A stretch of 64,000 nt of DNA from an uncultured Chloroflexia bacterium (GTDB lineage: Bacteria > Chloroflexota > Anaerolineae > Anaerolineales > UBA4823). The notes beneath the pieces were generated by a model. It was not told the origin of the DNA, did no database searches, and saw only the letters and a list, made by a program, of their open reading frames with translations. Location: positions 384,007 through 448,006 of the forward strand of contig CAWIYB010000005.1 in assembly GCA_963840255.1 (NCBI GenBank). The letters are read 5' to 3'. Positions within the stretch are counted from its first letter, which is position 1, and every line of letters begins with the position of its first letter. Below, piece after piece: positions 1 to 64,000 of this stretch. Both the position numbers and the translations under genes were made by a program.

Positions 1-70
1 GCTTTGGCATGCATACTTGAGGTCTCTCGGACTCTGCCAATTGAATTAAAAAGCCTGTGGATTCTTCACG

Positions 71-529
71 ATGAAACCTAGAGCAGCAGTCATACTCATA
101 CAAAATGATAATATTGCCCTGATTGAACGATACCGTTCCGGAAAGCATTATCTCGTTTTTCCTGGCGGCAAAATCGAGGCTGGAGAAATTGCAGCGTTTG
201 CTGCAAAAAGGGAATTAATGGAGGAGCTTGGATTGGATATAGAAATTGGTCAGATGGTCGCGGAAGTCTGGTATGAGGAGACACCTCAATACTACTTTTT
301 AGGTCGCACAATCGGCGGTCATTTTGGTCTTGGCACAGGAAAAGAAATGAACAGCCCACCTGAATCAAAAAAAGGTTCACATCTTCCTGTGTGGATTCCG
401 GTAGAGGATCTTTTAAGTCAACCGGTGCTACCGAGATTGATGGCTGAGTTTGTTCTAAGCTCTCACCACTACGGATGGCCGAAGCAACCTCTCATCGTGA
501 CTGACCAATCCTCTGATGAGTCACTTTAA
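71..529 (+). CDS. NUDIX hydrolase
   Basis: 152-aa ORF with a Nudix box, GGKIEAGEIAAFAAKRELMEELGL (pattern GX5EX7REUXEEXGU). Confidence 0.85.
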   Translation: MKPRAAVILIQNDNIALIERYRSGKHYLVFPGGKIEAGEIAAFAAKRELMEELGLDIEIGQMVAEVWYEETPQYYFLGRTIGGHFGLGTGKEMNSPPESKKGSHLPVWIPVEDLLSQPVLPRLMAEFVLSSHHYGWPKQPLIVTDQSSDESL

Positions 530-579
530 TTAGTGGACAACTAAATTCATTATCCTTCAATTTAGTTAGAGTTTATCCC

Positions 580-1794
580 ATGCATATCTTATTGATCCAC
601 CAGGCTTTTGCATCCTTGGATGAACCCGGCGGCACGCGTCATCACGAGCTGGCGCGTTATTTAGCCTCACAAGGTCATAAGGTAACGATCATCACAAGTC
701 CGATAAACTACCTTACTGGGAAAGCCCGGTCTACCAAAATACCATGGTCGGAGAAACAGACCGATGGAGACCTGATCACTATTATACGAGCATATACCTA
801 CCCATCATTACATCGAAACTTTACCTTTCGGTTATTCAGTTTCTTCAGTTTTATGATCTCATCTTTCATCATTGGTATAAACGTTAAGAATGTCGATTTG
901 GTCTGGGGTACTTCACCACCAATATTTCAAGGATTTACCGCATGGTTATTAGCCTGGGTTAAACGACTTACATTTCTATTCGAAGTCCGAGATCTCTGGC
1001 CTGCATTTGCTGTTGCTGTCGGTGTATTAAAAAACCCCCTATTGATTACTCTTTCGGAATGGCTAGAGTCTTTCCTTTACCATAGAGCGAATCTAGTTGT
1101 GGTAAATTCGCCTGGGTTCATCCAGCATATAAAAAATCGAGGCGCATCTAGAGTGGAGCTCGTTCCCAACGGTACCGATACAACCATGTTCACTCCAGAT
1201 ATCGATGGAAGATATTTCAAGCGTTTACATGGTCTCGATGGGAAATTCGTGTTACTCTACGCTGGAGCTCATGGTTTATCCAACGACCTTGGTATTGTGT
1301 TGAAAGCAGCAAAAATACTCTTTCAACGAAAAGACATCATTTTTGTCCTGCTCGGAGATGGCAAAGATAAACCTGCCTTACAAGTACAGGCTTCCAGCGA
1401 GGGGTTGGATAATATCATTTTCCTGCCTCCAATACCTAAAGTCGAGATGCCTTCAGCACTTGCCGCTGCTGACGCTTGTATAGCCATTCTTAAGCCTGTG
1501 GAAATGTATAAGACCACTTATCCCAATAAAGTTTTCGATTATATGGCAGCCGGAAAACCAACTATTCTGGCAATTGACGGAGTCATGCGCGAGGTTGTTG
1601 AAGATGCGAATGCGGGGATTCCAGTTCATCCAGGCGATCCGGAAGAATTGAGCCAGGCTATTCTACGCTTGGCTGACAACCCAGAATTAGCCCAACAAAT
1701 GGGTTGTCAGGCACGAATATATGTGGAAAATCACTTTGACCGGACGATCCTTGCTTCTAAATTGATGGAAATAATGCTTTCCATGGTTGCATGA
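580..1794 (+). CDS. Glycosyltransferase, family 4 (GT-B fold)
   Basis: 404-aa ORF. The N-terminal HQAF..EPGGTRHHELARYL and C-terminal YPNKVFDYMAAGKP segments are typical of GT4/WcaI-like enzymes. Confidence 0.8.
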   Translation: MHILLIHQAFASLDEPGGTRHHELARYLASQGHKVTIITSPINYLTGKARSTKIPWSEKQTDGDLITIIRAYTYPSLHRNFTFRLFSFFSFMISSFIIGINVKNVDLVWGTSPPIFQGFTAWLLAWVKRLTFLFEVRDLWPAFAVAVGVLKNPLLITLSEWLESFLYHRANLVVVNSPGFIQHIKNRGASRVELVPNGTDTTMFTPDIDGRYFKRLHGLDGKFVLLYAGAHGLSNDLGIVLKAAKILFQRKDIIFVLLGDGKDKPALQVQASSEGLDNIIFLPPIPKVEMPSALAAADACIAILKPVEMYKTTYPNKVFDYMAAGKPTILAIDGVMREVVEDANAGIPVHPGDPEELSQAILRLADNPELAQQMGCQARIYVENHFDRTILASKLMEIMLSMVA

Positions 1795-3095
1795 GCACCG
1801 CCCTACAACCTCCTATTGCTAAACAAACCGAGGAAATTGACATAGCGGAACGCAACAAACGTTATGTTCAAATTGATGCCGTTGGTGTAGGCACCGCCAG
1901 TGCTGCTGCTCCATTTCTTCCTGTGTTTTTAACGCGTCTCGGAGCAACCCCCGTGCAGGTTGGATTATTGACTTCGATGCCAGGTATTACGGGTTTTTTC
2001 ATGGCTATCTGGGTCGGTAGGTTCTTGCAGCGGCAGCGTAGTGTCGTTCCCTGGTTCAGTTTGTCCCGACTTTTGGTCATCTCGGCTTATGCCCTTACTG
2101 GATTGGCACCTTTTTTTGTGCCCGACAACCTCCTAATCCTTGTCATTCTGATTATATGGGCAGCTGTGACCCTTCCCCAAACCATGGTGGCTGTAGGCTT
2201 CTCGGTCGTAATGAACGCTGTCTCGGGACCAGAAGGGCGTTACGATCTGATGAGCCGTCGCTGGTCGATCCTTGGACTCACGACTGCGGTTACTGTCGCC
2301 ATCGCAGGGCAGGTATTAGATCGCATTGGTTTCCACCTTAATTATCAAATTGTTTTTATAGGGTTATCAATGGGGGGTCTGATTAGTTATTATTTTTCAA
2401 GCCGTATAAAAATTCCTGATGCTGAGCCTGTGGAAATTGTAACTCATCATTCATTCAAATCGAGCTTGAATGAATATTACCAGTTGATCAATTCATCGCC
2501 TGATTTTGTTTCCTTCACACTAAAACGTTTTGTATATCTCTTTGGAATTACTTTAGCGACCCCCTTATTCCCGCTCTATTTTGTGCGGGAATTAAATGCC
2601 TCAGATGCCTGGATAGGATTATTGTACACAGCCCAAACAGCTGTCTTGGTAGTGGGATATTTCTTCTGGACCCGCCAATCCCGTCGAAAAGGATCCAGGT
2701 TTGTCTTGCTAATTACAACTTTTTGTGTAGCTTTATATCCCGGATTAGTAGCTTTAACCAACAATCAAACCATGATTTTTATCTTTTCAACAACAGCGGG
2801 GATATTTCAGGCAGGTATCGATCTGGTATTTTTCGATGAGCTGATGAAAACCATCCCACCACGTTATAGCCCCACTTTCGTTTCTCTCGCTCAAAGTATT
2901 CAATATCTTTCCGCAATCGTGGCGCCTATAGCAGGTACATTCCTGGCTGCATATTTCGGGTTAACCACTGCCCTTCTGTTTAGTACAGGAGTACGTTTGG
3001 TCGGATTTATTTTATTTGCCCGGCAAGACCATCGACCAGTAAATTTATATCCGCCTACTGAAATCCAACCTTCCGAAAATAGTTCGACAGATTAA
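1791..3095 (+). CDS. MFS-type transporter
   Basis: 434-aa ORF with about 12 hydrophobic segments. It overlaps the upstream glycosyltransferase by 4 nt. Confidence 0.65.
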   Translation: MSTALQPPIAKQTEEIDIAERNKRYVQIDAVGVGTASAAAPFLPVFLTRLGATPVQVGLLTSMPGITGFFMAIWVGRFLQRQRSVVPWFSLSRLLVISAYALTGLAPFFVPDNLLILVILIIWAAVTLPQTMVAVGFSVVMNAVSGPEGRYDLMSRRWSILGLTTAVTVAIAGQVLDRIGFHLNYQIVFIGLSMGGLISYYFSSRIKIPDAEPVEIVTHHSFKSSLNEYYQLINSSPDFVSFTLKRFVYLFGITLATPLFPLYFVRELNASDAWIGLLYTAQTAVLVVGYFFWTRQSRRKGSRFVLLITTFCVALYPGLVALTNNQTMIFIFSTTAGIFQAGIDLVFFDELMKTIPPRYSPTFVSLAQSIQYLSAIVAPIAGTFLAAYFGLTTALLFSTGVRLVGFILFARQDHRPVNLYPPTEIQPSENSSTD

Positions 3096-3113
3096 ACAGG
3101 TTATAATCGCCTC

Positions 3114-4031
3114 ATGACCAAAGCTAAATCACCAGAGGATTTATCCATTGATGAGCTGAGGCAGCTTTTGGTGGAAAAACGGCGGATGACCCGTATGGAA
3201 CATTTGGAACGTTTTCGCCATACTGGTAGAGTGGTTACAGTAACATCGGATCAAGCAAGCGATCCGCATAGTCACCTCCACTCAAGCGCTGATCCTCAAC
3301 CAAATCTTGAGGACCGTCGACCGCCACTAATTGAGCGAATAAAACACTCTCTGGATCATTTTTTACTCGCTATAGAAATAATTGCAGTAATCGGATTATT
3401 TATAATTATCTTTACCGGTATTCAAATTCTCCGCAATTTAAACGCTCAGTTCAGCGCATCATTAATCCCTTCCACCCTCACGCCTACTCCGCTCATCGTT
3501 CCAGTGATTTTGCCATCTGGGCACACTCCACCGAACTCTCAAAATGGTGCCCAGCCAAACGAAGGTGAAATCCCGTCCCATTTACTCCCGCTCTACCAAT
3601 CAATGGCACAAATACCAATCCCAACACCTGGGCCTGAACAAGCTATCCAAATCCAAATACCAATGATTAATGTTGATGCCCCGGTTGTTCAAGGAGACGG
3701 ATGGGAACAATTAAAAAAGGGAGTTGCTCAACATACCGGTTCAGCGAATCCAGGTCAAACTGGAAATATCGTCTTATCAGCACACAATGATGTTTTTGGT
3801 GAAATATTCCGCTATTTGGATCAATTAAACAAAGGTGACGAAATTATAATTTACACTGCAAACCATACCTTCACCTACATTATTACTGATATAAAAATCG
3901 TTTCCCCCACCAATGTTGAGGTTATGGCAGCCACCTCCAATCCCACGGTGACATTAATATCCTGTTATCCGTACATGGTCGATAACAAACGGATTGTTGT
4001 CCAAGCTAGTTTCGAAAATGGCGATAAATAA
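3114..4031 (+). CDS. Membrane-anchored sortase family transpeptidase
   Basis: Charged N-terminal tail and a single TM segment. The C-terminal domain has LSAHN (catalytic His region) and TLISCYP (TLxTC catalytic Cys motif). Confidence 0.8.
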   Translation: MTKAKSPEDLSIDELRQLLVEKRRMTRMEHLERFRHTGRVVTVTSDQASDPHSHLHSSADPQPNLEDRRPPLIERIKHSLDHFLLAIEIIAVIGLFIIIFTGIQILRNLNAQFSASLIPSTLTPTPLIVPVILPSGHTPPNSQNGAQPNEGEIPSHLLPLYQSMAQIPIPTPGPEQAIQIQIPMINVDAPVVQGDGWEQLKKGVAQHTGSANPGQTGNIVLSAHNDVFGEIFRYLDQLNKGDEIIIYTANHTFTYIITDIKIVSPTNVEVMAATSNPTVTLISCYPYMVDNKRIVVQASFENGDK

Positions 4032-4102
4032 GATTTATAATAAGGGTCGAATATTTATCGGGTGAGTAATGACCTCATAATGTCCTCACACCTGAATCTT
4101 CT

Positions 4103-4318
4103 GTGGAGTGGTGCATGGCAAAAAAAACAAAACGTCAAGTTGGTAGAGAAATAAATCCCAATACAGATAAATCAATGTCTGATCCATTGGTCGGTAACCG
4201 CCAAACAGGTTTTAATCCTGACTACCATTATGTGATTAAAGATATTCGCCGGGTTGGTATCTTGGCAGGATCTTTTATCGTTGTCCTGGTTACATTAGCA
4301 ATAATCCTACATTTATAA
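4103..4318 (+). CDS. Small membrane protein, function unknown
   Basis: 71-aa ORF with a basic N-terminus and one C-terminal TM segment (ILAGSFIVVLVTLAIIL). No recognisable family. Confidence 0.35.
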   Translation: MEWCMAKKTKRQVGREINPNTDKSMSDPLVGNRQTGFNPDYHYVIKDIRRVGILAGSFIVVLVTLAIILHL

Positions 4319-4365
4319 CCGGGCATCAAGGCTGGTGTCCTTGATTATGATATAAAGGTGGGCAA

Positions 4366-5508
4366 GTGGTAAGACAACGCTGGCCATATGCAACTAAATT
4401 AGTAGTTAGCCTGCTATTATTGGCTTTTTTTATCTACCTTCTTACTCGATTCCGTGAGATCATCCCACCGATAATTATTGCCATTATCCTCGCTTACATC
4501 TTCAATCCAATCGTAAATTTCCTCCAGAGCAAGATTCAGCTGCCGAGAGCGCTTCTAATACTAATTACCTATCTCCTTTTCATCGGAATTATTACAGCAA
4601 TTCTTATATTGATTATCCCCAGGATGGGCAAAAACCTGGAACAGCTGCAAATAGACCCTCAACAAATCATCACATCCATTGAGAATGCCCTGGCGCAGGA
4701 GTACCGAGTGGCAGGTTTTACGATCCACCCGAGTGCTTTAGCAGCTCAATTATTCGGTGCCCTGCAAGGGTTAGTCCAACCTGTTGTTGGCCAGACGGTA
4801 ACACTCGTAAAGAATATAATTACATCCTTTATTTGGCTCATCTTTATATTCCTAGTCTCTTTTTACCTGATCAAGGATGGCTCGAAGCTTGAGGAATGGG
4901 TTGGTTCCCATCTTCCGCCCATGTTGTCTCCAGACTATAAATGGATCCTGGATGAGATCAAAAAAATCTGGGGGGCATTTTTTCGAGGGCAGCTGTTATT
5001 AAGTACGATAGTCGCAATGATTTTTATTGTTGTGGGTCTAATCATTGGTTTGCCCTTCGCAATAGTCATGGGTGTTCTAGCTGGACTTCTTGAGTTTCTT
5101 CCCAGTATCGGACATGCGATATGGTTGTTAATCGCTTCACTACTGGCATTTTTCCTCGGCTCTACGTGGATTCCCGTTCCTAATTGGGCATTCATGCTGA
5201 TCGTCATCGGGCTTCACCTCATCTTCGAGCAGTTTGATTTAAACTATCTGATCCCAAGAATTGTTGGTCGAAGTGTACACTTACCCCCTTTGGTGGTTAT
5301 ATTTGGGATTGTTGCTGGAGCTATCCTTGCGGGAGTAATAGGTATACCCTTGGCAGCGCCTACAATCGCCTCGCTGCGTGTTATTGGGCGTTATATCTTT
5401 GCTAATCTGTTTGATATGGAATGGGCACCTGTTAGTACAGTCCAACCGCTTCCACCACCAAAGGCATATTGGTGGCAGCGTAGCCAAAGAAGAGAGAAAA
5501 TGCAATGA
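4366..5508 (+). CDS. AI-2E family transporter (PerM-like permease)
   Basis: 380-aa polytopic ORF with conserved LLEFLPSIG and LNYLIPRIVG segments typical of the AI-2E/UPF0118 family. Confidence 0.8.
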   Translation: MVRQRWPYATKLVVSLLLLAFFIYLLTRFREIIPPIIIAIILAYIFNPIVNFLQSKIQLPRALLILITYLLFIGIITAILILIIPRMGKNLEQLQIDPQQIITSIENALAQEYRVAGFTIHPSALAAQLFGALQGLVQPVVGQTVTLVKNIITSFIWLIFIFLVSFYLIKDGSKLEEWVGSHLPPMLSPDYKWILDEIKKIWGAFFRGQLLLSTIVAMIFIVVGLIIGLPFAIVMGVLAGLLEFLPSIGHAIWLLIASLLAFFLGSTWIPVPNWAFMLIVIGLHLIFEQFDLNYLIPRIVGRSVHLPPLVVIFGIVAGAILAGVIGIPLAAPTIASLRVIGRYIFANLFDMEWAPVSTVQPLPPPKAYWWQRSQRREKMQ

Positions 5509-6728
5509 GCGTTGAAAAACCCAACTCTGCTTCACCAAAATGGGGCTCAACTTTTAAGATGGTTATTGGACTCATCGTTGCTGGATTGATCATCGCAATG
5601 CTGATTTATTTCCGCTCCATAATAGGGCCATTGATTTTAGCTTTTATCCTTGTATATTTACTGCATCCTGTGGCTGCATCATTAGATACTCACACCAGGC
5701 TCTCATGGCGCGCATCGGTAAACATCATTTATGTGATCCTGTTAATCTTATTGATTGGTGTGTCCACACTGACTGGACTTGCAGCAATACAACAAATTCA
5801 AAGTTTGATTAAGGTCGTTGAACGTTTCGTCACAGAGCTTCCCAATGTTATTGATAAATTATCCAGCCAGATGATAATTCTCGGACCCTACAGGATCGAC
5901 CTCAGTCAATTCACCGACCTTGGACAGTTTGGAGACCAGGTCATAGGTACTTTACAATCACTACTTGGTAGAGCTGGGACAATAGTTGGAACTTTAGCAA
6001 CAGCCACGGCCAGTACAATAGGATGGGGCTTCTTTGTCCTGATTATCTCTTACTTTATTCTGGCAGATGCCGGTAAAGTTCCAAATGTACTCAATTATAT
6101 AGACATTCCTGGATATTCCCAGGATATCCAAAAAATGAGCAAAGCTCTTGGTCGAAGCTGGAACGCATTCCTAAGGGGTCAACTGACCATTGTTATAATG
6201 GTTATCATAAGTTATACGATACTACTATCGATTCTCGGCGTACGATTTGCCTTTGCTATAGCTATCTTAGCAGGATTAGCACGCTTTATACCTTATATTG
6301 GGCCATTGATAACCTACATCGTAATGGGGCTAGTGACCCTTTTTCAAGGGGGTAACTACTTCAATCTTCAGCCGATGTATTACACAGCCCTGTGTATTGG
6401 ACTCTCAATCATCTTGGATCAAGTATATGATAATCTAGTGTCTCCACGCATCATGGGAAAAAGCCTGGGCGTGCACCCAGCGGCTGTGTTGGTGGTCGCT
6501 ATCATAGCGGCCAACCTGATCGGAATTATCGGCTTGGTTTTAGCCGCTCCTGTATTGGCGAGTGCGACAATCGTCGGACGTTATACGATCAATAAAATGC
6601 TCGACAGAGATCCGTGGATTGGTCTCAAGGAAGAATCAGAGCCAATGGGCTTTCATTGGTTCGGGAGAATTTTTAAATACCTGACCGAGTGGTGGAATTC
6701 TAGAAAAAGCAATAAAGTACTTAAATAA
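5505..6728 (+). CDS. AI-2E family transporter (paralog)
   Basis: 407-aa polytopic ORF with ARFIPYIGP and DNLVSPRIMG motifs. It overlaps the previous paralog by 4 nt. Confidence 0.8.
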   Translation: MSVEKPNSASPKWGSTFKMVIGLIVAGLIIAMLIYFRSIIGPLILAFILVYLLHPVAASLDTHTRLSWRASVNIIYVILLILLIGVSTLTGLAAIQQIQSLIKVVERFVTELPNVIDKLSSQMIILGPYRIDLSQFTDLGQFGDQVIGTLQSLLGRAGTIVGTLATATASTIGWGFFVLIISYFILADAGKVPNVLNYIDIPGYSQDIQKMSKALGRSWNAFLRGQLTIVIMVIISYTILLSILGVRFAFAIAILAGLARFIPYIGPLITYIVMGLVTLFQGGNYFNLQPMYYTALCIGLSIILDQVYDNLVSPRIMGKSLGVHPAAVLVVAIIAANLIGIIGLVLAAPVLASATIVGRYTINKMLDRDPWIGLKEESEPMGFHWFGRIFKYLTEWWNSRKSNKVLK

Positions 6729-6802
6729 TAATTAATTAGAAAGAACAATAGGTCTTTGCAAGCTATTTTACGCAGATAATATGGTTGAATAAACCCACAG
6801 GA

Positions 6803-8149
6803 TTAAATCGATAGTTTTGATTGACCGTAAATTTGTTCTCGAATCCTAATCACCTGGCGTCGGAGCTTATCATCCCGCTCAAGCAGATCTGTTACTTTTT
6901 GACAGGCATACATCACGGTGGTGTGGTCTCTTCCGCCCATTGCATTCCCAATCTTCGGCAATGAGAAATTAGCGTCTTCACGGAGCAAATACATGACAAT
7001 TTGTCTGGGAAGTACTACTTCCTGCCTGCGGTCAGGGCCGATTAAGTTTTCCACGGATACCCCAAATTCTCCAGCTACCTGGGTCATCACGTCAGATGGT
7101 TCAATCGTGCTGGGTTTGGGAAGCAAATCAGCTAAAGCTATATCAACCAGCTTAACATTTAACGGTAAGTTACCCAAGTCACTGAGGGCAAGAACCCTGG
7201 TTAAACTCCCTTCAAGCTCGCGTATGTTTGACTGTACGCGCCGCGCGATGGTTTCCACAATTTCTTCTGGGATTCTCCGACCAATTCGCTCAGATTTTGA
7301 CCTGAGGATCGCCACACGCGTTTCGAAATCAGGGGGTTGAATATCCGCAGCTAACCCGCACTGGAATCGAGATCGTAAACGCTCTTCCAAAGTAACGAGT
7401 GCCTTGGGGGGTCTGTCGGAGGTGATTACGATTTGCTTATCTTGGCCATGCAAAGAATTAAATGTGTGGAAAAACTCCTCCTGGGTAGATTCTTTACCTG
7501 CGATGAATTGGATGTCATCAATTAATAAAATGTCAATATGGCGATATTTTTCACGGAATGCAGGGGTTGTATGTGTACGAATAGCATCGATTAGATCATT
7601 GGTGAATTCTTCGGATGTTACGTAAAGCACACTCTGCTTATGTTTGATACAGTAGTTGCCAATGGCATGTAATAAATGGGTTTTCCCGAGGCCAACACCA
7701 CCATATAAAAATAAAGGGTTATATGCCTGTGCCGGTCGTTCGGCTACTGCGAGTGAGGCTGCATGGGCTAACCTGTTGGAGGACCCCACAACATAGTTTT
7801 CAAAAGCATAGCGGTTTATCAGTGCACAATTACTTCCCTGGGTTGGTGTTTCTTCAGGTTCTGCTTCCGGAAGTACCACTTCTGCAGCTGTAGGTACACT
7901 TGCCTCATGCCACACGATAAACCGCAATGAGACTGTCTTATTCATGATTCCGCATAACAAGCGTTTTATCTTACTTGTCAGGCGGCTCTCTAACCAATCA
8001 AGCGCATACGTATTGGGAACACCAATAATAAAAACATTGTCCTCATAACTGACAATTTCTGCATTCCTGACCCATGTATCAAAAGAAGCTTTGGGCATAT
8101 CCATTTGCAGCTGGCCCAATACAGCCTGCCATGCTTGCTCAGCTTTCAT
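6803..8149 (-). CDS. dnaA: Chromosomal replication initiator protein DnaA
   Basis: 448 aa. It has the N-terminal WQAVLGQLQ..FDTWV segment, Walker A GGVGLGKTHLLHAIGN, LLIDDIQF, and the C-terminal DNA-binding helix region GGRDHTTVMYACQKV. Confidence 0.95.
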   Translation of the reverse strand: MKAEQAWQAVLGQLQMDMPKASFDTWVRNAEIVSYEDNVFIIGVPNTYALDWLESRLTSKIKRLLCGIMNKTVSLRFIVWHEASVPTAAEVVLPEAEPEETPTQGSNCALINRYAFENYVVGSSNRLAHAASLAVAERPAQAYNPLFLYGGVGLGKTHLLHAIGNYCIKHKQSVLYVTSEEFTNDLIDAIRTHTTPAFREKYRHIDILLIDDIQFIAGKESTQEEFFHTFNSLHGQDKQIVITSDRPPKALVTLEERLRSRFQCGLAADIQPPDFETRVAILRSKSERIGRRIPEEIVETIARRVQSNIRELEGSLTRVLALSDLGNLPLNVKLVDIALADLLPKPSTIEPSDVMTQVAGEFGVSVENLIGPDRRQEVVLPRQIVMYLLREDANFSLPKIGNAMGGRDHTTVMYACQKVTDLLERDDKLRRQVIRIREQIYGQSKLSI

Positions 8150-8902
8150 GCGACCCTTCCTCCTCTTGCTCAGGATGCAAAGATAGCGAGATAGATAATC
8201 CCGGTTAGTTATCTATCGGTTATTGAACTTATTATTCACCTGCTTTATATTTTTACGGAAAAGCCAGCCGATCTCGTCCATATTTAGGCTGGCCAACCAT
8301 ACTAACAACCTTCTATAATGCCATGATTCCTGCATCATTCTAGCAGAAAATAAGCATGCTATGCAATACTTTTACCCTACGGTATCTTTAAAATAACGAA
8401 TTATTTAAGAATCCTATTCTTAAAATAATCTCTTCATTTCACCTGGAATTGTGAAAACTTTTATTATCGACTGGTATTATTTTCTTGCCTGGAGATTAGG
8501 GAACATGTGTTCTTACCCCCATATATGGCATATGATTGAGAATTTTTACGAAAATACACATATATGGCGGTGAAAATATTCAAAGCTCAATACGTAATAT
8601 TTTTACTCCTCCTCATATTGTTCACAAAAAATGGCACATATTTAAGTCGATTCTCGCGGAAACTTACGAAAGATTAATATATCAATCTCCATAATTATTC
8701 AGTAGGAAACCCATTATAACAATTACAAGAAACCGATGGATGTGCCAATCTTTACTGGTCGCCCTGATAAATATATATCTCTCCTACGTCTCGTTAATAT
8801 GATTCTTGCATAAACAGGTTATGCTTCGTACATTCATTGATTAAAGTTTTATAAGGTGTGTTTTTTATATGTGAATTTTAAACATACCTGGGAGAGAATC
8901 AA
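8150..8902. other. Putative oriC / divergent dnaA-dnaK control region
   Basis: 753-bp ORF-free, visibly AT-rich spacer next to dnaA. Several 9-mers are 7-8/9 matches to the DnaA box TTATNCACA: 8233-8241 TTATTCACC, 8619-8627 TTGTTCACA, 8451-8459 (rc GTTTTCACA), 8871-8879 (rc AAATTCACA), 8570-8578 (rc ATTTTCACC), 8553-8561 AAATACACA. Confidence 0.35.
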
Positions 8903-10825
8903 ATGTCAAAGATAATAGGTATTGACCTCGGCACGACCAACAGTGTTGTAGCTGTAATCGAAGGCGGTAATCCAACCGTCATCACAACAGCTGAAGGATC
9001 ACGTTTGTTACCTTCTGTTGTCGGCTTCAATAAAAATGGCGAACGTATGGTCGGTCAAACTGCCAAACGACAGGCAGTTATTAATCCTGAAAATACAGTC
9101 TATTCAATTAAGCGGTTTATGGGTAGACGCTTCGATGATGTAGAAACCGAACGCAAGATGGTTTCTTATCAGGTAATTCAAGGCCCTACTAACGATGCAC
9201 GCGTGCGGATCCCAATTGTGAAAACCGATTATACACCTCAGGATATCTCATCCATGATACTTGGCAAGCTTAAGCAAGACGCAGAAGCTTTCCTGGGAGA
9301 ACCTGTAAAGCAGGCTGTGATTACAGTACCAGCCTACTTCAGCGATAGCCAGAGACAGGCAACAAAGGATGCAGGCAAGATAGCTGGTTTGGATGTATTA
9401 CGCATTATTAATGAGCCAACTGCTGCAGCTTTGGCTTATGGTCTGGATAAAATAGATAACGAGACCATTCTGGTATTTGACCTTGGAGGAGGTACTTTCG
9501 ATGTCTCTATCCTCGAAGTGGGTGGCGTTGTTATCGAAGTCCGTGCCACAAATGGTGATACGCATCTTGGAGGAGATGACTGGGATGAGCGTATCGTAAG
9601 TTGGGTGGCTGATCAATATCGGACCGACACTGGTATCGATTTAAGTAAGGATCGACAAGCGATGCAGCGGTTGCGCGAAGCTGCTGAAAAAGCCAAGATC
9701 GAGCTCTCAAGCGTTCTGGAGACTGAAATCAACTTGCCATATATTACGGCTGATATCAACGGACCCAAGCATCTGCAGACCAAATTGAGTCGTTCCCGCT
9801 TCGAACAGCTGACGGAGGATCTGGTGGCTCGATTACGACAACCGTTTCAGTCTGCCCTCAAAGATGCAAATATGAGTTCATCCGAAATAAAAGAAGTCGT
9901 TTTGGTCGGTGGCGCCACGCGCATGCCGATGGTTCAGGAGCTAGTCCGATCCTTGATCGATAAAGAGCCTCATAAAGGGGTGAACCCCGATGAAGTAGTA
10001 GCTATTGGGGCTGCCATTCAGGCAGGTGTTTTGGGTGGTGAAATTAAGGACGTATTGCTACTCGACGTGACTCCGCTTTCACTAGGACTGGAAACCCTGG
10101 GTGGAGTAATGACGGTCCTTATCGAACGCAACACCACCATCCCGGTGAAAAAGTCTGAAGTATTTTCTACTGCAGAGGATAACCAAACTGCTGTGGACAT
10201 CCACATTCTACAAGGTGAGCGGCCGATGGTTGCAGACAACATGAGCCTGGGTCGCTTTCGATTGGAAGGTATACCACCAACGATGCGTGGTACTCCGCAG
10301 ATCGAAGTGACCTTCGATATCGATGCCAACGGTATTCTCAATGTTACTGCACATGATAATGCCACTGACATAGAGCAGAAAGTCACTGTCACTGCCTCGA
10401 CGAACCTTAACAAGGATGAGATCGAGCGAAAAGTTCGTGAAGGGCGTGAACATGAGGCTGAAGACAAGCGCCAGCGGGAGCTAATACTGGCAAGAAACAC
10501 GGCAGATAGCTTTATATACCAGACAGAAAAAACCATGCGTGAGTTGCAGGATAAAGTCCCTGCCAGTGACAGGCAGAAAACTGAAGCAAAAATGAACCAG
10601 CTGCGGGAAGCAATGAAGGGAGATGATATAGGTCGGATAAACTCCCTTACTAACGAAGTTCAAAACGCTTTTTATGCTTTCAGCCAGCAACTTTATGCGG
10701 CTCAAGGGTCTAATCAGCCAGATGAGGGCACTTCTTCGGGACCTTCTTCTGGAGGAAATGGCCATTACCCTCGCAAACCAGATGATGAAGGTGAAGTCTT
10801 GGAAGGCGAATTTCGAGAAATATAA
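8903..10825 (+). CDS. dnaK: Molecular chaperone DnaK (Hsp70)
   Basis: 640 aa with [19 protein letters not shown] and [10 protein letters not shown] signatures. GGAG lies upstream of the ATG. Confidence 0.97.
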
Positions 10826-10835
10826 TCGCTCTAAA

Positions 10836-10872
10836 CAGGCGAGCGGATGAACCGCTCGCCTGTTTTTATTTT
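10836..10872 (+). terminator. Rho-independent terminator of dnaK
   Basis: Perfect 11-bp stem CAGGCGAGCGG/CCGCTCGCCTG with loop ATGAA, followed by TTTTTATTTTT. Confidence 0.8.
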
Positions 10873-10900
10873 TATCGCCTGTGATAGAATTATCTAAGCT

Positions 10901-11293
10901 ATGAAATCAAACCTCTCTCCGCGAGTCGCCAATTTTTTACCGGCTGCATTATTCCTATTTATCATTGGCTGGGGAGGTTTGATACTATTAGTAATTTCTT
11001 CTTTACCAACTGTTGGACCTCGCTGGTTATTCTATTTCCTGTCTGTCCTGGCAATCACCGGAACAGCCCTACCATTCACAGCTTTTCTGAACCGTCGCTT
11101 TCCAAGTACACCCCCTCCCACATACTTTGTCGTCGTCAGGCAAGCCCTCTGGTTTGCTGTATACGTATCCACACTGATCTGGCTGCAGATGGGTCGAGTG
11201 CTCAACCCAGCTTTAGCGGTTCTACTGGCAATTGGTTTAGGTCTCATTGAATTCCTATTAAGGCTGAGTGAGAAAAGTCAGTGGAAGGGCTAA
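10901..11293 (+). CDS. Membrane protein, function unknown
   Basis: 130-aa ORF with four hydrophobic segments. No recognisable family. Confidence 0.45.
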   Translation: MKSNLSPRVANFLPAALFLFIIGWGGLILLVISSLPTVGPRWLFYFLSVLAITGTALPFTAFLNRRFPSTPPPTYFVVVRQALWFAVYVSTLIWLQMGRVLNPALAVLLAIGLGLIEFLLRLSEKSQWKG

Positions 11294-11319
11294 CAATTGC
11301 CTCATCATCCACTGGATAA

Positions 11320-12696
11320 TTGGAATACCTTTCTATGAGCAGTCTACGCGATCTGCCTTCAGTAGAAGAGCTACTTCAAGAGCCCATGGTGAGTCAATGG
11401 ATCATGGAATTCGGCCGAGTGCTTACGGTGGAAGCGCTTCGGTTATCACTCAATCAAGCCCGAGATGAATTCTCAAAGTTGAATAGTGTTCCTACGCGAA
11501 ATAGCCTTTTGGATTATTCCCTCCAATATCTTCAAACATGGACGGCTCCTTCATTACATGCAGTTATTAATGCTACCGGAGTGATCCTTCACACAAACCT
11601 GGGACGCGCACCTCTCAGTAAGGCTGCCGTCCAGTCAATACAGGACGTCGCGTTGGGATATTCAAACCTTGAATTCGATCTACAAACTGGGAAAAGAGGT
11701 GCCCGGTTGGTACACGCTGAATCGCTGCTGAAGCAACTAACCCAAGCCGAAGCGGCGTTGGTGGTCAACAACAACGCTGCTGCTGTTCTACTGGTTTTAT
11801 CAACCCTCGCTCATCGCCGTCGGGTGGTTATCTCGCGCACTCAGCTCGTGGAAATAGGTGGAGGTTTCCGTATCCCTGATGTTATGCGGCAATCAGGCGC
11901 ACATCTATATGAGATAGGCACCACCAACCGTGTCAACCTGGCAGATTACACCACTGCAATTGAGGAAGTATCACCTGCCCTGGTTCTACATGCACACCGC
12001 TCCAATTTTCGCATCACGGGTTTTACTAGTGAGCCCACCCTCCTGGAGCTTGCTGAGACTTCTCACCGTTCTGGTATTCCGTTAATTGATGACTTGGGTT
12101 CGGGTGCTCTGTTGGATACATCAGCCTTTGGCCTGGAGCACGAACCCACGGTATACGAATCATTGTCCGCGGGGGCTGATCTGGTTTGTTTCTCTGGTGA
12201 TAAACTCTTAGGAGGTCCCCAAGCAGGGATTATTGTGGGTAGAGAAGAATTTATGGCCAAACTTCGAAAGCACCCACTCGCACGTGCTATACGCGCGGAT
12301 AAACTGTGCCTTGCAGCCTTGACAGCAACATTACTTCATTACTTGAAGGATGAACCCCTACGCGAAATACCCATCTGGCAAATGATATCTGCCTCTCCGG
12401 GCACTATTCAAAAACGAGCAGAAACCTGGAAAAGTACATTGGGTTTAGGTGATGTAATCCCCAGCCTATCTACAGTCGGGGGCGGTTCGCTGCCGGAGGA
12501 GACCTTGCCAACCTACGTCCTCGCCCTGGCAGTCCGTTCGCCAAATCGATTTTTAGATCGTCTGCGGCAGTGCCGGCCTCCCGTTATCGGACGGTTGGAG
12601 GAAGATCACGTCATTTTCGACCCGCGCACGGTTCTTGAAGGCCAGGATCCGGAGCTTATAGCTGCAATCCGTATCTCATCAGAAAACTATTTATAA
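11320..12696 (+). CDS. selA: L-seryl-tRNA(Sec) selenium transferase
   Basis: 458 aa with INATGVILHTNLGRAPLS and the PLP-lysine region FSGDKLLGGPQAGIIVG, both characteristic of SelA. The start may instead be the internal Met at 11335. Confidence 0.9.
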   Translation: MEYLSMSSLRDLPSVEELLQEPMVSQWIMEFGRVLTVEALRLSLNQARDEFSKLNSVPTRNSLLDYSLQYLQTWTAPSLHAVINATGVILHTNLGRAPLSKAAVQSIQDVALGYSNLEFDLQTGKRGARLVHAESLLKQLTQAEAALVVNNNAAAVLLVLSTLAHRRRVVISRTQLVEIGGGFRIPDVMRQSGAHLYEIGTTNRVNLADYTTAIEEVSPALVLHAHRSNFRITGFTSEPTLLELAETSHRSGIPLIDDLGSGALLDTSAFGLEHEPTVYESLSAGADLVCFSGDKLLGGPQAGIIVGREEFMAKLRKHPLARAIRADKLCLAALTATLLHYLKDEPLREIPIWQMISASPGTIQKRAETWKSTLGLGDVIPSLSTVGGGSLPEETLPTYVLALAVRSPNRFLDRLRQCRPPVIGRLEEDHVIFDPRTVLEGQDPELIAAIRISSENYL

Positions 12697-12710
12697 GGAT
12701 ATTTCGCAAC

Positions 12711-13949
12711 ATGAAAACCGACTTAGATGCGTTGATGCAAGAAAACAATCTCGATACGATCTTGATCACCGGACCTGCCCAACATAACCCTGCAATGGTC
12801 TACATGACTGGCGGTGGCCATGTTAGCAGCGCAGACTTGATAAAGAAGAGAGGCCATGAGCCCGTGCTGTTCTATAACCCAATGGAGAGGGATGAGGCCG
12901 CCAAATCAGGATTGATCACCAAAAACCTGATGGATTACAACTTTTCCGAGCTGCTATCCCAATGTAATGGTGATTACCAGCGTGCAATTGCCAAACGCTA
13001 CCAACTGATGCTCGCTGAAATGGGGGCAGATAAGGGAAATATCGCACTTTACGGTCGGTCGGAAATTGGGACATTTTATGCAATTTTCTCCGCGCTGCAG
13101 AGGGAGATGCCTGGAATAAACCTTATCGGTGAGATCAACAACTCAGTATTAATGCAGGCGCGTATGACCAAGGATAACACCGAGGTTGAGCGTATACGCA
13201 GGATGGGTGAGGTAACAACCCAAGTCGTAGGATTGGTGGCAGATTATATTACCTCACAACAAGTGCGGGATGGCATAATGGTTAAGCCCAATGGAGATCC
13301 ATTAACCATCCGAGATGTGAAGCAGCGGATTAACCTCTGGTTATCGGAGCGGGGAGCTGAGAACCCAGAGGATACGATATTTGCCATCGGTCGGGATGCA
13401 GGTGTACCGCATTCATCCGGAAACCCTGATGACTTCCTCAGGCTTGGGCAGACCATTGTCTTTGATATCTACCCTTGCGAAGCTGGAGGCGGATATTTTT
13501 ACGATTTTACCCGTACCTGGTGCCTCGGTTATGCTCCGGATGAAGTGCTTGCTATATACGAAACTGTTTTGACCACTTATAACCTGATTTCCAGCCAGCT
13601 CCAGGTGGGAAGTCCGTTCAAGGAATACCAGGATAAAGTGTGTGAACTGTTTTTGAAGTATGGTCATCCAACCATCAAGGAAGATCCCCAGACTCAAATA
13701 GGGTACGTTCACAGCCTGGGTCATGGGATAGGGTTGAACGTCCATGAGCGACCCTGGAGTGGGATCAACAGCGACGATCAAGATCGCCTGATTCCAGGCG
13801 CAGTCTTCACCCTCGAGCCTGGGTTATACTATCCCGACAAAGGAATGGGAGTGCGCCTCGAAAACAGCATGTGGGTACGCCCTGACGGGAGCATGGAAGT
13901 CATGGCAGATTACCCGATGGATTTAGTACTGCCGGTAAAAGGTGGATAA
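12711..13949 (+). CDS. M24 family metallopeptidase (Xaa-Pro peptidase-like)
   Basis: 412 aa. The C-terminal pita-bread domain has metal-ligand context VFDIYP, HSLGHGIGLNVHE and FTLEPGLY. Confidence 0.85.
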   Translation: MKTDLDALMQENNLDTILITGPAQHNPAMVYMTGGGHVSSADLIKKRGHEPVLFYNPMERDEAAKSGLITKNLMDYNFSELLSQCNGDYQRAIAKRYQLMLAEMGADKGNIALYGRSEIGTFYAIFSALQREMPGINLIGEINNSVLMQARMTKDNTEVERIRRMGEVTTQVVGLVADYITSQQVRDGIMVKPNGDPLTIRDVKQRINLWLSERGAENPEDTIFAIGRDAGVPHSSGNPDDFLRLGQTIVFDIYPCEAGGGYFYDFTRTWCLGYAPDEVLAIYETVLTTYNLISSQLQVGSPFKEYQDKVCELFLKYGHPTIKEDPQTQIGYVHSLGHGIGLNVHERPWSGINSDDQDRLIPGAVFTLEPGLYYPDKGMGVRLENSMWVRPDGSMEVMADYPMDLVLPVKGG

Positions 13950-13990
13950 ATAACCCTTGGAAAACCAATTACGCTACAAGGTGATCAAAT

Positions 13991-15064
13991 ATGCCAAAAG
14001 TCTCAGATAAAACCTATGAACAAGTGAATACTCCTCCGGCCCGAATCCTTGGGATTGAGACTTCGTGCGATGAAACTGCGGCCGCGGTGGTTGAGGATGG
14101 TCAGGTCATTCATTCGAGTGTGGTAGCCTCTCAGATAGATCTACATGCCCAGTTTGGCGGGATTTTTCCTGAAGTGGCCTCCAGGCAACATATCAAAACC
14201 ATTTACCCTGTGATTGACCAGGCACTGCATGAGGCGCATCTCACGCTGAACGATCTGGACGCTATCGCTGTGACCCGTGGCCCAGGCTTACCCGGTTCTT
14301 TGGTTGTCGGATTGAATGCTGCTAAAGGGTTGGCTTTAGGCAGCGGCTTACCCCTCATAGGCATCAGCCATCTTGAAGGTCATTTGTATTCTGCCTGGGT
14401 GTACAAATCCGATGAAATCCCACCCAACCAGCCAGAGTTTCCATTAATCGCTCTCATCGTTTCAGGCGGACATACAGAGCTGGTCTTGATGAAGGATCAC
14501 CTGCAGTACCAGCGTTTGGGTGCCACCCTTGATGATGCGGCCGGAGAGGCATTTGACAAAGTTGCCCGTTTACTTGGCCTGGAATATCCAGGCGGCCCAT
14601 CCATCCAGAAAGCATCAGAAGAAGGCAACCCCCTGGCTTTCAATTTCCCGCGAGCCTGGCTGGACGACAGCTGGGATTTTTCCTTCAGCGGTTTGAAAAC
14701 CGCCGTAATGCGGGAAGTACGCCAGGGAACCGCACAGACGTCGCTGCCCATCGCTAACCTGGCAGCCAGTTTTCAGGCTGCCGTGGTGGACGTGCTGGTC
14801 ACCAAGACGATCAAGGCGGCGAAGGAATATGACGCTAAAAACATCGTTGTAGCGGGTGGCGTTTCCGCCAATCAAGCTTTACGACATTCTATCCAGTTGC
14901 GTGCCACCTGCCCGCTGCATATTCCTCCTATCTGGCTGTGCACAGATAATGCAGCCATGATCGCCGGAGCGGCATATTACAGATATGTCCGCAACCAGAG
15001 GGACCCCCTGGATATGGACGTCCTACCCAATTGGCCTCTATCTGAAGTACCTGCTCCAGCATAG
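13991..15064 (+). CDS. tsaD: tRNA N6-adenosine threonylcarbamoyltransferase
   Basis: 357 aa with GIETSCDETAAAVV, SGGHTEL and the Kae1/TsaD-type C-terminal CTDNAAMIA. Confidence 0.93.
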   Translation: MPKVSDKTYEQVNTPPARILGIETSCDETAAAVVEDGQVIHSSVVASQIDLHAQFGGIFPEVASRQHIKTIYPVIDQALHEAHLTLNDLDAIAVTRGPGLPGSLVVGLNAAKGLALGSGLPLIGISHLEGHLYSAWVYKSDEIPPNQPEFPLIALIVSGGHTELVLMKDHLQYQRLGATLDDAAGEAFDKVARLLGLEYPGGPSIQKASEEGNPLAFNFPRAWLDDSWDFSFSGLKTAVMREVRQGTAQTSLPIANLAASFQAAVVDVLVTKTIKAAKEYDAKNIVVAGGVSANQALRHSIQLRATCPLHIPPIWLCTDNAAMIAGAAYYRYVRNQRDPLDMDVLPNWPLSEVPAPA

Positions 15065-15246
15065 ATAGCATATCCAATTTATTTACGTGGGTGATGCAAT
15101 CATCCGTTTTAAAATCAAATCGCCCTCTGAGATGGCTCCAATCTCATTGGGCGAGTTTGAGTGAGGAGAATGCAACTATCATTATATACAATCACCTAAA
15201 AATGGAATGAATAAATATTAATAACTTCGTGAGAATAGGACCGGTA

Positions 15247-15864
15247 TTATACGAGTGCAGATTCAATCGCTTCGAGACTGATTGGACCCTCACGCAGGAT
15301 TACCAGGGATGCTGAAGTACAATTCACCACTGTGGAAGGGATGCCACCTGATGTGCGCCCTCCATCCAGAATAAGGTGAACCCGACCGTTTAACTGGCGG
15401 ATCACTTCTTCAGCGGTATTGGAATTCTCCTGACCGGATATATTGGCAGATGTAACTGCCAATGGACCAATTTTACGCAGTAAAGCCAGAGCAACAGGGT
15501 TATCGGGCATGCGCACACCAATTGTAGTATCGGGGGATAGCTCCTCGGGTAAACCGCTGTGTTTTGGGACCACCAGGGTGAGCGGCCCAGGCCAAAAATG
15601 GTGAGCAAGCCGGGCAGATTTATCGTCGAATCGGTCAACAATCCGATCTAAATCAGCATATTCACCAATCAATATTGCTATTGCTCGGGTATTATTTCGT
15701 CCTTTGGCTGAAAAGAGACCTTCAACATACTCGCTCGAAAACGGCAGAGCTGCTAAACCGTAAACCGTATCAGTGGGAAATGCCACCAGACCACCATGTT
15801 GAAGCACATCTGCTGCATGGTCTAGTGCACCGGGATAACCTGCTTTTAGTATTTCAGTGAGCAT
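15247..15864 (-). CDS. tsaC: L-threonylcarbamoyladenylate synthase (YrdC-domain, TsaC type)
   Basis: 205 aa with FPTDTVYGLAA, SANISG and IPSTVV motifs. It has no Sua5 C-terminal extension. Confidence 0.88.
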   Translation of the reverse strand: MLTEILKAGYPGALDHAADVLQHGGLVAFPTDTVYGLAALPFSSEYVEGLFSAKGRNNTRAIAILIGEYADLDRIVDRFDDKSARLAHHFWPGPLTLVVPKHSGLPEELSPDTTIGVRMPDNPVALALLRKIGPLAVTSANISGQENSNTAEEVIRQLNGRVHLILDGGRTSGGIPSTVVNCTSASLVILREGPISLEAIESALV

Positions 15865-15907
15865 AAAGAACTCAAGTTGAATTATACCCTGTGCAATTAA
15901 GATATGA

Positions 15908-16531
15908 TTATGCTATCGCAGAAGAAAATCGGCCGAAACCGGGACCTACCTTCAGAGTACTGGCTTCATACCTGAATCCTGCTTCTGAGTACAAATTACG
16001 GGTATCTGCTTCGGTCCAATGGTGATATTCTATAGCGCGTTTAGCCCAATTTAATAACGAGTCGCGTGCGACACCCTCCAGACCTTTTTCGTTAGCAAAT
16101 TCCACAGCTGATTGTGGATTTAGATTCTCAGCGGGGTTAAGCATGGCGAACTTACCACCTGGGTGAAGCAGATGCCTTATTTTGATCAGAGCTTGTTCAG
16201 GCTGCGGTAATAAGAATAGCAGGTTGGATGCAGTAATCAGGTCAAAAGTACTGGGCTTAAATGGTAAATCCATCACATCGGCGACAACCACAGCGGGATG
16301 CAATGGGGTTGGATTGAACATCCCAATAGCGAGGTCAACGCCTACCGCAGAACAACCGAACTTCGAAAATATCGCCGGCAGAAGCCCTGGACCACACCCG
16401 ACATCGAGAGTGAGCCATCCAGGTTGGGGAGAACACCAGACGGCGAAACCATACAACGTCCGACCCCAGCCTGTTTGCGTCTGGAGCTCCTGGAAATAAT
16501 CAGCATCTTCGCCTAACATTGGCTTATTCAA
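15908..16531 (-). CDS. Class I SAM-dependent methyltransferase
   Basis: 207 aa with motif I LDVGCGPG and the downstream DLITASNLL. It overlaps the coaX stop by 8 nt. Confidence 0.75.
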   Translation of the reverse strand: MNKPMLGEDADYFQELQTQTGWGRTLYGFAVWCSPQPGWLTLDVGCGPGLLPAIFSKFGCSAVGVDLAIGMFNPTPLHPAVVVADVMDLPFKPSTFDLITASNLLFLLPQPEQALIKIRHLLHPGGKFAMLNPAENLNPQSAVEFANEKGLEGVARDSLLNWAKRAIEYHHWTEADTRNLYSEAGFRYEASTLKVGPGFGRFSSAIA

Positions 16532-17297
16532 CCGACTTATTCATATCCCATATCAACTGGAGACCATCCAGAGTGAGCCAGGGTGCAACAATCTGGATCA
16601 CCTCAGTTTCATTGGCGACAATATCCGCCAGGCCTCCCGTGGCAATGACCTTCATTTCCGCTCCCAATTCCTTACGGAAACGTGCCACCATGCCCTCCAC
16701 CAGCCCAACATACCCGTAGAGCAAACCAGACTGAATCGAATGGACGGTGTTGCGACCAATCACCGAAGGAGGTTTTTGAAGATCGACGCGGGGCAGCTTG
16801 GCGGTGCGTTGATAAAGGGCGTCCGCAGCAATGCCAATGCCGGGTGCGATGGCGCCTCCAAGGTAATCTCCGTTTTTTGAGATGGCATCGAAGGTGGTGG
16901 CGGTGCCGAAGTCGACCACACATGCCGGAACACCATACTGGTGGATCACTGCAACTGCATCCACGATGCGGTCCGCACCCACGGCACGAGGATCTTCATA
17001 ACGCACGCGTACCCCGGTTTTGACACCTGCATCGACCACCAACGGTTCCTTGTTGAGGTAGCGGCGGCAGGCTTCGATTATTTTGCTGGTGATGGGAGGT
17101 ACCACCGAGGCCAGGCAGATCCCATCGACCGAACCGGCAGTATGCCCGGCGTGCTCGATCAGACCTAACAGCTGGAGACCATATTCATCGGGCATATGAT
17201 CGAAGGCAGTCGCCAGGCGCCAGCGGGGACCAAGCACTTTTCCATCGTATAACCCCAGGGTAATATTGGTGTTCCCTATGTCAATCGTCAACAGCAT
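16524..17297 (-). CDS. coaX: Type III pantothenate kinase
   Basis: 257 aa with LLTIDIGNTN, DFGTATTFD and GIGIAADAL, as in CoaX. Confidence 0.9.
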   Translation of the reverse strand: MLLTIDIGNTNITLGLYDGKVLGPRWRLATAFDHMPDEYGLQLLGLIEHAGHTAGSVDGICLASVVPPITSKIIEACRRYLNKEPLVVDAGVKTGVRVRYEDPRAVGADRIVDAVAVIHQYGVPACVVDFGTATTFDAISKNGDYLGGAIAPGIGIAADALYQRTAKLPRVDLQKPPSVIGRNTVHSIQSGLLYGYVGLVEGMVARFRKELGAEMKVIATGGLADIVANETEVIQIVAPWLTLDGLQLIWDMNKSVE

Positions 17298-17346
17298 GGC
17301 AGCCTCTTTTCTTCGTTTGTCTGCTTTCAGCTAGTAGATTCGGATT

Positions 17347-18189
17347 TTATGATCCAACGAGCACGTTATCGATCAGGCGTGTTTTCCCAAAGTACACCGC
17401 CAGGGATATCAGCGCCAGATCCAGGTGACCCTGCAATTCCTGCAGGGTATCGGGGTGAGCACAAGAGACATACTGAACTTTTGCCAGCGACTCAGCGGCA
17501 AGCGTTTCAAGCACCACTTCCCGCAGGTGTGAGGCATCGCGTTCGCCTTCATCGAAACTCTTTTTGGCATTGAGCAAACTCCTGGAAAGCACCACCGCTG
17601 CCTTCCGCTCATCCGGTTTTAGATACACATTCCGGCTGGACATGGCCAAGCCATCCGGCTCGCGCACGATCGGGCACACCACGACCTGGATGGGGAAATT
17701 AAGGTCGCGCGCCAGCGTGCGGATCACCACTGCCTGCTGAGCGTCTTTTTGACCAAAATACGCCTTCTCCGGCTGGACGGCGTTGAACAGCTTGGCGACA
17801 ATGGTTGCCACACCGCGGAAATGCCCAGGTCGAAGAGCGCCTTCCAGCAGCTGAGTGACATCTTCCACCTGCACCCAGGTCTGGTAACCAGACGGGTACA
17901 TGACCTTATCGTCGGGTGTCCAGACCAGGTCGACACCTTCTGCCTGCAATAAATCCAGGTCACGCTGCAAATCTCGCGGGTAGGTGCTCAGGTCTTCTGA
18001 AGGCCCAAACTGGGTTGGATTGACGTAGATGCTAACGACCACGCTGTTACATTCAAGGCGTGCCCAGCGGACAAGCGATAAGTGACCTTCATGCAAGAAA
18101 CCCATGGTTGGTACCAACCCAACCGGCTCAATCAACCCTTTGCGAGCGAGACGCAGCTCCTGCAGTGTTTCAACAACTTCCATAGACAA
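17347..18189 (-). CDS. panC: Pantoate--beta-alanine ligase
   Basis: 280 aa with VPTMGFLHEGHLSL, YFGQKDAQQ and MSSRN motifs. Confidence 0.93.
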   Translation of the reverse strand: MSMEVVETLQELRLARKGLIEPVGLVPTMGFLHEGHLSLVRWARLECNSVVVSIYVNPTQFGPSEDLSTYPRDLQRDLDLLQAEGVDLVWTPDDKVMYPSGYQTWVQVEDVTQLLEGALRPGHFRGVATIVAKLFNAVQPEKAYFGQKDAQQAVVIRTLARDLNFPIQVVVCPIVREPDGLAMSSRNVYLKPDERKAAVVLSRSLLNAKKSFDEGERDASHLREVVLETLAAESLAKVQYVSCAHPDTLQELQGHLDLALISLAVYFGKTRLIDNVLVGS

Positions 18190-18196
18190 GCCTCCC

Positions 18197-19096
18197 TTAT
18201 AAATGATCCAGACCCCGCACCAGGCGCCACAAAATGCGGTTCACCGGAGCAAGCAAGCCTACTTTTTCGCCTTCACGGATGACAGCACCGTTGATGGCAT
18301 CAATCTCAGTGGGAGTACCGCGCAGCACATCCTGCAGCATGGAGGATGTATTCGAGGCTGTGTTCTGCGCCACGGCTTCTACAGCATCCTCCGGATCGTC
18401 ATAAGGCAGCTTGATCCCTTTAGCGGCAGCCACCAAAGCGGCTTCAGTTGCCGCCTCCTGCATGAGCTCGCGGGCAGAAGAGCGTGCCAGCAGCTCACCA
18501 TTGGGAACCCGTAATAAGGCAGTGAGGGGGTTGATGGCGGCATTGATCACCAGCTTTCCCCACAGCAGAGATTGCGGGTCGGCGATCGTCTCAACTTGAA
18601 ATCCAGCTTCCTGCAACAGCTCTGCAAAACCAGCACTATTTTCATGCGTTCCGAGGCTCACTTTTCCTTCACCGGTATGCTGGACGTAACCGGGCTCAAG
18701 CATCCTGGCGCCGGTGGTGGTGACGCCCAGCGCCACGCGTGCAGTCCCGAGTACAGCTTGCAGGGTCTCAACATTTCCAAACCCATTTTGCAAGGTGAGG
18801 GCAACCCCAGAACCGTCGAGGCAACTCAATAGCTGCCTGGATGCCCGCACCGTCTGCCAGGACTTGACCAGCACCATTGCTTTCGAGAAGCTGCGTGAGC
18901 AATCGACGGCATCCATGACCTCGACGTGATATGCGTGCGTACCACCGTCCAGACCGAGCAGCCGCACGCCATGCTGGCGGAGTGCTGCCAACCCCTCTGG
19001 CCAGCTGCCCAACATCGACACTTCGAGTCCGGCACCCGACAATCGGGCGGCAAACAGACAAGCCAATGCGCCAGTCCCCACCACCAGCAGTCTCAT
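18197..19096 (-). CDS. panE: 2-dehydropantoate 2-reductase
   Basis: 299 aa with an N-terminal Rossmann segment VVGTGALACLFAARL and an ApbA/PanE C-terminal domain. It sits between panB and panC. Confidence 0.85.
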   Translation of the reverse strand: MRLLVVGTGALACLFAARLSGAGLEVSMLGSWPEGLAALRQHGVRLLGLDGGTHAYHVEVMDAVDCSRSFSKAMVLVKSWQTVRASRQLLSCLDGSGVALTLQNGFGNVETLQAVLGTARVALGVTTTGARMLEPGYVQHTGEGKVSLGTHENSAGFAELLQEAGFQVETIADPQSLLWGKLVINAAINPLTALLRVPNGELLARSSARELMQEAATEAALVAAAKGIKLPYDDPEDAVEAVAQNTASNTSSMLQDVLRGTPTEIDAINGAVIREGEKVGLLAPVNRILWRLVRGLDHL

Positions 19097-19100
19097 CGGC

Positions 19101-20015
19101 TCACCTCACGGAAGGATCAGAAAGGACAACCCTGGGGCTGGTTTGATCAAGCCGTTGCTCCAGGTGCTTCCATTCTTCGTCGCTGATATCCACGGTATGT
19201 TCTGGTCCCGGAAACTGCCTGGCTTTAACATCGGCTTTGAATTCGGTGAAGGCACGCCGCATCTCGACCGATAGATTGGCGTAATGCTTGACGAATTTAG
19301 GGGTAAAGCGTTCGAAAATACCGAGCAGGTCGTGCGTGACCAATACCTGACCATCACAACCGACGCCCGCACCAATGCCAATGGTGGGGATATCCAGGCG
19401 CTGGGAGACGAGCTCAGCCAGACGCCCAGGGATGGATTCGAGCACCAGGCTGAAGCAGCCGGCGTCTTGCAGTGCCAGGGCATCTTCCAGGAGCTTATAC
19501 GCGGCTTCAGCATCCCGCCCCTGGGGTCGAAAACCGCCGAACTTGTTGACGCTCTGGGGGGTTAACCCAAGGTGACCCATCACAGGGATGCCGGTGCTGA
19601 CGATGAGGCGGATGGTCTCGGCGCGCTCGCTGCCACCTTCTAGTTTGATGGCGTTCATGCCGGCTTCCTGGAGGAAACGACCGGCGTTTTTGACGGCCTC
19701 GGTGGTGGAAACCTGGTAGGACATAAACGGCATGTCACCGACCAATAAGGCGTATTTGGCGCCGCGGGCGACAGCTTTACAGTGGTGGATCATCTCGTCC
19801 ATGGTGACGGGCAGGGTGCTCTCATAGCCCAGCACGACCATGCCGAGGGAATCACCCACCAGGATCATGTCCACACCCACCTGGTCCATGACCAGGGCAG
19901 TGGGATAATCGTAGGCGGTGAGCATGCTGATGGGTTCGTGGCGCGTTTTCATCGCCTGGACGAGGCGAGTGGTAACTTTCTTACGTTCCTCTGTAGGATT
20001 TGGGGTTACTGACAT
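19101..20015 (-). CDS. panB: 3-methyl-2-oxobutanoate hydroxymethyltransferase
   Basis: 304 aa with MLTAYDYPTA, LVGDSLGMVV and KLEGG motifs. Confidence 0.93.
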   Translation of the reverse strand: MSVTPNPTEERKKVTTRLVQAMKTRHEPISMLTAYDYPTALVMDQVGVDMILVGDSLGMVVLGYESTLPVTMDEMIHHCKAVARGAKYALLVGDMPFMSYQVSTTEAVKNAGRFLQEAGMNAIKLEGGSERAETIRLIVSTGIPVMGHLGLTPQSVNKFGGFRPQGRDAEAAYKLLEDALALQDAGCFSLVLESIPGRLAELVSQRLDIPTIGIGAGVGCDGQVLVTHDLLGIFERFTPKFVKHYANLSVEMRRAFTEFKADVKARQFPGPEHTVDISDEEWKHLEQRLDQTSPRVVLSDPSVR

Positions 20016-20126
20016 GGTACCCTCCTTTCGTTGTTATGGTAGGGGCCAAAGGATTGGAATTTTTGTTGCTGCATCCCAGTCGGTAAAGATCTGGGTGACT
20101 GGATTAATTATACTATTATTGGGGAT

Positions 20127-20198
20127 AGGCATTTAGGTAATTAGGCAATCAGGTAATTAGGTAATTAGGTAATTAGGTAATTAGGTAATTAGGTGAAT
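20127..20198. repeat. Tandem octamer array, AGGTAATT x 9
   Basis: Read directly: aggcattt aggtaatt aggcaatc aggtaatt x5 aggtgaat. It lies about 110 bp upstream of the panB start and belongs to the same motif family as the arrays at 44636-44722 and 45222-45268. Confidence 0.9.
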
Positions 20199-21166
20199 TG
20201 ATGTTTTTTTTCAGATAAATTACGCCAATCGTATCCTAAAAAATCGAAGAGGAACGACTATTCTATTGTCAGGCTGAGCAGGTTCAGTTGAGGCAAGTGA
20301 ATGACAGTCCGAGAATTAATAAAAAAACATAAATTCAAATACATTCAATTCTCTGATGGGCTGAGAGATTTGGGCGGGAAATGGATTGGTGCAGATAGAC
20401 GGGATCGCATGGAAGAAATGAGGAATATTTTTCCTATTCTATTATAGCACATTTGTTCTAATTGTCAAGAGTAATTACTCACCAGAATCGATAATAACGG
20501 TAGATCATGAGTTGTGCCAAGGGAAGATTGCTTCGACAAAAGGCGTCTCGCAATGACAGAACATTTCTTGAATTTCTAAACTATGACCCTTGAAAGCGTT
20601 AGAGTGAACTCGGTGAGAAGTTACTGTCAAGAGGGAATTTTGGGAGGGGGTATACGATAGAGAAAAATAATGTCACAACGAGTTGTCAAACATTCAGACT
20701 GTCTCACCACCATCCAGGGGCCTGATATGGTATTTATCCGAAAGCAGATTCACGGGGGAAGAAGGAAAACACCAGCGCAGTAGCATTGTTGTCTTCCCAG
20801 AACATCTTCAAAACTTTGTTAAGGTATTACAGAAAAGTATAAGCTCTCTAAATCAAGGTTAATCATAATATTGCTTTGATAGTATTCTTAAAAATATTCT
20901 CAATCCGGAATCGCCCAAACTGGCTAATCAGCTCACACTATCCGGGTAGTTACTTGCGCTTTAGTCGAGCCACACCTGTTACCTGCTCCATACCAACCAG
21001 TATGGCAAAACCTGTTCAGCAAAGCAACCACCACTCCACCTAGATCCCGTAATAACCCGCTTATGTTCTTAACCCCGCTCCATCACCAGGTCTTCACTTT
21101 ACTAAGGTCACCTGCAATGGGTAATTAAGCCCCCACAATCTATTCGCCGATACTCTGCAAAATATC

Positions 21167-22882
21167 TTATATCCCTAAAAGTAGATTCTTCCGGTAGGGT
21201 TTGTCCCGGCTACATGTTCTTCCAACACCCTCCACGGATTGCCCAATAAAAGACTTACCACACTCATAACTTTCATTAATTCTCCTTTCAGGCTCCCTTA
21301 ACATGTCACCGGCTCCCTCTCCGTTCACTTCAAATACCAGCCACAACTTTCCCGTCCCCGGCTCATAGACCGCATCATAACCCCATGTTCTAGTATTATC
21401 AGTAGAATACCTGGTCTTGCCGCCAGTCATCGGTAACGCCGGTTCGCCGACGCTCTCTTGGTTCATTAATGTTTCATACACCCCAATCTCAGTGACGGGG
21501 ATATTTTTAAAAATTTCTACTTGTCCGGTTTGCGGGTTCCAGGCACTTAATTCCTTTAAGGTTATCTTGTTACCGGCTTTAAGCCACTCCACAAATTGGT
21601 TGTAGGTCATGTCTTCTGGTAAATTGCCGTCCGCCTGCATTCTGGCCAAAGCCACTTCCTGCCAATAACGGATAAAGAGCCCTTGGTTCCGCCATGTCAT
21701 CCGATAGTCCGCCCCCAAGGCCTTCTCATTCAGGGTGATTGAAATCCCTAGTCCCGGCGACCGGTCCGCCTCCACCGCAATCGTGTCGTGGCCGGAGGTC
21801 CTGACCATGTAGTCAAAATAGGTTTCGCCGGTAGGTACCAGCGCCCGGGCCGCGGCGTCATAGCGGTTTACTTGCCAGCCAAATACCAGCTCCCCTTGGT
21901 AAGCCGCGATCACGTGCCATTCGGGGTCAAGATAGGCTACTAACTGCCTGTTCTTGATGGCTACGAAGTCATTATTTGTCCACGGCGACAAGCTCATCGA
22001 CTGCCAGACTGGACAGCTCTCGTGTGCCATAGATTACGTACGCTCCCTTCTCCCACCTCATTAAATGGCCGTCCTGGATGGTAAAACCTTCCCGCCAGAC
22101 CTGCGCCTCCTTGTCCCAACCCAGTTTTCTCCCGGCCGAGTTGTGGACAATACCCTCCTCATCAATCACTTGATTGCTCCCGTTTAGCTCTACCAACGCT
22201 TTCACTTTATTATTGAAGCTTACCACCAGCCCCTCGGTTGTGGGAAGAAGTCGGTCGGCCTGAACAGGTATTTCCCGCTTCCCTAGAGCATCAGCCACAG
22301 TGACTTTCATTGGGGTAAAGCTCTGGCCATCCCAACTGGCCAGGTGCTTATTGTCCATCGTAAACCTAAGCCAGTTACCGTCAGCGGTTGGGACCAGCCA
22401 CATGACCACCTGGCCTTCCTGGTTCAAAACATTGACGCTCCCGTTCGTTTCCGTTTCGTAAGTGACGTTACCTAAGAGGTTACTAACCTGAACCTTCAAA
22501 TCCGCTGGAACGGTGCCAGCATCAGCCCACTCGCCCGCGTCAGCGTCAAAACGATACAAGACAACACCGTCGGATGCACAATCTTGTTCTCAATTATTTG
22601 CGCTCCTTCTGGGAGGGTTCCATTCGATAATACGATCGCTTGATACTCACCAAGGGAGGCATCCCACGCAAGTAATGCACCATCGCGGATCACAAAAGGT
22701 TCGGGGATAGGTGTAGAGGTCGATGTGGGTTCAGGTGTGAACGTGGGCTGAGGTGTCTCCGTGAGAGTGGTTGGTGGATTGGTAGGAATTATGACAGTGG
22801 CTTGTGGGAGTGGTAAGACTGAGCAGGCTGCCAGAAACAGAACCAGGACAAACGGAAAAATTGTTATGATACATCTAGTCAC
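21167..22882 (-). pseudogene. Secreted lipoprotein-like gene split by two apparent frameshifts
   Basis: Three consecutive same-strand ORFs (22882-22496, 22559-21972, 22030-21167) overlap by 64 and 59 nt. Only the first has a signal peptide and lipobox (LFLAACS) plus a Pro/Thr linker. Sense continues across the frame changes: ..IIENKIV / ASDGVVLYRFDADAGEW.. and ..DELVAVD / NNDFVAIKNRQL.. Confidence 0.5.
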
Positions 22883-22969
22883 CTTTGATAGTGCAAAAAC
22901 GAATGTGGAACATTATAAATCATATTACCAGGAATTATTTCTCTCCGGTTCTGTGTCGATAGTCCTGGA

Positions 22970-23491
22970 TCAACGATCGATTTGCTCTCTCAGCTCGCTC
23001 AGACTCGCTTGGATAAGCTTTAAGCGTTCCAGCTCTCTTGGGCTAAGCCGTTCTTCAAAATCCCTAGGGCGATAATTATAGTGATCGATATACCCCTGGA
23101 TTCTATTTCTTCTCGCATCAACATCAGGAACACCACGAATTTTGGGCGAATATTGGTCGTTGCTGACCATCCACTGGTCAAAAGGCACATCTCGCTTGGA
23201 ATCGTCACATTGAGCACAAGCAAGAACCATGTTACCGATGACTGTCTCTCCCCATCGCTTGATGGGCACAAGGTGGTCCCAGCGCTTTACATCCTGGGTG
23301 CCACAGAAAACACATTCGGGGTTCTCCTGATTGAAATATGTTAGGATCTTCTCGATCTCTAGCATACGGAAATCCCGCCTTCCCAGACACTCAGACAGAG
23401 CTCGATCAACCATTGAAAATGCAAATCCAGGAGTTGTCCGCCCAGGCACCAGAGGTATTTTTACCATGTAATTATCTCCAATATTTGACAA
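22970..23491 (-). CDS. HNH endonuclease
   Basis: 173 aa with the HNH core CVFCG..x..DHLVPIKRWGETVIGNMVLACAQCDDSK and a coiled-coil-like C-terminal tail. Confidence 0.8.
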   Translation of the reverse strand: MSNIGDNYMVKIPLVPGRTTPGFAFSMVDRALSECLGRRDFRMLEIEKILTYFNQENPECVFCGTQDVKRWDHLVPIKRWGETVIGNMVLACAQCDDSKRDVPFDQWMVSNDQYSPKIRGVPDVDARRNRIQGYIDHYNYRPRDFEERLSPRELERLKLIQASLSELREQIDR

Positions 23492-23779
23492 TGATTTCTA
23501 TGGAAGCATGTTTGAGCTATGCCCTAACCGATGATTATGCATCCCAGCATTGGCAGTATGGCACAAACCCATATTCATTATACGAGAATTTTTACCGATT
23601 GACCCACGAAAACTAGTCTCTATAATCGGCATATGACCAGTTTAGAATCCCATTGGATCAGTCCGGAGGAAATGATCCTAAATCTTCAGGAGAACCTCCG
23701 TCAGCACCGCGAGAATAAATATGCTTTTCAGGTCGGCTTGAAAGATGTCGATTTTGAAATAGCGAGAAACATACCAGAC

Positions 23780-24558
23780 GTTGGGTTTCGCACGGGAGAG
23801 CATTATGCTCAATCCGGTTCAAGTACAAACAGGATGACCCCAACCTGCATCTCTGCCTAACAAACCGAAAAATTACGGAGACGTCCCCGCGGGGCGTCTC
23901 TACGAAGAAAAGGCTGCTGGGTGTCGCAAAGATCACTTACTCCGGTTTTAGAACAACCGGACAGGCACACCTTACCGATACCCCCGGACAGAGCTAGATT
24001 TTGGATCAATTCCTGACTTACAAGTCGAGAAGGCGTCGCTGAGAGGCTCCGGTAGAGCGTCTCTACAAAGGAAAGAATGTTGGGTTTCCCCTCGAAGAAA
24101 TCTCGGGACAGGCGCAAAGATCGCTCAATCCGGTTCAAGTGCAAACCGGATGACCCCAACCTACAACTGACTGGTCTAGTCGTTGTAAATCCATAAAGAG
24201 CAGATTGCCGCAGCGCAAGAAAAACACTTGCGCTTCGCAATGACGGGATATTTTTGGGACTTGTCCGATGTTTTGTCCGAAGGTCAGAAATCTGCGATAT
24301 TGGAGACGCCCCGGCGGGGCGTCTCTACAAGGGAAAGAATGTTGGGTTTCGCACGGGAAAGCATCGCGCTCAATCCGGTTCAAGTGCAAACCGGATGACC
24401 CCAACCTACCTCTCCGCCTGATAAACCGAACGATTTCGGAGACGCTCCGGTGGAGCGTCTCTACAAAAGAAAAGATGTTGGATCAAGTCATGGTTGGTGT
24501 AATCCGAGCCAAAACGACCACTGAGACGCCCCGGCGGGGCGTCTCTACAAAGAAAAGG
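23780..24558. repeat. Mosaic of interspersed hairpin repeats (families A, B, C, F)
   Basis: A hairpins (GAGACGCCCCGGCGGGGCGTCTC followed by TACAAnGnAAAG): 23878-23900, about 24041-24063 (degenerate), 24303-24325, 24438-24462, 24523-24545. B elements (GTTGGGTTTCGCACGGGA..CAATCCGGTTCAAGTGCAAACCGGATGACCCCAAC): 23780-23844, 24079-24160, 24341-24405. C element: 24201-24244. F element: 24261-24292. Confidence 0.85.
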
Positions 24559-24565
24559 CGAATTA

Positions 24566-26488
24566 TTATGGGCAATCCAACCATTCAATGGGCTGACTGC
24601 CAGCATTACCCAGTCCATAACCAAAGGGAAAGAGCGGAGCATCACAACCGGTGAGATTAGCTGAGTTATTGATGTTGATGGGCAACTGATCGTTCGAACG
24701 CGGCCAGGTGTAGGGGAGTTTGCCGACGAATGGATAATCTCCAAACAATACATCGGCCACGCCCGCCCCCTCCGAGCCCGGCAGCCAGGCAGCCACCCAG
24801 GCTTCCGCGGTTTGGTACTGGTCGGTGATCACCAGCGGACGACCAGACAGGATCACCACGATCAATTTATCCACTTTCGGGCGTATTGCGTTGATGACCA
24901 TCTGATCCACCGGATAGAGGGTTAAATCTGCCTTATCCCCCAGCCCTTCTGCATAGGGCACCTCACCCACAATCGCAATACCCAGCGGGGCCTTTCCGCT
25001 GAAACTCACAAATTGACCCGAGCTATCGAATAACACTTGCGTATTGGGACCAGCCAGCTTTTGGACCCCATCCAAGATGGTTGTACCCTTAAGGGTGTTC
25101 CTTTGCTCCCCCTGCCAATCCAACGTCCAGCCGCCTGCCTGGATCCCGGTGCTGTTGATACCGGCTACCAGGATGGTGGGGACATTTTTATCGATCGGAA
25201 GAGCATTCTTCTCGTTCTTCAGCAGCACCAGCGACTCGCGCACCGCCTGGCGAGCCAGGGCTCTGTGCTCATCCGAGCCGACCGTGGCGGCCAGGCCTGG
25301 ATCACCGTAAGGATTTTCGAACAAGCCCAGCATGAACTTGGCGCGCAGGATACGGCGGACGGCATCGTCAATGCGCGCCTGGGTAATATCGCCATTCAGC
25401 ACCGCCTGTTTCAGGGTGCCGATGAACAGCTGATAATAGTAGGGCACCATATTCATATCAACGCCTGCATTGATGGAAGTCACAACAGCCGTGTAGTAAT
25501 CGGGATCCACCTGATTGATGCCGCCCCAATCAGAGACAACAAAACCCTGAAAACCAAGCTCACCCTTGAGGACATCGGTCAGTAAATAGCGCTGGGCATG
25601 CATCCTTACCCCATTCCAGCTGCTGAAGGAGACCATCACACTCATAGCGCCAGAATCCACGGCCGCCTGATAGGGAGGCAGGTACAACCGGCGCAACGTG
25701 ACTTCATCCACCTGCATGTCGCCCGTATCCAGCATATACTGAAAGTACATGTATTGCTTAATTGAGCCCCAGGTGGTTCCTCCATCGCCGATATAGTGTT
25801 TGGGGGTCGCCAAGGCATAAAGGGTTTGACCATCGGTGGCATTGGAACCTGCGGGGATGGTTTGAAATCCCTGGATATAAGCCGATGAGAGCTCAGTAAC
25901 CAAGGCAGTATCTTCGCTGAAGCCCTCATACGTGCGACCCCAGCGGATATCTTGTGGAACAGCCACGCACGGGGCAAAATTCCAGGGGATACCGGCGGCG
26001 CGCATCTCCTCGGCTGTCACCTGCCCGATCTGGCGCACCAGCTCCGGGTCGCGCATAGCTCCCAGACCGATGTTGTGGGGAAAAATCGTAGCACCATTGA
26101 CGTGCGCAAAACCATGTACCGAATCGACCCCGAAGACCAGGGGGATGGCCAGGCGGGTAGTAACCGCCTCAACCTGATAACTCTTCGGTATTTCGGTCCA
26201 ATCTGCAAGCGAGTAAAAGCCGCCACTGTTCCCACCACTCAGTATGGAGCCGATGAAGTATTTGGCAACTTCAGCAGGGGGAAATAAATAATAGGGGGAA
26301 ATGCTGCCATTTTCCACCTGAGTCATCTGACCAACCTTCTCATCCAGCGTCATGCGGGAGAGCAAATCTTCCACGCGCACTTCCACCGGCTGGGTAGGAT
26401 CCTTATACGGCGCTAATTTCGACTTCGAGGAGCACGAGACTAATAGAACGACAAGCAGCAAAAGAAAGGTTGTGCGTTTCATATTCAT
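24566..26488 (-). CDS. Glycoside hydrolase family 3 (beta-glucosidase/BglX-like), lipoprotein
   Basis: 640 aa with a signal peptide and lipobox (LLVSCSS), GH3 N-terminal motifs (GVDSVHG, KHYIGDG, FVVSDWGG) and a C-terminal sandwich domain. Confidence 0.9.
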   Translation of the reverse strand: MNMKRTTFLLLLVVLLVSCSSKSKLAPYKDPTQPVEVRVEDLLSRMTLDEKVGQMTQVENGSISPYYLFPPAEVAKYFIGSILSGGNSGGFYSLADWTEIPKSYQVEAVTTRLAIPLVFGVDSVHGFAHVNGATIFPHNIGLGAMRDPELVRQIGQVTAEEMRAAGIPWNFAPCVAVPQDIRWGRTYEGFSEDTALVTELSSAYIQGFQTIPAGSNATDGQTLYALATPKHYIGDGGTTWGSIKQYMYFQYMLDTGDMQVDEVTLRRLYLPPYQAAVDSGAMSVMVSFSSWNGVRMHAQRYLLTDVLKGELGFQGFVVSDWGGINQVDPDYYTAVVTSINAGVDMNMVPYYYQLFIGTLKQAVLNGDITQARIDDAVRRILRAKFMLGLFENPYGDPGLAATVGSDEHRALARQAVRESLVLLKNEKNALPIDKNVPTILVAGINSTGIQAGGWTLDWQGEQRNTLKGTTILDGVQKLAGPNTQVLFDSSGQFVSFSGKAPLGIAIVGEVPYAEGLGDKADLTLYPVDQMVINAIRPKVDKLIVVILSGRPLVITDQYQTAEAWVAAWLPGSEGAGVADVLFGDYPFVGKLPYTWPRSNDQLPININNSANLTGCDAPLFPFGYGLGNAGSQPIEWLDCP

Positions 26489-26972
26489 CTTACCCGTTCA
26501 ATGAGGTTTTTCCTTACAACAGAATGACTTCGACTTGCACATCACCGACAGCAGCGGAGACGACCGTCCCGGCAATATGTGTTACCAGGCGGTTTAAGGT
26601 CCAATTCCAGGCGAGGGGTCTAGTTCGAAAAAACAGCTGACCGATTTGGCTCATTGCATTTCACTGAGAGGCGACCCATGAAACATGTTTATTAAATGCA
26701 AGTTGTGCAGGTAAAGTATACACCCAGCCACCTGAGAAGTATAAATAAATTGTTGAGTCTCTTTAAAATCGCGCTTAAGAAGATTGAGGGGTGGATCCCA
26801 GGTAAACGGATAAGGTAACGGATTAGCGGATTTTTATTCGTGTATCAGGTGCTTCAATCATGTATTGGGTCGAGAAGTTTTTTTACGTAGAAGATAGAGC
26901 CGGTCTACGTCTGCCAACTCTTTTCGATTACGATTGATAATTATCCTCTATATCCCTTAGTAAATTTAAGTA

Positions 26973-27142
26973 TGGGGTTTCACATAAACCGCTCTATCCG
27001 GTGATAGAACGAACCGGATGACCCCAGCCTCCAACTGACGGGCTAGATAATATTCTATTACCGTGGATTCGCGACATTGGTTATCAAGGTGACAGTCAGC
27101 AACCTTTGAGCTCTAGCGGAGACGCTCCGGTGGAGCGTCTCT
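26973..27142. repeat. B-type plus A-type hairpin repeat copy
   Basis: The B variant at 26973-27029 (..ATCCGGTGATAGAACGAACCGGATGACCCCAGCC) shares the tail CAACTGACnGGnCTAG with the copy at 24160. The A hairpin GGAGACGCTCC-GGT-GGAGCGTCTCT lies at 27118-27142. Confidence 0.8.
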
Positions 27143-27154
27143 ACAAAGAAAAGG

Positions 27155-27808
27155 CTACAAATTCAGGAAGGCGAGGGTGCGATCCCAAGACAAATTGGCG
27201 GCAGCCTGGTTATATGCATCCGTGCGGTCAGGCTCGAAAAACCAGTGCCCGGTGCCAGGGTAAACGTAGAAAGTCACCGGACGCCCAGCACGCTTCAAGG
27301 ATTGCTCCAGGGAATCGACATTGGACTTCGTCTCATACTGATCGTTCTCGGCGAAGTGACCAAGGTAGGCGGCTCTCGAGGTGCTGAAGTCAGTGCCCAT
27401 GGTCCCTTCGGTGCCGTAAAAAAGGACCACGGAACGGATGTGTTCGGGATCAGCAGCGGAGAGATCAAGGGCGAAAAAACCACCCAGCGAGAAGGCAAGC
27501 ACGGCAAGTCCGCGATCGGTCTGTCCAACACGTTCGCTGAGAAACAGGGCAGCCTCGGCGACCTCGGCCTTCGCCTGGAGGTAATTCGCATCGACAGTGC
27601 CGCCCAGGATTTCTGCATCAGGAATGGTGTCGGCGACCTTACCATGGTAGAGGTCAGGGGCGAAAGCGATGAAGCCAGATGCAGCCAGCTGGTTACAGAC
27701 TCCCTTGATGGTGTCGTTCAACCCCCACCAGGCATGCAGAACCAAGACGCCGGGTCCCGAGCCGGTGGGCGGGAGGGCAAGAAAGCCTTGAGGTTGAGGA
27801 TGTGTCAT
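27155..27808 (-). CDS. Dienelactone hydrolase family protein
   Basis: 217 aa alpha/beta hydrolase with VLHAWWGLN, the nucleophile elbow FSLGG and the C-terminal YPGTGHWF. Confidence 0.85.
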   Translation of the reverse strand: MTHPQPQGFLALPPTGSGPGVLVLHAWWGLNDTIKGVCNQLAASGFIAFAPDLYHGKVADTIPDAEILGGTVDANYLQAKAEVAEAALFLSERVGQTDRGLAVLAFSLGGFFALDLSAADPEHIRSVVLFYGTEGTMGTDFSTSRAAYLGHFAENDQYETKSNVDSLEQSLKRAGRPVTFYVYPGTGHWFFEPDRTDAYNQAAANLSWDRTLAFLNL

Positions 27809-27903
27809 ATGGACTCCTTATCAAGTATGGGGTAGCGCTTCGGTAAGTATATTCAAAATCTGTTCAATGGTGATTAATTTATTATGCACGTTTCGTCCCC
27901 GAG

Positions 27904-28419
27904 TTAGTGCTGCGAAAGGAAGCTCGCAACATCCGAAATAAAAATTAAGCTCTCGGTCTCGATTTGGTCGGTCAAGGTATCCAGATCACCAAAATCCGGA
28001 TGGGCAACCAGAACGGACTCCACAATTGAATCAACGCCTTGTGTAGATGGAACAAGGTGATATTTATCCCAACCGCTTTCAGTAATCAATTTCCAGTATT
28101 TTTGTTGGACCTGTTTGTTAGAGCCTGCCAACCAGGCTTCAAACCGGAATGCCTGATGGACAAAAACAATGGCAACTTTCAAGTTCCGCTGGTGCAATGC
28201 TTGGGGATAGAAGGAAAAATAGGTCATATCCATATAGCCAAAATAAATGCTGCCGGAGACGAAATAGTCAGGATATTTCTTTTGAAAATGAATGCGCAGC
28301 TGCATGATGTATTCCATCAATCCCTTATAGGCGATTTGAATTTCACCCTGCTCCAGCTGCTTGCGATATTCAATTATGGATTCGTAAAAAGTCGCCAAAA
28401 TTGATCTCCTCCCCTGCAT
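27904..28419 (-). CDS. Hypothetical protein
   Basis: 171-aa ORF with no overlapping competitor of comparable length. I do not recognise a family. Confidence 0.45.
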   Translation of the reverse strand: MQGRRSILATFYESIIEYRKQLEQGEIQIAYKGLMEYIMQLRIHFQKKYPDYFVSGSIYFGYMDMTYFSFYPQALHQRNLKVAIVFVHQAFRFEAWLAGSNKQVQQKYWKLITESGWDKYHLVPSTQGVDSIVESVLVAHPDFGDLDTLTDQIETESLIFISDVASFLSQH

Positions 28420-28470
28420 AATAAGAGCACTTATTTAAATGGTTATCGTTAGCAATACCTGGAGGGTATG

Positions 28471-30096
28471 CTAACGGTCGATATACCTGGCGGGTGGAAC
28501 AATATTCACAGCTTGATGTGCCAACGCTCCTTCCGCCACCCAACCGGTAACGAATCCAAAATCAACATACCACCAATAGATGCCCTTTGCCAGCACACCA
28601 TCCAAACCATTCATCTGGTCCACGATACTACCGTTGGAACCATTGGGAACGGCGGTAAAACTGGCGTAATTCGTGCCAGGACCTACGCGCACATCTGTAT
28701 CAATGAGTGTGGTGACTGGATCAGCGGGTAAAAAGGCCTGCGAGTATTCACCCGGCTGCGTGACCACCATCAGCATCCCGTTTGCTATGGGTCGTTCAAT
28801 ACCGGCAGGTGAGCTGATGACATCATCCTCATTTACCACTCCAGGCTGTCCCATATTGCTGTTGCGCATGACGAATGGAATATAGGTCGAGTGGGTGGCC
28901 ATGCAGGTGTAAATATTGCAAAATGTGTTATTTACTACTAATCCATTGATGACCATGGTCGAGGAACCACCCCCATCCTGGGCCACACCAGAGGTGGCAC
29001 CCAATTGGTCACGGGTAAACAGGGCCAGCTCGTTAATGGTCATACCCACACTGTGCTGGATATCCCTGCCATCCACCACCACGAAAAATACATACTGGTC
29101 GTTAAAAGCGATGGCAGTACGCGGGTTGCGGTTGGTGGCACCGGGATCGTCGTTAAATTCACGGATTTGCCCGTTCTTCAGGTAAGGAAATGCACCCTGG
29201 ATACTGGTGTAAGTCTTTGTCCAGTCGATAGGATCGTATCCTGGGCAGGAAGTGATTTCTTGTGAAACCCCTATTTCACTATCGATGGATACATTCGCCA
29301 ACAGGGTTGCGGCGGCTTCCCCGGTGGCGGAGAGCACAATGGAATTAAACCGGATCACGCTGTTGCCTTCAGCGTTGCGTATCTGGCGCACAATTCCCCT
29401 GGCAGAATTGGGTGCAGGCAAGATCATGGTGGGACGCAACATCTCCACCAGTACCTCGACTCCTGAATTATCCGTACCGGTCCGGGTGTTGTATTGGGGG
29501 GTATAGATGACAAGCTCATCTGAGCCGCGGAGCCGGTTGACGCCGGAAATCTCCTGCTTATTGGTCGAAGGGTAGGTAATGAATTGCTTTTCAGCGATGT
29601 GATAAACACATTCACCGTATAATACGCTCCGGTCCAGCTTCCAGGCAAAGCCGCTCCAACCGCCCGAATTTTCATAACGCTTGGCATACCACCCCGACTG
29701 GATCTGCCCGCCTTGGGGGATATCTGTTCCAGGCACAATATAGGAGCCATTGATAGCGACGACTGCCTGGTTGCGCATTCCCCAAGTGGGAGGGTTGGCG
29801 TTACCACCCCAGTAATTAAGCGCCTGATCGTAGCGAGCATACATACCGCTGACCGTCTCTCGCCCCTCGGATAATTTCCCCTGGGCGATGGTGGTTTCGA
29901 GCGTCACCGTGGGGTTCGCTCTATCCATACGGACAACAAAGATGTTATTGGGGTCGGGCAGGCGGAATTTTTGATATTCGATGCCCGGAGCGATTTGCTC
30001 CCACGCCAGATCCTGTGCTGGAGATTGCGCCGAGACAGAACCGGTGACCACCAGGATGAGCACAAAAAACCAGAGAAAACTACGCCGTAATGCCAT
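28471..30096 (-). CDS. Secreted phosphodiester glycosidase family protein with C-terminal SH3-like domain
   Basis: 541 aa with a signal peptide. The region RTAIAF..FFVVVDGRD..SVGMTINELA..GVAQDGGGSSTMV is typical of the NAGPA/DUF2233 family. The C-terminal GIYWWYVDFGFVTGWVAEGAL resembles bacterial SH3. Confidence 0.75.
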   Translation of the reverse strand: MALRRSFLWFFVLILVVTGSVSAQSPAQDLAWEQIAPGIEYQKFRLPDPNNIFVVRMDRANPTVTLETTIAQGKLSEGRETVSGMYARYDQALNYWGGNANPPTWGMRNQAVVAINGSYIVPGTDIPQGGQIQSGWYAKRYENSGGWSGFAWKLDRSVLYGECVYHIAEKQFITYPSTNKQEISGVNRLRGSDELVIYTPQYNTRTGTDNSGVEVLVEMLRPTMILPAPNSARGIVRQIRNAEGNSVIRFNSIVLSATGEAAATLLANVSIDSEIGVSQEITSCPGYDPIDWTKTYTSIQGAFPYLKNGQIREFNDDPGATNRNPRTAIAFNDQYVFFVVVDGRDIQHSVGMTINELALFTRDQLGATSGVAQDGGGSSTMVINGLVVNNTFCNIYTCMATHSTYIPFVMRNSNMGQPGVVNEDDVISSPAGIERPIANGMLMVVTQPGEYSQAFLPADPVTTLIDTDVRVGPGTNYASFTAVPNGSNGSIVDQMNGLDGVLAKGIYWWYVDFGFVTGWVAEGALAHQAVNIVPPARYIDR

Positions 30097-30388
30097 TTGA
30101 ATCCGATCCGATTCTAAGACAACCTTTGTTGTAATTATTTAATAGATTGCAAGTTTAAATTATACTATGTTAGATTCGTTTGCAGACACATCACAGTAAG
30201 TTGATAAAGTACCAAATACGGCTGGGTTAGAATTAAAAGAATTCGTCTAAATTGAACCGGCGCAAGAGGTGATTATTGAATATAGATCGAAAATCATCCC
30301 TTCCGGTCGAATATCGGACCGGACAGGTCACGCCTTTATGTTTTTCGGAGAGTAATCTATAACAAGACTTTCAGGGCAGCCGTGACTT

Positions 30389-31594
30389 TTACTGCCAATC
30401 TTCCGCGTTATAGGCGGGAAGCTCACAGCGCAGAGGAGTATCTTCACGCAGACCCAGTGCATAGCCAGCCTGCATCAGCTGGTGGATCTCACTGGTGCCT
30501 TCATAAATGATAGCGCCGCGTGAATTGCGCAGGAAGCGCTCGACGTCATACTCGTCGCTATACCCGTATGCCCCATGGATCTGGATAGCTTCGGAGGCGG
30601 CAGTGAATGATTCGTCGGTGGCAAACCACTTGGCCAATGAAGTTTCGCGGGTGTTGCGCAAACCCTGGTTTTTCATCCAGCCGGCGCGCAGGTAGAGCAA
30701 GCGGGCCATTTCATAGGACTGCACCATGCGAGCGATCTTCTGCTGCACGAGCTGGTATTTGGCGATTTCCTTGCCGAAGGCTTTGCGCTCCTTGGCATAT
30801 TTGATGCTTGCCTCCAGGCTGGCGCGGATCAGCCCGGTGGCACCTGAAGCAACGGTGTAACGACCATTATCCAGGCAAGACATGGCGATCTTAAATCCTT
30901 CGCCTTCCTCACCCAATAGATGGTCAGCTGGCACCCGGACGTCTTGAAAGTTGACCCACCCGGTAGAGCCGGCACGCATACCCAATTTACCGTGCAGATC
31001 GCCGGTGGTCACACCAGGACGGTCAAGCTCGACTATGAAGGCGGATAAACCAGCATGAGGGTCACCCTTGTTTTTATCGGTGCGACCCACCCACAGGCAG
31101 TGATGGGCTTTGGTCGCCAGCGAAATCCACATCTTCTCTCCGTTCAAGACGAATTCGTCTCCCTCCCGGCGGGCTGTGCTGACTAAAGCGGCTACATCGG
31201 AGCCAGCCCCGGGTTCGGTCAAGCCAAAACAAGCAATTTTCTCGCCCCTGGCCTGGGGGACCAAAAAACGCTGCTTCTGCTCTTCTGTGCCCCACTGGAG
31301 CAATCCCAGGCTGTTCAACCCGATGTGTACCGATAGAATCACCCGCAGGGTGCTGTCGACTGCCTCCAGCTCCTCACAGGCTAATCCAAGTGCGATGTAA
31401 TCCATCCCCTGACCCCCATAGCGGACAGGCAGGCAGATGCCCAGGATGCCTAACTTACCCATGCGAGGCAGGATAAAAGGCGCCATCTCCTGTGCACGGT
31501 CGAACTCCTTGATCACAGGAGCAACTTCTTTTTGGGCGAAATCCTTGACCATTTGTTGAACCATCCGATGTTCACCCGTCAACGCAAAATCCAT
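30389..31594 (-). CDS. Acyl-CoA dehydrogenase
   Basis: 401 aa with CFGLTEPGAGSD, the WISLA region and the C-terminal IYEGTSEIHQL typical of ACAD enzymes. Confidence 0.9.
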   Translation of the reverse strand: MDFALTGEHRMVQQMVKDFAQKEVAPVIKEFDRAQEMAPFILPRMGKLGILGICLPVRYGGQGMDYIALGLACEELEAVDSTLRVILSVHIGLNSLGLLQWGTEEQKQRFLVPQARGEKIACFGLTEPGAGSDVAALVSTARREGDEFVLNGEKMWISLATKAHHCLWVGRTDKNKGDPHAGLSAFIVELDRPGVTTGDLHGKLGMRAGSTGWVNFQDVRVPADHLLGEEGEGFKIAMSCLDNGRYTVASGATGLIRASLEASIKYAKERKAFGKEIAKYQLVQQKIARMVQSYEMARLLYLRAGWMKNQGLRNTRETSLAKWFATDESFTAASEAIQIHGAYGYSDEYDVERFLRNSRGAIIYEGTSEIHQLMQAGYALGLREDTPLRCELPAYNAEDWQ

Positions 31595-31690
31595 AAACTT
31601 CCTCCGGAAAAAGTGAGATGGCTACATTATAAAGCATGCTGGATTTATCGGTAACAACGCCGCAATGCTTTTGCACTATAATCAATCCTG

Positions 31691-33109
31691 GTGAAGACAG
31701 ATCCCCGTTTGTCCATATATCTCCGAATTGCATCGGTAAGCATCTTGATGGTATTACTGGGACTTAGCCCAGCTCCACACGCCATCAACACAATACTAAA
31801 GAATGCCCAGGGCGCGGTTGACTCAGGAGATTGGTCAAGCGCGTCCACCTACCTGGCCAAGGCAGCCGAATATTACCCCTGGCGGGTCGAAATCACGAAA
31901 AAAGCCGCACAATATGCTCTTGAGGCGGGAGATTCCAAGGAGGCGATCCAATACCTGGAACGCCTAGAAGTTTTCAGCCAGCTCAATACAGAAGACCTGA
32001 TCTTGTTGGGGGATGCCTACTACCAGAGCGGTAATAGCTCAGATGCTGAGGCTATCTGGCAGGAGGTTGCCAACCAAAGAGATTCGACCGAAGCCACCCA
32101 GCGTCTGGCTGACATGTACCTGGAGCGAAAAGATTTTTCTTCCGCAGTCAGCCAGATGCAAAAGCTACTGTCGCTTAACCCGTCGGACATCCGACTGTAC
32201 TACCAGATTGGCATGCTCTACTCAGTCACAGACCCGCTCAAAGCGCTGCCATTTTTGGCCCAAACGGAGGAACTCGATCCCGCGAATGCATCCAATGCGA
32301 GGGAATTACACGACAAAATCCGCACGGCAAACCTGTTTGATCAACCAGCTTACACCATGGTGGCGTCTGGACGACAGCTGGCGAACATGGGTGAGTGGAC
32401 ATTTGCGGCAGAAGCATTCAAGCGTGCAACGGAGCTGAACCCTGGGTATGCAGACGCCTGGGCATTCCTGGGCGAGGCAAGGCAACAAATCGCGATGAAG
32501 GAAACCGGTTCAACATCAAAAGCAGGGTTCATCGAATTAATGCAGGCGCTTCAGGTGGACAGTAAATCCGTACTCGCCATTACCTTCATGGGGTTATTTT
32601 GGGAGCGCCAGCAGGATTATTCGGTGGCTGCATCCTACCTGGAACAGGCGATTGCCATCAGCCCGGATGACCCCTATCTATATACGGAGCTGGGAAATAT
32701 TTTATCCAAGGGGGGTGACCTACCTGCAGCCCAATCTGCATATGAAGCTGCGATCAAGATTGCTCCGCGGGAACCATTGTTCCACCGCCTACTGGCAGAA
32801 TATGCACTGGAAAACCAAATCCAAACCCGCGAGCTGGCTCTCCCGGCTGCCCGACAGGCAGTCATGCTTAACCCACATGACCCTGCCTCGCTGGACTTGA
32901 TGGCTAAAGTGATGCTTGAGCTAAAGGATTATCATTCGGCCGAGAATTATGCTCGGGAAGCCTTGAGCTCCGACCCGGGTTACACACCTGCGTACCTTCA
33001 TCTTGGAACAGCATATCTCTATCTCAATGAGCCCAAGCTTGCCCTGCAATGGCTTGACAAGGCAAGGAAGCTTGAACCGGATTCCTGGGTAGGTATTCAG
33101 GCAGTCTAG
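31691..33109 (+). CDS. Tetratricopeptide repeat protein (N-terminally anchored)
   Basis: 472 aa with a hydrophobic N-terminus and repeated 34-aa A..Y....G....A...F..AL..P units throughout. Confidence 0.8.
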   Translation: MKTDPRLSIYLRIASVSILMVLLGLSPAPHAINTILKNAQGAVDSGDWSSASTYLAKAAEYYPWRVEITKKAAQYALEAGDSKEAIQYLERLEVFSQLNTEDLILLGDAYYQSGNSSDAEAIWQEVANQRDSTEATQRLADMYLERKDFSSAVSQMQKLLSLNPSDIRLYYQIGMLYSVTDPLKALPFLAQTEELDPANASNARELHDKIRTANLFDQPAYTMVASGRQLANMGEWTFAAEAFKRATELNPGYADAWAFLGEARQQIAMKETGSTSKAGFIELMQALQVDSKSVLAITFMGLFWERQQDYSVAASYLEQAIAISPDDPYLYTELGNILSKGGDLPAAQSAYEAAIKIAPREPLFHRLLAEYALENQIQTRELALPAARQAVMLNPHDPASLDLMAKVMLELKDYHSAENYAREALSSDPGYTPAYLHLGTAYLYLNEPKLALQWLDKARKLEPDSWVGIQAV

Positions 33110-33239
33110 AATGATCGATTTTTACTTCCGGTAGAGGAATATGATGGAAAGCGATGCCATTGAAGCCTACGGCAGGTTGCACCTGCTTCTCAGTCAATGG
33201 TACAATCCACCCCACAATAAAAACTTCAGGAGCTGTGTA

Positions 33240-33863
33240 ATGAAATTTCTTACCCGTCTCTGTTTCATCCTCGTTTTTGGATTGGCGATCTCTGCCTGTG
33301 CCAGCAAGAGCAAAGCGCTGTTCTCGGATGATTTTTCGAGCACCAGCAATAATTGGGATTCAGCGTCGGACACAAATATGACGACCGATTACTACAACAG
33401 TGCCTACCGAATCCTGGTGAACGTAGCTAATTATGATGCCTGGTCAAACCCTGATGAATTAAGCTTTATAGACACCAGGATCGAAGTGGACGCCACTAAA
33501 AATGGCGGACCTGACACCAACGATTTCGGAGTTATCTGCCGCTACAAGGGTTTAGACGGTTATTATTATGGGATTATCAGCAGCGATGGGTATTACGGGA
33601 TCTATAAGAAGACCGCTGACGGTGGGAAGCAGCTCGGTCAAGGTGGTGAGCAGTTCAGCGACAAAATCTTAACGGGTTCAGCAACCAACCACATTCGATT
33701 TGACTGTGTTGGTTCCACTCTCACTCTGTATGTGAACGGCACCCAGATCGACCAACAAACCGATCCGGCTTATAAAGACGGCAACGCAGGTCTTATTGCT
33801 GGCACCTATACTGAAACCGGTACAGATATTTTGTTTGATAATTTTTTTGTGTATAAACCATAA
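33240..33863 (+). CDS. Lipoprotein with concanavalin-A/LamG-like (DUF1080-like) domain
   Basis: The start was moved to the Met giving MKFLTRLCFILVFGLAISAC (lipobox). The body has FSDDFS..NWD..IEVDATKNGGPD..FG.ICRY..HIRFDCVGSTLTLYVNG..ILFDNFFVYKP. Confidence 0.6.
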   Translation: MKFLTRLCFILVFGLAISACASKSKALFSDDFSSTSNNWDSASDTNMTTDYYNSAYRILVNVANYDAWSNPDELSFIDTRIEVDATKNGGPDTNDFGVICRYKGLDGYYYGIISSDGYYGIYKKTADGGKQLGQGGEQFSDKILTGSATNHIRFDCVGSTLTLYVNGTQIDQQTDPAYKDGNAGLIAGTYTETGTDILFDNFFVYKP

Positions 33864-33975
33864 TCTGAAGGTGCTGTAAATGACAGGGATCAACATCAGC
33901 ATCCGATTTGCCCAGAGGACTCATTCAAGGATTTCATTGGATCAGCCTACTTGAGGAGACGATACGAAGAAATTT

Positions 33976-34623
33976 TTGCGCCTTGCATTCGTAATTCTCC
34001 TGTTGGGCTTCACCAGCCTGGCGTGCTCGAATGCCGGGACGAAGACCGATACGGTTACGGTTTTATTCTCAGATGATTTTTCCAACGCCAGCAAAGACTG
34101 GGACCAGATCTCAGACAGCTCAGGTTCAACCGATTATTACAACGAAGCCTACCGAATCATCGTGAACGCAACTAACTACAGCGCATGGGCTAACCCCGGA
34201 AACGAGAGCTTTGTTGACACACGTATTGAAGTGGAAGCGGTTAAAAACGGAGGACCCGACGATAACGTGTTTGGTATTATTTGCAGGTATACGGATGCGA
34301 ACCAGTTTTATTACGGCGTCGTCAGCAGCGATGGATTTTATGGAATTATGAAAATGAGCAGCTCGGGCGCACAGCCAATCGGCAGGGACAACATGCTCGA
34401 AAGCGAGCGAATTACACAGGGAGCAGCTAGCAACCATATCCGGTTTGATTGCGTTGGATCGACCCTCACCCTTTATGTAAATGGCTTCCAGCTCGACCGA
34501 CAGAACGATAGCGAATATGCTACCGGCAATGTGGGCTTGCTCGCTGGGACATTTGCGACGACGGGTACCGACATCCTGTTCGATAACTTTTTCGTCTATA
34601 AACCTGTGGCTGACGTGCAGTAA
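33976..34623 (+). CDS. Lipoprotein with concanavalin-A/LamG-like domain (tandem paralog)
   Basis: TTG start followed by RLAFVILLLGFTSLAC. It is collinear with the previous protein along its whole length and ends in the identical block HIRFDCVGSTLTLYVNG..TGTDILFDNFFVYKP. Confidence 0.6.
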   Translation: MRLAFVILLLGFTSLACSNAGTKTDTVTVLFSDDFSNASKDWDQISDSSGSTDYYNEAYRIIVNATNYSAWANPGNESFVDTRIEVEAVKNGGPDDNVFGIICRYTDANQFYYGVVSSDGFYGIMKMSSSGAQPIGRDNMLESERITQGAASNHIRFDCVGSTLTLYVNGFQLDRQNDSEYATGNVGLLAGTFATTGTDILFDNFFVYKPVADVQ

Positions 34624-34724
34624 AATAATTTCCATCCCCACCAGAACTATTGACATGTTAGCATTTATTGAAATCTCCGTACTATCTTTGCTTTCGTTCC
34701 AGTTTAGTATTTTCCACATGAGGA

Positions 34725-36041
34725 ATGGCTGATAAACCGATGAAGGTCTACCTGGATATGGTCGGTTGCCGCTTGAACCAAAGCGAAATTGAGACCTACG
34801 CACGGCAATTCCGCACCGCCGGTCACACGCTGACCTCCGATAAGGATGCTGCTGACCTGGTTGTCATCAATACCTGCACTGTTACTGCGGCGGCGGCAGC
34901 TGATTCGCGGCAAAAAATTCGCCAGGCTGCCCGGGCAGGTGCCACCCAAATCATCGTTACCGGCTGCCTGGCGACACTCTCCCCCGAGGAGACGGCCTCG
35001 CTTCCAGGAGTAACCCGGTTGATCGAAAACCATAACAAAGATCACCTGGTTCCCATCGTATTGAATCTCCCCATTTCATCACTCGAGCATACATCCCTTC
35101 GCCGAGAGCCGATCCCAGGAACACGCCTGCGCACACGTGCATTTATCAAAGTACAGGATGGATGCGACAACCACTGTACTTACTGCATCACCGCACTTGC
35201 CCGAGGAGCTGGAAAAAGCCGGTCAATCGAAGCGGTGCTGATGGATATCCGCTCAGCCCTGGAGGGTGGCAGCCAGGAGATTGTCCTCACTGGAGTCCAC
35301 CTGGGATCGTGGGGAGATGATTTCACGCCTCCCAAGTCACTAGAGGATTTGGTCATTGCGATCCTGACGGACACAGAAACCCCCAGGCTTCACCTTTCCT
35401 CGCTGGAACCCTGGGATATTGAGGCCAGTTTCTTTGAGTTGTGGCGCGATCCACGCCTATGCCGCCACCTCCATCTGCCGCTGCAGTCAGGCTGCGGGGC
35501 GACACTACGGCGTATGGGGCGCAAGATTTCGCCCCAGGCATATGCAGAGCTGGTCGGTGAGGCACGCAGCGCCATCCCTGATGTAGCGATCACCACGGAT
35601 ATCATTACCGGTTTCCCTGGTGAAACAGAAGCTGAGTTTTCGGAAAGCATCGAATTTGTCAGGGAGCTGAACTTCGCCAACGGGCATGTGTTTACCTTCT
35701 CCGCAAGACCCGGTACAGCTGCAATGGATTTACCGGAAAAGGTGCCAGCCACAATTTCCAAGCAGCGAAATGCCATGATGCGCCAGGTGTTCAAGGCAAG
35801 CGCTGCCGAATACAATGAAAGGCACGTGGGTCAAAATTTAAGTGTACTGTGGGAAAAGGTCACCCCTATTGGGAAGGATCAATGGCAGCTGAGCGGTCTA
35901 TCAGATAATTATCTGCGGGTCAAGACAGTCCATTCCTCCCCATGCTATAACCAAATCATGACTGTACACATAAACAGGGAAGAACCGGCTGGGTTAACCG
36001 GTGAGATCACTTCAGGACTCTTTCCGGATTCAGCCAATTAA
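34725..36041 (+). CDS. Radical SAM methylthiotransferase, MtaB/MiaB-like
   Basis: 438 aa with an N-terminal UPF0004 domain (MVGCRLNQSE, INTCTVT) and the radical-SAM cluster motif CDNHCTYC. Confidence 0.75.
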   Translation: MADKPMKVYLDMVGCRLNQSEIETYARQFRTAGHTLTSDKDAADLVVINTCTVTAAAAADSRQKIRQAARAGATQIIVTGCLATLSPEETASLPGVTRLIENHNKDHLVPIVLNLPISSLEHTSLRREPIPGTRLRTRAFIKVQDGCDNHCTYCITALARGAGKSRSIEAVLMDIRSALEGGSQEIVLTGVHLGSWGDDFTPPKSLEDLVIAILTDTETPRLHLSSLEPWDIEASFFELWRDPRLCRHLHLPLQSGCGATLRRMGRKISPQAYAELVGEARSAIPDVAITTDIITGFPGETEAEFSESIEFVRELNFANGHVFTFSARPGTAAMDLPEKVPATISKQRNAMMRQVFKASAAEYNERHVGQNLSVLWEKVTPIGKDQWQLSGLSDNYLRVKTVHSSPCYNQIMTVHINREEPAGLTGEITSGLFPDSAN

Positions 36042-36102
36042 GTTACGATATAATCTATAAAAATCTCCAACCCATGCGGGTTATCGGAAGAAGTACTTAA
36101 CC

Positions 36103-36546
36103 ATGAGCTTAAAATCTACCCTCCAATCTGATTTAAAAGACGCCATGCGCAGCGGTGATGAAACCCGCAAAAGCACAATCCGCATGGCATTAACGGCAAT
36201 CCAGCTGGCTGAGATTGAAAAGGGTGGAGATCTGAGCGAGGCGGAAGACCTGACGATCATCCTGAAAGAGATAAAATCCCGTAGAGAGACCATTGCCGAT
36301 GCAGAGAGAGCGAAGCGCCCTGATTTAATCCCCCCCGCTGAAGAAGAAATCAAGGTGCTACAAGCCTATTTACCACCACCGTTATCCCCAGAAGAATTAG
36401 ATCAGATGGCAAGAGAAGCCGTTAACGAAGCAGGAGCCACAACGATTAAAGATATGCGCCAGGTGATGGCAATCCTGCTCCCTCGATTACAAGCCCGGGC
36501 AACCGGCGAACAGGCGAGCCAGGCAGTGCGAAAGCTGTTACAGTAA
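36103..36546 (+). CDS. GatB/YqeY domain protein
   Basis: 147 aa with the pattern L..DLK.AMR.GD..R..TIR....I...E typical of YqeY. Confidence 0.85.
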   Translation: MSLKSTLQSDLKDAMRSGDETRKSTIRMALTAIQLAEIEKGGDLSEAEDLTIILKEIKSRRETIADAERAKRPDLIPPAEEEIKVLQAYLPPPLSPEELDQMAREAVNEAGATTIKDMRQVMAILLPRLQARATGEQASQAVRKLLQ

Positions 36547-36549
36547 AAA

Positions 36550-38716
36550 GTGCCAGTCATAAAATTTACCCGGCGTACATTTTTCCTGGGATTGATATTC
36601 CTGCTATTTTGTGGGTTTATCCTGCTGGCTTTATTGATTCCGATACTGCAGGATTTATCAGAACCTCCTCTTCGAATTGGTGACGTCGCTCCATACGATA
36701 TCCATGCGCCCAGTGATCTCACATACCCGAGTCAAATCCTCACCGCCCGCCAGCAAGATACCGCGGCGGGTGATATACCATTAGTTTATTCTCGAGCTGA
36801 TACCAGCATTGCCAGGCAGCAACTTGAACAGCTGCGTAACACATTAGCTTACATAGATAGTGTGCGGGCAGATAGTTTCGCCACCCAGGAACAAAAGATC
36901 AGCGACCTGGCTGCCCTAGAATTTGCTCAGCTCAGCCGCGATACCATCATTGATATCCTCTCACTCAGCTCCTCTCGCTGGTTGGGAGTCTCACAAGAAG
37001 CCACCACCGTCCTCGACCAGGTGATGCGTGAACCGATCCGTGAAAACCAGCTTATCGCGATATACCAGAGAATTCCCTCGCTAATCAGCCTGTCATTTGC
37101 TGAAGATCAATCGGCAATTATCACGGCATTAGTCCAGGCATTTGTTGTCCCCAACAGCCTGTATGATGGACAGGCAACAGAGGCTGCCAGGCAGCAGGCA
37201 CGCAGCAGCGTTTTACCCATCACACACTCGTTCATGACGAACGAAATCATTATCCAGGGCGGTAAGGTGATCACGCCTACCGACTACGAAGCGCTGCAAC
37301 AGTTCGGTCTTTCACAGCCGAATAACCGCTGGCAGGATATCGTCAGTGCCTTGGGGCTGACATTAATCACTGCAACCATATTCATCATGTACTACCGCCG
37401 AAACCAGGAACTTTTCTCCGGCAGCCTGGGAATCCGAAAACTGACCCTACTGATCACCCTCTTCCTGCTATTCCTGGTCATTGCGCGATATCTTGATCCC
37501 AGGACATGCAGTAATCCCCTATGTATACCCGGTGATGGGGTATGCATTGATCATCTCAACGTTGTTTTCGGCTGACCTGGCGTTGATCACTGTCATACCA
37601 CTGGCATACCTGATTCCGATTGGACTGCCGGACGCCCAGGTGCTGACGATTTATTACCTGGTGGGGAGTATGTTTGGGGTGTTTGTGCTGCGAAAAGCCC
37701 AAAGGTTGACTTCATTCTTTTGGGCAGGTGCTGCCATCGCGGTCTCGGGCGGTATTGTAGCCGTTGCTTATCGCATCACTCAACCTACGGCGGACTGGAT
37801 CGGTATAGCTACACTGGCACTCGCATCGATCATCAACGGAATCGCGTCGGCAAGTATCGGCTTGATTTTCCATTATTTCCTGTCTCCACTTATAGGCAAG
37901 ACTTCTCATTTGCAGCTGATCGAGCTCTCACGCCCGGATAACCCACTGCAGCAGCTGCTGCTGAGAAATGCCCCCGGCACCTATCAACACAGCCTAGTGC
38001 TGGCTAATTTGGTTGAACAGGCTGCTGAAACCATCGGTGCAGATGCAACACTTTCGCGGGTGGGTGCCTTGTACCATGATATCGGAAAACTGCTCAATCC
38101 ATTCTTCTTCATCGAGAATCAGCCACCTGGAAATATTAATCCGCATAATGACCTGGACCCTGAAACGAGTGCTGCCACCATCATCAGGCACATCCCCGAT
38201 GGAGTTGAATTGGGACATAAATACCGTTTACCCAAACAGCTGCTCGACTTCATCTCCCAGCATCACGGCACAACCATTACCCGCTACCAATACTCCCGGG
38301 CATTGGAGCTCGCCGGGATGAATAAAGAGGCAGTGGATATTGATAAATTTCGCTATCCCGGGCCACGACCATCCAACCGCGAGATTGCCCTGCTCATGCT
38401 GGCAGATACCAGTGAAGCCCGAATGAGAGCTGAAAAACCCAAGGATGAGGATGAGCTGCATGAATTGATCAAAAGCGTTGTCAAGGATAAGCTTGAGCTG
38501 GGAGAATTGGATGAAACCCAGCTGACGTTAAAGGATCTGGAGGATATTATCGATTCCTTCACTTCTACTTTACGAGGTGTCTACCATCCCCGCATCCAGT
38601 ATCCCAAGTCGGAGCTTGATGTCAAGACCCGTCCAGTAGCATATCGAATCCCAGATGGAGATACGCCACCGGCATCCCCTAACCTGGAAGCCACACCGAC
38701 CAACGAAGAAACCTGA
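36550..38716 (+). pseudogene. 7TM-HD phosphohydrolase (PgpH/YqfF-like) interrupted by an apparent frameshift
   Basis: ORF 36550-37575 carries the extracellular domain and the start of the 7TM domain. ORF 37481-38716 carries the rest of the 7TM domain and the HD domain (HSLVLANL..GALYHDIGK). The frames overlap by 95 nt, and sense continues as ..FLVIAR / DILIPGHAVIPYVYP.. Confidence 0.75.
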
Positions 38717-38735
38717 TCACTTTTTAGTTTAATCC

Positions 38736-39188
38736 ATGGTCACAATTCAGGTAAAACGTGCAGTCAAACTCCCGATGGATAAATCCACCCTACTCGAGGC
38801 TGCACGTATCACGCTTGAATCAACTGGCTCGAATGAAAACTCTGATGTGAGTATCGTGATCGGAAATGACCGCCTGCTTCACCGATTAAATCTAAAATAT
38901 CGCCAAATGGATGCGCCAACGGATGTGCTTTCTTTTCCATCCGGTGAAGTCGATCCAGATACATCGAGCCTGTATCTCGGAGATGTGGTAGTTTCGCTGC
39001 CACGGGCTCAGGAGCAGGCCTCTGCCGAAGGTCATCCAATCAAGGAGGAATTACAATTATTGGTAGTCCATGGCATCCTGCACCTCTTAGGATATGACCA
39101 CGAGGAAAGCAAGGATAAGAAGAGGATGCGGGTCATACAAGATCGAATCTTGAAGAAGCTCGGTTTGGCCTTAACCAGCCCGATGTGA
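38736..39188 (+). CDS. ybeY: rRNA maturation RNase YbeY
   Basis: 150 aa with the metal-binding motif HGILHLLGYDH. Confidence 0.92.
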   Translation: MVTIQVKRAVKLPMDKSTLLEAARITLESTGSNENSDVSIVIGNDRLLHRLNLKYRQMDAPTDVLSFPSGEVDPDTSSLYLGDVVVSLPRAQEQASAEGHPIKEELQLLVVHGILHLLGYDHEESKDKKRMRVIQDRILKKLGLALTSPM

Positions 39189-39586
39189 CCATGGCTAACC
39201 AGGAACCAGGTTTTTTTCGCTCACGGGTTAGAGCATTCGGTTATGCCTTTTCAGGCTGGTGGTTCGTCATCCGGACGCAGCGAAACGCCTGGGTCCACAT
39301 GGTGGTTAGCGTTGCCGTGATCCTGATGTCTTTCCTCCTGCACATCACCACCACCAGCTGGGCATTAATCATTCTCGCCATTGCCATGGTGTGGATCGCA
39401 GAATTCCTCAACACTGCATTGGAAGCAGTGGTCGATTTAGCCAGCAATCACCAACAACATGACCTTGCCAGGCTGGGAAAGGATGTTGGTGCTGCGGCAG
39501 TATTAATTGCGGCAATCGCAAGTGTCTTGATTGGTCTGCTGGTGCTGGGTCCACCGTTATGGGCAGCAATTCAATCTCTATTCTAA
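39185..39586 (+). CDS. dgkA: Diacylglycerol/undecaprenol kinase
   Basis: 133 aa with three TM segments and the EFLNTALEAVVD motif. It overlaps ybeY by 4 nt. Confidence 0.85.
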   Translation: MTMANQEPGFFRSRVRAFGYAFSGWWFVIRTQRNAWVHMVVSVAVILMSFLLHITTTSWALIILAIAMVWIAEFLNTALEAVVDLASNHQQHDLARLGKDVGAAAVLIAAIASVLIGLLVLGPPLWAAIQSLF

Positions 39587-39659
39587 GCGTCCTGTAATAA
39601 ATTTCTCCAGAAATTTCGCCAAAGCTAATTATAATTAATAAAAGAAATCGGAGCAGCTT

Positions 39660-40499
39660 ATGTCGAACTCTTTCCGCTTTGGTACTGTAGGTTCACCCCT
39701 ATCCACACCTAAAAAACCCGGTGGTAGTGTTGGTGCCATCCTGCGCATGAAAGAAATAGGCTTGAATGCCTTGGAACTCGGCTGGGTGAGGGCTGTGCGC
39801 GTGACAGAGGAAACCTGTGCCGCAATCCAGGCGTGTGCAAGCGAGCAGGATGTTAAAATCAGCATCCATGCGCCTTACTTCATCAACTTAAATGCGACCG
39901 ACGAAGAATGGATTAACTCGCGCAAGCGCTTGATGGATGCGGCGAAGTATGGGAACCTGGCAGGGGCGACCGACATCATCTTTCACCCGGGTTCCTACTT
40001 TGGTAATCCTCCAGCAGATGTTTTACCTGTCGTAATAAGTCGCTTACAAGGATGCCAGGAAGAGCTCAAATCAGCCGGTAATCCGGTTACCCTGCGCCCC
40101 GAAACCATGGGAAAATCAGCCATGCTCGGCTCGCTCGAGGATACCCTGGCGATGGCTAAAGCCTTACCAGGGGTAGAGCCGTGTATTGATTTCGCTCACC
40201 TGCATGCCCGTCCAGGGGATGGTTCAGTCAATACCTATGATGAGTTTTCCCATATCCTTGAGCTGTATGGAAATGCTTTAGGTGAACGGGCGCTAACCCG
40301 TTTGCACATTCACCTATCAGGCATCCAATATGGAGAAAAGGGTGAGAAAGAACATCTACCACTCAAAGAATCTGACCTGAACCTGGCTGGCTTATTCAAA
40401 GCACTGGCAGCATTCCAGTGCCAGGGAAGGATATTGTGTGAAAGCCCGATCATGGAAGACGATGCTTTTTATATGAAAACGCTGTGGGGTGAAAAATAA
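39660..40499 (+). CDS. Endonuclease IV-family TIM-barrel protein
   Basis: 279 aa. The order of metal-ligand motifs resembles Nfo: HAPYFINL, FHPGS, RPETMG, CIDFAHLHA, HIHLSG, CESP. Confidence 0.65.
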   Translation: MSNSFRFGTVGSPLSTPKKPGGSVGAILRMKEIGLNALELGWVRAVRVTEETCAAIQACASEQDVKISIHAPYFINLNATDEEWINSRKRLMDAAKYGNLAGATDIIFHPGSYFGNPPADVLPVVISRLQGCQEELKSAGNPVTLRPETMGKSAMLGSLEDTLAMAKALPGVEPCIDFAHLHARPGDGSVNTYDEFSHILELYGNALGERALTRLHIHLSGIQYGEKGEKEHLPLKESDLNLAGLFKALAAFQCQGRILCESPIMEDDAFYMKTLWGEK

Positions 40500-40526
40500 A
40501 GCTGCCATCTGAGATAGCAGCTTAAA
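40499..40526 (+). terminator. Hairpin directly after the endonuclease IV-like gene
   Basis: AAGCTGC-catctgagata-GCAGCTT overlaps the stop codon. There is no strong U tract. Confidence 0.45.
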
Positions 40527-40579
40527 GAATACAGTTGTTCGGATTGCGTATCGTAATTACTCACCCATCCCCCCTTTGT

Positions 40580-40609
40580 CCCCCCTTCCCAAATTTATGG
40601 GAAGGGGGG
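40580..40609. repeat. G/C-tract hairpin repeat
   Basis: Perfect 12-bp stem CCCCCCTTCCCA/TGGGAAGGGGGG with loop AATTTA. It is related in style to the CCCCTC..GAGGGG element at 58470-58497. Confidence 0.7.
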
Positions 40610-40621
40610 AAAGAGGCGGTA

Positions 40622-40662
40622 AAATAGGTGTCCGCAGGTGGTTTTCCTGCGGACACCTATTT
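40622..40662. terminator. Bidirectional terminator between convergent genes
   Basis: Perfect 17-bp stem AAATAGGTGTCCGCAGG/CCTGCGGACACCTATTT with loop TGGTTTT. The A run on one side and T run on the other give a U tract in either direction. Confidence 0.75.
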
Positions 40663-40782
40663 TGCGTATACGATCCGTTGAAATATTTGCAGGGATGTAA
40701 AATACGTAAATAAGTAAGAAGATATTTATGTTAATGCCACCTTCATTACCACTCGAGCTTTACGGTGAGTAGTTACTGCGTA

Positions 40783-41535
40783 TCAGCGTACTTGTGAAAA
40801 ATAGATGATCACCAAGTTTTTCTGGCAATCGTCGTAGGTGTCAAAATAGATCCGGCCAGATAACGGAAGGTTTTGGGGATCCAACAACTGGATCCACAAT
40901 GAGCCACTGGATGCGACCAAGCTATTCGCAAGGGTGAATTCGAAACCACCTTGACCGTATTGCGGGGCTAACCCAGTCATGACCAAATTATCAATGCTAT
41001 CCACCCCGGGCATAGAACCACCCAATTGAACGAATAATCCTTTCAGTGCCTCACCATTCAGGCTAACTGCCTGCCCCGCCACACCCGACCAATCACATGC
41101 GGCTGTTTGGTGGAAATCAGAGGCGGCGATTGCAGATGGACTGCCTTGCTGGAGCTCAAATGCATAATCCTTGGAAGCTTCGGCTACAACCGGTTCGACC
41201 TTGGTTGGGTTTTCAACCAGGTTGCCTGGAGGGATAGGTGTTATGGATGGAACAGGGGTTTCAGTTACCTGTATTGGGGGGTTCGTCGGAGTCCACGAAG
41301 GTACCAGGGTAAAGCGAGGTGTCACTGAGGGTGTCAGTGTATACAAGGCAGGATTTAACGTCGGTGGTGGAAAGGGATTCAAACTGCTGTTTGGATTTAG
41401 AAATATCAGGATGAAGTATGAAAGAACGCAAAATAAGGCTATCAATATTAATATAGTTAATATATTCCATACCCGTGCAGCGGGCTTTTTCTGTCGTGGA
41501 GGATTTTTTACATCTGAAACTTCATTTAAATCCAT
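40783..41535 (-). CDS. Membrane-anchored protein with Pro/Thr linker, function unknown
   Basis: 250-aa ORF with a single N-terminal TM segment, a P/T-rich linker and a C-terminal globular part. No recognisable family. Confidence 0.45.
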   Translation of the reverse strand: MDLNEVSDVKNPPRQKKPAARVWNILTILILIALFCVLSYFILIFLNPNSSLNPFPPPTLNPALYTLTPSVTPRFTLVPSWTPTNPPIQVTETPVPSITPIPPGNLVENPTKVEPVVAEASKDYAFELQQGSPSAIAASDFHQTAACDWSGVAGQAVSLNGEALKGLFVQLGGSMPGVDSIDNLVMTGLAPQYGQGGFEFTLANSLVASSGSLWIQLLDPQNLPLSGRIYFDTYDDCQKNLVIIYFSQVR

Positions 41536-41560
41536 GACTCATCTCCCCATCCAAAGATGG

Positions 41561-42490
41561 TTATGGCAGAAATAATTGGATTTCGCTTTGTGTTCTACGT
41601 TCACTTAGCCAATCTTGAACAGCATTTACCTGCAATACCCTTCTCGCATCAGGTTGAAGCTGATGTTCAGGGTCTCGCTCGAGAAGATACAGGATGTGAT
41701 ATCCAATATCGGTTTTAATTACCTGACTGTATTGTCCTGCCTGCAGCCCAAACGCGGCTTCTTCGATGGCAGGCTGCTTGAGATATCCCCGAGGGAACCA
41801 TCCCAAATCTCCCTGGGTCAGAGGATCGAAGATGGAGGCGACTTCCAGGAAATCCTTCCCCGATTGAAGCGATGAATACACCTCGTCAGCCTCTGCCTGC
41901 GTAGGCACCAGGATCTGCAATACATGGACCTCATCAGCAGTCTCAGGCACTGCGGCGATGAGCTGGTTTTGCATCCAGGTGGCAGCGATGGACCGTTTTA
42001 AAGCCAATTTGAAAGACTCATCGTTGTAGCCGTTTTCAGCTTGCCAGTCTATCAATGCTTGGTCTCCTCCGAGCTTACTTTCGAGGGCGGTTATTCTTGA
42101 TTGGAGCAGGGATTCGTCTACACTATAACCATTTTCAGCTGCAGCTTGAGCTAACAAGGTTTGATCGATGAGCTCATCCATGACAACTGTATTTGTATCG
42201 GTTGCCAGATTCGTGCCAGTTATGGTGGTTGATTCCTGGTATCGAGTGACCTCAGCTTGAAATTCATCCAAGCGGATCCCCTCTCCATTAACTATTGCGG
42301 CTAATGGGACAGGAGTAGCTGTTGGAGGCAACGGCGTTGCAGATGGCTGCGGCGTGATGGTTGCAGTCGCTGTATTTTTCAATGGTTCTTCGGTGGCGGT
42401 TGGCAACGGGCTTGCTTGATTACACGATGATAACAGTACAGGGAGTATACAAATACCAAAAATTAATATAACCAGTTGGCGGAGGCTCAT
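41561..42490 (-). CDS. Peptidylprolyl isomerase (parvulin/SurA-PrsA-like lipoprotein)
   Basis: 309 aa with a signal peptide and lipobox (LLSSC). The PpiC domain reads VHVLQILV..GDLGWFPRG..GYHILYLLER. Confidence 0.8.
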   Translation of the reverse strand: MSLRQLVILIFGICILPVLLSSCNQASPLPTATEEPLKNTATATITPQPSATPLPPTATPVPLAAIVNGEGIRLDEFQAEVTRYQESTTITGTNLATDTNTVVMDELIDQTLLAQAAAENGYSVDESLLQSRITALESKLGGDQALIDWQAENGYNDESFKLALKRSIAATWMQNQLIAAVPETADEVHVLQILVPTQAEADEVYSSLQSGKDFLEVASIFDPLTQGDLGWFPRGYLKQPAIEEAAFGLQAGQYSQVIKTDIGYHILYLLERDPEHQLQPDARRVLQVNAVQDWLSERRTQSEIQLFLP

Positions 42491-42685
42491 TGGACAGATT
42501 ATACCCGTAAATGGATGATTGTCTCTCGTAATGGAAATAAAAGATGCATTTCCAAACCAATCTTACACCTTTTTCTGCGATAGGATCGTAGAAGTCTGAC
42601 AATATAATACAGATCAGACAGAGGTCAAAAATCCCTTATGTGCAATGATCATCAAAGGTCTGAAAATTAATTTGACGTCATATTG

Positions 42686-43266
42686 GAAATTGCCAAGCAA
42701 CACGAAGAACGCTGGCAACCTGCAATGACAGGAGGCTTTAATAATTGTCACAGGTATTTTTCAAAAGTAAGAAACACTCGGGTTCGGACAAAAGTTCGGA
42801 AATTACATCTTTTCGGCTAATTTATAGGGTATACACCTTGAAAAAACAGCAAATTGGAGATTGCCACAGCATAAGAAGAACACGTGCGCTGCTGATGACG
42901 AGTAATTACTCACTAAAATCGAGGGAAAAGGTTGATGGTTAGTATTGACAGTAGAAGATAACTCCCCGAAACCCAGCGGGGATAAACGCGATCATAAAAA
43001 GGAATATGTTGGATTTCTACAGTATCTGGACATTGCCTGATTGAGATATTTTGGAACAGGAAGATTGCTTCAAGACCAGAAGAGCACTGGTCTTTTCCCC
43101 GAAATAAAGCGGGGATACTCCCCCAAGATCAGGGGGGATTCCGCAATGACAATTCGGTGATCCGATTTAGAAATTCAATATATGACGATCCGTATGGATG
43201 AAGCAGTGAGTAATAACAATGATGAGATTTTTTTATTATTGTCCGATGTTTTGTCCGAAGGTTAGA
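42686..43266. repeat. Second mosaic of hairpin repeats (families C, E, F and CCCCG-N8-CGGGG hairpins)
   Basis: C elements (GA[AG]ATTGC..GCAATGAC or the GCTGATGAC variant): 42686-42729, 42856-42899, 43059-43150. E element GAGTAATTACTCAC: 42900-42913 (also at 20469-20482). F element TTGTCCGATGTTTTGTCCGAAGGT: 43239-43266, with an imperfect inverted copy at about 42781-42805. CCCCGAAAnnnAGCGGGGATA: 42964-42984 and 43097-43117. Confidence 0.8.
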
Positions 43267-43275
43267 GAAACGGTC

Positions 43276-43303
43276 TTGACAGAAAATCACAATTGTCGAT
43301 AAT
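43276..43303 (+). promoter_or_regulatory. Candidate sigma-70 promoter for the pheST leader
   Basis: TTGACA (43276-43281), a 16-nt spacer, then GATAAT (43298-43303), just upstream of the T-box leader. Confidence 0.5.
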
Positions 43304-43319
43304 AGGGAGAACAAGAATA

Positions 43320-43590
43320 AAGGCTTAGAAAGAGGAAAGTAGCTGGATCGGAACCAACAGGGAAGTGTTGGGCAGAGACTGAGACCCCACCGGGTAATGT
43401 TCCAGCGAAGTTCCCTCCGGAGCCGTCTGCGTGAATGGGATACCTGCTAGTAGCGCGGAACGCAGCCCAGGCGTTATTTTGGGAGCCGATCGCCAAAAGG
43501 TCGTCGGAAGAAGTGGGTCGCAGCTGCGACCAATAAGGGTGGTACCGCGGGAAACGCCTCCCGTCCCTTATCGGGGCGGGATTTTAATTA
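43320..43590 (+). promoter_or_regulatory. T-box leader (tRNA-Phe sensing) with intrinsic terminator
   Basis: Hallmark T-box sequence AATAAGGGTGGTACCGCGGGAA at 43532-43553. A terminator stem CCCGTCCC/GGGGCGGG followed by ATTTT lies at 43559-43585. AGTA and AGAGA-like boxes occur upstream, and a TTC (Phe) codon sits in GAAGTTCCC at 43411-43413. The downstream gene is pheS. Confidence 0.85.
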
Positions 43591-43603
43591 ATAGGAGGTG
43601 ACC

Positions 43604-44629
43604 ATGTTAGCAGAATTAAACCGGATTGAGCAGCACGCACTCAAAGCTTTGGAGGCCACCCAGGATGAAACCAGCCTGGAACTCTGGCGGGTAGCTTACC
43701 TGGGTCGGTCTGCACCATTAATGCCCATCTTCGACCAGCTGGGAAAACTCTCCAAGGAGGAAAGACCAGCCGTCGGAAGGCGTGCAAATGAGGTGAAACA
43801 AGTCTTGGAAGCTGCGTACTCAGCCCGGCTGAAAGCTTTACGCCAATCAAGCCTGCAACACTCGCTGCAGTCAGCGCGTCTGGATGTTACCCTTCCCGGG
43901 CGAGATTTCCCGATCGGGCGGCTCCATCCTGCCACCATCTCGATGCGCAGAGTAATACGCGCCTTCGCCGATATGGGGTTCCAAGTTTACCGCTCTCCGG
44001 AAGCAGAAACGGATGATTATAACTTTAGTCTGCTTAATATGCCTCCAAACCACCCGGCGCGGGATATGTATGACACGTTCTATACCAGCATGCCCAACAT
44101 CTCTCTACGTCCGCATACCTCTCCGGGCCAGATCCATGTGATGCGGCAATATGCGCCAGAACCCATCCGGGCGATCCTGCCAGGGATGTGCTACCGGTAT
44201 GAACAGATAAACGCACGCCATGAAACCCAGTTTTATCAGCTCGAAGTGCTCGCAGTGGGTATTAACATCACCCTCGGTGACCTGAAAGGTACCCTGGGCG
44301 ATTTAGCTCACCGCCTGTTTGGCCAAAATATCCGCACCCGGTTCAGAGCGTCCTACTTCCCATTTACCGAACCGAGTGCTGAGTTTGACTTTGAATGCCT
44401 CATATGCAGTGGTAAAGGATGCCCGGTCTGCAGCTGGTCTGGCTGGCTAGAGATTGGAGGCTGCGGTATGGTGCACCCGACGGTGCTGCAAAATGGAGGC
44501 TATAATCCGGAAATTTTTTCGGGCTTCGCCGCTGGTTTGGGTATGGAACGGATGATGATGCTGAAACACCGCATCGAAGATATACGCAATTTCTGGGCGA
44601 ATGATATGCGCTTTTTGGAGCAGTTCTAA
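43604..44629 (+). CDS. pheS: Phenylalanine--tRNA ligase alpha subunit
   Basis: About 341 aa with class II motifs (HPARDMYDTFY, FRASYFPFTEPSAEFD, GFAAGLGMERM). ATG 43604 is preferred because AGGAGG (43593-43598) lies 5 nt upstream. The track's GTG 43598 overlaps that Shine-Dalgarno sequence. Confidence 0.95.
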   Translation: MLAELNRIEQHALKALEATQDETSLELWRVAYLGRSAPLMPIFDQLGKLSKEERPAVGRRANEVKQVLEAAYSARLKALRQSSLQHSLQSARLDVTLPGRDFPIGRLHPATISMRRVIRAFADMGFQVYRSPEAETDDYNFSLLNMPPNHPARDMYDTFYTSMPNISLRPHTSPGQIHVMRQYAPEPIRAILPGMCYRYEQINARHETQFYQLEVLAVGINITLGDLKGTLGDLAHRLFGQNIRTRFRASYFPFTEPSAEFDFECLICSGKGCPVCSWSGWLEIGGCGMVHPTVLQNGGYNPEIFSGFAAGLGMERMMMLKHRIEDIRNFWANDMRFLEQF

Positions 44630-44635
44630 GTAGTA

Positions 44636-44722
44636 GGCGATCAGGGATCAGGCAATAAGGTATCAGGTAATAAGGTAACAGGTGATAAGGTATCAGGTAA
44701 TTAGGTAACAGGTAATCAGGAT
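44636..44722. repeat. Tandem GGTAAT-type array (alternating 8/7-nt units, 15-nt period)
   Basis: ggcgatca gggatca ggcaataa ggtatca ggtaataa ggtaaca ggtgataa ggtatca ggtaatta ggtaaca ggtaatca gg. It begins 7 nt after the pheS stop. Confidence 0.9.
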
Positions 44723-44759
44723 TTGATGATAATTCGAAAGAAGATGCTCGTGGTGATTT

Positions 44760-45221
44760 ATGACTGAAGACAAAGGATTGGAATCATTACAAGTATGGCA
44801 GAGGGCGATGAGCTTTGCGATAAAGATTCAAGCTGATGTCATGCCATTTTTACCGCCTGAAGAAAAATGGGCATTGGCGCAACAATTACGCCGCGCAGTT
44901 CAGAGCATTCCTGGAAATATTGCCGAAGGATACGGACGATATTACTATCAGGAAAGCATCCGATTCTGCTATATTGCCCGAGGTTCACTCGAAGAATCGT
45001 ATACGTACCTAACTCTTGCTAATAAACTCGGATATCTGCCCGAAGAAACCTTTCCTTCTATTATTAATGAGATTATTGAAATACGCCGTATGCTAAACGG
45101 ATATATTACCTTTCTTAAGAAAAGTAAACGTGGTGAAAATGAGCCTGGAAGTATCCATTTGGTCAAAGAAGATTCTATTGAGTATTTCATTGACCCGACT
45201 CTAGATGATTCGACGACTTAA
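44760..45221 (+). CDS. Four-helix-bundle protein (23S rRNA intervening-sequence protein family)
   Basis: 153 aa. The segment LQVWQRAMSFA..EEKWALAQQLRRAVQSIPGNIAEGYGR..FCYIARGSLEESYTYLTLANKLGYL..MLNGYI matches the family consensus along its whole length. Confidence 0.88.
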   Translation: MTEDKGLESLQVWQRAMSFAIKIQADVMPFLPPEEKWALAQQLRRAVQSIPGNIAEGYGRYYYQESIRFCYIARGSLEESYTYLTLANKLGYLPEETFPSIINEIIEIRRMLNGYITFLKKSKRGENEPGSIHLVKEDSIEYFIDPTLDDSTT

Positions 45222-45268
45222 ATTCCTGATTACCTAAGTGCCTGATTGACTAAGTGACTAATTACCTG
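45222..45268. repeat. Inverted copy of the GGTAAT-type array
   Basis: aattCCTGATTACCTaagtgcctgattgactaagtgactaATTACCTGAtg is the reverse complement of the upstream unit family. CCTGATTACCT (45226-45236) is the exact complement of AGGTAATCAGG at 44710-44720. Confidence 0.8.
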
Positions 45269-45309
45269 ATGACAAAATTGTTTTTTTCTAATATATCGGA
45301 GGAATCAAT

Positions 45310-47952
45310 ATGCTCGTTCCCATTTCATGGTTAAAAGATTTCGTTGATGTTACCATCCCACTCCCCGAGCTTGCCCGGCGTCTGACCATGGCAGGATTGG
45401 AAGTGGAGCACGTGACTTATATTGGTCTTCCACTGCCACAAGCAGATTCCTCCGGGCAAGAGCCTGCAACCGATACTGCCGTAGTCAACAGCTCAGGCTT
45501 AGCCTGGGAGGCGGACAAAATCGTTACCGCTTCGGTGTCAGAGGTCATGCCACACCCCAATGCCGACCGATTAGTATTATGTAAGCTGTACGACGGTGAT
45601 CGAGAACATATCGTGCTCACCGGAGCACCCAACTTATATCCATACAAAGGGTTGGGAATGCTCCCCAAACCCCTCAAAGTGGCTTACGCCCGGCAAGGAG
45701 CCCGTATCTATGATGGTCATCAGCCCGGACAGGTACTGACCACCCTCAAACCAGCAAAAATCCGCGGGATTGAATCGTATTCGATGATTTGTTCTGAGAA
45801 AGAGCTCGGCATCTCGGAGGACCACGAAGGGGTGATCATCCTGGACGACGATGCACCCGTGGGGGTGCCATTAGCGGACTATCTGGGGGATGCTGTTTTG
45901 GACATTAAAATCCTACCCAATATTTCCCGGGCTGCCAATATTCTGGGAGTTGCGCGGGAGGTAGCAGCACTGACCGGGGTACCTTTGCACATCCCTGAAG
46001 GTTTTTATGATGGTCCGGCTGAGGGACCCGCTATCACTGGAAAAGCCGCGATTGAGATCTCCAATCCGGAGCTGAACCCACGCTTCGTGCTTGGTTTGAT
46101 ACAAAATGTAAGCATCCGACATAGCCCTTATTGGATGCAGCTCAGGCTAAAGCTGGCAGGGATGCGCCCGATCAACAATATCGTGGATGTCACCAATTAT
46201 GCCATGCTCGAAGTGGGTGAGCCGCTACATGCCTTCGATTATGACGTGCTGGTGCAGCGCGCTGGAGGGATTTCACCCACCATCATCACACGCACTGCCC
46301 AAACAAATGAACGCCTGACTACATTGGATGGTGTTGACCGCCCCCTCAATCCATTCACCGTCCTGGTATGCGATACGGCTGGTTCCCTATCCATCGCCGG
46401 GGTGATGGGCGGAGCCGAATCGGAGGTGTTCGAAGCAACAGCAAATCTCAATGATAACCCGGGTGAACCACAGGGCGACGAGCCAGCTGCGCGCACGAAA
46501 AGCACTACCAGCATCCTGCTCGAAGGGGCGGCATGGAATAACATCAATATCCGCAAGACCGTGGCTGCTCAAAGGCTCCAATCTGAGGCGGCATTCCGTT
46601 TTTCGCGCGGCGTTCACCCAGCCATGGCGGAACGGGGAGTACGGCGAGGATTAAAACTAATGCACCAGCTGGCTGGTGGGGTGGTCTACCAGGGATTAGT
46701 TGACAATTATCCTCTTCACCCAAATGATCCGGTAAATGAAATTACTCCCGATGAAGTTGAGCGGGTGTTGGGAATCAAGCTCAGTGTACACGAGATCATC
46801 AAGATCTTGCAAAGCCTGGAGTTCAAGTGTGAGCTGGTTACCGACCAGCCTGCGCAGGTGATTATCCGCGCTTACTCGCCCGACCATCGTTTGGATATTA
46901 ACCAGGAACTGGTTGGTAAGGCTGATCTTTTGGAGGAGATAGCCCGCGTCTATGGTTATGACCGCATCCCTGAGACCCGCCTGACTTCAGAACTACCGCC
47001 CCAACGGAGCAATCCAACCCTTGAGGGAGAGGAACGCATCATCGACCGCCTGGTCGATTTGGGTCTGCAGGAAATTATCAGTCACCGCCAGACCACGCCC
47101 GAGAGGGAAGCACGGCGTCTTGCTCCGGGAACACCGCCGGATGACCAACCTTACCTGCGCATCATCAATCCAATCGCCTCCGACCGGGTGGTCATGCGGC
47201 ACAGTGTGCTCAACAGCGTGTTTGAAGCCGTGGAACGGAACGCGCGCATCCGCCAACACATCGCTTTCTTTGAAGTTGGACCAATCTTTATGGCTTCGGA
47301 GGCGGGAGAACGTCCTGATGAACTGCATCGCCTGGCAATCGTACTCACCGGTGTGCGTTCACTGCCAGGCTGGCAAAAACAATCCGAGGGCGTGATGGAT
47401 TTTTATGACCTTAAAGGGATCATTACAGGATTGATGGAGGGGCTACACATCGATTTCGAGGTTGAACCGGCTGATCACCCAACTTTTCATCCTGGTAAGA
47501 CTGCACACATCAAAGTTGGGGAGCAACAAATCGGTGTGTTCGGGGAGGTACACCCCCTGGTGCATGAAAAATACGATTTCTCACCGAATCCGGTGGTTGC
47601 GGCTGATATTAACCTGGACCTGCTCATCAGTCTGGTGCCAGAGCGATATGATATGCAGCCAGTGCCTGCGTTCCCGCCCGTGCTAGAAGACCTGGCATTG
47701 GTAGTCGATGAAGAGCTACCTGCAGGGCGGGTAGCCGAGGTAATCAAGCAGGCAGCAGGTAAAATCGTCTCGAATATCACCTTGTTCGATGTTTACCGCA
47801 GTGAGCAGATCGGCAAGGGGAAGAAGAGTCTCGCATATTCGCTTAACTACCAGTCAACTGAAAAAACCCTGACCGATAATGATGTCGCCCAGATCCGCCA
47901 GCGTATCATCCGCAGGTTGGACCAGGAGCTGGGAGCAAAATTACGCGCATGA
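45310..47952 (+). CDS. pheT: Phenylalanine--tRNA ligase beta subunit
   Basis: 880 aa with N-terminal ISWLKDFV, a tRNA-binding domain, B3/4 and B5 domains and a C-terminal FDX-ACB domain (DLALVVDE..ITLFDVYRSEQIG). GGAGG lies upstream. Confidence 0.95.
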   Translation: MLVPISWLKDFVDVTIPLPELARRLTMAGLEVEHVTYIGLPLPQADSSGQEPATDTAVVNSSGLAWEADKIVTASVSEVMPHPNADRLVLCKLYDGDREHIVLTGAPNLYPYKGLGMLPKPLKVAYARQGARIYDGHQPGQVLTTLKPAKIRGIESYSMICSEKELGISEDHEGVIILDDDAPVGVPLADYLGDAVLDIKILPNISRAANILGVAREVAALTGVPLHIPEGFYDGPAEGPAITGKAAIEISNPELNPRFVLGLIQNVSIRHSPYWMQLRLKLAGMRPINNIVDVTNYAMLEVGEPLHAFDYDVLVQRAGGISPTIITRTAQTNERLTTLDGVDRPLNPFTVLVCDTAGSLSIAGVMGGAESEVFEATANLNDNPGEPQGDEPAARTKSTTSILLEGAAWNNINIRKTVAAQRLQSEAAFRFSRGVHPAMAERGVRRGLKLMHQLAGGVVYQGLVDNYPLHPNDPVNEITPDEVERVLGIKLSVHEIIKILQSLEFKCELVTDQPAQVIIRAYSPDHRLDINQELVGKADLLEEIARVYGYDRIPETRLTSELPPQRSNPTLEGEERIIDRLVDLGLQEIISHRQTTPEREARRLAPGTPPDDQPYLRIINPIASDRVVMRHSVLNSVFEAVERNARIRQHIAFFEVGPIFMASEAGERPDELHRLAIVLTGVRSLPGWQKQSEGVMDFYDLKGIITGLMEGLHIDFEVEPADHPTFHPGKTAHIKVGEQQIGVFGEVHPLVHEKYDFSPNPVVAADINLDLLISLVPERYDMQPVPAFPPVLEDLALVVDEELPAGRVAEVIKQAAGKIVSNITLFDVYRSEQIGKGKKSLAYSLNYQSTEKTLTDNDVAQIRQRIIRRLDQELGAKLRA

Positions 47953-48063
47953 GCGGGTGCAACTTTCACTAAAGAAGTTCGTAGATTATATTAACTTGCA
48001 CGCTGGGTTAGTATACCGTATACTTAATTAATCCAATACCCATTATGAATCAAGGAGGTTAAA

Positions 48064-48402
48064 ATGCGCGACCGAACTCTTGGCGTCATCTTCACAATAC
48101 TCGTAATATTCTTATTTGGTATCCCTGGTGTAGCGTGTATGTGCCTTGGGCTATCCGGTTTCCTATTCTCAGGTGGACTCAATAGTCAAGGTATTTCATA
48201 CGGCTGGACGACTGCCTTTGGGGCTACCGGATTATGTATTGGTTTCTTCCTGGTGCTCATCACAATTGTGATCAGTTATCTATTACTGCACAGAAAACCA
48301 GAACCCCTGCCAGTAAAAGCGGTGGAACCCATCCCGTCACAAAGCACAGATAAGCCTGCCCCACCCACAAACCCGGACGAACCTCTTCCACCTACAATTT
48401 AA
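48064..48402 (+). CDS. Small membrane protein with Pro-rich tail
   Basis: 112-aa ORF with three hydrophobic segments. AGGAGG lies upstream, and a terminator follows. Confidence 0.45.
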   Translation: MRDRTLGVIFTILVIFLFGIPGVACMCLGLSGFLFSGGLNSQGISYGWTTAFGATGLCIGFFLVLITIVISYLLLHRKPEPLPVKAVEPIPSQSTDKPAPPTNPDEPLPPTI

Positions 48403-48417
48403 TTTTATTCAACCTGA

Positions 48418-48452
48418 ATCCAGAGCTGACCCTCAGCTCTGGATTTGTATTT
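48418..48452 (+). terminator. Rho-independent terminator
   Basis: 11-bp stem ATCCAGAGCTG/CAGCTCTGGAT with loop ACCCT, followed by TTGTATTT. Confidence 0.75.
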
Positions 48453-48633
48453 AATCGCTGGTCCAACAGTAGATAATTTTAGATCTCTTCCAGTCTGATT
48501 CAGACCGCTTGCACATGGGGGTGCAAACCATAACCAGATGGTAAGCAATAGCGGTGGGTCAGCCAGATCAACCCACTTCTGCTAACCCTTATTCATTGAC
48601 AGATTCACACCATCAGATTAAACTATCCGCTAC

Positions 48634-48653
48634 CGTTAAATTATTATTTAACG
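48634..48653. promoter_or_regulatory. Perfect 8-4-8 palindrome, candidate operator
   Basis: CGTTAAAT-TATT-ATTTAACG lies 16 nt upstream of the start of the HTH/PBP-domain regulator gene. Confidence 0.35.
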
Positions 48654-48668
48654 TCGGTAACCTTAACC

Positions 48669-49652
48669 ATGGAACCTTTAGAGCGGTTATCCACTTTCGA
48701 GCAAATTAGAATTCTGTCCGACCCACGCAGGTTATTGATCCTGCGTCACTTAATGGCGGGTCCGGCGACACTATCTCAGCTCGGGCGTACATTGGGGGAA
48801 GAGCCTTCCTGGGTTCGGCACCATTTGAAAATCCTTGAAGCCGCCGGTGTTGTGGAGCTGGCAGAAGTAAAGGTATGTGACGGATATATCGAAAAATATT
48901 ACCGTGCCAAAGCACACGCGTTTTATTTACAGGAGCTCTTACTACCAGAAACGCGCGGGAAAAAGATGGTGGTGCTATCTGGGAGCCACGACCTGGCATT
49001 AGAACTGCTGGCTGGAGCCTCATGTGGGGACCTGGAAGTTTTCAACCTTCCAGTCGGCAGCCTGGATGGCCTGGTGGCATTGCGCCAGGGGATGTGTAAT
49101 GCCACCGGCTGCCATCTTTACGATGCAAGCAGCGGAGAGTTTAACGCTTCCTACGTCCGCCATATCTTCCCCGATAAGACCATGGTCCTGCTTACCCTTG
49201 CCCACCGTGAGCAGGGGTTGATCGTCGAACCGGGAAACCCCCATCATATAAACAAGTTCGAAGACTTAACCAAGGGCGTACGATTTATCAACCGTAACCG
49301 GGGCTCTGGCACACGTCTATGGCTGGATAGTCAACTGAGCAATCTGGGTATTCTACCGGGTAATATCGTCGGATACAACAATGAAGCCCGTACCCACACG
49401 GAAGTGGCGAACGCCATCCAACAGTGTCAGGCACAGGTAGGATTGGGAATCCACGCCGCTGCTGTTTCCCATCATTTGGATTTTATCCCGCTGTTCCAGG
49501 AGCGCTATGACCTGGTGCTGTCCAAGGATCAAATCGCAGACCAGCAACTCTCACCTCTGTTCGAAAAATTTTACAGCGGTGAATTTCGCCATGCTGTAGA
49601 AAATCTGACAGGATATGATATCACCCATTTGGGGGACCAAATAATTCTTTAG
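48669..49652 (+). CDS. Transcriptional regulator: ArsR-type winged HTH fused to a periplasmic-binding-protein-like (molybdate/tungstate-type) domain
   Basis: 327 aa. The N-terminus FEQIRILSDPRRLLILRHLMAGPATLSQLGRTLG..VRHHLKILEAAGVV is an ArsR-like HTH. The C-terminal ~230 aa look PBP-like. It lies directly upstream of mop-tupABC. Confidence 0.6.
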   Translation: MEPLERLSTFEQIRILSDPRRLLILRHLMAGPATLSQLGRTLGEEPSWVRHHLKILEAAGVVELAEVKVCDGYIEKYYRAKAHAFYLQELLLPETRGKKMVVLSGSHDLALELLAGASCGDLEVFNLPVGSLDGLVALRQGMCNATGCHLYDASSGEFNASYVRHIFPDKTMVLLTLAHREQGLIVEPGNPHHINKFEDLTKGVRFINRNRGSGTRLWLDSQLSNLGILPGNIVGYNNEARTHTEVANAIQQCQAQVGLGIHAAAVSHHLDFIPLFQERYDLVLSKDQIADQQLSPLFEKFYSGEFRHAVENLTGYDITHLGDQIIL

Positions 49653-49662
49653 GAGAATAGAA

Positions 49663-49872
49663 ATGAAAATCAGTGCACGAAATATCTTAAAAGGCAAAGT
49701 GTTGAAGATTGTCCGTGGGGCAGTCAACTGTGAAGTGATCATTGAGCTTCCCGGCGGGGCTCAGCTTGTCTCGATCATCACCAACGCATCGGTTGATACT
49801 CTCGGTCTGACGGAAGGAAAGCAGGCTTATGCCATTATCAAGGCATCCAATGTCATGATCGGGGTAGACTAA
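49663..49872 (+). CDS. mop: Molbindin (TOBE-domain molybdate/tungstate-binding protein)
   Basis: 69 aa, MKISARNILKGKV..GAVN.EV..EL.GG..L.SIITN.S...LGL..G..AYAIIKAS.VMI, the canonical Mop/TOBE pattern. Confidence 0.85.
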   Translation: MKISARNILKGKVLKIVRGAVNCEVIIELPGGAQLVSIITNASVDTLGLTEGKQAYAIIKASNVMIGVD

Positions 49873-49893
49873 TCTACATCTAAAGAGGAGAAC

Positions 49894-50778
49894 ATGAAAA
49901 CATCGCAACAGCTCGGTAAAGCTTTTTCGATCATATTAATACTTTCTTTTTTCCTGGCAGCGTGTTCCAATGCCACACCAACCGCGACTCAACCGCCCAA
50001 ACCAGAAAATCCAAATTTGATCCTGGCGACGACCACCAGCACCCAGGATTCGGGCTTATTGGATATGCTGATCCCGGATTTCGAGCAGAAAACTGGATAC
50101 ACCGTACAGACCGTGGCGGTTGGGTCGGGGGAAGCCATGAAGATGGGACAGGATTGCAACGCAGACGTTCTGCTGGTGCACTCCCCTGCGGCAGAAAAAG
50201 ACTTCATGACCAACAACTATGGGGTTGATCGCCAGCTGGTGATGCATAATGATTTCATCGTTGTCGGACCAAGCTCCGATCCAGCCGGGATCAAGGGAAC
50301 AGCTTCCGCTCCAGACGCCTTCACCAAGATTGCCAATTCTCAATCTCCATTCATCAGCCGCGGGGATAATTCGGGCACCAATGCCAAGGAGCTGGCGATC
50401 TGGAAAGCAGCCAACATCACACCTGAAGGAAGCTGGTATAACGAATCCGGACAGGGCATGGGCGCCACATTAAAGCTCGCTTCAGAAAAAGGGGCGTATA
50501 CACTGACTGACCGAGCGACCTACCTGGCAAACAAGGCCAACCTGGAGCTGGATAACCTGGTTGAAGGTGATTCTACACTGTTGAATATTTACCATGTGAT
50601 CCAGGTAAGCCCTGCGAACTGCCCTAAAGCGAATAATGCCGGGGCGGTTGCCTTTTCTGATTATATCGTTTCCCCTGAAACCCAGGCTTTAATTGCCAGC
50701 TTCGGTGTGGATAAATATGGCCAGGCGTTGTTCACGCCCGATGCGGGAAAAGACGAATCCACGCTCGGTAATAAATAA
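49894..50778 (+). CDS. tupA: Tungstate ABC transporter substrate-binding lipoprotein
   Basis: 294 aa with a lipobox (LAACS) and the TupA-type anion-binding motif ATTTSTQDSGLLD. Confidence 0.8.
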   Translation: MKTSQQLGKAFSIILILSFFLAACSNATPTATQPPKPENPNLILATTTSTQDSGLLDMLIPDFEQKTGYTVQTVAVGSGEAMKMGQDCNADVLLVHSPAAEKDFMTNNYGVDRQLVMHNDFIVVGPSSDPAGIKGTASAPDAFTKIANSQSPFISRGDNSGTNAKELAIWKAANITPEGSWYNESGQGMGATLKLASEKGAYTLTDRATYLANKANLELDNLVEGDSTLLNIYHVIQVSPANCPKANNAGAVAFSDYIVSPETQALIASFGVDKYGQALFTPDAGKDESTLGNK

Positions 50779-50792
50779 GTAATTTTTCCTAA

Positions 50793-50824
50793 ACTGACTG
50801 CGGGCACATATGCCCGCAGTCAGT
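50793..50824 (+). terminator. Intra-operon hairpin after tupA (partial terminator/stabiliser)
   Basis: Perfect 14-bp stem ACTGACTGCGGGCA/TGCCCGCAGTCAGT with a 4-nt centre, followed by TCTT. It lies between the binding-protein and permease genes. Confidence 0.6.
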
Positions 50825-50830
50825 TCTTAA

Positions 50831-51499
50831 ATGCTGCATGATAAAATAACGCACATGAGCTCAGATATCCTCGAAATTACCTTGCTCTCGCTGGAAGTAT
50901 CCCTGCTGGCGACAGCGATCAGCCTGTTCATCGGTTTACCCCTGGGGACTTTATTGGCATTAAGGCGGATGCGTGGCCGCAGATTTATGCTAAGCATCAT
51001 CAATACCGGTATGGCACTACCGCCGGTGGTGGTCGGACTGTTCGTTGCCATGACCCTCTGGCGCAGTGGTCCGCTTGGTGACTTGCATCTGATCTACACC
51101 CCGGCTGCGATCGTGATCGCGCAGACCATTATCGCTGCGCCAGTCGTTACCGGGTTAACTGCGTCTGCATTGCAGCAGCTTGACCCGCGCCTGCGCCTGC
51201 AATTGCTGGGTTTGGGTGCCTCACCGGTGCAATTGGTGATTTCATTGTGGAAGGAAGCGCGCCTGCCACTCCTGGCCGCCTTGATGGCCGGTTTTGGAGC
51301 AGTGATCTCGGAGGTAGGTGCATCCATGATGGTGGGTGGTAACATACGCCACCAAACGCGGGTGCTGACCACCGCCATCGTGCTCGAAACCGGCAAGGGT
51401 GAATTCCAAAACGCGATCACTCTAAGCATCATCCTGCTCATCCTGGCTTACCTGGTCAATTTAGGGTTAACCCTGATCCAGCAGCGGGACGCGCGTTAA
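50831..51499 (+). CDS. tupB: Tungstate/anion ABC transporter permease
   Basis: 222 aa with about 5 TM segments and an EAA-like loop (LGASPVQLVISLWKEARLPLL). The start may instead be the Met at 50855. Confidence 0.8.
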   Translation: MLHDKITHMSSDILEITLLSLEVSLLATAISLFIGLPLGTLLALRRMRGRRFMLSIINTGMALPPVVVGLFVAMTLWRSGPLGDLHLIYTPAAIVIAQTIIAAPVVTGLTASALQQLDPRLRLQLLGLGASPVQLVISLWKEARLPLLAALMAGFGAVISEVGASMMVGGNIRHQTRVLTTAIVLETGKGEFQNAITLSIILLILAYLVNLGLTLIQQRDAR

Positions 51500-51505
51500 G
51501 GTCCC

Positions 51506-52588
51506 ATGATCGAACCGATCCTCAGTGTTAAAGATCTGGTGGTCAACCGCGACGACCAGATGGTATTAAAGGTCGATGCGTTAGAAATCCAACAGGGTGA
51601 AGTATTAGCTGTCATCGGTCCCAATGGGGCTGGCAAGAGCACACTCCTGTTGGTGCTGGCGCGCTTACTGCCACCAAGCAGCGGACAGGTTTTTTTCCGC
51701 GGCAAACCGATGGACCAGGAAGGTGAATTAACCTACCGCAGACGAATTGCCCTGGTGCTCCAGGAACCGCTGCTGCTGCACCGGTCCGTATTCGATAACG
51801 TTGCTGCTGGGTTAAGATTCAGGGGATTACCACGGGCGGAAGTTAAAACCCGGACAACCGACTGGCTGGAACGCCTTGAAATCGGCGCATTGAAGGACAG
51901 GAAGGGTCAACGGTTATCGGGCGGCGAGGCCCAGCGTACCAGCCTGGCACGGGCATTCGTTTTGCAACCGGAGCTGCTCTTTTTAGACGAGCCATTCTCC
52001 GCCCTGGACGCACCAACCCGGTCGCGCCTGCTGCAGGATTTGCACACCATCTTATCTCAAACCGGGATCACCACCGTGTTCATCACCCATGACCTGGACG
52101 AGGCGTTAATCCTCGGCGACCGGGTGGCAGTGATGCTCGGGGGTGTCTTACGCCAAGTAGGACGTCCCCAAGACGTGTTCACCTCCCCGAGTGACGCGGA
52201 TGTGGCTGCCTTCGTAGGTGTAGAGACGGTTATTGCTGGTAAGGTAGCGGTCTCGAAGGATGGCCAGGTTATCGTCGAAGCCAACGGACTTAATTTAGAA
52301 GGGGTTGGAGAGATGGCTACTGGGACGCAGGTACTATTCTGCCTTCGCCCGGAAGATATCACCTTATCTATTTCAGAACGGCCGACCATATCCAGTGCGC
52401 GCAACCAATTAAGCGGACACATTTTGCGTATGGCACCCAACGGACCTCTCGTCAGAGTGGTGGTCGATTGTGGTATGCCGGTGGTGGCGCTGATCACGCG
52501 CGGATCAGCCAATGATATGAAGCTTGTGGAAGGTCAGCCGGTGACCGCCAGCTTTAAAGCCACCGCGGTGCACTTGATCCCAAGGTAA
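51506..52588 (+). CDS. tupC: ABC transporter ATP-binding protein with C-terminal TOBE domain
   Basis: 360 aa with Walker A GPNGAGKST, signature LSGGEAQR, Walker B LLFLDEP and a C-terminal TOBE-like beta domain. Confidence 0.85.
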   Translation: MIEPILSVKDLVVNRDDQMVLKVDALEIQQGEVLAVIGPNGAGKSTLLLVLARLLPPSSGQVFFRGKPMDQEGELTYRRRIALVLQEPLLLHRSVFDNVAAGLRFRGLPRAEVKTRTTDWLERLEIGALKDRKGQRLSGGEAQRTSLARAFVLQPELLFLDEPFSALDAPTRSRLLQDLHTILSQTGITTVFITHDLDEALILGDRVAVMLGGVLRQVGRPQDVFTSPSDADVAAFVGVETVIAGKVAVSKDGQVIVEANGLNLEGVGEMATGTQVLFCLRPEDITLSISERPTISSARNQLSGHILRMAPNGPLVRVVVDCGMPVVALITRGSANDMKLVEGQPVTASFKATAVHLIPR

Positions 52589-52595
52589 ATTAAGG

Positions 52596-53762
52596 TTAAT
52601 CCGTATCCCAGGGAGCAACACCCTTGCCAGCTGCTCCATATAAGGAAGCCTGGATTGGCTCAGCCAGCTCCGGGAGCACATCCGCGGTAGCTGCCAGCAA
52701 TCCAAAACAACCGGTGATCATCATATCTCCGAAAGGGGCGGCGAAGTATGGTCGCAGGCTGCGTTCCGGAGCATCCAGCCGATGCGGAGTAAAGATTCTC
52801 CTGCGCGGTCCGGTGACAACCACGTCAAAATCGCCATCACCCAGGGCGAGGGGAACTGAGTCATACATAAGTGCTCCATGACCATCGTCGTTGAACACAT
52901 CCGCATGGCGGATCGTCCCTTTCGCTAACGAGAGCAATAAAGATTTCAGTTTATCCATATCCAACATCCCGGTATGGTGTTCGAATATCCCCTCGATACC
53001 CCTGAGCCCTAAACGAAATGCCAGTGTATGAAAATTACCCACGTTGGTAATGATCACACGCTCTCTTGCAGCAACACGAGGGTCAAGAGTGGCGCCCAGG
53101 ACAGCTGCCGGGGCAGTATCCATGACGACCAAGGGAGAATCTATCTCTTGGGAGGAAGCAACCACCGCCTTCAAGCGGGTCATACTGGCAGGTACCTCAT
53201 CACCACGGTAGGCAAAGGCGCTCAACCGGTTCAACTTACAGATACGCTGATTGAGGTAGTCAAAGCGGAACTGCCGGTCAGATACATCCACAGGAGCGTT
53301 GCCGTGGTCGAATACGCCCACTGAAACCGCATCCAGTTTCTGCAAACTAATACCAAAAGTACGGAACACATCACCAATTGAGTCAAAGTCAAAATCTCGC
53401 AACACGAGGCGTGTCACAGAGCCTGGCAGCTGCTTTGCTTCATCTTCGCTCACCAGCAGGATCCCCATCTCCTTCACCTTCGTCAGATCATCATTGAAAG
53501 TGCAGGCGGCGTCGGGTGTGGCATATACCTTCAAACCTGCCCGCAGATGAGCCTCTGCAGCCCAGGTGCTCGGTCCGCCTCCCATGGTCACGCCGGTTAG
53601 CAAAATAGGCACTCCTTGCGCAGTTGCCTGTTGGATCTGACGGCGAATTATCATGGTTGGACTGGGTACCACCAGCTTGAAGTTGTTCTCCATATCCAGG
53701 TGGGAATTGTAGAAGAAGATATCCTGCGTGCCGGTACCAATATCGACGGTGAGTATTTTCAT
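52596..53762 (-). CDS. ASKHA-fold (actin/Hsp70-like ATPase) protein, DUF1786-like
   Basis: 388 aa with the N-terminal phosphate-1 motif ILTVDIGTGTQDIF and a later MDTAPAAVLGA segment. The family assignment is from memory and the function is unknown. Confidence 0.5.
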   Translation of the reverse strand: MKILTVDIGTGTQDIFFYNSHLDMENNFKLVVPSPTMIIRRQIQQATAQGVPILLTGVTMGGGPSTWAAEAHLRAGLKVYATPDAACTFNDDLTKVKEMGILLVSEDEAKQLPGSVTRLVLRDFDFDSIGDVFRTFGISLQKLDAVSVGVFDHGNAPVDVSDRQFRFDYLNQRICKLNRLSAFAYRGDEVPASMTRLKAVVASSQEIDSPLVVMDTAPAAVLGATLDPRVAARERVIITNVGNFHTLAFRLGLRGIEGIFEHHTGMLDMDKLKSLLLSLAKGTIRHADVFNDDGHGALMYDSVPLALGDGDFDVVVTGPRRRIFTPHRLDAPERSLRPYFAAPFGDMMITGCFGLLAATADVLPELAEPIQASLYGAAGKGVAPWDTD

Positions 53763-53875
53763 GGGGGCGAGTTTACCACATCCTTGAAAAACAGCATAAA
53801 TAATGCAAGAGACCCAGTTGAAGAAACATAAGGTATACTCGTGGGGATAATTTAGTAAAGGCTAGCGAGGCTTGT

Positions 53876-55531
53876 ATGAGCTTAGAAGAAGAGAAAAAAC
53901 ACTGGCAGGAACGTACCGCCGGCTCCACCGACCGGCACCTCCACGAACGCAAGCCCAAATTCGAGACACCCTCGGGTATCCCACTTCCGCCCATCCTTAC
54001 CCCATCCAACCCCGACCCGGATTATATGGACCAGCTTGGCTTCCCGGGTGAATACCCTTACACGCGCGGCGTACAACCCACCATGTACCGCGGGCGTTTA
54101 TGGACCATGCGGCAGTATGCCGGGTTTGCTTCCTCCGAAGAGTCGAACCGGCGATACCGCTACCTGCTCGAACAGGGGCAGACAGGACTCTCGGTAGCAT
54201 TCGACCTGCCCACCCAAATCGGCTATGATGCCGATGACCCAATGGCTCAGGGCGAGGTGGGTAAAGTGGGGGTATCGATTTCCTCGCTGCAGGATATGGA
54301 AACCTTGTTCCAGCAGATCCCGTTGGGTAAAGTCTCCACCAGCATGACCATCAATGCGCCTGCCTCCATCCTGCTAGCGATGTACATAGCAGTCGCCAGA
54401 CGCCAGGGTGTGGAGACGAAGACCCTGCGTGGGACGATCCAAAATGACATTCTGAAGGAATATATCGCCCGCGGCACCTACATCTTTCCACCAGCCCACT
54501 CCATGCGCCTGGTCACGGATGTGTTCCGCTACTGCCAGCAAGAGTTACCCCATTGGAATACCATCAGCATCTCGGGTTATCACATCCGGGAAGCCGGCTC
54601 AACAGCAGTACAGGAAGTGGCGTTTACATTAGCCAATGCCATCGCTTATATCCAGGCTGCCATACAGGCAGGTTTGGACGTGGATGAGTTCGCCGGGCAG
54701 CTTTCCTTCTTTTTTAACGCACACAACAACTTCCTGGAAGAAGTGGCTAAATTCCGCGCCGCCCGCAGGCTGTGGGCACGCCTGATGCGAGAACGATTTA
54801 AAGCCAAGCAAGACAGCTCGCTGATCCTGCGATTCCACACACAGACCGGCGGCTCGACGCTCACCGCCCAACAGCCCGAGAATAATGTGGTGCGGGTGGC
54901 ATTGCAGGCATTTGCCGCGGTGATGGGCGGGACCCAATCGCTTCACACCAACAGCATGGACGAAGCTTTGTGGCTGCCGACTGAAAAATCCGTACGGGTT
55001 GCCCTGCGCACGCAGCAGATCATCGCCCATGAATCAGGTGTGGCTGACACGATCGACCCATTTGCTGGCTCATACCTGGTAGAGTACCTGACCGACGAAA
55101 TCGAGCAGCGAGCCATGGCATATATCCAGAAGATCGAAGAGATGGGCGGAGCACTCAAAGCCATCGAGCAAGGGTACATCCAGGGTGAGATCCAGGATGC
55201 GGCTTACCGAACCCAGCAGGAAATTGAAAAAGGTGAGCAGGTGGTGGTGGGAGTCAATGCATTCCAGAGCGACGAGAAAATCTCCCTGGAGCGTTTGAAG
55301 GTTGATCCGGCGATTGAAGCTTCCCAGCGCGAGCGGCTGAGGATAATACGCATCAAACGGGATGCCGGCAAGGTCACCCAGCTGCTCAGTCAACTTGAAT
55401 TGGGAGCCAGAGGAACAGCAAACCTTATGCCGCTAATAGTCGATTGTGTGGAAAACGATATCTCCCTGGGCGAAATCTGCGGTATTTTACGCACGGTGTT
55501 CGGAGAATATCACCCACCGGCTTGGGTATAA
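53876..55531 (+). CDS. Methylmalonyl-CoA mutase family, catalytic (N-terminal) subunit
   Basis: 551 aa with [19 protein letters not shown] and [14 protein letters not shown] motifs. No B12-binding domain is present in this ORF. Confidence 0.9.
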
Positions 55532-55561
55532 GGAGCAAGAATTCAGCATGTAGAGGTAGCT

Positions 55562-55972
55562 ATGCCTGAGATCAAACGCATCCACCACATCGCCGTACTG
55601 GTCGAAGATATCGAGGCTTCATTGAAGTTTTGGCAATCTGTCCTTGGGATTGAACCTTCGCATATCTCGGATTATCCCCAGGAGGATGCCCGCATCGCCT
55701 TTCTTCCCCTGGGAGAATCGGAAATCGAGCTCGTCCAACCGACCAGACCTGATTCTGGATTGAGCCGCTTCCTGGAGAAACGTGGTCAGGGCATGCACCA
55801 CCTATGCCTTGAAGTAACCGACCTGCGAAGATTAATGCAAGAGCTGACGGAAAAAAATGTTCAGCTGATCAACGATGAACCGAGAATGGGGGAGGACGGT
55901 CGTTTATATGCCTTCATCCACCCGAAAAGCACCAGTGGAGTGCTGGTGGAGCTGTATCAGCTGCCAAAATAA
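55562..55972 (+). CDS. Methylmalonyl-CoA epimerase (VOC superfamily)
   Basis: 136 aa with IHHIAVLV.DIE, GMHHLCLEV and SGVLVEL segments. It is adjacent to the mutase. Confidence 0.85.
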   Translation: MPEIKRIHHIAVLVEDIEASLKFWQSVLGIEPSHISDYPQEDARIAFLPLGESEIELVQPTRPDSGLSRFLEKRGQGMHHLCLEVTDLRRLMQELTEKNVQLINDEPRMGEDGRLYAFIHPKSTSGVLVELYQLPK

Positions 55973-55981
55973 TTCTGCTGT

Positions 55982-57127
55982 TCATAAACTGCCGATAAGG
56001 GTTTCGATTTCTGTGGCGAGCGGTAGAGAGACGTTTGGAATGCTCGCCAGGCCTTTCATACCCATCTGGCGATAGATCAGGCCAATATCCTGCTCGAGGT
56101 CTTCCACCGCCCAGGCTGCCTTGCGATAATCCCAAATCTGGCTTGAGTTGGCGCTTTCCAATTCCATCATATGTAGCCTGAATGCCAGCTTTTCGACGAG
56201 GCGCTTGTTAAGCTCCTTTTTTTCGCCCGGGATGATCGGGCGGGGGATACGGTCAGAAATACCAACCTGCTCGCAATAGTCATGGATGCGTAAACCAACC
56301 TGGCGCCACGGTTGCACCTGGGCGTAACTGCCCTGTGGGAATAAGCGCATGTAGAGCGGAACCAGATCAGGATGATCACGCTGAAGAATGCGCATGAAGA
56401 ATTCTTTTTGCTGGTCCGCCATGGTTAAACCTCCTGCAAGGACGAATTTCCCACCGTGCCTGGCAGTCCATTTTGCCAGAGCTTGCATGTTCTGGTCATC
56501 ATCGCATAGACCGGGCAGTAACGGCATCGCCACCGTCCCGGTGAGTATACCTGCCTGGGCTATTTCTTCCATCGCTTTGAAGCGCAGCTCCGCCCTGGGT
56601 GCCAGACCCTCTAACCGGGAGCAATCGGCGTAATGGGTCAATTCAGGGGTGGAAATGATGCTAAACGCCACCACCGCCCTGGAATGCAGGTTGATGGCTT
56701 GAAGCAGGTCAAGATCACGCGTGACCAGAGGAGAGCGGGAGAGCACGAAGACAGGAAAGCCAAGCTCGAGGCAGACTTCCAGCATCTTACGGGATAGCTG
56801 GAACTTACGTTCTGCGGGCTGGTAATCTCCCGTGAAGACCAAATCCACAGGCAGGCGACTCAATGCTTTACGCAGCAACTGGGGTGCGTTTTCCTTCACC
56901 TTGATCAGGTGCGAAAATTCATCCGCTTCGGCGTCGTATACAGCCTCAGATTCCTGCGGCTTATGAGGGATATATTTCCGTTCCCTGGAGTAACAAAACG
57001 CGCAACCGTGCTGGCATCCCAGGTACGGGTAGGCGCTGTAGCGGGTCCAGAACCAATGGTCAGCGCGCTTGCCCTTATTGAGAATGGTCTTGGGCTGGTA
57101 GCAGACAAAACACGTTTTCGAAGCCAT
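55982..57127 (-). CDS. Radical SAM protein (SPL/Rv2578c-like)
   Basis: 381 aa with the cluster motif GCQHGCAFCY near the N-terminus. The overall layout resembles the spore-photoproduct-lyase-like family. Confidence 0.7.
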   Translation of the reverse strand: MASKTCFVCYQPKTILNKGKRADHWFWTRYSAYPYLGCQHGCAFCYSRERKYIPHKPQESEAVYDAEADEFSHLIKVKENAPQLLRKALSRLPVDLVFTGDYQPAERKFQLSRKMLEVCLELGFPVFVLSRSPLVTRDLDLLQAINLHSRAVVAFSIISTPELTHYADCSRLEGLAPRAELRFKAMEEIAQAGILTGTVAMPLLPGLCDDDQNMQALAKWTARHGGKFVLAGGLTMADQQKEFFMRILQRDHPDLVPLYMRLFPQGSYAQVQPWRQVGLRIHDYCEQVGISDRIPRPIIPGEKKELNKRLVEKLAFRLHMMELESANSSQIWDYRKAAWAVEDLEQDIGLIYRQMGMKGLASIPNVSLPLATEIETLIGSL

Positions 57128-57174
57128 GAGTCTAAAAGTTCTAAAACTAAAGAGTGAAAAGTAAGATAGTATTT

Positions 57175-57597
57175 CTATTCTAAGGTAGTGAGCACGATCA
57201 CGTGCTTGTTCACCGCCTGTTGCAAACTCAGCGGATCAAGCTGACCATCTGCGCCTACACTCGCATTAAACCCTCCGGCAAAGCGCGGATTTTCCTTGAT
57301 GAAGGCCCTCAGACCTTGTTCCACACCTGGGTCGTCTTCGACTGCTTGAGCGTGGGCTGGAAATAGCTGGCCCTTTAATAGGATCTTCACCGCAGCACCA
57401 TCGCATAAATTACGCCACCAGGTCCTCGTTCTGTAGCTGACGGTTAATAAATTGTTATCTACGCGCAGATATCCAACAGGCACATGATAGGGCTTCCCAC
57501 TTTTACATCCATTAAAGTAGATGATCATCGTATTTCCGCTGAGCATGCCATGCAGGGGGGATTTTAATATCCATTCCATGAGGGGGTTAAACCACAT
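57175..57597 (-). CDS. DUF385 / deazaflavin-dependent nitroreductase-family split-barrel protein
   Basis: 140 aa with G.KSGKPYHVPVGYLR..L.VS......WWRNL, typical of the family. Confidence 0.6.
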   Translation of the reverse strand: MWFNPLMEWILKSPLHGMLSGNTMIIYFNGCKSGKPYHVPVGYLRVDNNLLTVSYRTRTWWRNLCDGAAVKILLKGQLFPAHAQAVEDDPGVEQGLRAFIKENPRFAGGFNASVGADGQLDPLSLQQAVNKHVIVLTTLE

Positions 57598-57670
57598 GTC
57601 TGATGCTCCTTTAATATAATGGGTATAGGAGCTTAATATAGCATGGAATACGAAGATTATTGGAAGGCTT

Positions 57671-58190
57671 TCACGGCAACATTGCTGCTAATGTCGCCCG
57701 GCGTTCGGCATAAGCCTGGTCTTCTTGCAATGGGGTGCATTCTTCCAGCTCACGCTCCTGCAGCAGCAGGTTGCAAGCGAACGCCATGCAGGTGGCTTCA
57801 CCGCACTGTTTACAATTCGTTTGGGGCAGCAACGTCCAAATGTCCAGGGGGCGCGGGGCATGTTTCATTGCCGTCATTGCCACCAGCTCCTCCCGGTGGT
57901 CCCTGGTGGCGTTGATGGCGTCTACCAGCGCTTTGAATAATTCCAGGCCTTCTTCAGTATCCTTGACCTTGGTGATGTAGGCTTTTTCTGAGTATAAGGA
58001 TATGAAACCCGGCTGTCGGCGCAGGGTGAGGGTGCAGCTTTCTGGATTATAGGAAATTACATTAGGTAATGTCGCCAAATAGGGAAGCACATCGTCCAGC
58101 TTGCGTGAGGGATCGCCGATCACAATGAGTCTTGCCCGGCTCTGCCAGGCAAGGCAATACTTTTACCAGGGTGATTGACTCCAAATACAT
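57671..58190 (-). pseudogene. Fe-S-binding protein (C-terminal CFeSP-type 4Fe-4S domain) with apparent N-terminal frameshift
   Basis: The C-terminus LLPQTNCKQCGEATCMAFA matches the PF04060-type Fe-S motif. The long ORF offers no ATG, only a GTG at 58123. An ATG at 58190 opens MYLESITLVKVLPCLAEPGKTH in another frame, and the two join if a single T near 58125-58130 is removed (..GKTH/VIGDPSRKLDDVLPYL..). Confidence 0.55.
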
Positions 58191-58263
58191 GGCCGACCTG
58201 CTATTTCAACATGCTGCTGGTAACCTGAGTGATGTCCGCACCGGGCACCTCGATCATTACCTT

Positions 58264-58425
58264 TCAACCACCCTCCAGCAGCTCACGAGCCTTCCCTTTG
58301 AAGTGGGTTTTCAGGAATGCTAACGCATCCTGGGCATCATTATCAATCAGGATGCGGATCAGCTCTACGATTTCGGTATCATCCAGTACAATGTTGACTC
58401 CTTTTTTCAAATTAATACCCTCCAT
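58264..58425 (-). CDS. Small ORF ending at (or reading through) an in-frame TGA
   Basis: MEGINLKKGVNIVLDDTEIVELIRILIDNDAQDALAFLKTHFKGKARELLEGG then TGA (58266-58264). The same frame stays open for 20 more codons (KVMIEVPGADITQVTSSMLK) up to a TAG at 58203-58201. It falls below the ORF-track cutoff. Confidence 0.3.
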   Translation of the reverse strand: MEGINLKKGVNIVLDDTEIVELIRILIDNDAQDALAFLKTHFKGKARELLEGG

Positions 58426-58525
58426 CCTACTCAGTCCTAAGATCGTAGTATTGCTTTAGCCCCCACCCCAACCCCTCCCCCGCAGGTGGGTGAGGGGCAA
58501 GTTATCCATTTACAGCAGCTCTAAG

Positions 58526-58768
58526 CTAAACCAGCACTTCATCGCGCGATGGGACCCTACCCATACACACCAATTTTTCATTCACCACCAGGCAGGGAGC
58601 AGAGAGTACAGATGTGTACGCCTCGATATGAACCGAATCTTTCAGCTCGGTGATTGAAATCTCAAGCTCCGGCTGCTCATTCCGCAAGGAACGCTGGGCA
58701 GCCACCACGGTTTGCCTAACGGCATAGCGCTAAGCGGAATGGTAGCTGAGGATCTTCAGATCAATCAT
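58526..58768 (-). pseudogene. Decayed thioredoxin-like (redox-active disulfide protein 2 family) paralog
   Basis: ATG 58768 overlaps the acr3 stop (ATGA). The product [42 protein letters not shown] aligns residue for residue with the intact paralog at 59841-60095, but the CxxC site reads S-A-TAG-R. Confidence 0.6.
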
Positions 58769-59841
58769 GCCGGATACATTCTCTTCTTCAGCCAGAAAGC
58801 CACATTCACCAGGCCGATCATCACCGGCACCTCCACGAGCGGTCCAATCACTGCCGCGAATGCCTGCCCGGACGAAATCCCAAACACTGCCACAGCGACG
58901 GCAATCGCCAGCTCGAAGTTGTTGCTGGCAGCGGTGAAAGACAGCGTCACCGTCTGCGGGTAAGTGGCACCAATAGCCCGGCCCATAAAGAAGCTGCCCA
59001 GGAACATGACCACGAAATAGATCAGCAGTGGTATGGCTATGCGCACAACATCCAGGGGAAGCTGGACGATATACTCCCCCTTCAAGCTGAACATGACAAT
59101 GATGGTAAACAGCAGCGCAACCAGGGTAATCGGGCTGATCTTGGGGATGAATTTAGTGTGGTACCATTCCTTCCCCTTGGCCCTCACCAGGAAGAAGCGG
59201 GTGAGAAACCCGGCAATGAATGGGATCCCCAGGTAGATAAAAACACTCCTGGCAATCTCGCTGATGGTGATATTTACCGTTGTTCCTGCCATCCCGAACC
59301 AAGTTGGAAGCACTGTAATGAAAACATAGGCAAAGACGGAATAAAACAACACCTGGAAAACGCTGTTGAATGCCACCAGCCCAGCGGCATACTCGGTATC
59401 ACCCTTAGCCAGGTCATTCCAGACGATGACCATGGCAATGCAGCGCGCCAGACCGATCAGGATCAGACCGGTCATATAATCTGGGTAATCGTGGAGGAAA
59501 ACCACCGCCAGGAAGAACATCAGGATCGGACCGATGATCCAGTTCTGTAGCAACGAAAGCCCCAGCACCTTCCAATTCTTGAACACATCACCCAGCTCTT
59601 CATAACGTACCTTCGCCAATGGCGGGTACATCATCAGGATGAGCCCAATAGCGATGGGAATATTGGTAGTGCCGACCGAAAAGCGCTGGTTGAATGTAGA
59701 AACTGCCTCAGGAAAAAAGTATCCCAATGCCGCCCCAAGACCCATGGCAAGGAAGATCCACAGGGTGAGGTAGCGGTCAAGGGTGGATAGCTGACCCGAA
59801 ACACCAGAAGGTTTTGCCGCAATGACATTCTGAGCACTCAT
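58765..59841 (-). CDS. acr3: Arsenite efflux permease, ACR3 family
   Basis: 358 aa with [19 protein letters not shown] and about 10 TM segments, matching the ACR3/ArsB(BART) family along its whole length. Confidence 0.92.
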
Positions 59842-60095
59842 CAGGCTGTCTCCATCTCAGCATTCACCAACCAGGTGGTCACTTCGGCTTCCGTGGGGAT
59901 GCGCCCGGCACAGACCACTTTTTCGTTGATCACCAACCCAGGTGTACCCAGGATGGGGTACTTTTTTATATCCGCCCAATCGGTCACCTTGATCACCTCA
60001 GCTTGCATACCCATGGTGGTCACTACTTTACGGGCGATGCTTTCGACCTTTTTACAATTTTCACAGCCTGACCCTAAAACTTTCACCGTTAGCAT
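59841..60095 (-). CDS. Thioredoxin-fold redox-active disulfide protein (TM0996/MTH895 type)
   Basis: 84 aa, [34 protein letters not shown], with an intact CxxC. Its stop overlaps the acr3 start (ATGA). Confidence 0.85.
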
Positions 60096-60160
60096 GACAA
60101 ACCTCCAAATATGAAATTTCCTGACTTTTTCAGCCGATTAAGCTTATTGACTAAGGTTCA

Positions 60161-60611
60161 CTAAATGACCTGAATATCCGGCTCGATGACCAACTCAGAC
60201 TTGATCGAATTCGCCACCAGGCTGTACTTTTGAGCGGATTTTAGCGCCCGTCGTATTCGCGCCTCGATTGACCTCAGGTGCATCCTGACCCGCGTCCACA
60301 CGAATCCCAGGGGTAAGCCTGACCATGGTGAATGTCTCCGTGTGGTCAAGAGCGATCAGCTTGGTGCCTTCCGCGCGGCATTCATAGGCGAGCAGGTTGA
60401 TCTTCAACCTCTCACACGACCACAGGAACATCATCATGACGCAGGTATTAACTGCCGCCACAAAGGCGTCTTCCGGGGTTAACACACCAGGGAGTCCCTT
60501 TGCATCGGGTGGAGCGGAAAAATCCATCTCCGGTCCATTGCCCATGCGCAACCGCCCTGAGTGTTCTCCTTTCCATTCAACCGTTGTGTGGTAGAAAGCA
60601 GTCTGGCTCAC
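60161..60611 (-). pseudogene. OsmC/Ohr-family peroxiredoxin-like protein with apparent C-terminal frameshift
   Basis: ORF 60611-60195 carries the OsmC core (..AAVNTCVMMMF..). The family-like C-terminus IEARIRRALKSAQKYSLVANSIKSELVIEPDIQVI lies in the frame of ORF 60349-60161. The switch falls at about 60255-60290. Confidence 0.65.
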
Positions 60612-61354
60612 TTAGCTTTACCCTTGAACCAAAATTTCTTATATGCTTCACGAATGCCATCTCGATAAGCTGGTTCTTCTCCGTATGGGATTGGGTTATA
60701 TATCTTGGCTGTATCCAGAAGCTCGCTGATCGTTTCTTCACTGGGAAATTTTCCGGCTTCGGTAAACTGCTGGAAAATCAGCGGCAACCCAACGATGGTC
60801 ACTTCCTTCCCGGAGATGAGGATATTCTGGATGGCAATGCCCGACCCGCAAGCGCAGGCAGCAACTTCAGACTCCTGGGTCTGTGCTGCCTGAGGCGAAC
60901 CAACCATCTCGAGCTCAATGACGTCACCCAGCCTTCTATCCCATTGTTTCCCTAATAAACCATCGACCGTGTCAGCAATCTTGCCGGCAGTGAGTTCTAC
61001 AGCCTGCAGACCGGCCTCATTCAACCGGTGTCTTCCCTCTGGATGTGCGAGGCGATTTTCTTCAATGATGTCACGCACCATGATGCTGGCGGCCGGTTTA
61101 TGGGAGTACATCTCCGTCGCTCTTGCTGCACAACGTAAATTGCACCCATCGATTGCGATGGTGGGATAAAACCTGGCGAATGCCCGGTCGCTCTCCCCAC
61201 CGGCTAAAAAAAGCGGCAGGCAGATGGTCACGGTATCATTCAGACGCAGGTGCTCCAGTACGCGCAAGGCTGCCAGGCGCGTAATTGTGCCCTCGGGTAG
61301 CTCCTCCCCCGAGCAGGCGATGATGCCCACTTTTTTCCTGGGCAGGTCAACCAT
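60608..61354 (-). CDS. DGC-domain (putative zinc/metal-binding Cys-rich) protein with C-terminal extension
   Basis: VGIIACSGEE..ICLPLFLAGG..IAIDGCNLRCA is the DGC pattern. A further ~110-aa C-terminal region contains CACGSG. The start is either 61354 (MVDLPRKK) or 61375. Confidence 0.7.
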   Translation of the reverse strand: MVDLPRKKVGIIACSGEELPEGTITRLAALRVLEHLRLNDTVTICLPLFLAGGESDRAFARFYPTIAIDGCNLRCAARATEMYSHKPAASIMVRDIIEENRLAHPEGRHRLNEAGLQAVELTAGKIADTVDGLLGKQWDRRLGDVIELEMVGSPQAAQTQESEVAACACGSGIAIQNILISGKEVTIVGLPLIFQQFTEAGKFPSEETISELLDTAKIYNPIPYGEEPAYRDGIREAYKKFWFKGKAK

Positions 61355-61781
61355 TGCCGCCTCCTTCACTTCCACTGGTCAGCTCAGCAATGACAAGGGA
61401 TATCTCATCCGCCAGTGCCTGAGCAAGCTGCTGTCCACCTGGACTAAGCTCGGCGATGCCCTGCGGCTTGAGATGCTTATAACGGCGGTAAACCTCCAAA
61501 ACGGCATACTCCTGGGCAACCTTACCCCCACTTTCCTGCACCATTTTCGTGGCACAGGCCAGTTTACAACCATCGATGGTGATGGCAGGATTGTTGGCAA
61601 CGATTGATCGTGCTTCCGCCTCACCCAACACCAGTTTCGATAACGCCACCAGCCTCGTTTCGGCGGGGCATAAATCTTCGGTGAGAATGTAAGCCGCTTC
61701 CCGGCTGACTGTGCCATAAGTTTTTCCTATCCCACTGCACGGCACTATGACCAACTTGAAGGTCCGGTCATCTGACGTCAT
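61347..61781 (-). CDS. DGC-domain (putative zinc/metal-binding Cys-rich) protein
   Basis: 144 aa with LVIVPCSGIGK..ITIDGCKLACA. It overlaps both neighbouring genes. Confidence 0.7.
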   Translation of the reverse strand: MTSDDRTFKLVIVPCSGIGKTYGTVSREAAYILTEDLCPAETRLVALSKLVLGEAEARSIVANNPAITIDGCKLACATKMVQESGGKVAQEYAVLEVYRRYKHLKPQGIAELSPGGQQLAQALADEISLVIAELTSGSEGGGNG

Positions 61782-62227
61782 TCGCTTTTCGTCTCCTGTT
61801 CAGCCTCATGCTTGATTATTGTGAAGTAGGTCTGGGGCTCCAATAATTTCTCGAGTTGATAACCTCCCGGTGCAGGCTGGATCACTGCCAGCCAACCGTT
61901 GCTATAGGGGTCTTGGTTGATGATCTCGGGGGTCGTCTGCATCGCCGGATTAACCTCCACCACCTCACCGGCGACAGGAGAGGCCAGACTGATATCCGCC
62001 TTGATGGTCTCGATAACGATCAGCTCATCGCCGTAAACGATCACAGATCCGACGGGTTGCACTTCGGCAAATGCCACATCACCACTGCGCTGCTGCAGGT
62101 AATCGGATATGCCGATGCGTATCCGATCGGCCTCTTGTTTGGCCCAAAGACCTTCTTCAGTATAGTAGCGGTCGGTGGCGACCTGGAAGGTGAATTTATC
62201 AACCGTAAACTCAAGGGTATCTGACAT
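61778..62227 (-). CDS. Glycine-cleavage H-like lipoyl-carrier protein
   Basis: 149 aa. ETIKADISLASPVAGEVVEVN aligns with the GcvH lipoyl-lysine region ESVKAASDIYAPVSGEVVEVN, and the Lys is conserved. Confidence 0.8.
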   Translation of the reverse strand: MSDTLEFTVDKFTFQVATDRYYTEEGLWAKQEADRIRIGISDYLQQRSGDVAFAEVQPVGSVIVYGDELIVIETIKADISLASPVAGEVVEVNPAMQTTPEIINQDPYSNGWLAVIQPAPGGYQLEKLLEPQTYFTIIKHEAEQETKSE

Positions 62228-62616
62228 TATTCTAAAATCCCTTGCTCAACTTTCATGGTCCTCACCGGCTCGGTCTCTGGAAGCGGATTACACTTCGGGC
62301 AGGGACAATCAGCCATCCTTGCCGGATTTATTTGGAGTGGTTTATCACCACTCAGCCAGTTGGCGTGGTCGATGAGATCAAACACTTCCGGTTTGACCAC
62401 GCGGTAGAAAATCCGGGCGCCTTCACGGCGGTCTTCAACCAGCCCGGCTTCGCGCAGCACCATCAAATGTTGCGAGATATAAGCCTGCCGGCAGCCAAGC
62501 ACTGCTTCGAGGTGACAGACGCACTGTTCCCCCTCCCGCAGCGTTTCCAGGATCATCAACCGAGAAGGGTGCATCAGGGCTTTAAAAAGTTTGGCAGAAG
62601 GGTCAAAATCAGTCAT
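62227..62616 (-). CDS. arsR: ArsR/SmtB family metalloregulatory repressor
   Basis: 129 aa. LFKALMHPSRLMILETLREGEQCVCHLEAVLGCRQAYISQHLMVLREAGLV is a winged HTH with a CVC metalloid-site motif, and the C-terminus adds CPCPKC. Its stop overlaps the next start (TAATG). Confidence 0.9.
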   Translation of the reverse strand: MTDFDPSAKLFKALMHPSRLMILETLREGEQCVCHLEAVLGCRQAYISQHLMVLREAGLVEDRREGARIFYRVVKPEVFDLIDHANWLSGDKPLQINPARMADCPCPKCNPLPETEPVRTMKVEQGILE

Positions 62617-62660
62617 GGTAGATATTTTCCATTGAATGCCAAAAAAAACCTTACGGAAGG

Positions 62661-62686
62661 ATATTCAAGTTATTGAATATATTATA
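62661..62686 (-). promoter_or_regulatory. Candidate ArsR operator overlapping a -10 box
   Basis: Perfect 8-4-8 palindrome ATATTCAA-GTTA-TTGAATAT (62661-62680). On the minus strand a TATAAT (62686-62681) directly abuts it, about 45-70 nt upstream of the arsR ATG. Confidence 0.6.
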
Positions 62687-62788
62687 GTTCGATGATACAA
62701 GCTGTTCTATGTGAGGTATCACCAGAATGGCATGACAACCATCCTGAAAATTCATCATCCCCCTTGTTTTTTGCAACGACTGACAGAA

Positions 62789-63373
62789 TTAATATAATGC
62801 CCCTAGTGAAGCTGTGGAAGCAATTACTGCTGCAGCATCATAGTGCATAATCACCAGGTACCAGCCTAGCAGCACCAGGACTGGTAAGTCTATGATATGC
62901 CAGGCATGTGGTGCTATCACCACCTGTGCCTGCTGCTTGAACAAGCTGGAGAATTTCCTGTTCCTCGCCCCGGATTTATAGGTGATCAGATCAGGTCCAT
63001 CCAACATATCGATAATAAATTTGCTCCCACTTAAGCCGATCACAGTCCAACGATATTTCCCACCCACCGAAAAATGGATCTCCCCCGAGCTGCCCATACA
63101 ATTGGGCTGGAAACTTGCCAGCTCAACCTCAGAATCCACCGGCATGATGCTCACCTGGTCAGATAAAAATCCCATCTGCTTGATAATCCAATTTCCATCG
63201 GCTGAAGATGCGGTTGCAGTGGAGTTTAAAGTCGAGGTGAAATCAAGCTGTGCAAAAAGATTATCTGGTGACCGCAGGACGAAGTTACGTTGCGACAACT
63301 TCGGTTGTTCCCAGTAAAGATCAGACCCCATAGCATCTATTAGTGGTTTCATTCTGATATCCTCCATAGCCAA
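62789..63373 (-). CDS. Hypothetical protein with C-terminal hydrophobic segments
   Basis: 194-aa ORF with no recognisable family. The start is uncertain (Met at 63373 or MKPLIDAMG). Confidence 0.4.
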   Translation of the reverse strand: MAMEDIRMKPLIDAMGSDLYWEQPKLSQRNFVLRSPDNLFAQLDFTSTLNSTATASSADGNWIIKQMGFLSDQVSIMPVDSEVELASFQPNCMGSSGEIHFSVGGKYRWTVIGLSGSKFIIDMLDGPDLITYKSGARNRKFSSLFKQQAQVVIAPHAWHIIDLPVLVLLGWYLVIMHYDAAAVIASTASLGALY

Positions 63374-63510
63374 TACCAGGATAACATAACCTGGAAGGTG
63401 TGTCCTTAGATATTCTCAGGCGTTTTATAACCAATGGCGAACAATAAATCGATGAGGCATTCGATATTTCGAGCGGATGTAAAATCCTTTTCCAGCCTCC
63501 CGATGGTAGA

Positions 63511-64000
63511 ATGGTGACCATGCCATCTCCAAGAGCTATTCTATGGGACATGGACGGCGTACTCGCCGATACCAGCCAGCTGCACTTCGAGACCTGGGAC
63601 CGCGTCTTGACCGAGCAAGGTATCCCCTTCGACCGGCAGAAGTTCCACCTGATCTACGGTCTGAAGAACCGCGACCTGCTGCCATACCTGACCGACAGAC
63701 TCCTTGAATCCGAATGGGTCGAGTGGATTGCTAACCAAAAAGAGCTGGCGTTCAGGCAGGCTCTGCAAGGTCATTTATTGCCGCTACCGGGAGTGGTATC
63801 CTGGCTGCAAAGGTTCAACCGCTGGGGCTACCGGCAGGCGGTGGCTTCATCCGCCCCACCCGAAAACGTGGAGGTGTTGGTCGACGAGCTGGGCATCCGT
63901 ACATACTTTGATGCCCTGGTCACGCCGGGTGACCTGCCGGGCAAACCTGACCCGGCGGTTTTCCTGCTGGCAAGCAGCCAACTGGGTGTTCCTGCCCAAA
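63511..64000 (+). CDS. HAD-IA family hydrolase (beta-phosphoglucomutase-like), 3' partial
   Basis: Open frame from ATG 63511 to the window end, absent from the ORF track because no stop is reached. It has HAD motif I ILWDMDGVLADT, ASSAP and GKPDPAVFL. Confidence 0.85.
   Translation, partial: MVTMPSPRAILWDMDGVLADTSQLHFETWDRVLTEQGIPFDRQKFHLIYGLKNRDLLPYLTDRLLESEWVEWIANQKELAFRQALQGHLLPLPGVVSWLQRFNRWGYRQAVASSAPPENVEVLVDELGIRTYFDALVTPGDLPGKPDPAVFLLASSQLGVPAQ

Follow-up and report, generated by a model that had tools for sequence, protein, structure and literature searches.

A cluster of GTAG-tagged hairpins beside a Chloroflexota GH3 gene, most probably a REP array with a BIME-like layout

The gap between a glycoside hydrolase family 3 (GH3) gene and an HNH-domain protein gene in this Chloroflexota genome most probably holds a cluster of REPs with a BIME-like mosaic layout, in which one of two recurring hairpins, A, is a GTAG-tagged REP of subclass 2.4. 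To judge by its sequence, A belongs to the type with stem GTAGAGACG...CGTCTC(TAC), which is the DNA substrate of subclass 2.4 RAYT/TnpA-REP (Bertels group 4), and the region falls among the known kinds of intergenic repeat in bacteria and is not a new system. A sequence-only reading of this DNA had left the repeats without a named family and had offered three identities for them: a REP/BIME-like family, a MITE-like family and a cluster of small structured RNAs. The first of these is borne out by the GTAG tag and hairpin of A and by the occurrence of the same core beside, and mostly also inside, RAYT genes elsewhere. As to the name, A can be placed in the subclass 2.4 REP type, whereas the second repeat, B, stays an unclassified companion. 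For the purpose of annotation, the gap is to be labelled a REP cluster.

Anatomy and layout of the array

Within the window, by which we mean the whole 64-kb stretch of DNA that was analysed, the repeats occupy positions 23780-24558 of a 1074-bp gap (23492-24565). The description of this gap as filled with repeats therefore holds for 23780-24558 but not for its first 288 bp, which are unique sequence. The sense strand of the flanking genes is the minus strand, such that the HNH-domain protein gene (22970-23491, minus strand) is the downstream neighbour and the GH3 gene (24566-26488, minus strand) lies upstream of the repeats. Because GH3 orthologues have 638 aa, the true start of GH3 is probably two codons inside the ORF. 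A second gap with repeats separates GH3 from a dienelactone hydrolase (DLH) gene (27155-27808, minus strand), beyond which lies the gene for a DUF7000 protein (27904-28419, minus strand). The HNH-domain protein is small and stand-alone (173 aa) and has generic HNH-domain matches only; on the basis of its size, of matches confined to the level of the HNH domain and of the lack of an RNA match, we rejected a link via this neighbour to IscB/HEARO omega-RNA.

Five A hairpins and four B elements lie in 23780-24558 in a single orientation throughout, in agreement with the five A and three or four B copies counted in the sequence-only reading, and the following intergenic gap (26973-27144) contains one more A and one more B, so that the 64-kb window has six A copies spread over two gaps. 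The core of A is a 23-nt palindrome, GAGACGnnCC-N3-GGnnCGTCTC. On the minus strand, all six copies consist of a GTAG tag, which directly precedes and overlaps the stem, and then the palindrome with a 10-bp stem and a 3-nt loop (mismatched in A1 and degenerate in A2), and a pyrimidine-rich 5' context, CCTTTTCTTTGTAG, is conserved at the window copies; read on the plus strand, the copies continue into CTAC and then an A-rich tail, CTACAAAG(A/G)AAAG. The published search rule for REPs asks for GT[AG]G at 0-2 nt from a stem of 7-20 bp with a loop of 2-5 nt (PMC6006769). The tag of all six A copies falls within this rule, as do A3, A4, A5 and A6 with their fully paired stem of 10 bp, GC-rich at the base, and their loop of 3 nt. 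A search with GAGACGCCCC-N3-GGGGCGTCTC and up to three mismatches gave matches at 23878, 24303, 24439, 24523 and 27119, all on the plus strand, and none in shuffled sequences; GCGTCTCTAC occurs exactly six times in the window, and CTAC follows all six A copies.

The individual A copies, all on the minus strand, differ in how well the hairpin is kept. A3 (24303-24328) and A5 (24523-24548) are perfect, with the 10-bp stem and, in A3 as in the others, the 3-nt loop and GTAG tag. A4 (24439-24464) carries a compensatory change of a C-G to a T-A stem pair relative to A3 and A5 and is identical at 31 of 31 positions to A6 (27119-27144), which lies outside the span originally noted and shares the swapped pair. 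A1 (23878-23903) has the GTAG tag and 10-nt arms with a T/G mismatch at one arm position, and A2 (24041-24066), reading GAGAGGCTCC GGT AGAGCGTCTC, is degenerate with the CTAC/GTAG tag retained.

B is a nested hairpin of 60-86 nt in which an outer 6-bp stem, GTTGGG/CCCAAC, encloses a variable 5' internal segment of 8-33 nt and an inner 7-8-bp hairpin, TCCGGTT/AACCGGA. The pattern TCCGGTT-N8-AACCGGATGACCCCAAC matched at 23813, 24129, 24374 and 26997 where 0 matches were expected, and a B profile recovered five window copies, starting at 23780, 23916 (a variant), 24079, 24341 and 26973. All five are assigned to the minus strand. B4 (24341-24409) is the canonical copy and ends in CCTAC, corresponding to GTAG on the minus strand; B3 (24079-24164) also ends in CCTAC and has an extra insert of ~25 nt in the 5' internal loop. 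In B1 (23780-23848), which has the outer GTTGGG/CCCAAC stem and ends in CCTGC, the inner hairpin is TCCGGTT/AACAGGA, with a single mismatch, and the earlier description of the inner hairpin as perfect thus holds for B3 and B4 but not for B1. The variant B2v (23916-23977) combines the same inner hairpin with an outer GGTGT/ACACC stem, and B6 (26973-27033) lies in the DLH-GH3 gap. We also considered a tRNA or tRNA-like origin of B, as its loop reads GGTTCAAGT, and rejected it after ARAGORN found none.

Non-REP motifs recur between these elements, as in the mosaics of BIMEs. Two sites, 24061-24088 and 24322-24349, carry the A-to-B junction CTCTACAA[A/G]GGAAAGAATGTTGGGTTTC, which confirms that it is conserved twice, and a conserved B-to-A linker at 23849-23877 has its counterpart at 24410-24438 as part of a 141-nt B-linker-A repeat whose two copies (23780-23920 and 24341-24481) were found by a repeat finder to be 82% identical. 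C, E and F motifs recur as well: the C element (24204-24241) is a nested hairpin, ATTGCC-GCGCAAG...CTTGCGC-GCAAT, with similar units at 42690-42730 and 42860-42900, and the F element TTGTCCGATGTTTTGTCCGAAGGTCAGA (24261-24288, plus strand) has a second copy, 96% identical, at 43239-43266. Another feature of BIMEs and REPINs, inverted REPs that together form a larger hairpin, is absent, as the A and B copies are all on the same strand and the only inverted repeats that the repeat finder recovered in the array are A palindromes matching each other. On both strands the A+B unit is more stable than its shuffles (minus strand, z = -4.3; plus strand, z = -3.6).

Pfam offers no credible match for any of the five internal ORFs (89-127 aa); a single match, to a zinc-finger model, came at E = 0.075. 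As the sequence-only reading held, the ORFs in 23658-24753 are translations of the repeats and are, therefore, not to be annotated as genes. A screen for promoters and terminators, a further candidate that we rejected, gave no enrichment in the region. Over the whole window, the only Rfam match at the gathering score is a T-box at 43317-43571.

The A hairpin in other genomes and its RAYT genes

We scanned one genome per species with the A-core pattern GAGACGYYCCNNNGGRRCGTCTCTAC and inspected 8-kb loci around the matches. Among the matches listed, the A core is present at no fewer than 120 loci in more than 12 bacterial phyla, including Chloroflexota, Cyanobacteria, Patescibacteria, Planctomycetota, Acidobacteriota, Gemmatimonadota, Nitrospirota, Omnitrophota, Latescibacterota and Bacteroidota. 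About half of the matches listed have the full 29-nt palindrome GTAGAGACG...CGTCTCTAC, and half are one-footed like the window copies. Many of the A-core matches listed are in Nostocales. A literature search with the strings GTAGAGACG and GGAACGTCTC returned primer lists only.

Of 130 sites among the matches listed, 122 have Watson-Crick-compatible bases at the two variable stem positions, where independence predicts 25%; the compatible combinations are CC/GG (56 sites), TT/AA (56), TC/GA (8) and CT/AG (2). Together with the C-G to T-A swap within the window, this preservation of pairing across variants argues that the A hairpin itself is under selection. Among the double-foot copies listed, 5 of 70 are extended by at least 4 bp into larger palindromes, compared with 0.27 expected.

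RAYT-like genes were sought in the loci by an ORF screen for HuH and YIxxNP motifs, which yielded four proteins, and by tblastn, which yielded a fifth. They lie in five of the 8-kb A loci among the matches listed (L027, L049, L085, L103 and L105), as a single copy per locus. At the four RAYT loci that we inspected in detail, an A-type hairpin lies just outside the gene at a distance of at most 300 bp, and at five of six loci (the five scan loci and L122, from the assembly of a close relative) a hairpin is also present in frame inside the RAYT gene. Four of the five proteins match NCBIfam REP_Tyr_transpos with E = 1e-15 to 1e-17 at 55-63 bits, which is under the equivalog cutoff of 80, and three of these four match Pfam Y1_Tnp at ~23 bits, about the threshold. 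The genomes that carry the four genes are one each of Peribacteria, Chloroflexia, Deltaproteobacteria and Moraniibacteriota. With the Chloroflexia RAYT as database query we recovered 303 relatives, among them several to which JGI gives the name 'REP element-mobilizing transposase RayT'. Of the best 120 among these 303 relatives, at least 68 have VETPxxGVST directly after the HuH motif; the two A stem arms translate as VETP and GVST. On a speculative reading, which we regard as rather unlikely, the REP foot GTAGAGACGCC, near-invariant across more than 12 phyla among the matches listed, may owe this constancy to its place in frame (VETP..GVST) in the transposase; if so, substrate and enzyme would be tied together in their evolution by the in-frame foot.

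Motif and tblastn scans of the 64-kb window found no RAYT gene. The assembly ERZ25039461, which contains a GH3 orthologue with 88% aa identity (L125), encodes a RAYT of the same clade as those above, P0019, at L122; upstream of its gene lies an imperfect A-like hairpin, and an A-type REP is present in its reading frame. A putative RAYT in the window's own genome would mobilise both A and B.

The association with transposase genes also bears on two other accounts of the array. In the first, the hairpins act mainly as RNA, either as 3'-UTR stabilisers or terminators for GH3 and DLH or as a cluster of small structured RNAs. This would fit with the position of A5 and A6, whose stems end 20 and 13 nt, respectively, past the same-strand stop codons of GH3 (24566) and DLH (27155), with the close relative L123, in which an A also follows GH3 and a degenerate A follows DLH, with the high stability of the hairpins (A5 folds at -12.7 kcal/mol, z = -5.4) and with the report that REPs are mostly downstream of coding regions and are transcribed (PMC3733652). 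However, no U-tract follows A on either strand, the sequence there being TACAAAGAAAAG on the plus strand and AGTGGT on the minus strand; terminator-like sites number 5 compared with 4.0 expected, and none of them is a full A hairpin. Moreover, for the repeats Rfam gave no match at the gathering score and, in the region 23500-27300 at E <= 10, two chance-level matches; the B stems lack covariation; and five A copies in 0.7 kb far exceed the need of one 3' end. The same hairpin in and around transposase genes of other phyla points to a DNA substrate and argues against an action mainly at the RNA level, which we accordingly regard as unlikely, together with the small structured RNAs of the sequence-only reading.

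In the second account, A+B or B-linker-A is a single MITE- or PATE-like unit of ~105-140 nt derived from IS200/IS605, with the hairpins as its subterminal ends. The A-to-B junction that is conserved at two places and the 141-nt B-linker-A repeat agree with such a unit, and IS200/IS605 elements likewise end in hairpins, which a related Y1 transposase recognises (PMC6006769). Yet A and B also occur separately, with A5 and A6 lacking an adjacent B and B in L123 lacking an adjacent canonical A. A repeat search found no terminal inverted repeats beyond the hairpins, and reading of the sequence revealed no target duplications, which speaks against the MITE-like family proposed at first. Furthermore, the proteins beside A are of the RAYT type (YIxxNP, a single copy per locus) and not of the IS200 type, and motif and tblastn scans found no Y1 TnpA gene in the window. 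We consider this account very unlikely.

The B element and turnover between close relatives

Relatives of the window were compared at several degrees of divergence. An uncultured Chloroflexia MAG (L007), with 70.6% nucleotide identity to the window over one gene, has a one-footed A with a CTACAAAGG tail together with a B-like inner hairpin. GH3 orthologues with 85-90% identity are present in several long-contig assemblies, and the one at L123 (GH3 90% identical at the aa level) is syntenic with the window over an acyl-CoA dehydrogenase gene, DLH, GH3 and pantothenate genes. After GH3, L123 has only one degenerate A, which shares its left flank, ATATTG, with window A3 and is followed by an LRR gene where the window has the repeat array and the HNH gene. 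Between DLH and GH3, both the window and L123 have a B and an A, the latter degenerate in L123; in the gap upstream of panB, L123 has three or four B copies, as against none in the window. Further A or B copies occur at other loci of the relatives L007, L122, L123 and L124. The differing intergenic content at syntenic sites indicates that this lineage carries the elements in dispersed form and that close relatives differ by gains or losses of them; the 90%-identical relative shows that such clusters grow and shrink quickly. Tandem repeats of 8 and 15 nt are also present in the window and its relatives.

These comparisons weigh on the idea that the array is the product of one ancestral unit, duplicated locally in tandem and then decayed, with neither mobility nor function. 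Such a history could leave clustered copies in one orientation and a 141-nt repeat that is only 82% identical. It does not sit with the irregular spacing and order of the copies, the interspersed and unrelated C and F motifs, the A and B copies at other loci of the window and of relatives with differences in presence and absence, or an A that is common to many phyla and tied to RAYT genes. We give this idea hardly any credence. The unit is not unique to this locus, with A present in many phyla and B at other loci of a relative.

The ends and the distribution of B bear on its relation to A. Exact CTAC ends are found in two of the five window copies (B3 and B4) and in two of the three L123 copies, the remaining ends being CTGC, CTCC, TTAC or CTGT; B2v is the window copy closest to the L123 copies (88-90% identity). 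In one L123 copy, the tail of B is CTACAAAGAAAGAAT, identical to the tail after window A. From the CTAC end and the pyrimidine-rich context that the best copies have in common with A, and from this A-type tail, we suggest that B is a second, lineage-specific GTAG-tagged repeat that is probably handled by the enzyme of A or a related one. It is important to note that B has a 27-nt asymmetric internal loop, which lies outside the canonical REP rule (PMC6006769). Its stems are paired in 90.9% of cells across nine copies, and across these nine copies we found no compensatory substitutions, the stems being simply conserved; compensatory changes across copies are thus present in the stems of A but not in those of B. 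Conserved stems that do not covary suit recently copied DNA and are neutral on RNA structure.

The B profile is absent from the other 120 A loci listed, JGI metagenomes contain one compact look-alike (L121) in uninformative surroundings, and Table S1 of Quentin et al. 2018 (PMC6006769) is without B. By these searches, B is confined to this Chloroflexota lineage. The patterns for B and for the A tail are absent from viral contigs, and a phage origin was rejected on this ground.

Several observations count against reading the region as a REP cluster. RAYT is absent from the 64-kb window, and the A and B copies are unidirectional; window A is one-footed, unlike the 'double foot' of most database matches; the CTAC ends are imperfect, B has an internal loop and no covariation, and the RAYT scores are below the cutoff.

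Proposed mechanism and comparison with known systems

If the REP-cluster reading that we prefer is right, the array could have formed as follows. By analogy with RAYT and IS200/IS605 biology, the A hairpin would form on single-stranded DNA, where a RAYT encoded elsewhere in the genome would recognise the hairpin together with the GTAG tetranucleotide. The enzyme would then cut and rejoin the DNA, and new copies would settle beside old ones in tolerant intergenic DNA 3' of genes. Repeated rounds could yield the irregular, BIME-like mosaic of A, B and linkers; the single orientation is not accounted for by this scheme. The hairpins may also have a role at the RNA level in that, as a possible side effect, read-through transcripts of GH3 and DLH with stable 3' hairpins could be slowed in their 3'-to-5' decay.

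We also considered that B and the A+B composite are an undescribed cargo of RAYT, i.e. a long nested GTAG-tagged element that is co-mobilised with a classical REP. In this case, B would share the pyrimidine-rich YTTTGTAG entry context of the REP, and the arrays in single orientation, rather than inverted REPIN or BIME doublets, would imply a different amplification route. We regard this proposal as speculative and rather unlikely to be correct.

BIMEs of E. coli are mosaics of Y and Z REPs with conserved linker motifs, and their mobilisation in trans by a single-copy RAYT is presumed. The array described here resembles these BIMEs and the REPINs of Pseudomonas in being an intergenic cluster of GTAG-tagged hairpins with short conserved motifs, mostly 3' of genes. 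It differs from them in that every A and B is a direct copy, whereas REPs in BIMEs and REPINs alternate or are inverted, and in that its second component, B, is not an inverted A but a longer nested hairpin of a different kind. Cyanobacterial SDR repeats are reportedly very short hairpin repeats that are mutually nested and occur alongside tandem repeats of 7-15 nt; the array may resemble them in its nested hairpins, in the tandem repeats and in the matches in Nostocales.

GTAG-tagged palindromes have been described in Chloroflexi and Cyanobacteria, downstream of ORFs and in some cases nested in larger palindromes (Di Nocera et al. 2013, PMC3733652). A shares with this superfamily the GTAG tag, unpaired or at the foot, the site downstream of ORFs and the nesting of some double-foot copies; its stem sequence is absent from the supplementary files of PMC3733652.

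The closest counterpart is the subclass 2.4 (Bertels group 4) of Quentin et al. 2018 (PMC6006769), which is characterised by 'double foot' REPs and by REP insertions in tnpA-REP that keep the frame. Chloroflexi are among the many phyla from which this REP type is reported, and in Table S1 of the same study Chloroflexus aggregans is listed with GTAGAGACGCACGGCCGTGCGTCTCTAC and a species of Bacteroidetes with a GTAGAGAC... REP (PMC6006769). Like the subclass 2.4 REPs with GTAGAGAC...GTCTCTAC, A has a stem GAGACG...CGTCTC with a GTAG/CTAC tag, and the shared features include a stem of ~10-12 bp and a loop of 3-4 nt. Window A differs in having a single foot, with GTAG on one side and G/T-GAGACG on the other, in place of the 'double foot', and in its pyrimidine-rich 5' context. 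The identity of the hairpin across phyla and its in-frame copy in the transposase are striking, yet they were already outlined in PMC6006769; with this locus, the subclass 2.4 REP type gains an example from Chloroflexota, in which possibly only B and the one-orientation array are new, both as modest variations on a known theme.

DNA adjoining the repeat array

Window positions 21167-23491 correspond to 8106-9812 of L123, a syntenic locus of a related member of the Chloroflexota; there, a gene for a 568-aa LRR protein is present instead of the HNH gene and the ORFs 21167-22030 and 21972-22559, neither of which had a family match. Because the HNH gene and both ORFs are exchanged for the LRR gene in L123, we conclude that the DNA adjoining the array is a variable island. 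On the other side of the array, the mechanically called ORF for GH3 (24566-26488, minus strand) encodes 640 aa vs 638 aa in all close orthologues, and the true start probably lies two codons further downstream.

A strong promoter-like site, TTGACC-16-TATAAT with 11/12 matches, is present on the plus strand at 23599-23626. Seven nt past it lies the ATG of a 75-codon plus-strand ORF (23633-23860), which has no Pfam match and extends into B1, the copy of the longer nested hairpin at 23780-23848. This arrangement therefore makes a plus-strand transcript across the array possible.

Other intergenic repeats and a T-box leader

A second intergenic stretch of ~0.8 kb (42500-43320) is dense in different short hairpin repeats. 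It contains units resembling the nested C hairpin, ATTGCC...GCAATGAC (42690-42730 and 42860-42900), CCCCGAAA...CGGGG hairpins (42963-42985 and 43098-43116) and, at 43239-43266, a copy of the F repeat of the array. Directly past this copy is a promoter-like TTGACA box (~43276). The plus-strand interval that follows, 43317-43571, is a T-box leader, scoring 109 bits against Rfam RF00230, and is located upstream of the ORF 43598-44629.

Intergenic tandem arrays with units of 8 nt (TAGGTAAT) and 15 nt (GGTATCAGGTAATAAG) were observed at 20126-20205 and 44630-44719, and similar arrays occur in related Chloroflexota (L123 10640-10740; L007 1000-1125). A conserved intergenic motif of ~40 nt, ATTATAGCACAnnTGTTCTAATnnnCAAGGGGT, frequently adjoined by GAGTAATTAC, is found at 20440-20483 in the window and in L007 (~510-440, minus), L102 (~4215, minus), L122 (~9764, plus) and L123 (~10079, minus). 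Within it lies the near-palindrome GCACAnnTGTTC, which is similar to an operator of the form GAAC-N4-GTTC.

REP sequence within RAYT genes

Among P0006-P0125, the best 120 of the 303 RAYT homologues found with the Chloroflexia protein, at least 68 carry, directly past the HuH motif, the peptide VETPxxGVST, which is the REP translated in frame. The middle residues of the peptide follow the REP loop sequence (RR, KL, NL, HW or ES), and some RAYT proteins have two to five copies in tandem. The loci with the in-frame peptide are L027, L049, L085, L103 and L122.

Tandem arrays of half-REPs were also observed, at ~1960-2110 in L049, 5' of the RAYT gene, and in L004, L041, L083 and L106. One example consists of ~10 GTAGAGACGCCCCGCC-like units of 10-16 nt each with one complete hairpin at the end; such arrays point to slippage, or to several rounds of cutting and rejoining at the hairpin. 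Separately, the related Chloroflexia MAG locus L007 contains at ~640-560 (minus) a distinct double-foot REP, GTAGGGGCGCAGGGGA...TCCCCTGCGCCCCTAC, with a long loop, and these genomes therefore harbor several GTAG REP families.

Follow-up and report, generated by a model that had tools for sequence, protein, structure and literature searches.

A PF05635 four-helix-bundle cassette bracketed by inverted tandem arrays between pheS and pheT in an uncultured Chloroflexia bacterium

The pheS-pheT locus and its four-helix-bundle gene

The window analyzed herein, a 64,000-nt stretch of DNA from an uncultured Chloroflexia bacterium (GenBank assembly GCA_963840255.1, contig CAWIYB010000005.1, positions 384,007 to 448,006), carries on its forward strand pheS (43598-44629; 343 aa, PF01409 E = 1.8e-82, with a TAA stop codon at 44627-44629) and pheT (45310-47952; 880 aa, PF17759, PF03483, PF03147 and others). 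As proposed in an earlier note on this DNA, the two genes are separated by a spacer of 680 bp (44630-45309) that holds a 153-aa four-helix-bundle gene on the same strand (44760-45221), and the assignment was borne out by matches to PF05635 (E = 6.8e-34; 116.7 bits against a cut-off of 33.8) and TIGR02436 (E = 7.5e-33; 113 bits against a cut-off of 24). This gene is the sole ORF of the spacer, its immediate neighbours being pheS and pheT.

Upstream of pheS on the plus strand lies a T-box leader (RF00230, 43317-43571; 109 bits against a gathering score of 93) with its terminator hairpin at 43559-43581, preceded by a putative sigma-70-like promoter, TTGACA-16-GATAAT (43276-43303), assigned by its 11/12 match to the consensus. 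On the plus strand of the spacer, no terminator-like site was found, and the single promoter-like match in the spacer was at chance level. Since the T-box and the promoter are located upstream and the spacer shows no terminator, pheS, the cassette and pheT most likely constitute one T-box-controlled unit. A putative Shine-Dalgarno-like site, GTGGTGAT (44750-44757, plus strand), can be read from the sequence 3 nt short of the ATG of the four-helix-bundle gene, and pheT has its own Shine-Dalgarno sequence, GGAGG, at 45298-45302 of the plus strand. An Rfam scan of the window returned the T-box only, without any rRNA, and neither a second copy nor near-identical copies of the four-helix-bundle gene were found in the window. 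Elsewhere in the window, an orphan array of eight TTAGGTAA units was observed at 20126-20199. It was considered as a candidate second cassette and rejected, as it showed neither a four-helix-bundle remnant at E <= 10 nor an inverted partner.

The PF05635 domain is a four-helix bundle of about 120 aa, and in the window protein the helices were assigned to residues 11-30, 36-58, 63-89 and 97-122, followed by an acidic C-terminal tail (residues 123-153) that is predicted to be disordered. An AlphaFold2 monomer model likewise consisted of four helices (pLDDT 79.7), and a Foldseek comparison of it gave TM scores of 0.92 (target-normalised; rmsd 0.9) with Xcc0516 (PDB ID: 2GSC), which was also matched by phmmer (E = 1.3e-13), and of 0.88 with BT_0352 (PDB ID: 2RLD). 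Both depositions contain five chains each. The Avd protein of diversity-generating retroelements (DGR) was matched with TM scores of 0.73-0.78 (target-normalised) at approximately 12% identity. The motif R-x3-S-x3-N-x2-E, reported as conserved in the family (PMC3936711), is present as RAVQSIPGNIAE at residues 45-56; S49, N53 and E56 were invariant in both alignments, and R45 was invariant in alignment A2. The protein is acidic (pI 5.0), while the bundle itself is near-neutral. Other than PF05635, no domain was found in the cassette, that is, no transposase, integrase or nuclease. The dN/dS values between the cassette proteins of relatives were as low as 0.05-0.15, indicating that the protein is maintained by purifying selection. 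The family is large, comprising 13,019 clusters at 50% identity (E <= 1e-3), and proteins of this type were first noticed as ORFs inside the intervening sequences (IVSs) of 23S rRNA.

Inverted arrays and the predicted closing stem

The four-helix-bundle gene is bracketed by two tandem arrays. The 5' arm (44635-44722, plus strand), whose onset is 6 nt past the pheS stop, is a G-rich array of alternating 8- and 7-mers of the AGGTAAYAGGTRATA type with about 5-6 double units, and was called by Tandem Repeats Finder at 44643-44720 with a period of 15 (8+7), 5.2 copies and 85% matches, or alternatively at 44635-44720 with a period of 45. The 3' arm (45221-45270, plus strand) is a C-rich array of the CCTGATTACCTAAGTG type with 2.7 copies, whose units are reverse-complementary to those of the 5' arm; the corresponding call was 45225-45267 with a period of 16 and 2.7 copies. 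Within the window, the repeat-unit pattern occurs 9 times against an expectation of 1.04. The claim that an array and its reverse complement flank the gene was thus upheld by Tandem Repeats Finder and by a search for inverted pairs, which placed on top 44710-44724/45221-45235 (15 nt, 93%) and 44692-44704/45258-45270 (13 nt, 100%). As to the exactly complementary innermost units, the position given for AGGTAATCAGG (44710-44720) was correct, while its complement CCTGATTACCT resides at 45225-45235 and not, as had been stated, one base further to the right at 45226-45236.

The same note had envisaged a long stem in the pheST transcript with the whole ORF in its loop, and folding against shuffled controls agreed with this proposal. 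The sense RNA of the entire spacer folded at -182.5 kcal/mol (z = -5.44) with the ORF inside a closed loop, and the arms alone, joined by a short linker, folded at -56.8 kcal/mol (z = -4.3), with none of the 200 shuffles being as good. The duplex of the 5' and 3' arms was calculated to have -53.3 kcal/mol against -31.0 +/- 4.6 kcal/mol for shuffles, and consisted of 60 pairs (18 GC, 32 AU and 10 GU). The predicted closing helix of the sense RNA (44638-45298) comprises about 60-75 flank-to-flank pairs and leaves the 460-nt ORF in the loop. Its outermost predicted pairs, 44638-44641 with 45295-45298, place its onset 9 nt past the pheS stop, and the last pair takes the first G of the pheT GGAGG, which is hence situated directly 3' of the helix. 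The putative Shine-Dalgarno-like site GTGGTGAT falls in the predicted loop, outside the stem. The antisense fold of the spacer was weaker than the sense fold by 23 kcal/mol, with a z of -2.45.

Occurrence in relatives and the level at which the arms may act

The same site was compared in 80 pheS loci from other species, mostly labelled Anaerolineae or other Chloroflexota, among which 75 had a readable spacer. As summarized from these 75 spacers, 59 were empty (short), 11 carried a four-helix-bundle gene and 5 carried other inserts, and every four-helix-bundle match in the 80 loci fell within the pheS-pheT spacer. The nearest relatives, namely L001 and L002 (90-91% PheS identity) together with L004-L009, were all empty with spacers of merely 12-13 bp. 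The empty sites were clean, as had been sought from relatives in the earlier note: they read TTC-TAG-GAGG-N5-6-ATG, so that the pheS stop overlaps the pheT Shine-Dalgarno sequence (TAGGAGG). A metagenome scan yielded 12 further occupied pheST spacers, bringing the total to 24 including the window. In the occupied spacers, the pheS stop is directly followed by a G-rich array, and the array complementary to it terminates shortly ahead of the pheT ribosome-binding site, each cassette having its own complementary unit; the lineage-specific units included AGGTAAT, TTAGGTAC, GAGAATA, GGGCACC, GGGATCA, GTGAGTA and AGGAATC. Among the 12 genome loci with a cassette, the window included, 4 hold pseudogenes, namely L030, L066, L071 and L074, and the arms were decayed in two of these (L030 and L074). 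An array hairpin without an ORF was observed in L070.

On a pheS tree of the 75 species plus the window, the presence and absence of the cassette required at least 9 state changes, and the sister of the window, L002, was empty. Host and cassette similarities correlated only moderately (rho = 0.5). For instance, L071 and L072 are 93% identical in PheST, while their cassette proteins are only 53% identical and their arrays are different, and the L072 cassette is nearest to that of L058, a more distant host. These state changes and host/cassette conflicts indicated, as far as the compared sequences can tell, that the cassette has been gained, lost or replaced repeatedly at this one site. The suggestion that the module might be mobile was in this respect favoured by its distribution, which is patchy and in part conflicts with the host phylogeny. 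At the cassette junctions, no target-site duplication was visible. Recent allelic transfer by homologous recombination was also considered and rejected, as there was no rise in similarity to L003 beside the cassette, and the flanks of the window were closest to L001 and L002 throughout.

We then assessed the bracketed design in a sample of 88 four-helix-bundle genes, which included, besides the window, 77 of 80 metagenome loci and 10 of the 11 occupied genome loci, L052 being cut off by the end of its contig. The proteins share 34-66% identity with the window protein, and most of their genes lie in a different genomic context. Two peptide motifs were used for retrieval, and the sample represents one sector of PF05635. 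When the 160 nt upstream were compared with the reverse complement of the 160 nt downstream, inverted flanks with z > 4 were detected for 58% of the 88 genes and for 2% of 105 same-locus controls (Fisher p = 4e-20), which answered in the affirmative whether other genes of the family carry inverted arrays. The median number of closing pairs between the flanks in the minimum-free-energy folds was 33, compared with 11 for the controls (p = 3e-9). Moreover, when the 5' flank of each locus was matched to the 3' flanks of all 88 loci, its own 3' flank ranked first in 41% of cases, against about 1% expected. Whereas the earlier note had regarded the arrangement as a local oddity, it proved instead to be one instance of an architecture found in most of the sampled relatives. 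Judging from these sequence comparisons, this architecture is widespread among the sampled relatives, and the window cassette represents it in a well-preserved form.

Short-period arrays of any copy number were found upstream of 77 and downstream of 56 of the 88 genes, and those of at least 2.5 copies upstream of 68 and downstream of 47, compared with 22% and 17% of 115 controls, respectively. The period was 7 in 105 of 133 arrays, and a period of 8 marks the window's own clade; the median copy number was 4.2 (interquartile range 3.5-5). The unit GC skew was +0.47 in the 5' arms and -0.43 in the 3' arms, and the trinucleotides AGG, CAG and TCA were enriched 2-3.5 times in the units. GGGGACT-type units, resembling STRR1, were observed in the L141 cassette. 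A role of the heptamer arrays as three-frame translation stops was rejected, a stop trinucleotide being present in 52% of the 5' units against 51% expected.

These values also bear on the notion that the arrays are merely neutral, slippage-prone simple repeats in a permissive spacer, whose complementarity has no function. Short-period arrays do occur beside about 20% of the control genes, an orphan array is located at 20126-20199 of the window, and the arms are weak or decayed in some occupied spacers (L030 and L074), all of which would fit such repeats. In contrast, the complementarity within loci far above that between loci, the 58% to 2% ratio of inverted flanks, the consistent polarity of the GC skew and the decay of arms where the ORF is a pseudogene are all difficult to reconcile with neutrality, and hence we regard this explanation as highly improbable.

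The array statistics are of further relevance to the possibility that the repeats serve as operators, in which the protein, as a pentameric ring, would autoregulate its own synthesis by binding, at the RNA or DNA level, the tandem 7-8-nt units in its 5' leader in a TRAP-like manner. We consider this quite unlikely, and equally so the accompanying arrangement in which each subunit would take one unit and the 3' array would be an anti-operator masking the sites. It agrees with the upstream array being the most widespread feature (77/88 against 22% of controls), with a median copy number suited to a pentamer and the five chains in each of 2GSC and 2RLD, with the enrichment of AGG, CAG and TCA, and with the occurrence of the homologue Avd within an RNA-protein complex (8UB7 and related entries). 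In addition, 28 of the 77 genes having an upstream array lacked a downstream one, implying that the 5' array may have a role of its own. However, cassettes encoding proteins with 50-80% identity and common invariant surface motifs differ almost wholly in their unit sequence, and the acidic protein with its near-neutral bundle is unlike basic nucleic-acid binders.

With respect to gene context, the cassette had the same orientation as the upstream gene in 72 of 76 cases with short gaps to it, and co-directional genes were present on both sides at 52 loci. The flanking ORFs of 10 sampled relatives checked were housekeeping genes, such as tgt-uppP, kamA-aldo/keto reductase, guaA-dnaE, moxR-DUF58, argB and ychF, and certain host sites recurred in different organisms with different arrays (L090/L097, L095/L104 and L124/L150). 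Among 13 loci with ORF-poor flanks, no rRNA context was found, only one tmRNA and one tRNA being detected. Phage carriage was limited to 3 weak matches in IMG/VR. The frequency of stems was 60% with a near co-directional next gene and 64% with a convergent or distant one, and the arms thus belong to the cassette itself. A stem that solely preserves downstream coupling was consequently rejected as a general rule, stems being equally frequent at operon ends.

To discriminate between the RNA and DNA levels, mismatches between the arms were counted in 51 alignments. There were 79 sense and 68 antisense G:U wobbles, a difference that was not significant, and 159 transversions; without an excess of sense G:U, equilibrium selection on an RNA helix gains no support from this count. 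On the other hand, the sense arms folded better than the antisense ones in 57 of 88 loci with a median of 5.3 kcal/mol (p = 0.0045), while control genes gave -0.1 kcal/mol (60 vs 58), and several loci, e.g., L013 and L053, were better folded as antisense. The energy-based test thus gives modest support to the RNA level. The co-orientation with the upstream gene and the lack of signals belonging to the cassette similarly point to the transcript level, as judged from the sequence.

The alternative that the arms operate as DNA, i.e., as terminal inverted repeats made of tandem units in a foldback-type element, inserted and excised via a hairpin or cruciform or by an end-bound protein, has to be weighed against these data and appears unlikely. 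The further supposition that the four-helix-bundle protein could be a mobility or maintenance factor, the RNA stem being a by-product, is held with the same reserve. The patchy presence, in which empty sites are clean and 9 or more gains or losses are required, the different cassettes at the same site of close hosts, the wobble mismatches without strand bias, the arms intrinsic to the cassette regardless of the downstream gene, and the ORF-less array hairpin in L070 are all compatible with DNA arms. Furthermore, long inverted repeats promote deletion through replication slippage, which would explain the frequent clean loss of the cassette. Nevertheless, the cassette has PF05635 alone with no transposase, integrase or nuclease domain, shows no visible target-site duplication and occurs as a single copy in the window without near-identical copies. 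The re-use of a host site across deep divergences is atypical of transposition, and the 72/76 co-orientation together with the folding advantage of the sense strand favours the transcript.

Proposed mechanism and comparison with known systems

Taken together, an IVS-like module in an mRNA operon, as put forward in the earlier note, is the best-supported explanation, and the IVS in the 23S rRNA of Coxiella has the same plan (PMC4990558). We estimate at about even odds (a probability of roughly 0.5) that the element is a promoterless IVS-type cassette on the T-box-controlled pheST transcript, which is looped out by an RNA stem and probably cleaved by RNase III. Its membership in a class of bracketed cassettes is far more secure than this mechanism. 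In the proposed mechanism, the promoterless four-helix-bundle gene, seated exactly between the pheS stop and the pheT Shine-Dalgarno sequence, would be co-transcribed with pheS and pheT under T-box control. The G-rich 5' and C-rich 3' arrays would then pair in the RNA as an imperfect helix, predicted to be about 60 bp, that loops out the 460-nt ORF and would bring the pheS stop beside the pheT ribosome-binding site, an arrangement like that of operons without the cassette. In contrast to the uncoupling of pheS and pheT expression that the earlier note considered possible, this predicted geometry would thus put the two signals next to each other. With the G-rich arm made first, the C-rich arm could pair as soon as it is synthesized, which might limit the exposure of C-rich RNA to Rho. 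By its length, the helix would be of the RNase III substrate type, and a putative cleavage would free the ORF RNA and split the pheS and pheT mRNAs; such cleavage has been shown for the cassette of the same family in Coxiella 23S rRNA. The tandem repeats would offer many pairing registers, and slippage could permit fast concerted turnover of both arms, while the cassette itself presumably comes and goes at this site over evolutionary time.

In the 23S rRNA IVS of Coxiella burnetii, in vitro cleavage of a 28-bp terminal stem by RNase III has been demonstrated, with ends mapped by RACE, and two or three tandem GACAGAT heptamers, strain-variable in copy number, precede the S23p ORF (PMC4990558). 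The rRNA IVSs of Coxiella burnetii and Leptospira (PMC4990558) thus resemble the pheST cassette in that an S23p/PF05635 ORF is enclosed by terminal inverted repeats forming a long stem, that tandem heptamers of variable copy number lie 5' of the ORF (8+7-mers in the window), that there is no promoter of its own and the element rides the host transcript, and that the distribution is sporadic with frequent decay of the ORF. They differ in the host, which is helix 25 or 45 of 23S rRNA in the IVS and pheS-pheT in the cassette, and in the arms, which are a unique stem of 28 bp in the former and 7-8-mer arrays (87 and 47 nt) in the latter. RNase III cleavage has been shown for the IVS and is putative for the pheST cassette, and the window ORF is intact, with dN/dS of 0.05-0.15 among its relatives. 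By location, an rRNA IVS proper was rejected for the window cassette, as its flanks are pheS and pheT. Genes of the PF05635 family have also been reported within insertions in the 16S and 23S rRNA of CPR bacteria (PMC11270868) and within cas operons, e.g., between cmr3 and cmr2 (PMC3936711).

Comparison with the other elements listed below further delimited the cassette. Correia/nemis and ERIC are inverted-repeat elements in operon mRNAs that are cut by RNase III or alter mRNA stability; they are non-coding, about 100-150 bp long and occur as numerous near-identical copies flanked by target-site duplications. They share with the cassette the intergenic insertion into operons and the long mRNA hairpins, which can separate or stabilise flanking cistrons. 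In contrast, the cassette has a conserved protein gene in its loop, one copy in the window and locus-unique arms of tandem arrays. An identity as a MITE (Correia, ERIC) or an IS was therefore rejected on the basis of its protein-coding nature, single window copy and locus-unique arms, with neither a duplication nor a transposase/recombinase. Eukaryotic foldback transposons, which are moved by a transposase, have terminal inverted repeats of short tandem repeats. The likeness lies in inverted-repeat ends that are themselves built from short tandem repeats, but these transposons are eukaryotic, far larger and transposase-driven, whereas the cassette has no such enzyme. DGR Avd (PDB ID: 4DWL and 8UB7) has a fold of the same four-helix-bundle superfamily and acts as a pentamer in an RNA-protein complex. 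It is only about 12% identical and adjoins a reverse transcriptase and template/variable repeats, whereas the cassette adjoins pheS and pheT with no other ORF in the spacer, and an assignment as Avd was rejected by this context. Finally, the cyanobacterial STRR and the TAACTGA heptamers of Beggiatoaceae (PMC4679880) are likewise tandem 7-nt intergenic units, but the descriptions are of direct repeats, with neither a partner array nor a gene enclosed by them. Apart from that on the Coxiella IVS, our literature search, from which most subscription journals were left out, turned up no paper on inverted heptamer arrays flanking PF05635 genes.

For more than 30 years, studies of IVS elements and of the S23p ORF they carry have been confined almost entirely to rRNA, and to our knowledge no function has been assigned to either. 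Their design proves to be common in protein-coding operons, such as pheST, tgt-uppP, guaA-dnaE, moxR-DUF58 and others. On a wider and, in our judgement, doubtful extrapolation, PF05635 cassettes could be a very large unrecognised class of operon-embedded elements, each with a promoterless gene, self-complementary heptamer arrays and a ring protein that recognises its own arrays and helps to process, maintain or spread the cassette, such that rRNA IVSs, many orphan heptamer arrays of the STRR type and the '23S_rRNA_IVP' genes in cas operons would be one system, to which DGR Avd perhaps traces its origin. Some of the orphan heptamer arrays found in intergenic regions might be explained by such cassettes, and the findings suggest that the reported links of four-helix-bundle genes to CRISPR-cas loci may reflect cassette insertion and not function. 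For the host, the question is raised of how 1:1 synthesis of PheS and PheT persists with a 680-nt module placed at the stop/Shine-Dalgarno overlap. As the arm pairs co-vary within a locus and differ between loci, the cassettes would provide many natural replicates for dissecting the roles of the stem and the protein.

Transcription and C-terminal tail of the pheS-pheT cassette

Upstream of pheS (window 43276-43581), a promoter close to consensus precedes a T-box leader (RF00230) with its terminator hairpin, and therefore the four-helix-bundle cassette lying between pheS and pheT is transcribed under T-box control, with tRNA-Phe charging presumably serving as the controlling signal.

In the cassette protein, helix 4 is followed by a tail (residues 123-153; window 45130-45218) found in the pheST clade. 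The tail starts with a conserved basic-then-EPG motif, KxSKRGxNEPG, which is followed by an acidic stretch predicted to be disordered, and its residues K123, G125, E128, P129 and G130 were invariant among 40 sequences. Most of the more distant relatives aligned to the window protein only to approximately residue 115-130, so the tail is probably missing from them, as judged from these alignments.

Elsewhere in the window, an orphan array at 20126-20199, composed of TTAGGTAA x8, has the same unit type as the 5' arm of the cassette. It adjoins panB (19101-20015, minus strand) and borders a region of roughly 1 kb with few ORFs (20200-21160). Neither an inverted partner nor a four-helix-bundle remnant was found for this array in the window.

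Cassette divergence and other inserts in the pheS-pheT spacer

While PheST of the hosts of two pheS loci, L071 and L072, were 93% identical, their cassette proteins shared only 53% identity, and the spacer arrays were unrelated (GGGGATCAGGG in L071 versus GGGCACCGGGG in L072). The L071 copy of the cassette carries an in-frame stop.

In L070, another pheS locus, a G-rich ATTAGGT x5 array, a 10-nt loop and the complement of the array (6216-6310) are arranged without an ORF between them, directly before the pheT start codon. This hairpin looks like an ORF-less "solo stem", and short rRNA intervening sequences likewise have no ORF. In Thermoflexus (L075, 5029-6056; L080, 3112-4118), pheS and pheT are separated by another kind of insert, roughly 1 kb long, whose 141-aa ORF appears on visual inspection to resemble a minimal nucleotidyltransferase. 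Further, different inserts were observed in L025, L049 and L070, which makes the pheS-pheT spacer a hot spot of small insertions.

Arrays at other four-helix-bundle loci

Flanking arrays also accompany related four-helix-bundle genes in metagenome loci. In the 2980-3760 region of L103, a cassette with matched CGTAAGT/ACTTACG arrays is followed, after 50 nt, by a tmRNA gene (3410-3760). Within each flank of the gene in L101 and L123, the repeat unit occurs in both orientations, so that either side could form local hairpins besides the long-range stem. The arrays of L141 are of the GGGGACT/AGTCCCC type, similar to the heptamer CCCCAGT of STRR1, one of the cyanobacterial intergenic tandem repeats. 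Given this likeness, some orphan intergenic heptamer arrays might have been derived from four-helix-bundle cassettes.

Follow-up and report, generated by a model that had tools for sequence, protein, structure and literature searches.

Classical ars operons (arsR-acr3/arsB-arsC) place a CVC-containing ArsR/SmtB repressor, an inverted-repeat operator at its own promoter and the ACR3 permease in a single coupled unit. The locus described here shares this organization. However, it lacks arsC and carries five to eight extra genes, none with a role characterised in an ars operon, namely those for a lipoyl carrier, two DGC proteins, an OsmC-like protein, an ArsE-type thioredoxin, a candidate selenoprotein and an Fe-S protein. 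Another described relative is the ArsR5-ArsP-ArsE-DGC operon of Pseudodesulfovibrio mercurii ND132, which likewise combines a PF13192 thioredoxin of the ArsE type and a DGC protein (PF08859) with an ArsR regulator and an adjoining arsenical permease, but which, as the preprint describes it, has a single DGC gene and neither a GcvH-like nor an OsmC-like gene (bioRxiv 10.1101/2022.10.17.512643). In that preprint, ArsE is called an organoarsenical resistance protein, and the unannotated DGC gene product is listed as being of unknown function, with DGC mislabelled as a diguanylate-cyclase motif. An earlier note on this DNA knew of no arsenic-resistance function characterised for GcvH-like or DGC proteins, and full-text literature searches agree, the ND132 DGC gene being the sole mention. 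No published function for a GcvH-like/DGC/ArsE module was found in the literature searched, and the module may point to an unstudied route of arsenic handling in anaerobes.

The window (the whole 64-kb stretch of DNA that was analysed) contains a genuine arsenic-resistance operon of an Anaerolineae-type Chloroflexota bacterium. Every gene named by the earlier note was found on the minus strand with support from Pfam or NCBIfam profile matches, in the order given here:

62661-62686, minus strand: arsR promoter, with the -10 box TATAAT at 62686-62681 and an operator-like repeat at 62680-62661 (sequence reading and motif conservation)
62227-62616, minus strand: arsR, ArsR/SmtB repressor, 129 aa (HTH_5, 50.5 bits; NF033788, 94.9 bits)
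61778-62227, minus strand: GcvH-like lipoyl-carrier protein, 149 aa (GCV_H, 98.4 bits)
61347-61781, minus strand: DGC1, short DGC-domain protein, 144 aa (PF08859, 55.1 bits)
60608-61354, minus strand: DGC2, long DGC-domain protein, 248 aa, start ATG 61354 (PF08859, 57.1 bits)
60161-60611, minus strand: OsmC-like gene, frameshifted here, repaired product 149 aa (Pfam OsmC and locus comparison)
59841-60095, minus strand: ArsE-type small thioredoxin-like protein, 84 aa, CxxC = CENC (Thioredoxin_3, 86.9 bits)
58765-59841, minus strand: acr3, 358-aa arsenite efflux permease (TIGR00832, 463.3 bits; cutoff 282.8)
58502-58768, minus strand: pseudogene of a CxxC-less Thioredoxin_3 paralogue (KILSYHSAQRYAV type), interrupted by two in-frame TAG codons
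58201-58425, minus strand: small selenoprotein candidate, ~70-74 aa (...ELLEGG-U-KVMIEVPGA...), with a conserved UGA and a SECIS-like hairpin
57671-58190, minus strand: Fe-S protein, ~172 aa when repaired (PF04060, 44.8 bits)

The stop/start couplings reported earlier were all re-read as described: TAATG joins arsR to the GcvH-like gene, ATGA joins the latter to DGC1, DGC1 and DGC2 overlap by 8 nt, and GTGA joins DGC2 to the OsmC-like gene. A 65-nt gap precedes the thioredoxin gene, which is coupled to acr3 by TGATG, and acr3 is coupled to the thioredoxin-like remnant by ATGA. No terminator-like sites lie between the operon genes. The reported lack of arsC, arsA and arsD holds across the 64-kb window, from which arsM is absent as well.

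Directly after the TATAAT box lies the inverted repeat ATATTCAA-TAAC-TTGAATAT (62680-62661). Its 8-nt arms are perfectly complementary, as the description of a perfect palindrome implied, but the 4-nt spacer is not palindromic (8-4-8). In 64 kb, the chance occurrence of a single 8-nt inverted repeat of this kind is not improbable. With up to two mismatches allowed, TATTCA-N6-TGAATA precedes 43 of 48 orthologous arsR genes, compared with its occurrence in 39 of 4000 random segments, and the one perfect copy in the window is that at the arsR promoter. Judged by this motif conservation, the repeat is a conserved putative operator.

The reading that we tentatively favour, which we regard as plausible while falling somewhat short of probable, takes the module for a protein-thiol relay that As(III) induces and that would bind trivalent arsenicals or hand them on. 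ArsR would sit on its operator, TATTCA-N6-TGAATA, beside the -10 box and, judging from its family, would be released when As(III) occupies its Cys32/Cys34 site. One translationally coupled mRNA would then yield the ACR3 arsenite exporter together with the conserved accessory module, whose relay members would be the lipoylated H-like protein, the DGC1/DGC2 pair, the OsmC-like Cys protein and the ArsE-type CxxC thioredoxin. The dihydrolipoyl arm and the DGC cysteine sites (three Cys in DGC1; four Cys plus CxC in DGC2) would capture arsenicals in the trivalent state: As(III) and perhaps also MAs(III) or aromatic As(III). Such capture would shield the cell's own lipoyl enzymes, and the metalloid would then be passed to export or further processing, while ArsE and the OsmC-like protein may keep the thiols exchangeable. 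The sequences themselves establish which genes are present, how they are coupled, the operator, the conservation and ars setting of the module, the fusion of DGC with GcvH, and the invariance of the Lys and Cys residues. That the carrier is lipoylated, that arsenic is bound, which way it is passed on and what the cell gains are inferred, and the lipoyl carrier could act as chaperone, decoy or reductant.

The ArsR protein (domain matches HTH_5/HTH_metalloreg) carries a CVC motif (Cys32/Cys34) and a C-terminal CxCxxC (Cys104/106/109). These residues are kept in 94-100% of 48 orthologues, and the CVC motif is invariant (48/48), which favours the arsenical relay. Against it counts that ArsR-family regulators are able to sense other metals or sulfur species.

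The GcvH-like protein carries its lipoyl-Lys, K76, within ETIKA. This residue is invariant in 65 of 65 sequences (the window plus 64 metagenome sequences) and is also conserved in the Anaerolineae-type set. The protein falls under both NCBIfam GcvH cut-offs (110.9 against 117; 97.2 against 115.85). Dihydrolipoyl groups bind As(III) and MAs(III), which supports a relay; the lack of any lipoate ligase or synthase among the recurrent neighbours of the module argues against one. As in LbpA (sHdr sulfur oxidation) and GcvH-L (SirTM/macrodomain operon), a GcvH-like carrier appears to have been diverted from glycine cleavage to a dedicated redox/stress module with cysteine-based partner proteins. Here, however, the partners are DGC, ArsE and OsmC-like proteins rather than Hdr/DsrE/TusA (LbpA) or sirtuin/macrodomain proteins (GcvH-L), and the regulator and neighbours are of the ars type.

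DGC1 has exactly three invariant cysteines, C15, C72 and C76. Mapped onto the predicted secondary structure, they fall at the C-terminus of strand 1, where strand 3 ends (the DGC motif) and where the next helix begins. In ArsR, ArsD and ArsA, As(III) is ligated by three thiolates, which again speaks for a relay. The AF2 model (pLDDT 90.2) is an alpha/beta/alpha sandwich for which Foldseek returned no PDB match with E <= 0.001, leaving the fold without an informative solved relative. DGC2 has four cysteines in its DGC domain (C14, C45, C71 and C75) and two more in a CxC motif (C167, C169). Its conserved C-terminal domain (GLPLIFQQ...) has homologues among free-standing proteins of ~100 aa. A database search with DGC2 gave 6029 matches, the best 120 of which are 65-88% identical and mostly 248 aa long. 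The existence of tandem DGC-DGC proteins (for example P0364) is a further point for the relay, whereas the lack of an informative solved relative and the Pfam entry for DGC, which mentions a putative Zn site only, are points against it. The DGC cysteine sites could hold Zn or an Fe-S cluster, or could be purely structural or redox-active. By analogy with the ArsD-ArsA metallochaperone, in which a small soluble three-Cys protein is likewise encoded within an ars operon, DGC1/DGC2 might hand over As(III). Unlike ArsD (thioredoxin fold), DGC has a flavodoxin-like alpha/beta/alpha fold, a comparison of ArsD with the CC/CxC domain to which the DGC2 C-terminus is homologous showed no sequence similarity, and the locus has no ArsA partner.

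Linkage of the GcvH-like, DGC, OsmC and ACR3 genes had been put forward as a test of the earlier proposal. The GcvH-like-DGC1-DGC2-OsmC-like set is present in essentially all 80 related loci examined and is kept in 54-55 of the 55 that have full flanks, as the relay reading would predict; ArsR accompanies it in 53 of these 55 and an ArsE-type thioredoxin in 51. ACR3 lies within 6 kb in 27/55 and is thus a frequent but not obligatory partner of the module, which counts against the relay. Recurrent neighbours are bona fide ars genes (ACR3, an ArsR-ArsC fusion in 36 of 80 loci, ArsA, ArsD, ArsM and an ArsP-like permease), which favours it. So does a second, divergent DGC lineage detected in metagenomes (GC 30-68%). 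In this lineage a GcvH-like gene adjoins DGC in 69 of 80 loci, with ArsR, Trx3, ArsP, ACR3, ArsM and ArsC close by, and 48 loci encode a single DGC::GcvH protein, both Pfam domains having been confirmed at full length for three.

These neighbourhoods also bear on whether the module is arsenic-specific at all. It might instead respond to thiol, sulfur or soft-metal stress in general, or mature or repair lipoyl proteins, with an ArsR/SmtB-family regulator in control and only a frequent placement near ars genes. Consistent with this, ArsR matches BigR-type sulfur sensors below threshold (72.7 bits; cutoff 155), about half of the loci lack ACR3 within 6 kb, and some have TauE/FmdE, rSAM/SPASM or VKOR neighbour genes. 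However, the invariant CVC motif is of the As(III) type, two independent lineages keep the module near ACR3, ArsP, ArsM, ArsC, ArsA or ArsD, and the sole published DGC neighbourhood is an ArsR-ArsP-ArsE operon. We consider a non-specific role quite improbable.

The OsmC-like gene reported previously is present, but its reading frame is broken by a 1-nt insertion near 60268 relative to loci L001-L004. The repaired protein passes the Pfam OsmC threshold of 27.5 bits (39.6), whereas the frame-A ORF alone fails (24.7). Ohr/OsmC and AhpD systems take electrons from lipoylated proteins (Xylella Ohr; M. tuberculosis AhpC/AhpD/DlaT/Lpd). The module could accordingly resemble these lipoyl-dependent peroxidases: arsenic would induce it through oxidative or thiol stress, the OsmC-like protein (with an AhpD-like protein in many relatives) would be a thiol peroxidase reduced by the dihydrolipoyl H-like protein, and DGC and ArsE would recycle the lipoyl group. 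In favour of this reading, the OsmC fold is confirmed, Cys57 and Cys78 are invariant, Cys57 occupies the peroxidatic position and aligns with the Cys of Ta0195, and 29 of 80 related loci also encode a CxxC protein of the AhpD/CMD type. However, in 75 of 75 sequences Ser stands in place of the canonical resolving Cys, the clusters lack dihydrolipoamide dehydrogenase (Lpd), and the neighbours are arsenic rather than oxidative-stress genes. Furthermore, the OsmC-like gene is absent from all 48 fusion loci and found in only 5 of 80 second-lineage loci, which places it outside the universal core; by gene content, that core is the lipoyl carrier, the DGC pair and ArsE. Reduction of OsmC by the lipoyl carrier, as proposed earlier, is weakened by the Ser substitution and the restricted distribution and is unlikely to be the main point. 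An antioxidant function for the whole module appears unlikely as well.

The ArsE-type thioredoxin matches TIGR00412, 'MTH895/ArsE family', at 87.8 bits (cutoff 62). Its presence invites the idea of a thiol/lipoyl-driven reductase for pentavalent arsenicals (arsenate, methylarsenate, aromatic arsonates), in which electrons would run from this thioredoxin through the DGC cysteines to the lipoyl arm, in some genomes from an Fe-S and selenoprotein pair, and the trivalent product would leave via ACR3 or ArsP. Every component is a redox-active thiol, selenol or Fe-S protein, arsC is missing from the window, the second lineage repeatedly has ArsM and ArsP, and the NCBIfam family is named after the ArsE that the ND132 preprint links to organoarsenical resistance. 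However, a conventional LMW-PTP ArsC, often fused to ArsR, adjoins the module in 36 of 80 loci, so an additional arsenate reductase is not obviously needed. In addition, the module proteins have no catalytic motif of any known arsenate reductase, and the organisms' habitat is probably largely anoxic, with As(III) dominant. We judge a reductase to be improbable.

The complete system may not function in this genome, since disruptions affect the OsmC-like gene, the Fe-S gene and the second thioredoxin-like gene; this counts against the relay. What had been called a thioredoxin-like remnant is indeed degraded (Gln to TAG and Trp to TAG), and can be identified as what is left of a conserved CxxC-less paralogue, of which L001, L003, L008, L009 and others have intact copies. 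The accessory part could be a decaying relic here, with only arsR, acr3 and the intact upstream genes mattering and the rest being pseudogenes. These TAG codons, the two uncompensated 1-nt insertions (60268, OsmC-like; 58129, Fe-S) and the loss of a SECIS pair and a conserved Gly by substitution fit such decay, as does the finding that ~8 kb of flanking genes are free of uncompensated indels relative to L001/L003. However, closely related long-read MAG records contain isolated frameshifts (in the GcvH-like gene of L001, and splitting ACR3 in L006, L018, L060 and L064), so assembly error is a live alternative for both indels, and the GcvH-like, DGC1, DGC2, ArsE and ACR3 genes are intact and highly conserved. 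Decay of the accessory part is thus a serious possibility, though on balance doubtful.

The Fe-S protein, whose true start is ATG 58190 (MYLESITLVKVLPC...), is frameshifted by the 1-nt insertion near 58129. It had been described as CFeSP-type. Like corrinoid iron-sulfur protein large subunits (AcsC/CdhE), it has a ~33-residue [4Fe-4S]-type domain (PF04060) with four conserved Cys (ORF positions 104, 107, 112 and 129), which is N-terminal in CFeSP. Unlike them, it is ~172 aa long, has an unrelated N-terminal domain with a conserved LPC Cys, and lacks a TIM-barrel or corrinoid-binding domain. Its sole solved relatives are the N-terminal cluster domains of CFeSP large subunits; a CFeSP assignment was rejected because these 33 residues are the only common part.

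The small TGA-containing ORF noted earlier is present, and its reading can be extended through an in-frame UGA at 58266-58264 from a start at ATG 58425 or TTG 58410. This UGA is kept in 19 of 19 loci with a conserved peptide downstream, Cys-containing homologues exist (P0123, P0127), and no Pfam or NCBIfam family matched. These features make the ORF product a candidate new selenoprotein. The SECIS-like hairpin at 58249-58231 is 92.5% paired and shows compensatory changes at three pairs, with a covariation score reached by 0 of 500 shuffles; in this window, one substitution disrupts one of its pairs together with a conserved Gly.

The cluster lies on the minus strand and comprises the following genes and gene-like stretches, given in the order of transcription.

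Features of the minus-strand cluster (coordinates in the window, strand, identity; bit scores are set against family cut-offs where two values are given)
62616-62227 (-): arsR (NF033788, 94.9 bits)
62227-61778 (-): GcvH-like lipoyl carrier (GCV_H, 98.4 bits; under both NCBIfam GcvH cut-offs)
61781-61347 (-): DGC1, short DGC-domain protein (PF08859)
61354-60608 (-): DGC2, long DGC-domain protein (PF08859)
60611-60161 (-): OsmC-like protein (OsmC Pfam domain after frame repair)
60095-59841 (-): ArsE-type Thioredoxin_3 protein (TIGR00412, NCBIfam 'MTH895/ArsE family', 87.8 bits against 62; CxxC present as GCENC)
59841-58765 (-): ACR3 (TIGR00832, 463 bits against 283)
58768-58502 (-): second Thioredoxin_3-like stretch, copy of a CxxC-less paralogue
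58425-58201 (-): small ORF with an in-frame TGA, selenoprotein candidate
58190-57671 (-): Fe-S protein (PF04060, 44.8 bits)

The junctions described in an earlier note on this DNA (TAATG, ATGA, an 8-nt overlap, GTGA, a 65-nt gap, TGATG and ATGA) agree exactly with the sequence, the 65-nt gap having been counted from the second-frame stop of the OsmC-like gene. No terminator-like hairpin was found between the cluster genes, and acr3 overlaps the preceding gene via TGATG, which places the arsenite efflux permease within the same transcription unit. The previously noted lack of arsC, arsA and arsD extends to all 64 kb; arsM and an AhpD-like gene are likewise absent from the window.

The ArsR protein carries a CVC motif (Cys32/Cys34) that is invariant in 48 orthologues, as well as a C-terminal CxCxxC. 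The 'perfect palindrome' that had been reported at the arsR promoter is a real repeat, but it consists of two inverted 8-nt arms separated by a 4-nt spacer and is located right after TATAAT. By itself this repeat would have no significance. However, a scan allowing up to two mismatches to the consensus TATTCA-N6-TGAATA detects it upstream of 43 of the 48 orthologous arsR genes, compared with 39 of 4000 random segments (1%) from the same loci. Because the consensus recurs in this manner and the window holds a single perfect copy (62662-62679), this repeat is very probably the ArsR operator, and the sole one in the cluster. Judged by sequence, the operon is an ars operon, exhibiting every defining feature that can be assessed in this way.

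Two further genes lie downstream on the same strand, an F420H2-dependent quinone-reductase-like protein directly downstream at 57175-57597 (-) (PF04075, 25 bits) and a radical-SAM protein at 55982-57127 (-) with a weak match below the Pfam cut-off. Both were left out of the system because their synteny is limited to the closest relatives. A methylmalonyl-CoA mutase large subunit (53876-55972 (+), 758 bits), followed by a glyoxalase-fold protein, represents ordinary metabolism with no relation to the cluster.

The DGC2 family yields 6029 database matches, the best 120 of which are 65-88% identical to DGC2, are mostly 248 amino acids long and share six invariant cysteines. A scan of species-representative genomes gave at least 558 confirmed stretches, and the best 80 loci were analysed. 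These derive nearly all from metagenome-assembled genomes (MAGs) of Anaerolineae or other Chloroflexota, with one labelled Zixibacteriota; the gene order also recurs on a contig binned as Acidobacteriaceae. When the window proteins were used in tblastn searches, the order GcvH-like-DGC1-DGC2-OsmC-like was found to be kept in essentially every one of the 80 loci. Component counts were restricted to the 55 loci with full flanks: the four-gene core is present in 54-55 of these, ArsR in 53, the ArsE-type thioredoxin in 51, ACR3 in 27, the Fe-S protein in 20 and the small ORF in 16. A lack of conserved linkage in related genomes had been named as the main ground for refuting the proposed system, and with the core in 54-55 of 55 loci it is clearly not refuted on this ground.

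Other recurrent neighbours, clustered without prior labels, include an ArsR-ArsC (LMW-PTP) fusion in 36 of the 80 loci, an AhpD/CMD CxxC protein (29), extra Thioredoxin_3 copies (26), a radical-SAM/SPASM enzyme (21), an Fe-S paralogue (15), TauE/FmdE (15), ArsA (10), ArsM (9), ArsD (9) and an ArsP-like permease (9). The first of these joins an ArsR helix-turn-helix to an LMW-PTP-type arsenate reductase in a protein of ~265 amino acids (e.g. L041:16555-17352, a relative's locus). The best NCBIfam matches of the AhpD/CMD protein (e.g. L073:3071-3664, in another relative) include 'arsenosugar biosynthesis-associated peroxidase-like protein', and it also matches the AhpD domain of an ArsM selenoprotein, in both cases below cut-off.

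The GcvH-like protein retains the lipoyl-lysine in a conserved hairpin (ETIKA), and all of 65 sequences compared share this lysine. Its scores fall below both curated equivalog cut-offs (TIGR00527, 97.2 against 115.85; NF002270, 110.9 against 117). Across the 80 loci its neighbours are arsR and the DGC genes, and the clusters of recurrent neighbours include neither gcvT nor gcvP.

Both DGC proteins contain the DGC motif together with conserved cysteines and pass PF08859 (55.1 and 57.1 bits; threshold 27). DGC1 has exactly three invariant cysteines (C15, C72 and C76); in 30 diverse DGC members the same three are universal or nearly so, and many members have a fourth on strand 2. An AlphaFold2 model of DGC1 (pLDDT 90.2) is an alpha/beta/alpha sandwich, and its predicted secondary structure would place the cysteines where strands 1 and 3 terminate and where the next helix begins. 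A Foldseek search of the PDB with this model gave nothing at E <= 0.001, the best matches being to generic flavodoxin-like, SIS and lumazine-synthase folds (best E 0.011, TM at most 0.47). The DGC2 model, built from a 19-sequence alignment, reached a pLDDT of only 59 and was left out of the fold search; a DGC2 profile search against PDB sequences gave no match. The C-terminal CxC domain of DGC2 is homologous to stand-alone 'CC' proteins of ~100 amino acids (BLASTP E 4e-8), which have an N-terminal CC motif, match no Pfam or NCBIfam family and are found in seven of the 80 relatives' loci (e.g. L052:15356-15664). A relationship of this domain to ArsD was considered and rejected, as the CC protein has no similarity to ArsD.

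Distant single-domain DGC proteins, used as seeds for a scan of metagenomes, yielded a second set of 80 loci, with GC contents of 30-68%. A GcvH-like gene adjoins the DGC gene in 69 of these, and in 48 the two are a single protein of ~283 amino acids with an N-terminal DGC and a C-terminal GcvH domain (L096:4099-4947, L105:4113-4961, L135:4117-4959 and another 45 metagenome loci). Three of three fusions tested contain both Pfam domains at full length. Downstream of the fusion gene lie a short DGC gene and then one for a long DGC2-type protein that shares the CxC motif and the C-terminal domain of DGC2. Near the second-lineage DGC genes we counted Thioredoxin_3 (33), ArsR (31), ArsP (10), ACR3 (10), ArsM (8) and ArsC (8), many of the contigs being short. 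Comparison of the two lineages indicates that the universal core is the lipoyl carrier, a short DGC protein, a long DGC2 protein, the ArsE-type thioredoxin and ArsR. That the module has no arsenic specificity is quite improbable, given the ars context in two lineages and the CVC motif of ArsR.

With 367 clusters at 50% identity, the DGC superfamily is a small one. It contains tandem DGC-DGC proteins, such as the database protein P0364, in which a DGC1-like half and a DGC2-like half are joined by a CSC linker; such proteins argue that DGC1 and DGC2 act as a pair. Two database proteins with the apparent order GcvH-then-DGC (P0374 and P0477) were rejected as frameshift artefacts, in which the linker is garbled H-protein sequence. 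Unlike these, the true fusions have the reverse order and full-length domains. The artefacts represent read-through of the ATGA-overlapped gene pair and could mislead surveys of domain architecture.

The OsmC gene described in the earlier note is present, but it is split over two frames by one extra base near 60268, as located by DNA alignment with four relatives. The repaired protein of 149 amino acids scores 39.6 bits against the Pfam gathering threshold of 27.5, whereas the frame-A ORF alone scores 24.7. Its peroxidatic-position Cys57 (helix 1) is kept by all of 75 sequences and aligns with a cysteine of Ta0195 (2onf), which together with VCA0330 is the closest solved relative; both are uncharacterised. 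The resolving cysteine of the C-terminal helix (KYC motif) is replaced by serine (KYS) in all 75, and the protein has a different, new invariant cysteine, Cys78. OsmC-like genes accompany the free-standing lipoyl carrier in essentially all 80 Anaerolineae-type loci and in four further loci (L083, L084, L087 and L144), but are absent from all 48 fusion loci. Because the OsmC-like protein occurs wherever the carrier is free and never with the fusion, the lipoyl carrier seems to have either this protein or the fused DGC domain as its partner. A lipoyl-dependent peroxidase system is therefore an improbable reading of the module, since the OsmC-like protein lies outside the universal core and lacks the resolving cysteine.

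Arsenite favours three thiolate ligands, as in ArsR, ArsD and ArsA; dihydrolipoyl groups bind As(III) and especially MAs(III), and ACR3 functions in As(III) export. We tentatively favour the view, at somewhat short of an even chance, that the module is a protein-thiol relay for trivalent arsenicals. These compounds would be captured on the dihydrolipoyl arm and at the cysteine sites of the DGC proteins and then handed on or sequestered, and ArsE and the OsmC-like protein would service the thiols. The features in sequence on which this view rests are the operator and promoter, the coupled string with a bona fide ACR3, the fusion of DGC to the lipoyl carrier, the ars association in two lineages, and the invariant lipoyl-lysine and Cys3/Cys4 sites. 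A reductase for pentavalent arsenicals is a reading of low probability, because a conventional ArsC adjoins the module in many loci.

Whatever its chemistry, the accessory module lies outside any characterised ars function. The earlier note knew of no characterised role for GcvH-like or DGC proteins in arsenic resistance, and our literature search on GcvH, GcvH-like, DGC and PF08859 with arsenic bears this out: among sources that mostly exclude subscription journals, where an earlier description is possible, it returned only a preprint in which the ArsR5-ArsP-ArsE operon of P. mercurii ND132 holds an unannotated DGC gene (bioRxiv 10.1101/2022.10.17.512643). The lipoyl carrier, sometimes fused to DGC, is a fixed part of ars clusters both in hundreds of Anaerolineae-type genomes and in a second group of environmental lineages that vary widely in base composition. 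In the classical view of arsenic toxicity, As(III) and methyl-As(III) bind the dihydrolipoyl groups of 2-oxoacid dehydrogenases, and we know of no arsenic-resistance system shown to use a lipoyl protein. To our knowledge, the non-efflux defences against methylarsenite (ArsH and ArsI) require oxygen; anoxic soils, sediments and digesters harbour organisms of the host type in large numbers. The module may bear on how anaerobes cope with methylarsenite. A more far-reaching proposal, which we consider rather unlikely though realistic, is that the module constitutes a new oxygen-independent route for trivalent (organo)arsenicals, with the lipoyl carrier as acceptor and DGC as a new As(III)-binding/transfer fold, and that in some genomes the Sec/Cys small protein, the Fe-S protein and a radical-SAM/SPASM enzyme give low-potential chemistry. 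If true, the lipoyl carrier would work like a dithiol antidote built into a protein, directed at precisely the group on which arsenic exerts its toxicity. The module provides clonable candidates in a cassette of four to five genes, and DGC, a Pfam domain without assigned function, gains a testable role.

The downstream part of the operon carries several defects. What had been termed a thioredoxin-like remnant is indeed defective in the window, but it is a copy of a conserved paralogue without CxxC (KILSYHSAQRYAV) that is intact in L001 and L003 (relatives' loci also used as references below), L008, L009 and others. In the window copy (58502-58768) TAG stands in place of one Gln and one Trp codon, and the stretch fails the ArsE family test (TIGR00412, 33.5 bits, no CxxC, two stops). 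We regard it as a genuine pseudogene. The Fe-S gene has its true start at ATG 58190; its N-terminus (MYLESITLVKVLPCLAEPGKIIVIGDPS...) lies in a single frame in all 24 relatives checked, with an extra base near 58129 in the window. Over ~13.7 kb compared with L001 and L003, no uncompensated coding indels occur apart from the insertions at 60268 and 58129, and ~8 kb of flanking genes have none in the same comparison. The window's defects (two +1 insertions, two TAG codons and a SECIS-breaking substitution in the 58235 region) cluster in accessory genes. It is conceivable, if somewhat doubtful, that the accessory genes downstream of DGC2 are partly non-functional in this genome. However, isolated frameshifts also occur in related long-read MAGs, in the GcvH-like gene of L001 and as split ACR3 matches in L006, L018, L060 and L064, and the two window indels reflect either local gene decay or assembly error.

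The Fe-S protein had been assigned to the CFeSP type. Its resemblance to CFeSP is confined to the cluster domain, and CFeSP chains are matched over their residues 5-51 only; the TIM-barrel and corrinoid-binding domains are absent, and the protein ends ~40 residues past the FeS domain.

A separate, smaller novelty beside the module is the small ORF, which may belong to a selenoprotein family not described so far; related loci include L001, L003, L004, L008-L011 and, further, L162-L165. In 19 of 19 orthologous loci the in-frame TGA is conserved, and the frame continues into a conserved peptide, KVMIEVPGAG..N.FK, before it reaches a genuine stop codon, giving a product of ~70 amino acids with EGG-U-KVMIEVPGAG. 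A SECIS-like hairpin (58231-58249) with a 7-bp stem and the loop GGUGC begins 14 nt past the UGA. It is 92.5% paired over 19 sequences, with three pairs showing compensatory changes at synonymous codon positions; its covariation score was reached by 0 of 500 shuffles, and slid controls scored far lower. In the window, a substitution breaks one stem pair (pair 25-35) and alters a conserved Gly. The window contains no tRNA genes, and no Pfam or NCBIfam model matches the small protein, most database entries of which end at the UGA (48 amino acids). Full-length Cys forms exist (P0123 and P0127; EGGCKVMIEVPGAG), each on two independent contigs, in the contexts ArsR-small-GcvH and FeS-Trx3'-small-FeS-rSAM/SPASM. 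A few variants have Trp, Arg or Gly at the Sec position, and these may be sequencing errors.

In relatives, the small protein is part of a sub-cluster with the order FeS (178 aa), CxxC-less Thioredoxin_3, small protein, FeS (172 aa) and radical-SAM/SPASM, found at L162:721-3887, at L163:1713-4816 and in 21 of the 80 Anaerolineae-type loci. The window has no radical-SAM/SPASM gene. The best NCBIfam match of the sub-cluster enzyme is a tungsten-cofactor oxidoreductase maturase, below cut-off, and its presence suggests that the small protein could be a substrate for post-translational modification.
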